In this document: in pieces, positions 1-10,110 of the stretch
How the letters are laid out: the number at the start of each line of letters is the position of its first letter
How positions within the stretch are numbered: position 1 is the stretch's first letter
Source: Candidatus Thorarchaeota archaeon
GTDB taxonomy: Archaea; Asgardarchaeota; Thorarchaeia; Thorarchaeales; Thorarchaeaceae
DNA length: 10,110 nt
Reading direction: 5' to 3'
Assembly: GCA_048882325.1 (NCBI GenBank)
Contig: JBHLRS010000007.1
Coordinates: 113,895 to 124,004 of the forward strand
Notes under the pieces: model-generated
What the model was told of the DNA's origin: nothing
The model's input: the letters and a program-made list of their open reading frames with translations, nothing else
The model's database searches: none
Program-made: the position numbers and the translations under genes

Positions 1-1
1 T

Positions 2-49
2 CATGACGTAGACCATGACATGGATCATGACGTAGACCATGACATGGAT
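2..49 (+). repeat. Perfect 24-nt tandem repeat (catgacgtagaccatgacatggat) x2, plus a partial third copy (catgat) at 50-55. It encodes the (HDVDHDMD) repeat inside the NfeD-like CDS.
   Basis: Bases 2-25 and 26-49 are identical by direct reading. The repeat runs off the 5' edge of the window, so more copies may lie upstream. Confidence 0.9.
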
Positions 50-610
50 CATGATGTTCCAGACGACAAGTCTGGAATTGTAGAGCACAGCCATGAATTA
101 GATGTCGAACATGACATACCGCATGTCAAGTCAGGATTCTTTGAAACAGAGAGAGGAGCCCCGATGGGCGTCACAATTGGAACCTCACTCGTGACATTCG
201 GATTCCTCGGATCCATCATTTATTATGAGGGGGTAGTGTTCCCACTCATTGGCAAACTAGCGGTTCATATTGTCAGTGTTGCAGTCATGGTCTATGGGGT
301 TCGCACTGTACTGAGAAAGGCATTTATCGAATCCGGATTTATGATAGAACCGAGACATCTTGTCGGAAGAGAGGTTAAGGCAGTTTCAACAATCAACGAT
401 GGTTTTGGTGAGGTCAGACTCGAAACTGAGATGGGCCTTCGTCGCTTCCATGCCAGACCGTTTCAGAAGGGAGTTGTGTTTCAGAAGGGAACTGACCTCT
501 TCATAGTTTCTGCGGATGATAAGTTCGTCTATGTTGATCCACGTAAAGATGTAGTTAAGTGGCTCTATAAGCAGAGTAAGAAACCAAAGGAATCTAAAAA
601 GAAAGAATAG
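2..610 (+). CDS. NfeD-like membrane protein, short form, 5'-partial. An N-terminal His/Asp-rich repeat region is followed by 2 TM helices and a C-terminal OB-fold.
   Basis: The frame is open from base 2 to the TAG at 608-610, with no upstream stop in the window, so the gene probably starts before the window. The first in-window ATG is at 20. The hydrophobic stretch GVTIGTSLVTFGFLGSIIYY...VHIVSVAVMVYGV is consistent with two TM helices. The C-terminal part (EPRHLVGREVKAVSTINDGFGEVRLE...GTDLFIVSADDKFVYV) has the soluble beta-barrel/OB pattern typical of NfeD/YuaF-type proteins. The gene lies directly upstream of an SPFH/flotillin gene, which is the canonical NfeD-SPFH pairing. Confidence 0.7.
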   Translation, partial: HDVDHDMDHDVDHDMDHDVPDDKSGIVEHSHELDVEHDIPHVKSGFFETERGAPMGVTIGTSLVTFGFLGSIIYYEGVVFPLIGKLAVHIVSVAVMVYGVRTVLRKAFIESGFMIEPRHLVGREVKAVSTINDGFGEVRLETEMGLRRFHARPFQKGVVFQKGTDLFIVSADDKFVYVDPRKDVVKWLYKQSKKPKESKKKE

Positions 611-820
611 TGTGTTTCTGCGCAGATTTATATCCCCTCAAAACTAGTAGTAAACAAGTGACTTCGTAGGAAGGCTACCAACAGATCTGAGAGAGATGCG
701 TTGAGAGTGGAGTTCACAGACGAACGAGTCAGTGTAACGAAGCACGAGGTGCAGCCTCAGATTGTAGTAGGAGTTTTGAACGAGGGCACAATCACAGATA
801 CGATGTGAGAAGGAAAACAG

Positions 821-2152
821 ATGCAAGCAAGTATAATGGACTGGTTCGCAAATAACCTCGCTTTGTCCATAGGTCTTTTGATAATAGTCTTGATATTACT
901 CGGAATGATCTATGTCAGAAAGTATGTCCGAATATTTGACCCAAACATCTTCTACGTACACCTGCGACGTGGCAAAGCCATAAAGCAAGGTGAGGGTGGT
1001 ATGGTCATTCGAGTTCCTTTCTTCGATCGCATTCTCGCTGTCGATAGAACTGTACAGCAGTTGAATATATCAGCTGAGTCAGTACTGTCAAAAGAGAAAC
1101 AGAAGATTCGATTGAGTGCTGTTTTGCAGTGGCAAGCAGAAAATGCTATCGCCACTATCAACAACGTCACATGGAAGGAGATTCCAAGTAGACTGACCGC
1201 TATCATCGAATCGGTCATTCGTACGGCATGTGCGCAGCTATCAGTTGAGGAAATTCTAGAAGAACGTCAATTGATCATCGAGGCTATCAAGAAAGAGCTC
1301 ATAGATATCGTGTCAGAGTGGGGTTTGAAGGTAGTAACCGTTGAGCTGGTCGATGTTGTCGTTGTTAACGAGTCATTCCTGAGAGACATGTCAAAACCAC
1401 GTGAGGCAGAAATGCACCGTCTGGCTCAGATTGCGCTCATTGAAGCTGATCAGGCCACTGGTACAAGGGATATCGAGAGAAGCAAGGTGCTTCGTGAACA
1501 GGAAATTGCTCGTGACAAACTGATTGGTGTGCAGGAACAAGAGCAGCTTCGTCACATACAAGAGGCTGAGAAACAGCGTGAACAGAGTGTACTGGAAATA
1601 GCCCTTCAGAAGGACCTAATGCAAAAGAAATATGAGAAGCAACAGGCGGAGGTCGAGGCTTCTAAAGACCTTGAGGTTGCCAAGTTAGGTGCTGAAGCTG
1701 AGAAGCAGCGTAAGATTAAGCAAGAGGTCGAAGTACAAGCACAGCGGATTGTTCAAGAGGCAAAAGCTGAAGCTGACAAGATAAGCATGGTCGCTGAAGC
1801 TGAAGCTGGTCAGATCCTTAAGGTCACAAGTGCTCAGGCTGAAGGTATCAAGAAAACTCTTGAGGCTGCTCGTGACTATTCACCACAGGCCTTTGCTAGA
1901 GACTTCCTTCAGATTCTACCTGAAATCTACAAGCAGATAGACATCGGTGATGTCACACTGTTTGGCGGTGGTGCTGGTGGAGCTGGCCCAGAAGGTGAGG
2001 AAGGTGGAGGCGGAGCTCAAGCATTCCAAGTGTTCGGAAACGTACTCATCCCTATGATGCTCATGGCTCGGATGATGGGTTTTGACTTCAAAGGTCTCAT
2101 GAAGGACGCACTGGGTGACATGGGTACAGACGAAAAGTCTAGTCAGAAATAG
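821..2152 (+). CDS. SPFH/Band-7 family protein, flotillin-like (FloT/YqiK-type). It has an N-terminal membrane anchor, an SPFH domain, a long Glu/Ala/Lys/Gln coiled-coil and a Gly-rich tail.
   Basis: The ATG at 821 is preceded by gaaggaaaacag, an SD-like GAAGGA about 7 nt upstream. The N-terminal hydrophobic helix is LALSIGLLIIVLILLGMIYV. The SPFH core is ...IRVPFFDRILAVDRTVQQLNISAESVLSKEKQKIRLSAVLQWQ.... EA-rich heptad repeats (AEAEKQRKIKQEVEVQAQRIVQEAKAEADKI) are typical of flotillins. The tail is Gly-rich (GGGAGGAGPEGEEGGGGA). Confidence 0.9.
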   Translation: MQASIMDWFANNLALSIGLLIIVLILLGMIYVRKYVRIFDPNIFYVHLRRGKAIKQGEGGMVIRVPFFDRILAVDRTVQQLNISAESVLSKEKQKIRLSAVLQWQAENAIATINNVTWKEIPSRLTAIIESVIRTACAQLSVEEILEERQLIIEAIKKELIDIVSEWGLKVVTVELVDVVVVNESFLRDMSKPREAEMHRLAQIALIEADQATGTRDIERSKVLREQEIARDKLIGVQEQEQLRHIQEAEKQREQSVLEIALQKDLMQKKYEKQQAEVEASKDLEVAKLGAEAEKQRKIKQEVEVQAQRIVQEAKAEADKISMVAEAEAGQILKVTSAQAEGIKKTLEAARDYSPQAFARDFLQILPEIYKQIDIGDVTLFGGGAGGAGPEGEEGGGGAQAFQVFGNVLIPMMLMARMMGFDFKGLMKDALGDMGTDEKSSQK

Positions 2153-2160
2153 ATATAGTT

Positions 2161-2216
2161 GGCGGGGTGGAAATCCTCGCCAGCTAGCACTCCTGGAGCT
2201 TCCAGATGGAGGCTCC
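2161..2216 (+). other. Two adjacent GC-rich hairpins in the convergent spacer between the flotillin gene and tusA. They are possible transcript-end structures but lack T-tracts.
   Basis: The first is GGCGGGG-tggaaat-CCTCGCC at about 2161-2181, a 7-bp stem with one G.U pair. The second is GGAGCTTCC-agat-GGAGGCTCC at about 2195-2216, a 9-bp stem with one G.U pair. Neither is followed by a U-run. Confidence 0.3.
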
Positions 2217-2233
2217 CAGGACATCAGCACGTG

Positions 2234-2473
2234 TTACTTTACACGTCTGATGAACCAAACCAATTTATCGCCTTCCTCAACGAGTTCAATGATCTCATTC
2301 CCAGTTCTATTGGACCAAGATGGGAAATCTTTCTTTGTTCCTATGTCAGTGGCGATAACCTTCAGGATCTCACCAACTTGAATTTCTTGGATCTCTTTCT
2401 TTGTCTTTAGGATAGGCATTGGGCATCGGAGCCCACTTGCGTCAAATACTCTTGCTACTTGGTGCTCGGTCAT
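2234..2473 (-). CDS. tusA: TusA-like sulfur-carrier protein (SirA/YedF/YeeD family) with a CPxP active-site motif.
   Basis: The 79-aa product aligns motif by motif with E. coli TusA as I recall it. The segment ...FDASGLRCPMPIL... matches the TusA segment LDALGLRCPEPVM. The segment ...GEILKVIATDIGTKKDFPSW... matches [20 protein letters not shown]. The size, about 80 aa, is typical. Confidence 0.85.
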   Translation of the reverse strand: MTEHQVARVFDASGLRCPMPILKTKKEIQEIQVGEILKVIATDIGTKKDFPSWSNRTGNEIIELVEEGDKLVWFIRRVK

Positions 2474-2605
2474 GGTAAATCGCCTTTCGTCGAAAACTGA
2501 CGTGTTTTATTCCTTTCTATGCGACAGTGATACTGAACCATCTAAGATATGTGCATGTACAAAATTCCTGCACCACAACCAGACCCGATGTTCCTTTTCA
2601 GACAA

Positions 2606-2625
2606 ATTTATTAATTATTATCAGG
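2606..2625 (+). promoter_or_regulatory. A/T-rich TATA-like box (aaatttattaattattat) about 30 bp upstream of the ATG at 2653. It is a candidate promoter for the membrane-protein/DsrE-like operon, in the divergent region shared with tusA.
   Basis: TTTATTAATTATTA lies 28-45 nt upstream of the ATG at 2653, and the ATG is preceded by caggtgacc (AGGTGA, SD-like). The spacing fits an archaeal TATA box with a short-leader transcript. A bacterial -10 reading is also possible. Confidence 0.3.
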
Positions 2626-2652
2626 CGGATTGCAAAAATACAGGTGACCAAA

Positions 2653-3051
2653 ATGGCCTTGTTCCAACTAATCTTGTTCGTCCTCTTCTCACTAAACCTA
2701 AGCGTGATGTTCTCGGGCTTATTGTTGGCTAGGAGGATGGGCTTCTATTTGATGCCGCAGGTCATGATGCTCATGCTTGGCATGTTTGTTGGCATTGGTG
2801 TACTACTAGTAGGACTCTTCTTGCCAACTTTCGCTATAGCTGGAGTCGATCTGCTCTTCATACTACTAATCGTGGACCTTGTACTGATACTTTTGGCGGC
2901 TCTGATGCAGTTCCTTCAGGTGTTGCCAATACTCATGAAGACTATGCAGGGCGGTCCATTCCATAGCTCACACATCACCAACCTCTTGGTGACCCTGTTC
3001 TTGCTTATTGGATTGGTGCTCTACTACGTTGACTTGGTTGCACTACCATAG
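2653..3051 (+). CDS. Hypothetical small integral membrane protein, about 132 aa, with 4 predicted TM helices and no cysteines.
   Basis: The ORF is open from 2527, but the first 42 codons run through the A/T-rich promoter-like region. An ATG at 2653 with an upstream AGGTGA is the more plausible start. There are four hydrophobic segments. A VDL motif recurs in helices 2/3/4 (GVDLLF, IVDLVL, YYVDLV). The gene ends 13 nt before the DsrE-like gene, which suggests an operon. Confidence 0.5.
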   Translation: MALFQLILFVLFSLNLSVMFSGLLLARRMGFYLMPQVMMLMLGMFVGIGVLLVGLFLPTFAIAGVDLLFILLIVDLVLILLAALMQFLQVLPILMKTMQGGPFHSSHITNLLVTLFLLIGLVLYYVDLVALP

Positions 3052-3064
3052 GAGATGAAATGAT

Positions 3065-3430
3065 ATGGCAAACAAACTTTACATAATCGGGCAGTGGGGC
3101 CCTGAAGCTGCTGAACGGTGCTACGGCCCATTCGTCACTGGAACCACTGCACAGGCTCAGGATGTCGAAGCAAACATCTTCCTTATGATGGATGCTTGCA
3201 TGCTAATGAAGAAAGGTATGGCTGAGAAGGTGAAAGCCCCAGGTTTTCCACCACTCCCTGACCTGATTGATGCTTTCCTAGAAGCAGGTGGTAAAATCCA
3301 AGTCTGTTCAAACTCCGTTGAGTTTAGGGGCATTAGTCAGGAAGACTTGAGAGATCCCAGAATCGAGATTGCTGGTGCAGCCACCATGATCGATGATGCT
3401 CTCAATCATGACACAGTAATGACTTTCTAG
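3065..3430 (+). CDS. DsrE/YchN-like (DsrE/DsrF/TusD superfamily) sulfur-relay protein, 121 aa.
   Basis: GGAG at 3051-3054 sits 10 nt before the ATG. The product aligns with E. coli YchN as I recall it. FLMMDAC matches FLMSDAV, KIQVCSNSVEFRGIS matches VKLCKTCTDGRGIS, and the C-terminal ...VMTF matches ...VLTF. The conserved Cys is in the 'VCS' position. Confidence 0.75.
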   Translation: MANKLYIIGQWGPEAAERCYGPFVTGTTAQAQDVEANIFLMMDACMLMKKGMAEKVKAPGFPPLPDLIDAFLEAGGKIQVCSNSVEFRGISQEDLRDPRIEIAGAATMIDDALNHDTVMTF

Positions 3431-3440
3431 AGAATGTTAC

Positions 3441-3472
3441 TGAGGGGTTTACCCCTCACACTTCTTCTTTTT
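3441..3472 (+). terminator. Intrinsic-terminator-like hairpin plus T-tract downstream of the DsrE-like gene.
   Basis: TGAGGGG-ttta-CCCCTCA is a perfect 7-bp stem with a 4-nt loop at 3441-3458. It is followed by cacTTCTTCTTTTTc at 3461-3472. The structure lies in the 56-nt convergent spacer before the kinase stop. Confidence 0.55.
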
Positions 3473-3486
3473 CAGAAATAAATTAA

Positions 3487-5271
3487 CTACACAAAATCAG
3501 GATAACAATTAGTCATGAGGAGATTCAAGACCGAACTCCTGATTGCACCTTCGGAGATGAAACCAGTCAGTTCACGCTCACAGATCTTGATGTAGGGCAA
3601 CATAGGAAGTTCTTCAGTATTAACATCGACATCTGGATCATCGACATTGATTGTTTCAACCATGCTCCGAGGGACACCCATTGAGTCCAGTACAGCAGTT
3701 AAGATTTCCATAGCAGGATCACAGAAAACACAATGATTAGACTTGAAAAAGGTGATGCAAGTGTTACGCCCACAATGGAGTTCGGGAGCTTCTATCCACA
3801 GAGGTAGTAGCAAAATAAAACGAGCACCTTGAGAATGGACTCCATTTACTCGGTCTTCCACACGAATCTTGCCCCCGATGTTCTTTACAATCCTGTCAAC
3901 AAGTGTGAGACCAAGACCTCGGCCAACAATCTGCTCATCGGGGCTACCTGTTCTTCTGAAAATGAACTCCTTGGCACTATCAGGCACTCCCGGTCCCTGG
4001 TCAATGAACTCAATTCGAAGCATCTTCACTTCATCAGCAACCTCCGCTTTGACTTCCACCACAACATTGTCATGCTCGTCAAATGTCATTGAGTTGTGAC
4101 TTATGTTGAAAAACACCTGCTCCAGATACTGGTGCCCCGCTACGTCAAATTTCCCTTTCTCGATATTCGTAGTCAAACTAAGAGTCTTCCAAGGGAAGTC
4201 TGCTTTGACTCGTTCAAGGGAGGACTGAAAGTAATCATAGATGTCAACCTTGGTTCTTGTTGGTGGGTCATTAGCCAGTCTGAAGAGTGACCTTAGATTC
4301 GCCACCATCCTTGCAGCACGTCTGACATTCCAGCTCGACTCGTGCAATAAGGGGCGATACTGTTCGGGGATGTCTTCTGAGTTCTGCAAAAGACCTGTTG
4401 AGAACAACAGACTCTGATTCACGTTATTGAGATCATGAGTCATAACTTCCAGATACAGGTTTGCGCGATCACGTTCAGTCTGCTCCCTTGCTTCCGCATT
4501 CTTTCGCCGATCAATATCTAGAGCCATCAAAGCGATTGTTGAGGATTGGTCAGGATACTCAAGTAGGTTTGCTGTGACACTTACCCAGTTCGAGCGTCCG
4601 TCTGCAGTCTTCATCTGCATCTCAAAGTCTTCTACACTCTTTCCGTTTGCTGCTTCAGAAATCATTTGACCTACGATTTCTTTAGCAGTACCGTTGGGCA
4701 GAAAGGATGAGAAGTTCCTCCGAAGTAAATCCTCCTCTTTGTATCCTAAAAGACGAGTTGCTGCTTTGTTCACTTGCAAAACATTACCCATTAGACTCAG
4801 TGAAAAGTATGCGATTGGTGAAGAATCGAAAAGTGCACGGTATCTACTCTCAGAAGCGTCAATTGCCGCCTCAAGCTCAACTTGTCTAGTAACGTTTCTC
4901 ACAATGCCCATAATGGCTGGTTTTCGCGAGAGAGCGAAGTCTGAGGTACTGATCTCAACGTGGATCACATCTCCATTCTTCTTTAGAAACCGTGCCCTAA
5001 ATGCTGGTCGACCACTCTGTCCCCAGTTGAAGCCCTCTTGGACCTCAGTGAACTGATGCGCAGTCGTAGGCTCGAGAAGATCTGTTATGGGTTTTCCTTC
5101 AAGACTAGCGAAGTCGTATTCCATCATTTCAAGAAATGCTGGATTCGCCATGATGATTCTATCATCCTGTAAGATGATAATTCCATCATTCGCCAACATC
5201 ATCATGCCAAAGTACTCATCTTCGACATTGGTGGCGTTCTTGTTTTGTTGACCCTGCAACTCGTATTTCAC
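3487..5271 (-). CDS. Sensor histidine kinase. It has two PAS domains, a HisKA-like DHp with an H-box at H279, and a HATPase_c domain, fused in frame to a C-terminal thioredoxin-fold domain carrying C-x4-C-x9-C-x2-C.
   Basis: PAS-like blocks span about residues 25-127 and 138-257. The H-box is EVMTHDLNNVNQS, with the His codon at 4435-4437. The N-box is FFNISHNS, G1 is IDQGPGV and G2 is GRGLGLTLV. The HATPase domain ends at ...ARFILLLPL. The chain then runs directly into WIEAPELHCGRNTCITFFKSNHCVFCDPAMEIL...VETINVDDPDV...LPMLPYIKICERELTGFISEGAIRSSVLNLL. That tail follows the beta-alpha-beta/CxxC layout of small archaeal thioredoxin/glutaredoxin-like proteins (compare the Methanocaldococcus Mj0307-type sequence ...FTSPMCPHCPAA...INV..NP...VPTIVING...FIG...). 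The first codon is GTG at 5269-5271, immediately after an in-frame TAG. An alternative ATG start is the MMM triplet at 5197-5205. Confidence 0.8.
   Translation of the reverse strand: MKYELQGQQNKNATNVEDEYFGMMMLANDGIIILQDDRIIMANPAFLEMMEYDFASLEGKPITDLLEPTTAHQFTEVQEGFNWGQSGRPAFRARFLKKNGDVIHVEISTSDFALSRKPAIMGIVRNVTRQVELEAAIDASESRYRALFDSSPIAYFSLSLMGNVLQVNKAATRLLGYKEEDLLRRNFSSFLPNGTAKEIVGQMISEAANGKSVEDFEMQMKTADGRSNWVSVTANLLEYPDQSSTIALMALDIDRRKNAEAREQTERDRANLYLEVMTHDLNNVNQSLLFSTGLLQNSEDIPEQYRPLLHESSWNVRRAARMVANLRSLFRLANDPPTRTKVDIYDYFQSSLERVKADFPWKTLSLTTNIEKGKFDVAGHQYLEQVFFNISHNSMTFDEHDNVVVEVKAEVADEVKMLRIEFIDQGPGVPDSAKEFIFRRTGSPDEQIVGRGLGLTLVDRIVKNIGGKIRVEDRVNGVHSQGARFILLLPLWIEAPELHCGRNTCITFFKSNHCVFCDPAMEILTAVLDSMGVPRSMVETINVDDPDVDVNTEELPMLPYIKICERELTGFISEGAIRSSVLNLLMTNCYPDFV
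3490..3798 (-). other. C-terminal Trx-like domain of the histidine kinase (residues about 492-594), containing CVFC plus an upstream HCGRNTC pair.
   Basis: Domain boundaries come from counting codons from the start at 5271. The W492 codon maps to 3796-3798. There is no internal start, RBS or stop between the HATPase domain and this domain, so it is a genuine in-frame fusion in the sequence as given. Confidence 0.6.
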
Positions 5272-5388
5272 CTAGACGTGTCTGAAGTCACTTCATCTGC
5301 TCTTGCGCCATGGATGACTCCTAAATTATCCACATATAGGTTGCTTGTGTAAATCGATTCAGTAGGAAATATTCCTTAACAGAATTTC

Positions 5389-5438
5389 TTTTATAGTGTA
5401 CAAGAAAACATTTTAACATTTGAACAAACGTTGAAATG
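5389..5438 (+). promoter_or_regulatory. Candidate promoter and operator for the arsR-like/ATPase operon. It has a TATA-like TTTTATAG at 5389-5396 and an imperfect 10-2-10 inverted repeat at 5417-5438 that overlaps the first ATG.
   Basis: TTTTATAG lies about 40 nt upstream of the ATG cluster at 5436-5453. The inverted repeat is CATTTgAACa-aa-cGTTgAAATG, with 8/10 positions complementary. A direct repeat AACATTT is at 5407 and 5416. TGAAC...GTTCA-like cores are typical of ArsR/SmtB operators. Confidence 0.3.
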
Positions 5439-5777
5439 ATGTGTGGCATGATGGCAGCAGTTAAACGCAATGCTAAGACAAAAATTGAATTCAAAGAGAA
5501 CGAACTGGAAGATGTACTCGATATCTTCCGAGCGCTATCAGATCATTCAAGAGTTAGGATAATATCTGCACTCACAAGTCAAGAAGAACTCTGTGTTTCA
5601 GATATAGCAGATTTGTTGGATATGCCAATCAGCCGTGTGAGCCATCATCTGAGTACGTTGAAGATGTTAGGCTTTGTGAGAGCAAAGCAGGATGGAAAGC
5701 AAGTTTTCTACAGTATAGAAGATGACTGTATCACCGATATCATGAAGAGGGCATTGGATCATGTCGCAGGAAACTGA
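5436..5777 (+). CDS. ArsR/SmtB-family metalloregulatory transcriptional repressor.
   Basis: The winged-HTH block is ELCVSDIADLLDMPISRVSHHLSTLKMLGFV, with the ELCV(S/C)D alpha3 signature and the recognition helix SHHLxxL. The C-terminal ...YSIEDDCITDIMKRALDH aligns with the CzrA/SmtB alpha5 metal site (YSLGDEHIRQIMMIALAH). Several in-frame ATGs at 5436, 5439, 5448 and 5451 leave the exact start ambiguous. The 3' end overlaps the ATPase start by 17 nt. Confidence 0.85.
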   Translation: MMCGMMAAVKRNAKTKIEFKENELEDVLDIFRALSDHSRVRIISALTSQEELCVSDIADLLDMPISRVSHHLSTLKMLGFVRAKQDGKQVFYSIEDDCITDIMKRALDHVAGN

Positions 5778-7674
5778 ACATACGTGTGCCACCTGCGTCG
5801 CTTCTGCTGGTTCAGAAACACGCAAACCGAAGCGCTATAAATACAGAATGGCAGTCTTATCGGCATCTATGCTTGTCCTAGGGCTCCTTCTACATTTTAC
5901 TGGTTTTAATATTGCAATCATTTATGCAGTCTTTCTCCTTTCAATGCTTTCCGCTGGACAATTCATCCTACCTCGTGGAGCAAGAGGACTGGCTCAACTT
6001 AGACTTGATATGCATTTCCTAATGTCAGTGGCTTCAATTGGAGCATTCATCATTGGAGCACCAGCCGAAGGTGCCGCAGTCATGTTTCTCTTCTTCATTT
6101 CAATGCTTTTAGAGGAACGAGCAGAGGATCAGGTGAAGAAAGAGATCCATGAACTTGTTGAATTAGAACCTCCTTCAGCCACCATTAAGATGAGCAAAGG
6201 TGCTGAAGCGTTAATCCCAACATCAGAGGTTAGAGTTGGAGACACACTCATTATTCGTCCAGGTACAAGGATTGGACTTGACGGAATAGTTGTCTGTGGT
6301 CAGAGCTATGTAAATCAAGCACCGATTACCGGAGAGTCTCTTCCAGTTTCAAAGTCAGAAGGAGACAAAGTCTACGCAGGGACCATCAATCAGGAGGGAT
6401 ATCTAGAAGTTGAGGTGACCTCTGAGGCACACCATACAGTTCTCTCAAGGATAGTCGAGCTCGTTGAGGAAGCCAAAAACAAGAAGGCACCGACTGAGCA
6501 ATTAATTTCAAGGTTCTCTAGAAGATATACACCTGTAATGGTAACACTGACCATCCTCTTGGGTGTGGGTTCATTCCTTCTAGGTGCATCCATAACCGAA
6601 GCAACTTATCGAGCATTAACTCTCCTAGTGATTAGTTGCCCATGCGCATTTGTTGTTTCAATACCAGTAAGCATGGTTTCCTCCATTGCGGGATCTGCTA
6701 GAGATGGGGTTCTCGTAAAAGGTGCCATCCACATAGAACAGACAAGTAAAACGAAATCCGTAGCATTTGACAAAACTGGAACGCTTACTGAAGGTGTTCT
6801 TTCTGTAAAAGATGTCTGTCTACACAACGACCACTCACGAGACGCTGTGTTAACAGCTGCAGCTACACTTGAGCAGAAATCGGAACACCCCATTGCAAAG
6901 GCCTTAGTTGCTGCGACTGAAGCGGAGGCCTATCAACTTCCCGATGCTGAGGGTTTCTCCGCAATACCAGGAAGAGGGGTTGGAGGACAGATAGGTGACA
7001 CAAAATACTTCGTTGGTAATCGAAGACTATTGACAGAGCAAAACATCACATTGGAATCTATAGCTGATCACTCCTGTGGGGTCGGCACCATGGTTTATGT
7101 TGCCCAAGAGCGCGAGCACCTCGGAACTATTGTCTTGGCAGACTCTCTCAGAAATGGTGCAATTGAGGCTGTTGAAGAGTTGAAGCGAATGGGAATAGAC
7201 ACCGTGATGCTTACTGGTGACAGTGAATCTGTAGCAATGGAGATTGCTGAAGAAGTTGGGATCGACCGATACATAGCAGAACTACTTCCTGATGAGAAGG
7301 TTAGAGCCATAGAAGAACTCTCAGAGAGAGGTTCTTCAATAATGGTGGGAGACGGAATAAATGACGCACCTGCTCTTGCCGCAGCTGATGTTGGTATAGC
7401 AATGGGAGCAGTGTCCTCTGATGCAGCAATAGAAACAGCGGATATTGCCCTTATGCAACAAGATCTTAGAAAGATTCCCTCGCTTATCAAAAAAGCTAAG
7501 AAGACAATGACAATTGTCCGTCAAAACATTGCAATTTCGATTTCAATTAAACTTCTAGTTGGAATTCTCGCAGCTTTTGGACTAGTGAATCTTTGGATTG
7601 CGATTGGTGTTGGTGATATGGGTTTGACATTTGCAGTTATTGCGAACGCATTACGACTTGTTCGGAAGCAGTAA
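5761..7674 (+). CDS. P1B-type heavy-metal-translocating P-type ATPase, probably Zn2+/Cd2+/Pb2+ (P1B-2-like). It lacks a canonical N-terminal HMA domain.
   Basis: CPC is in a TM helix (LLVISCPCAFVVSIP, codons at 6637-6645). The phosphorylation motif is FDKTGTLT, with the Asp codon at 6769-6771. SEHPIAKAL is the HP motif. The hinge motifs are MLTGDS and GDGINDAPAL. The last helices are ...RQNIAISISIKLLV... and ...IAIGVGDMGLTFAVIANALRLV. The conserved Lys and Asp there are characteristic of ZntA/CadA-type pumps rather than the CopA-type MxxSS. The N-terminus has only a short HTCATC CxxC. Confidence 0.85.
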   Translation: MSQETEHTCATCVASAGSETRKPKRYKYRMAVLSASMLVLGLLLHFTGFNIAIIYAVFLLSMLSAGQFILPRGARGLAQLRLDMHFLMSVASIGAFIIGAPAEGAAVMFLFFISMLLEERAEDQVKKEIHELVELEPPSATIKMSKGAEALIPTSEVRVGDTLIIRPGTRIGLDGIVVCGQSYVNQAPITGESLPVSKSEGDKVYAGTINQEGYLEVEVTSEAHHTVLSRIVELVEEAKNKKAPTEQLISRFSRRYTPVMVTLTILLGVGSFLLGASITEATYRALTLLVISCPCAFVVSIPVSMVSSIAGSARDGVLVKGAIHIEQTSKTKSVAFDKTGTLTEGVLSVKDVCLHNDHSRDAVLTAAATLEQKSEHPIAKALVAATEAEAYQLPDAEGFSAIPGRGVGGQIGDTKYFVGNRRLLTEQNITLESIADHSCGVGTMVYVAQEREHLGTIVLADSLRNGAIEAVEELKRMGIDTVMLTGDSESVAMEIAEEVGIDRYIAELLPDEKVRAIEELSERGSSIMVGDGINDAPALAAADVGIAMGAVSSDAAIETADIALMQQDLRKIPSLIKKAKKTMTIVRQNIAISISIKLLVGILAAFGLVNLWIAIGVGDMGLTFAVIANALRLVRKQ

Positions 7675-7680
7675 GAGAAA

Positions 7681-9258
7681 CTACTTGTAAGTATTAAGAG
7701 CACGAACCGAAGCTGCCAAGAAGAAGTAGACTATTGATAGTGTGAAGACAGGGAGTATAATAATCACTAGAATGCTATCTGCAAAAATAGCGATTAAAAA
7801 CACCATAATTCCTCCCAAACCTAGGTTTATGATTGGGAAGGAGAATGCTAGGGGAACTGGAAGTGTCTTTGGATCATTTGTCATCACAGGTATGTAAGCA
7901 CCTACTGCACTCCCTGTGGATGCGAATAGGATTGACAACGGAGCAGCAAGTGTGATGACTGCGAGATAGCCTTCAATATGAATAAAGTATACCAAGAACC
8001 CGCAAGCAGGAATCACAGTAATGACCACTTCAAAGAGACTCAAAAGATATTTGGAAAGAACTATGTCTCTCGAGCGAAAAGGCGATGCCTTGAGTAGGTA
8101 TACATTGTCACGTTCATCAACAAAACTCAGCATCGAAGTGACACTAGCCATTTGTATGAAAAGTATCATCATCAGAATGAATGCTGGAACAAGTGCAAAT
8201 GCCAGACCTATAGGAACGTTAATTGCTGGAAACCAGATTGGTCTTACAAAGTTTAGGTAGAACACGAAGATAGTTCCAAAAACTGCATAGACATATTTCC
8301 ATATCTGCATGGGCGACCTTAATCTACTCCAGAAATCCTTCATCATAATCCATAACATCGGGTCATTAAATCGAGATTGAGAAAAGTCAACCTCACCTCT
8401 GATAACTCTACTGAATCGGCCCTCGGTCTGTACTCTTCCTTTGCTCGCGGAGTAGAGCTCATAGTATTCGTAGTTAGTCAAATTAGCTGTGAGTAGTAAG
8501 CTGATGATGAAACCAATCATAATAAAGACCATGCCATAAAATGGCGGAATCTCTTGAGAGAATAGACCAGTGAATTCAGTCACAAAGAGAATAAACGCGT
8601 TAGACGGTGCAATATAGGTAGCTGCCATATTTGATAGAACCCACGGATGAGCTGGAAGGATTGTCAAGACTCCTAATATGACCACAATAAGGTGACGTAC
8701 TCGACGCTGAGACTTCTTTGATATCCATAACCGAACATAGGAACTTATTGCCCCAAGGAGATAGTTAGTTTCAAAGAAAATGATGACTACAATCAATAAA
8801 GAAACAGCTGCGAAGAATAGAAGACTTGCTGAAATTATAAGGGGAAAGATAGAGAGGATGCCTAAAATCAGGAAGGATATCTTCCTGATGATCCGTCTTG
8901 AGTATCGACTTAGAAAGATCTGATGTGGTTTGACGGGAGCAGACATCATCAAACTCTCATCTACATCACTCAATACAGCTGCAGGACCAAGTCCGAAATA
9001 GCCACTCACCACCGATGATGCACTCAAGACAGCTGCAGCTGCAAAGACCATGTTGGCATCAAGAGTATCTTCAAGCAGTGTGCTAAAGTTGTAAAGCAGA
9101 GGTGCGAAGGTTACGAAGCTCGTTATCACAGAACTGACAAAGAAGATTCCACAGAATGATACCCCATAGAATAGGAGCATTGAAGGAGTAATAATAGCTG
9201 ATTTGAATTGATTATACAACATGCGTATCTCATTTTTCATGAGTTTGTATGTTGTCAA
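7681..9258 (-). CDS. Polytopic membrane permease (525 aa, about 10-12 TM). It is the probable ABC-2-type transporter permease partner of the upstream ATPase.
   Basis: The product is highly hydrophobic, with many predicted TM helices across two halves. The start at 9258 is 13 nt downstream of the ABC ATPase stop on the same strand. I recognised no specific family signature by eye. Confidence 0.65.
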   Translation of the reverse strand: MTTYKLMKNEIRMLYNQFKSAIITPSMLLFYGVSFCGIFFVSSVITSFVTFAPLLYNFSTLLEDTLDANMVFAAAAVLSASSVVSGYFGLGPAAVLSDVDESLMMSAPVKPHQIFLSRYSRRIIRKISFLILGILSIFPLIISASLLFFAAVSLLIVVIIFFETNYLLGAISSYVRLWISKKSQRRVRHLIVVILGVLTILPAHPWVLSNMAATYIAPSNAFILFVTEFTGLFSQEIPPFYGMVFIMIGFIISLLLTANLTNYEYYELYSASKGRVQTEGRFSRVIRGEVDFSQSRFNDPMLWIMMKDFWSRLRSPMQIWKYVYAVFGTIFVFYLNFVRPIWFPAINVPIGLAFALVPAFILMMILFIQMASVTSMLSFVDERDNVYLLKASPFRSRDIVLSKYLLSLFEVVITVIPACGFLVYFIHIEGYLAVITLAAPLSILFASTGSAVGAYIPVMTNDPKTLPVPLAFSFPIINLGLGGIMVFLIAIFADSILVIIILPVFTLSIVYFFLAASVRALNTYK

Positions 9259-9271
9259 TCCAGTACACCCC

Positions 9272-10063
9272 CTACTCTGGAATCCCGCCAGTCAGGTGCA
9301 GAAATATCTCTTCAAGGTTAGAAGCACTAGGGAATAGACGCTTCATCTCATCATAAGTCCCTTTTCCAACTACGTCACCCTCATGCATAATCACAAATCT
9401 GTCACAGAGATCAGCCGCAACCTCCAGAATGTGAGTAGATATCAGGATGGCTGAACCCTGGCTTCTTAACTTACGGAGATGCTTCTTAAGGTTCCATGCA
9501 CCGCGTGGGTCAAGTCCGTATATGGGCTCATCAAGCGCCAGAATGTAAGGAGGTTCTCTCGTGAATATACCAATTAGTAACGCCCGTTGCAGATTACCTT
9601 TGGACAAGGTTCCGATGTAACTATCAATGAACTCATCGAAGTGAAACAATTCTACGAATTCTCTCATCCTAATAAGAGCAATGTCTTGAGGAACACGATA
9701 AATACGGGAAGTGAACATAACATACTCCCGTGCCGTGAGACTCGGGTAACAAGTTGGCTTCTCTGGTATGTACCCGATACGTTCCTTTGCAGCAATTGGC
9801 TCTTTCTTGATGTTGAACCCATCCACCTCGATATGCCCACTTGTGGCTTGGATTATCCCTGTAAGCATCCTAAGGGTCGTTGTCTTTCCAGCGCCGTTTG
9901 GCCCTACAAGACCTACAATTTCACCAGGTTCTACTTTCAGGTCTAGCTTACGAACTGCAATTTTCTTGCCAAACCGTTTGGAAACTTGTCTGAGTTGAAT
10001 AGCAGGAGATTTTAACTTGACAGGAATTTCAGATTCTTTCTCTTTCTTCTCCAACTCTTTCAT
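9272..10063 (-). CDS. ABC transporter ATP-binding protein (ABC-2/DrrA-like subfamily).
   Basis: Walker A is GPNGAGKTT. The Q-loop region is ERIGYIPE. The signature-like motif is LSKGNLQRALL. Walker B is ILALDEP and the H-loop is ISTHIL. The frame stays open upstream of the ATG at 10063 all the way to the window edge, so the true start may lie beyond 10110. Confidence 0.85.
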   Translation of the reverse strand: MKELEKKEKESEIPVKLKSPAIQLRQVSKRFGKKIAVRKLDLKVEPGEIVGLVGPNGAGKTTTLRMLTGIIQATSGHIEVDGFNIKKEPIAAKERIGYIPEKPTCYPSLTAREYVMFTSRIYRVPQDIALIRMREFVELFHFDEFIDSYIGTLSKGNLQRALLIGIFTREPPYILALDEPIYGLDPRGAWNLKKHLRKLRSQGSAILISTHILEVAADLCDRFVIMHEGDVVGKGTYDEMKRLFPSASNLEEIFLHLTGGIPE

Positions 10064-10110
10064 CAGTTCATCTACGAGCCATCTTCGCTTTATGGTTCGT
10101 TTGACTATTG

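Follow-up and report, generated by a model that had tools for sequence, protein, structure and literature searches.

This study describes a conserved three-gene module of Asgard archaea and proposes that it encodes a membrane-coupled, that is membrane-docked, TusA/DsrE sulfur relay, a reading to which we give a probability of about 0.55. The window, by which we mean the whole 10,110-nt stretch of DNA that was analysed, comes from a Thorarchaeota (Asgard) MAG. In it, tusA on the minus strand is followed by a divergently transcribed pair on the plus strand, consisting of a gene for a membrane protein with four hydrophobic segments (4-TM) and a dsrE-like gene, with the following features.

2234..2473, minus strand: tusA, 79-aa TusA-family putative sulfur carrier, active Cys17 in an RCPMP motif
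2474..2652, no strand: divergent control region, 179 bp between tusA and the membrane gene
2505-2510, in the control region: TTTTAT box (ATAAAA on the tusA strand)
2589-2604, in the control region: conserved TGTTCCTTTTCAGACA motif
2607-2621, in the control region: A/T-rich TATA-like box
2643-2647, plus strand: GGTGA Shine-Dalgarno ahead of the membrane-gene ATG
2653..3051, plus strand: 4-TM membrane gene, 132 aa, Cys-free, four hydrophobic segments
3049..3064, plus strand: membrane gene/dsrE junction, with stop TAG at 3049-3051, GGAGATGA Shine-Dalgarno and 13-nt spacer before the dsrE ATG at 3065
3065..3430, plus strand: dsrE-like gene, 121-aa DsrE-family (DsrE3-like) putative sulfur carrier
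3441..3473, no strand: hairpin TGAGGGG-TTTA-CCCCTCA with a T-rich tract, between the convergent dsrE and histidine-kinase genes
5271..3487, minus strand: histidine kinase with two PAS domains and HATPase_c (Pfam)

Two of the three products, TusA and the DsrE3-like protein, are of known sulfur-carrier types, and the 4-TM membrane protein is uncharacterised. An earlier note, made from the sequence alone, had described the locus as a CPxP-bearing TusA divergent from a Cys-free 4-TM protein plus DsrE, with a Shine-Dalgarno in a 13-nt gap between the latter two genes, and had offered it as a candidate sulfur-trafficking module; the layout and the gap are both confirmed by the sequence. It had also named two points on which the sulfur-trafficking idea might founder, namely a 4-TM ORF that lacks conserved homologues or synteny, and a DsrE-like protein that lacks the active Cys. 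Both came out in favour of the idea, as the former has conserved homologues, whose synteny with dsrE and tusA is very strong, and Cys81 is present in all 58 relatives of the latter.

Gene order and expression signals

In each of the 48 genome loci whose sequence continues beyond the membrane gene, dsrE comes directly after it (n = 49; L009 ends inside the membrane gene, so that 48 are testable for dsrE adjacency), and tusA lies divergently upstream of the membrane gene in 44 of the 45 loci with upstream DNA, loci that come mostly from one class, Thorarchaeia, and are not phylogenetically independent. The pair is defined here by a 4-TM protein with R-x-G in loop 1 and M-Q in loop 3, and a directly adjacent DsrE with GPExAER[CS] and [IVL]C[SE][NQ]S..FR; the window has ARRMG, KTMQG, GPEAAERC and VCSNSVEFR at these places, and the genome loci and all look-ups conform to the definition. 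The two genes are likewise neighbours in all distant relatives that were looked up (21-31% identity), with distant pairs in Hodarchaeales, Heimdall and Promethearchaeota loci of unrelated context, and all look-ups of family members gave an adjacent DsrE of one AER[CS] clade. The pair was found in at least eight gene contexts and in three gene orders. A reversed order, tusA-dsrE-dsrE-membrane gene, also occurs, and dsrE precedes the membrane gene in L056 and L063. tusA is absent near the pair in L044 and L052-L055, and TusA is therefore not obligatory.

Among the relatives, a separate DsrE/F/H-like trio stands beside the module in about 14 loci (type-B relatives) and is therefore distinct from the module's own DsrE. 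Operons of the tusA-FlpD-HdrA-like type occur as well, with Hdr-like neighbours confined to Hodarchaeales relatives, as does the gene string membrane gene-dsrE-tusA-NarI/DsrM-like-CCG/DsrK-like. Within the 10-kb window, Pfam and NCBIfam searches found no downstream sulfur enzymes of these kinds (DsrEFH/TusBCD-, FlpD/HdrA- or DsrMK-like) and no dihydrolipoamide dehydrogenase, lipoate-binding-protein gene or hdr-like cluster, Pfam found no DsrF/TusC or DsrH/TusB partner genes, and an Rfam search gave no match.

The window's flanks comprise an SPFH gene, the histidine kinase, ArsR and a Zn/Cd-type P1B ATPase; tusA is convergent with the upstream SPFH gene and apparently monocistronic. The adjoining gene had been read in the earlier note as a histidine kinase with a thioredoxin domain that strengthened a thiol- or sulfur-stress theme. 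The histidine kinase is real, but its thioredoxin-like tail, which carries a CVFC (CxxC) motif, stays sub-threshold (best Glutaredoxin match 14.7 bits, cut-off 22.9), and the adjacency is lineage-specific: of the 49 genome loci, about 33 have a clear relative of the kinase next to the module, about 24 of them immediately after dsrE, and the remaining gene contexts have none.

Blocks of the divergent control region are conserved in an alignment of 44 intergenic regions, in which the tusA/membrane-gene spacer spans 114-239 nt with a median near 184, and a promoter function of this region appears probable. At the other end of the membrane gene, the GGAGATGA Shine-Dalgarno begins at the final base of the stop codon. 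The TAGGAGATGA junction is found again in most of the 50 measured pairs (49 loci and the window), and the spacer to dsrE is 7-29 nt, with a mode of 10. A stop-overlapping Shine-Dalgarno followed by a short spacer is, as judged from sequence, a signature of translational coupling in one operon. Downstream of dsrE, the hairpin has an RNA fold of -16.7 kcal/mol (z = -2.85 against shuffles) and likely represents the transcript end, where termination would take place.

The two carriers and the membrane protein

The TusA protein matches Pfam PF01206 with E = 9.3e-22 and 77.1 bits (cut-off 28.6), covering 67 of 70 model positions. Its CPxP motif near the N-terminus, of a type whose role has been described (PMC11094781), reads R-C17-P-M-P, and Cys17 is kept in 98% of 45 relatives. 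It scores 50.7 bits against the NCBIfam model for the E. coli TusA equivalog (NF001423), below the threshold of 78, and would be classed as a member of the family and not as that equivalog. Its relatives in the PDB are 1PAV, 1DCJ and 3LVJ, and its alignment with the YeeD domain of 8K1R/8J4C is weak (E ~1e-4).

The DsrE-like protein matches Pfam PF02635 with E = 7.1e-15 and 55.6 bits (cut-off 22.7). In Foldseek, its AF2 model (pLDDT 95.7) gave TM-scores of 0.85 to 3MC3 (27% identity), 0.82 to YchN and 0.80-0.81 to DsrEFH chains (2HY5 and 2D1P matched), and its best PDB sequence match is likewise 3MC3, which is DsrE3A (E = 5.2e-10). The sulfur-binding Cys of this family is Cys78 in DsrE and Cys93 in DsrE3A. 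The conserved Cys81 of the window protein, within I-Q-V-C-S-N-S-x-x-F-R, aligns with the VC of 3MC3, and a second, family-specific cysteine, Cys19 in G-P-E-x-A-E-R-C, is found in 54 of the 58 relatives and replaced by Ser in one Heimdall/Hodarchaeales clade. Compensation of this replacement by the gain of a Cys in the membrane loop was considered and rejected as a strict rule, because L002 has both cysteines. The CX7C motif of DsrE3A is absent, position 89 being Gly in the window and K or R in the distant relatives shown, with Cys in none of these. JGI annotates the protein as 'predicted peroxiredoxin'.

For the 4-TM ORF, divergence at codon positions 1/2/3 is 0.35/0.14/0.56 among 40 orthologues, a pattern which indicates purifying selection and shows the ORF to be a real coding gene. 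The true start is the ATG at 2653, because all homologues (310, nearly all of about 131 aa) have this length and open with MALFQ; a 174-aa ORF at 2527..3051 with a GTG start was rejected as the gene model, since the homologues start at the MALFQ methionine. Hydropathy gives four segments, Cys is absent and Met makes up 8.3% of the residues. The AF2 model (pLDDT 93.4) is a generic 4-helix bundle that resembles ROP and tetraspan scaffolds most, not transporters, and the structure search with it returned no informative relative. Two conserved loops, A-R27-R28-M-G30 (loop 1) and K96-T-M98-Q99-G-G-P-F-H104-S-S-H107 (loop 3), carry all of the positive charges and are both predicted to face the cytoplasm. 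The family-wide invariants R28, G30, L94, M98 and Q99 sit in or beside these loops, L94 being at the end of helix 3. Inside the helices, the Thorarchaeota subfamily has invariant polar or acidic positions (Q36, D66, D75) that are not kept in the Hodarchaeales/Heimdall subfamily, which has a conserved Cys directly ahead of M98-Q99. Helix 2 contains a small-xxx-small motif.

The 4-TM family is narrow, and all its named members are from Asgard genomes. A profile search against 1.84 billion representatives gave nine matches at E<=0.001, the genuine ones being three full-length clusters and three fragments, and revealed no further relatives of the Asgard family among those representatives; P0238 (1164 aa) and P0243 were rejected as spurious repeat translations. 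No NCBIfam model was matched, and a Pfam search at E<=0.1 found no transporter family, no Sulf_transp and no DoxX/DoxD. The window protein reaches 18.8 bits against Pfam DUF5400 (PF17379), whose gathering score is 25, and the orthologues P0060, P0112 and P0244 pass it at 31-34 bits, with almost all of the model covered, from which the family appears weakly related to DUF5400. The sequences that pass are orthologues at 64-72% identity, and P0244. A literature search for DUF5400 found no mention of it. There are no fusions of the 4-TM protein with DsrE among about 430 homologues, and therefore no Rosetta-stone evidence for their link.

A proposed membrane-docked relay and its alternatives

In the relay that we propose, the shared 179-bp control region would drive tusA in one direction and the membrane gene-dsrE operon in the other, and the membrane protein and DsrE, being translationally coupled, would be produced together. 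The soluble DsrE3-like protein is expected to form a homotrimer like DsrE3A, and its inferred docking site on the 4-TM protein is the pair of conserved loops predicted to face the cytoplasm (ARRMG and KTMQGGPFHSSH). At the membrane, Cys81 of DsrE could acquire sulfane sulfur in persulfide or thiosulfonate form and pass it to Cys17 of TusA, which is the in vitro direction of DsrE3 proteins, and TusA would then supply downstream users. The genes adjacent to the module in relatives suggest DsrEFH/TusBCD-like, FlpD/HdrA-like or DsrMK-like complexes as these users. Both the transfer from DsrE3 to TusA and the trimers of DsrE3A are established (PMC4175335; PMC11094781), and for an Asgard archaeon in culture a route from TusA/DsrE to Hdr has been put forward (bioRxiv 10.1101/2025.07.22.663070).

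Alternatively, the 4-TM protein may be an oligomeric channel or transporter that brings thiosulfate, sulfite, polysulfide or HS- directly to DsrE/TusA; we regard this as less likely than the docked relay. It would then be a functional analogue, unrelated in sequence, of YeeE(TsuA)-YeeD(TsuB). Such a role would suit a protein strictly paired with a cytoplasmic sulfur carrier and bearing conserved Arg, Gln and His at its cytoplasmic mouth. Q36, D66 and D75, invariant inside the helices of the Thorarchaeota subfamily, would suit it too, but are not kept in Hodarchaeales/Heimdall, and the family-wide invariants are loop residues only. The small-xxx-small motif of helix 2 could support oligomerisation, whereas the model is a compact 4-helix bundle near ROP/tetraspan scaffolds, the window protein has no Cys relay, and no Pfam transporter family is matched at E<=0.1. 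The weak similarity of the window TusA to the YeeD domain of 8K1R/8J4C is set against a score of 17.9 for the YeeD model NF041048, where the cut-off is 147.5.

A bolder version of the relay, which we think rather unlikely, would make the 4-TM protein an active part of an unrecognised membrane sulfur entry point, Asgard-only so far, and not a passive anchor. Its conserved cytoplasmic R/MQ/H loop, with a Cys in Heimdall/Hodarchaeales, would capture sulfur that is imported or resides in the membrane, in the form of S0, polysulfide or thiosulfate, and charge Cys81 of DsrE with it, and TusA would then feed Hdr/Mvh- or DsrMK-type complexes. If this version were true, H2/quinone redox chemistry would be coupled to sulfur reduction in a lineage related to the eukaryotic host.

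It is quite improbable that the pair serves a role outside sulfur relay that is tied to ArsR, the P1B ATPase and the histidine kinase, be it metal handling through Met/His motifs or thiol-peroxide defence. In roughly half to two thirds of the 49 genome loci the module is indeed flanked by ArsR, the Zn/Cd-type P1B ATPase and the CxxC-tailed kinase, but the pair persists without them in type-B, Hodarchaeales, Heimdall and Promethearchaeota contexts, and neighbours in relatives are DsrEFH-like and Hdr-like. The Met content of the 4-TM protein and its conserved M98 and H104 would agree with metal handling, yet the protein has no known Cu/metal motif and its invariants are R, G, L, M and Q, with no His/Met cluster. 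Likewise, the JGI label would agree with peroxide defence, but DsrE retains the sulfur-binding Cys, and the pair's recurring third partner is TusA.

Finally, that the adjacency is inherited gene order and the 4-TM gene is functionally unrelated to dsrE is highly improbable, since, although the 49 loci are mostly Thorarchaeota/Promethearchaeota and many also share the SPFH, histidine-kinase and ArsR-P1B flanks, so that phylogenetic inertia is present, the pair outlives complete flank turnover in its various contexts, withstands the order change in L056 and L063 and divergence to 21-31% identity, and conserves both the stop-overlapping Shine-Dalgarno and the AER[CS]-clade DsrE in all family look-ups.

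Returning to the membrane-docked relay, if the physical complex is true, it would give a function to an unknown protein family related to DUF5400, define a new DsrE subgroup, and supply the sulfur metabolism assigned to Asgard archaea by hydrogen-sulfur syntrophy models with a concrete, testable component. If the 4-TM protein is merely an anchor, it would be a modest addition to a known system.

Comparison with known systems

On the membrane side, DUF5400, an uncharacterised archaeal membrane family, is the only family with a match to the 4-TM protein, above the gathering score for orthologues and below it for the window protein itself. DoxX of the mycobacterial membrane oxidoreductase complex with SseA, and DoxD of thiosulfate:quinone oxidoreductase, are small proteins of about four TM segments that partner a sulfurtransferase or a sulfur-oxidising subunit; in contrast, the window protein has no Pfam match to them at E<=0.1, and the module gives no sign of quinone binding.

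YeeE(TsuA)-YeeD(TsuB) resembles the module in that it, too, couples a membrane protein with a TusA-like carrier, the two being encoded together or as one fused protein. YeeE works through conserved cysteines and is a large transporter of many helices, whereas the window membrane protein has 132 aa, four helices, no Cys and no YeeE/Sulf_transp match, and its fixed partner is DsrE, not TusA. The earlier suggestion of a YeeE-YeeD analogue is not supported, given the TusA score above as well as the Cys-free 4-helix bundle.

With the DsrEFH/TusBCD heterohexamers, in which TusA is the sulfur donor, the module has the DsrE fold in common (2HY5 and 2D1P in Foldseek), but the window is without a DsrF or DsrH partner.

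DsrE2A, from rhd-tusA-dsrE2 clusters, has been proposed as the membrane anchor of sHdr, and its TM helices and membrane anchoring are now doubted (PMC11094781). It is likewise a TusA-linked DsrE-family protein for which membrane association was proposed, whereas the membrane element in the window is a separate, conserved 4-TM protein that matches no part of the DsrE2 model. The earlier suggestion that the locus may represent a split DsrE2 is not supported: DsrE scores 35.3 bits against NCBIfam DsrE2 (NF047629; cut-off 210), only model positions 86-157, in the C-terminal half, are matched, and the nearest structure is DsrE3A.

The DsrE3A-TusA system of Metallosphaera cuprina (structure SSO1125, 3MC3) and the DsrE3B/DsrE3C-TusA systems of sHdr likewise have a small soluble DsrE fold with a single conserved sulfur-binding Cys and a dsrE gene beside a CPxP tusA, and the module's relatives, too, adjoin Hdr-like genes. 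We know of no DsrE3 protein described with an obligate 4-TM gene partner. The DsrE3A subgroup is marked by Cys-X7-Cys (PMC4175335), which the window DsrE does not have; a further difference is Cys19 in GPExAERC, a conserved residue of its own. The window also lacks the dihydrolipoamide dehydrogenase and lipoate-binding-protein genes linked with DsrE3A. The TusA/DsrE relays of sulfur oxidisers have been studied in depth, and to our knowledge none of them possesses a membrane subunit of its own from a separate gene. Since the 4-TM gene neighbours this dsrE in every Asgard relative examined, the module may be a membrane-linked version, not described before, of a known sulfur relay. Its 4-TM family, named so far only from Asgard genomes, goes together with a distinct DsrE clade in Thor-, Hermod-, Hod- and Heimdall-type genomes.

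The module and its proteins

The module comprises tusA and, divergent from it, a gene for a four-segment (4-TM) membrane protein followed by dsrE:

2473..2234, minus strand: tusA, 79 aa (Pfam TusA, E=9.3e-22)
2653..3051, plus strand: membrane gene, 132 aa, four hydrophobic segments, no Cys
3065..3430, plus strand: dsrE, 121 aa, DsrE family (Pfam DsrE, E=7.1e-15)

The TusA protein carries the motif R-C17-P-M-P; among solved structures it is closest to Ta1170 (1PAV) and E. coli TusA/YhhP. The membrane-gene start has a GGTGA Shine-Dalgarno 5 nt before it, 13 nt separate the gene's stop from the dsrE ATG, with GGAGATGA starting at the stop codon's last base, and a hairpin and T-tract lie 3′ of dsrE. 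The earlier note's details of the cassette, namely the four hydrophobic segments, the absence of Cys and the 13-nt spacer, were borne out. GTG at 2527, the membrane-gene start in a mechanical ORF list, was rejected, as the MALFQ methionine is where all 310 homologues, of about 131 aa, start. The 10.1-kb window derives from a Thorarchaeota (Asgard) MAG, and its membrane protein matches NCBI protein ACFFE2_05125 ("Candidatus Thorarchaeota archaeon") at 100% identity.

By sequence, the best solved relative of DsrE is SSO1125 (3MC3; E=5.2e-10), the structural archetype of DsrE3A (PMC4175335, PMC11094781), and the AF2 model (pLDDT 95.7) superposes on 3MC3 with a TM of 0.85 and also resembles YchN, SSO1126, DsrEFH and TusBCD. 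In the alignment Cys81 falls at the active-site Cys, and it is kept in 58/58 relatives; a second cysteine, Cys19 in GPExAERC, occurs in 54 of the 58, with Ser instead in one Heimdall/Hodarchaeales clade, and SSO1125 has Thr at this position. The Cys-X7-Cys motif of DsrE3A is absent from the window DsrE and the relatives compared, and the NCBIfam DsrE2 model was far from reached (35 against 210 bits), which gives no support to the "split DsrE2" once suggested for this locus; the helices of DsrE2A have themselves been doubted (PMC11094781). Assignment to DsrE3A, DsrE2 or DsrEFH was rejected on their defining features, and the protein is best described, from its sequence, as DsrE3-like, in a distinct clade so far seen only in Asgard genomes.

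The membrane ORF diverges by 0.35/0.14/0.56 at codon positions 1/2/3 (40 orthologues), a pattern that indicates purifying selection on a protein and marks the ORF as a real conserved gene. Among 1.84 billion cluster representatives, profile searching matched only nine at E<=0.001: two spurious repeat proteins, which were discarded, a 34-residue fragment, three longer fragments, two divergent clusters and the Thor-type cluster. Another such search gave 23 divergent members, and those with organism names belong to Hodarchaeales, Heimdallarchaeota or Promethearchaeota; the family is narrow, its named members so far coming from Asgard genomes only. Since the window protein scores 18.8 bits against Pfam DUF5400, below the cut-off of 25, while orthologues at 64-72% identity and one divergent member score 31-34 bits, the family appears to be a marginal Asgard branch of DUF5400, a family of which no mention was found in the literature searched.

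The three positive charges of the window membrane protein (R27, R28 and K96) all lie in loops 1 and 3, which by the positive-inside rule would face the cytoplasm, with both termini outside. Just five residues are invariant across the family, two in loop 1 (R28, G30) and three at loop 3 (L94, M98, Q99); G100 and H104 are nearly so. The intramembrane Q36, D66 and D75 are invariant in the Thorarchaeota subfamily and lost in the Hodarchaeales/Heimdall subfamily. The latter has a conserved Cys right before M98-Q99 (R-C-M-Q-G; F-R-C-M-Q-G), in place of Thr97 in the window protein, as aligned in the homologues P0246, P0247, P0252, P0253, P0256, P0258, P0260 and P0261, so that "Cys-free" describes the window protein, not the whole family. 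In four loci with this loop-3 Cys, Ser replaces DsrE Cys19; L002, a Hodarchaeales locus, has both cysteines.

Gene order among relatives

GTDB, scanned at one genome per species, gave 49 loci, nearly all from Thorarchaeota or Promethearchaeota and one labelled Hermodarchaeota, with neighbours called by tblastn with the window proteins and blastp on ORFs. In all 48 loci that extend past the membrane gene, dsrE follows directly, and tusA is divergent and upstream in 44 of the 45 with upstream DNA (exception, L044). Between the membrane gene and dsrE lie 7-29 nt (mode 10), which in almost every case read TAGGAGATGA. The spacer between tusA and the membrane gene (114-239 nt) keeps A/T boxes at both sides, an TGTTCCTTTTC(A/C)GACA block and the GGTGA Shine-Dalgarno. 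A 16-nt block, TGTTCCTTTTCAGACA (2589-2604), sits immediately before the membrane-gene operon's TATA-like box; it recurs in many Thorarchaeota loci, for example as TGTTCCTTT in 12/44 intergenic regions, and might bind a regulator or serve as an extended BRE.

Much of this synteny is shared ancestry, yet the flanks change while the core persists. In the window, the flanking genes are:

20-610, plus strand: 196-aa protein with an N-terminal His/Asp repeat (MDHDVDHDMDHDVPDD), no family match
821-2152, plus strand: SPFH/flotillin gene, upstream of the module
5271..3487, minus strand: histidine kinase, PAS-PAS-HATPase, convergent downstream of dsrE
5436-5777, plus strand: ArsR/SmtB metalloregulator, overlapping the next gene's start by 17 nt
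5761-7674, plus strand: Zn/Cd/Pb-type P1B ATPase (TIGR01525, 571 bits), no N-terminal heavy-metal-binding domain match
7681-9258, minus strand: polytopic membrane protein, 525 aa, no Pfam or NCBIfam match
9272-10063, minus strand: DrrA-like ABC ATPase, adjoining and upstream of the 525-aa protein gene

The 196-aa gene takes the place before SPFH usually held by NfeD, and the two are kept upstream of tusA in loci with window-like flanks (type A), to which the ArsR and P1B ATPase pair is confined. The 525-aa protein is kept in 21 loci (cluster 5) and is presumably an ABC-2-type permease that has yet to be characterised. Of the 49 genome loci, about 33 have a clear kinase relative downstream of the module, and in about 24 of these it is convergent with dsrE and directly next to it. 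The window kinase ends in a further domain of ~100 aa (3490-3798, minus strand), where a CVFC motif stands in a beta-alpha setting like that of Grx/Trx.

In about 14 loci (type B: L001 (6825-7863), L004, L015-L019, L021, L023, L024, L027, L031, L040 and L048), the kinase/ArsR/ATPase side is replaced by a convergent operon of Pfam-confirmed DsrE/TusD-like (carrying FQACGLCTSARGF), DsrF-like and DsrH genes, a DsrEFH/TusBCD-like complex in Asgard genomes. About half of these have a 99-aa protein without family match between dsrE and DsrH. Some further genome loci have flanks unrelated to either type.

Divergent members (21-31% identity) had an adjacent DsrE every time one was looked up, in the following arrangements.

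Gene order at loci of divergent relatives
Hodarchaeales L002, L058, L060-61: tusA-FlpD-HdrA-like operon, divergent from membrane gene-dsrE-Lrp/AsnC regulator
L062: tusA divergent from membrane gene-dsrE-Lrp/AsnC regulator; no FlpD/HdrA called
Heimdall-type L052/53, Promethearchaeota L054/55: membrane gene-dsrE; tusA absent nearby
Hodarchaeota L057 (GCA_016840025.1), 3604-8038: membrane gene-dsrE-tusA-NarI/DsrM-like-two CCG/DsrK-like, one strand
L056, L063: tusA-dsrE-dsrE-membrane gene; pair order reversed

As the pair is kept in every look-up while tusA varies, the conserved unit is the membrane gene with dsrE, which tusA often joins as a third partner, in three arrangements. The Hodarchaeales operon (L002 1-5388, L058 1-3261, L060 1-4773) begins with tusA, followed by FlpD (MvhD-like) and two large FAD/4Fe-4S HdrA-like proteins; the Lrp/AsnC-type regulator directly follows dsrE also in L052/53, L059 and L062. 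At L057, where homology was confirmed by hhalign at 99%, the apparent single operon includes a membrane cytochrome b gene (NarI/DsrM-like) and two DsrK/HdrD-like CCG-domain genes, which suggests that a membrane-bound reductase of the DsrMK/HdrDE type is supplied by the module in this lineage. In L056 (5368-6723), a ~450-aa protein without family match directly follows the 4-TM gene, an ORF at the equivalent position of L063 (2567-2992) runs off the contig end, and the first DsrE paralogue of L056 is Cys-rich (VSCCG, QVCLCVESEVC).

A proposed membrane-coupled relay and its alternatives

Based on the protein identities, catalytic cysteines, strict pairing, coupling signals and the relatives' sulfur and thiol-redox neighbours, all established for the module, we propose, at a probability of about 0.55, a membrane-docked DsrE-to-TusA sulfur relay. 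DsrE would dock onto loops 1 and 3 of the 4-TM protein, which may serve as its anchor or also conduct substrate; the sulfur species and the direction of transfer, from DsrE to TusA, are likewise conjectural. The conserved cytoplasm-facing site fits docking or chemistry with a soluble partner better than a conserved transmembrane pore, and the version in which the 4-TM protein conducts substrate is a tentative second choice. A metal or peroxide role, to which the ArsR, P1B and kinase neighbours might point, is unlikely, as these are lineage-specific. Coincidental adjacency of the membrane gene and dsrE is very improbable.

The locus is well supported as a conserved cassette for sulfur trafficking that has its own membrane component, the core of the earlier note's reading. 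The adjoining "HK-Trx" gene adds little to it, its tail scoring sub-threshold against Pfam Glutaredoxin and Glrx-like (about 14.7 bits) and the neighbour being lineage-specific, and the analogy with the YeeE-YeeD pair breaks down on every testable feature. The module gives a testable role to an uncharacterised protein family known to date from Asgard genomes only, and its interest would rise if the 4-TM protein took an active part in sulfur entry, with a link to Hdr-type energy metabolism. For one Asgard archaeon in culture, a preprint proposes a route from TusA/DsrE to Hdr, and the consulted portion mentions no membrane partner (bioRxiv 10.1101/2025.07.22.663070).

DsrE3 proteins form trimers, in which the conserved Cys binds sulfur as persulfide or thiosulfonate and donates it preferentially to TusA (PMC4175335, PMC11094781). 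In its proposed working mode the module resembles such DsrE3/TusA relays, but differs from them in its membrane partner, which is without a characterised counterpart.

Follow-up and report, generated by a model that had tools for sequence, protein, structure and literature searches.

The gene on the minus strand at nt 3487-5271 of the window, by which we mean the whole 10,110-nt stretch of DNA analyzed, encodes a soluble PAS-PAS-DHp-CA histidine kinase that continues into a C-terminal thioredoxin-fold domain with six cysteines (594 aa plus stop, based on the ORF list, domain matches and homologues). The tail has a putative regulatory role, probably making the kinase responsive to thiol, redox or metal status. 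An earlier note, made from the sequence alone, had described the architecture as non-standard, and a kinase with a C-terminal six-cysteine thioredoxin-fold domain was indeed not found in the family libraries or literature that we searched; the matching passages of a 2018 census of archaeal two-component systems likewise make no mention of it.

The kinase is encoded by a single ORF that begins with GTG and comprises 594 codons; the NCBI homologues begin four codons later, giving 590 aa, and the full-length homologues are 49-100% identical to this protein. No transmembrane segment was found, the maximal Kyte-Doolittle value over 19 residues being 1.23. PAS domain 1 (aa 28-128, nt 4888-5190; this and all other parts of the gene are on the minus strand) matches Pfam PAS_9 and is the least conserved domain of the kinase (conservation 0.66). 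It is missing from family variants of 453-496 aa, and P0130, P0131, P0144 and P0145 are variants with one PAS domain. PAS domain 2 (aa 143-256, nt 4504-4845; conservation 0.78) matches Pfam PAS/PAS_4, with PAS at 143-243, as well as TIGR00229, and adjoins the DHp helix. The DHp helical hairpin (aa 253-334, nt 4270-4515) is modeled by AlphaFold2 as helices 253-296 and 303-334, with the phospho-acceptor His279 (nt 4435-4437) located mid-helix in the H-box THDLNN and invariant among 115 homologues. Pfam HisKA (PF00512) gave no match to this region at E <= 1; like that of many other archaeal kinases, this DHp has diverged, and the functional residues are unaffected by the missing match. For the catalytic ATP-binding (CA, HATPase_c) domain (aa 340-491, nt 3799-4254), Pfam HATPase_c (PF02518) scored 57.5 bits at aa 383-491 versus a gathering score of 26.4, and the N box (H392/N393), G1 box (D424-x-G-x-G428), F box (F438) and G2 box (G450-G454) are all invariant in the 115 homologues. 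Together with the invariant H279, the Pfam placements confirm the PAS-PAS-DHp(H279)-HATPase layout given in the earlier note. The assignment as a cytoplasmic two-component sensor histidine kinase (class I, HisKA-like DHp plus HATPase_c) with intact catalytic boxes is well supported, and autokinase activity is predicted.

The fusion of kinase and tail is real and not an assembly artefact. As previously noted, the reading frame passes uninterrupted from one to the other: no stop is present across the junction (nt ~3757-3810), the other two frames are closed, and the sole start-like codon is a TTG at L487. At the junction, a conserved linker extends the thioredoxin domain N-terminally (aa 492-505, nt 3757-3798); it has invariant or near-invariant columns and holds W492, E494, L498, C500-G501 and C505, the two cysteines forming a C-x4-C at nt 3757-3774; the pLDDT of the linker is ~62 in the full-length AlphaFold2 model. 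A frameshift or misassembly that fused two distinct genes, one for a kinase and one for a small thioredoxin, might be suspected from the short T runs in the junction DNA, from short tail-only or truncated gene calls (P0001, P0003, P0004, P0005, P0059, P0065 and P0121) and from the existence of stand-alone relatives of the tail. However, the same continuous ORF recurs in >110 protein clusters, drawn from independent assemblies from NCBI, JGI, ENA and Logan, and in all 44 of the species-level genome loci found, the linker is itself conserved (P490, W492, E494, L498), and identity between the tail and its stand-alone relatives is no more than ~36%. The truncated P0059, P0065 and P0121 end out of frame at differing positions, as is typical of sequencing errors. 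We consider the artefact to be effectively refuted. The fused family comes almost entirely from metagenome-assembled genomes (MAGs) labelled Thorarchaeota (Asgard archaea). Two further candidates were rejected. A selenocysteine variant, with TGA in place of a Cys codon in the truncated homologues, does not apply to P0059, P0065 and P0121, which instead run out of frame, each at another position. An internal start that would give a free tail was dismissed for lack of conservation: many homologues have Met at residue 488, but others, this protein among them, have Leu, Phe, Val or Glu.

Structure prediction and profile comparison give good support for the last ~95 residues being a true small thioredoxin-fold domain that belongs to the Thioredoxin_3 / MJ0307 / glutaredoxin-like type. 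The AlphaFold2 model of the tail (pLDDT 76.6) shows the order beta-alpha-beta-beta-beta-alpha, and the best 50 Foldseek matches to this model were almost all Trx, NrdH or Mrx1 proteins, with a probability of 1.0 for the top matches and 0.87-1.0 over the best 50; classical thioredoxins scored higher than SasA or KaiB. The core (aa 506-594, nt 3490-3756) consists of beta1 (506-510), alpha1 (517-530), beta2 (538-542), beta3 (560-563), beta4 (566-569) and alpha3 (574-586). The CVFC that the earlier note placed at the beta1-alpha1 junction (C514/C517, nt 3721-3732) lies between these two predicted elements, and a cis-Pro (P559, nt 3595-3597) is present as well; the thioredoxin-fold assignment made from the letters was thus borne out by the AlphaFold2 model, Foldseek and hhalign. 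The CxxC and cis-Pro align with those of 6mos, 1fo5 and the protein P0201, and we infer the cis conformation of the proline. The Pfam profile search suggested in the earlier note fell short of the thresholds. A search with the tail profile uncovered homology to P0201, a Thioredoxin_3 protein. None of the Pfam or NCBIfam thioredoxin or glutaredoxin models exceeded its threshold on the tail (Glutaredoxin 14.6 vs 22.9, Glrx-like 14.5 vs 26 and TIGR00411 12.6 vs 92.75), no named Pfam or NCBIfam family matched it, and neither Pfam KaiB nor Response_reg gave a match. A single-sequence search with the tail returned just eight near-identical fragments. With the tail profile searched against 1.84 billion proteins, P0201 was found at E 3.8e-4; this protein passes Pfam Thioredoxin_3 (PF13192; 37.3 vs a cut-off of 24.8), and hhalign of the tail profile with it gave 97% probability and an E-value of 8.8e-11. 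A profile search of PDB sequences yielded four weak matches, three of which are thioredoxins, 6mos and 1fo5 among them.

The tail contains six cysteines, C500, C505, C514, C517, C564 (nt 3580-3582) and C589 (nt 3505-3507), and these are the only cysteines of the protein. The earlier note had counted four, overlooking C564 and C589, and the spacing of the first four is C-x4-C-x8-C-x2-C rather than C-x4-C-x9-C-x2-C. In its HCGRNTC element, the Cys pair is conserved whereas H499 is mostly Pro in homologues. The chance of all six cysteines falling within the last 95 residues is about 1.7e-5. Each is invariant or 99% conserved among the 115 homologues, down to 49% identity, with C514/C517 and P559 invariant; outside the tail, family members have 0-4 cysteines, none of them conserved. 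The conservation of the tail is 0.78 compared to 0.79 for the ATPase domain and, on the basis of these alignments, the tail and the fusion are under purifying selection. We also observed that the tail is constant across the family while the number of PAS domains varies from one to two, a pattern as compatible with a docking function or one on the transmitter side as with a sensory one.

The six-cysteine pattern also occurs in stand-alone proteins of 100-130 aa, which fall into ~45 clusters. All of the named stand-alone clusters are from Asgard MAGs (Thorarchaeota, with one labelled Lokiarchaeota). Among representative clusters, the full pattern was seen in 31 stand-alone, 11 fused and two intermediate-length (171-299 aa) forms. 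The relatives that miss outer cysteines miss most or all of them and resemble ordinary Thioredoxin_3 proteins; by their distribution, the six cysteines behave as a unit. No common partner gene was found beside the stand-alone paralogues in the genomic contexts examined, where the neighbors include a Holliday-junction resolvase (by synteny), a flavodoxin, a Cys/Met-metabolism enzyme and a RimK-like ligase. A Rosetta-stone link was considered and rejected, the kinase 2 kb from paralogue P0207 being only 26% identical to the kinase described here.

The genes around the kinase are rich in thiol and metal functions. A DsrE-like sulfur-carrier gene with the active-site motif VCSNS (nt 3065-3430, plus strand; Pfam DsrE, 55.6 bits) is convergent with the kinase gene across a 56-nt gap and is found downstream of it in 28 of the 37 evaluable species-level loci. 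It is preceded by a small membrane protein gene on the same strand (nt 2656-3051; start set by 131-aa homologues in loci L001 and L006) with a weak DUF5400 match (Pfam E 0.0022, below the cut-off). As these two genes are only 14 nt apart, they are probably in one operon. Next comes a TusA-type sulfurtransferase with a CPMP motif (nt 2234-2473, minus strand; Pfam TusA, 77.1 bits), which is present in 22 of 31 evaluable loci, so that the order is HK(-), DsrE-like(+), DUF5400 membrane protein(+), TusA(-). The direct adjacency to TusA and DsrE-like genes described in the earlier note therefore applies to the DsrE-like gene, while two genes separate TusA from the kinase. On the other side, an ArsR/SmtB-family metalloregulator (nt 5436-5777, plus strand; NCBIfam HTH_metalloreg, 87.3 bits vs a cut-off of 55) is divergent from the kinase gene, with a 164-nt intergenic region, and overlaps by 17 nt a P1B-2 (Zn/Cd/Pb-type) heavy-metal P-type ATPase gene (nt 5761-7674, plus strand). 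The ATPase scored 487.8 bits with TIGR01512 (ATPase-IB2_Cd; cut-off 313.5) and under the cut-off for the copper subfamily, and its translation holds the motifs CPC, N-x7-K and D-x-G-x7-N, a set we take to be that of P1B-2 ATPases for Zn/Cd/Pb-type metals. The arsR gene, as a pair with the ATPase, is upstream of the kinase in 33 of 41 evaluable loci.

Because both flanking genes are on the opposite strand, there is no operon with the kinase, and a noisy alignment of the arsR-kinase intergenic regions revealed no more than a candidate promoter element for the kinase and a candidate ArsR operator. The arsR/ATPase side and the DsrE/TusA side have each been lost independently in some lineages. The sulfur-relay link drawn in the earlier note thus comes down to adjacency on opposite strands, with the arsR/ATPase pair retained at least as often (33/41 vs 28/37); since both sets are retained, the context gives persulfide sensing no advantage over the sensing of metals or of the general thiol-redox state. 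In the window ORFs that we scanned, no receiver domain turned up, in agreement with the earlier description of the kinase as an orphan, but a REC gene is located 5.2-5.9 kb upstream in 14 of the 26 related loci with enough flank, a position that is beyond the end of the window here. No tRNA or Rfam family was detected in the window.

With slightly less than even confidence, we suggest that the tail acts as an allosteric switch for tuning the kinase, based on thiols or on a metal. The CxxC (C514/C517) and the cis-Pro P559 would form a canonical redox site at one pole of the domain. C500 and C505 in the N-extension, C564 at the end of beta3 and C589 after the last helix are predicted to come together at the opposite pole, a closeness deduced solely from fold topology and secondary-structure positions; this pole would also be the point of tethering to the ATPase domain. 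These four outer cysteines probably make a putative Zn(Cys)4 or Fe-S site that would staple together the linker, the beta3-beta4 hairpin and the C-terminus. Oxidation, persulfidation or metal loss could then alter the shape of the domain or its packing on the CA domain, and the changed domain would tune ATP-dependent autophosphorylation of H279. The PAS domains would provide a second input, with the phosphoryl group presumably passed to a receiver encoded elsewhere. As no cysteine is conserved in the kinase core, any such effect must be allosteric or fall on another protein, and an internal disulfide relay cannot be the route. Redox switches of the Zn-thiolate kind have precedents in Hsp33, RsrA and Trx2 (PMC3184428). 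A broader proposal, which we regard as somewhat unlikely, is that Thorarchaeota evolved a six-cysteine thioredoxin family, with a CxxC and a distal four-Cys metal or Fe-S site, of which one copy was fused as a transmitter-side redox switch. The stand-alone paralogues would then be possible redox partners, with a thiol-exchange relay feeding the phosphorelay, and thiol, persulfide or metal status would be sensed after the ATPase domain and not by an N-terminal sensor.

Two other readings of the tail were weighed against the allosteric switch. The tail might be a non-sensory module, either a docking or scaffold domain comparable to the KaiB-like one in SasA, or a kinase-controlled oxidoreductase output, which recruits a partner, possibly a stand-alone six-cysteine paralogue or a substrate. 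Its location where a receiver stands in hybrid kinases, its constancy while the PAS number varies and the many stand-alone paralogue clusters are all consistent with such a role. Yet the invariant CxxC, cis-Pro and four additional cysteines point to chemistry over docking alone, the better scores of classical thioredoxins and the missing Pfam KaiB match argue against the SasA parallel, and next to the paralogues neither a conserved partner gene nor, in the case of P0207, a kinase closely similar to this one was found; we consider this reading unlikely. Still less probable, in our estimation, is that the tail is a sensor of thiophilic metals, binding Zn(II), Cd(II) or similar as the signal, with the kinase working alongside the arsR and Zn/Cd P1B-ATPase efflux pair. 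This pair is the most often retained neighbor, persists in lineages without DsrE and TusA (L033, L037, L039 and L040) and includes an ATPase that passes the cadmium-family model and carries P1B-2 motifs, and six invariant thiolates would be a good ligand set. Against this, the pair is missing from L046 and L052, which keep DsrE and TusA, and from the paralogue group L047-L051, and the whole ~12-gene block is syntenic such that adjacency may reflect only slow rearrangement. Moreover, the ArsR repressor already supplies metal sensing for the efflux operon, its candidate operator lies directly against the start of arsR, ~150 nt away from the kinase gene, with no sign of shared control, and the invariant cis-Pro beside the CxxC is a hallmark of a thiol-disulfide rather than a metal site.

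Histidine kinases almost always take in signals N-terminal to the DHp, and a conserved redox-type domain after the ATPase domain would represent a different wiring of input or control. The protein offers a testable handle on signaling in Asgard archaea, a field with little or no experimental study, and the analysis delineates a branch of the thioredoxin superfamily that has six cysteines, as yet no name, and both fused and stand-alone forms. Recombinant protein would suffice for measuring its redox chemistry and its metal or cluster content, so that no culture of the organism is needed; until activity is demonstrated, the practical impact stays modest.

Among known systems, hybrid histidine kinases similarly have an extra globular domain joined by a short linker directly to the end of the HATPase domain, but the tail here has a thioredoxin fold instead of a (beta-alpha)5 receiver and is without the phospho-acceptor Asp pocket. 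SasA, the cyanobacterial clock-output histidine kinase, has an N-terminal KaiB-like thioredoxin-fold domain that binds KaiC and is not known to carry a CxxC, and the non-redox thioredoxin folds of SasA-N and KaiB are not known to have either the CxxC or the cis-Pro. In contrast, the domain described here is C-terminal, after the ATPase domain, and has a full redox site plus four more cysteines. The redox-sensing kinases ArcB, RegB/PrrB, NreB, AirS and Methanosarcina MsmS/RdmS have autokinase activities controlled by their own thiol, disulfide or Fe-S state. To our knowledge, the reactive cysteines of these kinases are in the N-terminal PAS/GAF or DHp region and none has a C-terminal thioredoxin-fold domain. 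Zinc thioredoxin 2 (E. coli TrxC; D. radiodurans, 7d6l; R. capsulatus, 2ppt) has a distinct zinc finger at its N-terminus with two CxxC motifs, whereas the four outer cysteines of the tail come from a single C-x4-C in the N-extension, the beta3-beta4 turn and the C-terminal end, with metal binding being predicted. In thioredoxin-like [2Fe-2S] ferredoxins, the four cysteines that bind the cluster are spaced C-x10-12-C-x29-34-C-x3-C. With the Thioredoxin_3 / MJ0307 type (PF13192; TIGR00411; PDB 1fo5, aligned over positions 18-94), the tail shares the minimal fold without a long alpha2, the CxxC starting alpha1, the cis-Pro before beta3 and the conserved Gly after beta4, and differs in its four extra invariant cysteines, its C-V-F-C active site and its fusion to a kinase.

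The 594-aa histidine kinase ORF (3487..5271, minus strand) opens with GTG, and NCBI-annotated homologues start four codons downstream of this codon. Pfam assigned it a PAS_9 domain (aa 28-128), a PAS domain (aa 143-243) and a HATPase_c domain (aa 383-491; 57.5 bits, gathering score 26.4), and NCBIfam was consistent with this assignment. When 115 full-length homologues were aligned with MAFFT, H279 in the H-box THDLNN, N box residues H392/N393, the G1 residues D424-x-G-x-G428, F438 and G2 (G450-G454) were all invariant. These domains and residues bear out the PAS-PAS-DHp(H279)-HATPase kinase described in an earlier note, and, given the invariance of its catalytic motifs, the core looks competent. 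No transmembrane segment was detected in the protein (maximum Kyte-Doolittle average over 19 residues, 1.23). Family members have either two PAS domains (PAS-PAS-HK-tail, ~590 aa) or one (PAS-HK-tail, 453-496 aa), and at least two genomes in a one-genome-per-species scan carry two copies.

The C-terminal ~95 residues (aa ~492-594), the tail, continue the kinase in one frame as the note had claimed: no stop interrupts the junction with the ATPase domain, the other two frames are closed there, and the sole start-like codon is a TTG at L487. The note had also raised the possibility of a frameshift, by which misassembly would have joined a kinase to a separate thioredoxin. A pattern scan with the tail alignment across 185,579 species, one genome each, effectively refutes such an artefact: it returned 44 loci, all in Thorarchaeota-labelled or unclassified archaeal MAGs, and tail and kinase core share one ORF at all 44. 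Conservation extends to the linker (P490, W492, E494 and L498 in the 115-homologue alignment, where mean column conservation is 0.78 for the tail and 0.79 for the ATPase domain). Searching with the full-length kinase gave 254 proteins at E <= 1e-20, the best 120 of which, a few truncated fragments aside, range from 570 to 640 aa in length, with 95-100% query coverage and 49-100% identity; where these 120 carry a source label, almost all are 'Candidatus Thorarchaeota' MAGs. The few homologues labelled Sifarchaeia, Lokiarchaeota or Promethearchaeota have synteny identical to that of the Thorarchaeota-labelled ones. The few short homologues reflect sporadic frameshifts at differing positions; none has TGA replacing a Cys codon, and there is therefore no sign of a selenocysteine variant. 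Two loci have the kinase split into overlapping ORFs (L046:6455-8339, 407+227 aa; L053:1739-3350, 238+312 aa), which may be pseudogenes or assembly frameshift errors.

The earlier assignment of the tail to the thioredoxin fold held at the level of profile and structure, although not in single-sequence HMM searches, where all scores were below threshold (Glutaredoxin 14.6 bits, Glrx-like 14.5, MJ0307-type thioredoxin model 12.6). A profile of 35 tails compared with PDB sequences gave four weak matches, three of them thioredoxins (6mos, 1fo5, 2lst), and both thioredoxins with a printed alignment, 6mos and 1fo5, match the tail at the CxxC and at the Pro preceding beta3. AlphaFold2 predicted beta1-alpha1-beta2-beta3-beta4-alpha3 both for the tail only (pLDDT 76.6) and in the full-length protein (pLDDT 80.6). 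At the weak end of a profile search of 1.84 billion representatives we found bona fide Thioredoxin_3 proteins, including P0201 (E 3.8e-4), which is above the PF13192 threshold and which hhalign matched to the tail profile with 97% probability (E 8.8e-11). These independent lines of evidence identify a genuine thioredoxin fold. The tail has the fold, motif and profile homology of the superfamily and scores below the curated cut-offs of thioredoxin models in both Pfam and NCBIfam. As the note had proposed, the CxxC (C514/C517) sits at the beta1-alpha1 junction of the predicted structure; it is invariant, as is P559 directly ahead of beta3, and in the models the two make up a canonical thioredoxin active-site geometry with the redox motif intact.

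The tail contains six cysteines (C500, C505, C514, C517, C564 and C589) rather than the four counted earlier, the first four are spaced C-x4-C-x8-C-x2-C rather than C-x4-C-x9-C-x2-C, and the His of the proposed 'HCGRNTC' element varies among homologues. The six are conserved throughout the kinase homologues (invariant or 99%, n=115), which have 0-4 cysteines outside the tail, none conserved; this protein has none there at all (chance probability of such clustering ~1.7e-5). In thioredoxin folds, beta3 adjoins beta1 in antiparallel orientation and the last helix points away from the active site. With C514 anchored as the first active-site Cys and P559 as the cis-Pro, C505, at the start of beta1, and C564, at the end of beta3, would lie on adjacent strands at the sheet end distant from the active site. 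C589 would share this pole because the last helix also heads away from the active site, as would C500 because it is five residues ahead of C505. By fold topology, then, the four outer cysteines probably converge at the pole that receives the linker from the ATPase domain. As the protein is cytoplasmic and its source presumably an anaerobe, disulfides are less plausible here than a putative Zn(Cys)4 or Fe-S site.

The tail belongs to an unnamed six-cysteine thioredoxin subfamily. Its profile matched only 77 proteins at E <= 1e-3, comprising ~20 kinase fusions and ~45 stand-alone proteins, 97-131 aa long, that share their pattern, CG(R/K)xxC ... CxxC ... P ... IC ... C(F/Y). Named stand-alone proteins all come from Thorarchaeota MAGs bar one labelled Lokiarchaeota, and none of the stand-alone six-cysteine proteins passes a Pfam threshold; one, P0207, aligns with the tail without gaps over 99 residues at 36% identity. 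Mapped to the profile, all six cysteines are present in 31 stand-alone, 11 fused and two intermediate-length (171-299 aa) representatives, while relatives without the outer cysteines miss most or all of them and resemble ordinary Thioredoxin_3 proteins. Some stand-alone proteins (P0147, P0151, P0163, P0165, P0167 and P0184) end in a CFC and have further CxC or CxCxC motifs in the loop between beta2 and beta3; their 8-10 cysteines per ~110 residues suggest additional metal or cluster sites. P0150 (156 aa) has a 4Fe-4S ferredoxin motif at its N-terminus (Pfam Fer4, 35 bits) joined to a tail-related domain that keeps the CxxC and is missing the four outer cysteines. In one stand-alone orthologous group (L010-L012, L057, L058), an Endonuc_Holl Holliday-junction resolvase gene on the opposite strand adjoins the stand-alone gene or is one gene away, which is probably synteny only.

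The kinase shares no operon with its neighbours, as both flanking genes, dsrE-like (3065-3430, +; VCSNS cysteine) and arsR (5436-5777, +), lie on the opposite strand. Beyond them are genes for a DUF5400-like membrane protein (2656-3051, +) and TusA (2234-2473, -; CPMP motif) on one side and for a P1B ATPase (5761-7674, +), a membrane permease (7681-9258, -) and an ABC ATPase (9272-10063, -) on the other. Across the 44 loci, counting evaluable ones, ArsR is divergent and upstream of the kinase in 33/41, the P1B ATPase is retained in 33/39, DsrE-like lies downstream in 28/37 and TusA is retained in 22/31. Both sides are present at 23 loci, ArsR only at five, DsrE-like only at three and neither at three. 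Among deep branches from which one side has been lost, some keep the ArsR-ATPase pair (L033, L037, L039, L040) and others DsrE-like plus TusA (L046, L052, L053); the ancestral arrangement probably had both. Because a ~12-gene block around the kinase is syntenic across the class, adjacency is weak evidence for functional coupling.

The ATPase, encoded by a gene with a 17-nt overlap with arsR, scores above the cut-off of the cadmium-family P1B-2 model and, with its N-terminal CATC, membrane CPC, N-x7-K and D-x-G-x7-N motifs, is predicted to belong to the Zn/Cd/Pb (P1B-2) type. ArsR has Cys53 (ELCVSD) and what we take to be a possible alpha5-type site (D96/C98/H109). An imperfect inverted repeat at 5420-5435 (TTGAAC-AAAC-GTTGAA), perfect in the orthologous region of L023 (TTGAAC-GTTT-GTTCAA), adjoins the arsR start codon; we liken it to the TGAA...TTCA operators of ArsR/SmtB repressors, and this candidate operator probably serves the arsR-ATPase operon and not the kinase. 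The element CACATATAGGTTGCTTGTGTAAATC (5334-5358), which precedes the kinase start by ~65-85 nt, may be the TATA/BRE promoter of the kinase. Close orthologues conserve it between arsR and the kinase, and orthologues whose kinase proteins are ~60% identical have a related TAGATAATACTT..TTGT motif. Several lineages have a Bac_luciferase gene (luciferase-like oxidoreductase, 163.8 bits) directly downstream of the kinase, between it and DsrE-like or replacing the DsrE/TusA block (L042:8380-9324, L053:3397-4344, L047:8383-9339, L004:9811-10779). At the window's other end, a 196-aa NfeD-like ORF (20-610, +) with a His/Asp-rich start (MDHDVDHDMDHDVPDD...HSHELDVEHDIPH) precedes an SPFH/flotillin-like gene (821-2152, +), an order resembling that of NfeD-SPFH pairs; no NfeD model matched the ORF, and many related loci have a homologue.

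The window is too short to judge the kinase an orphan, because in 14/26 related loci with enough flank a gene whose ~200-aa product has a receiver domain and a HisKA-like helix (H-box 'SHDI'), without HATPase, lies 5.2-5.9 kb upstream (L006:1553-2155, minus strand; equivalent position in L013, L017, L018, L024-L026, L029-L032, L034, L035, L054, L055). Its expected place here is beyond position ~10,500; it is a candidate phosphotransfer partner.

We infer that the tail would act as a thiol- or metal-based switch, its state being relayed by allostery to the neighbouring ATPase domain, or acting on another protein. Zn-thiolate switches of like logic are documented in Hsp33, RsrA and Trx2 (PMC3184428). 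An internal disulfide relay from tail to core is excluded for this protein, as the core has no cysteine. The persulfide signalling proposed from the adjacent sulfur genes gains no specific support from context, given the syntenic block and the ArsR-ATPase pair, which is retained at least as often; a rival input, a thiophilic metal sensed in connection with that pair, fares no differently, since gene context does not discriminate among persulfide, metal and general thiol-redox inputs. Alternatively, the tail could be a docking or output module, as is SasA's KaiB-like domain, a reading somewhat favoured by the constancy of the tail while PAS number varies.

Matched passages of an archaeal two-component census (PMC5847659) contain no kinase-thioredoxin fusion of this kind, and other literature searches found none; further kinase-thioredoxin fusions may exist elsewhere. 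Kinase and tail are a lineage-specific domain combination, not found in the literature searched; the architecture is solid and unusual, and its function would be that of the switch we infer. The closest relatives of the tail in sequence are Thioredoxin_3 / MJ0307-type small redoxins, and it fails the defining features of both Trx2 and KaiB. In chemistry its nearest analogue is Zn-Trx2, and in architecture it is SasA, whose thioredoxin fold is N-terminal and without a CxxC.
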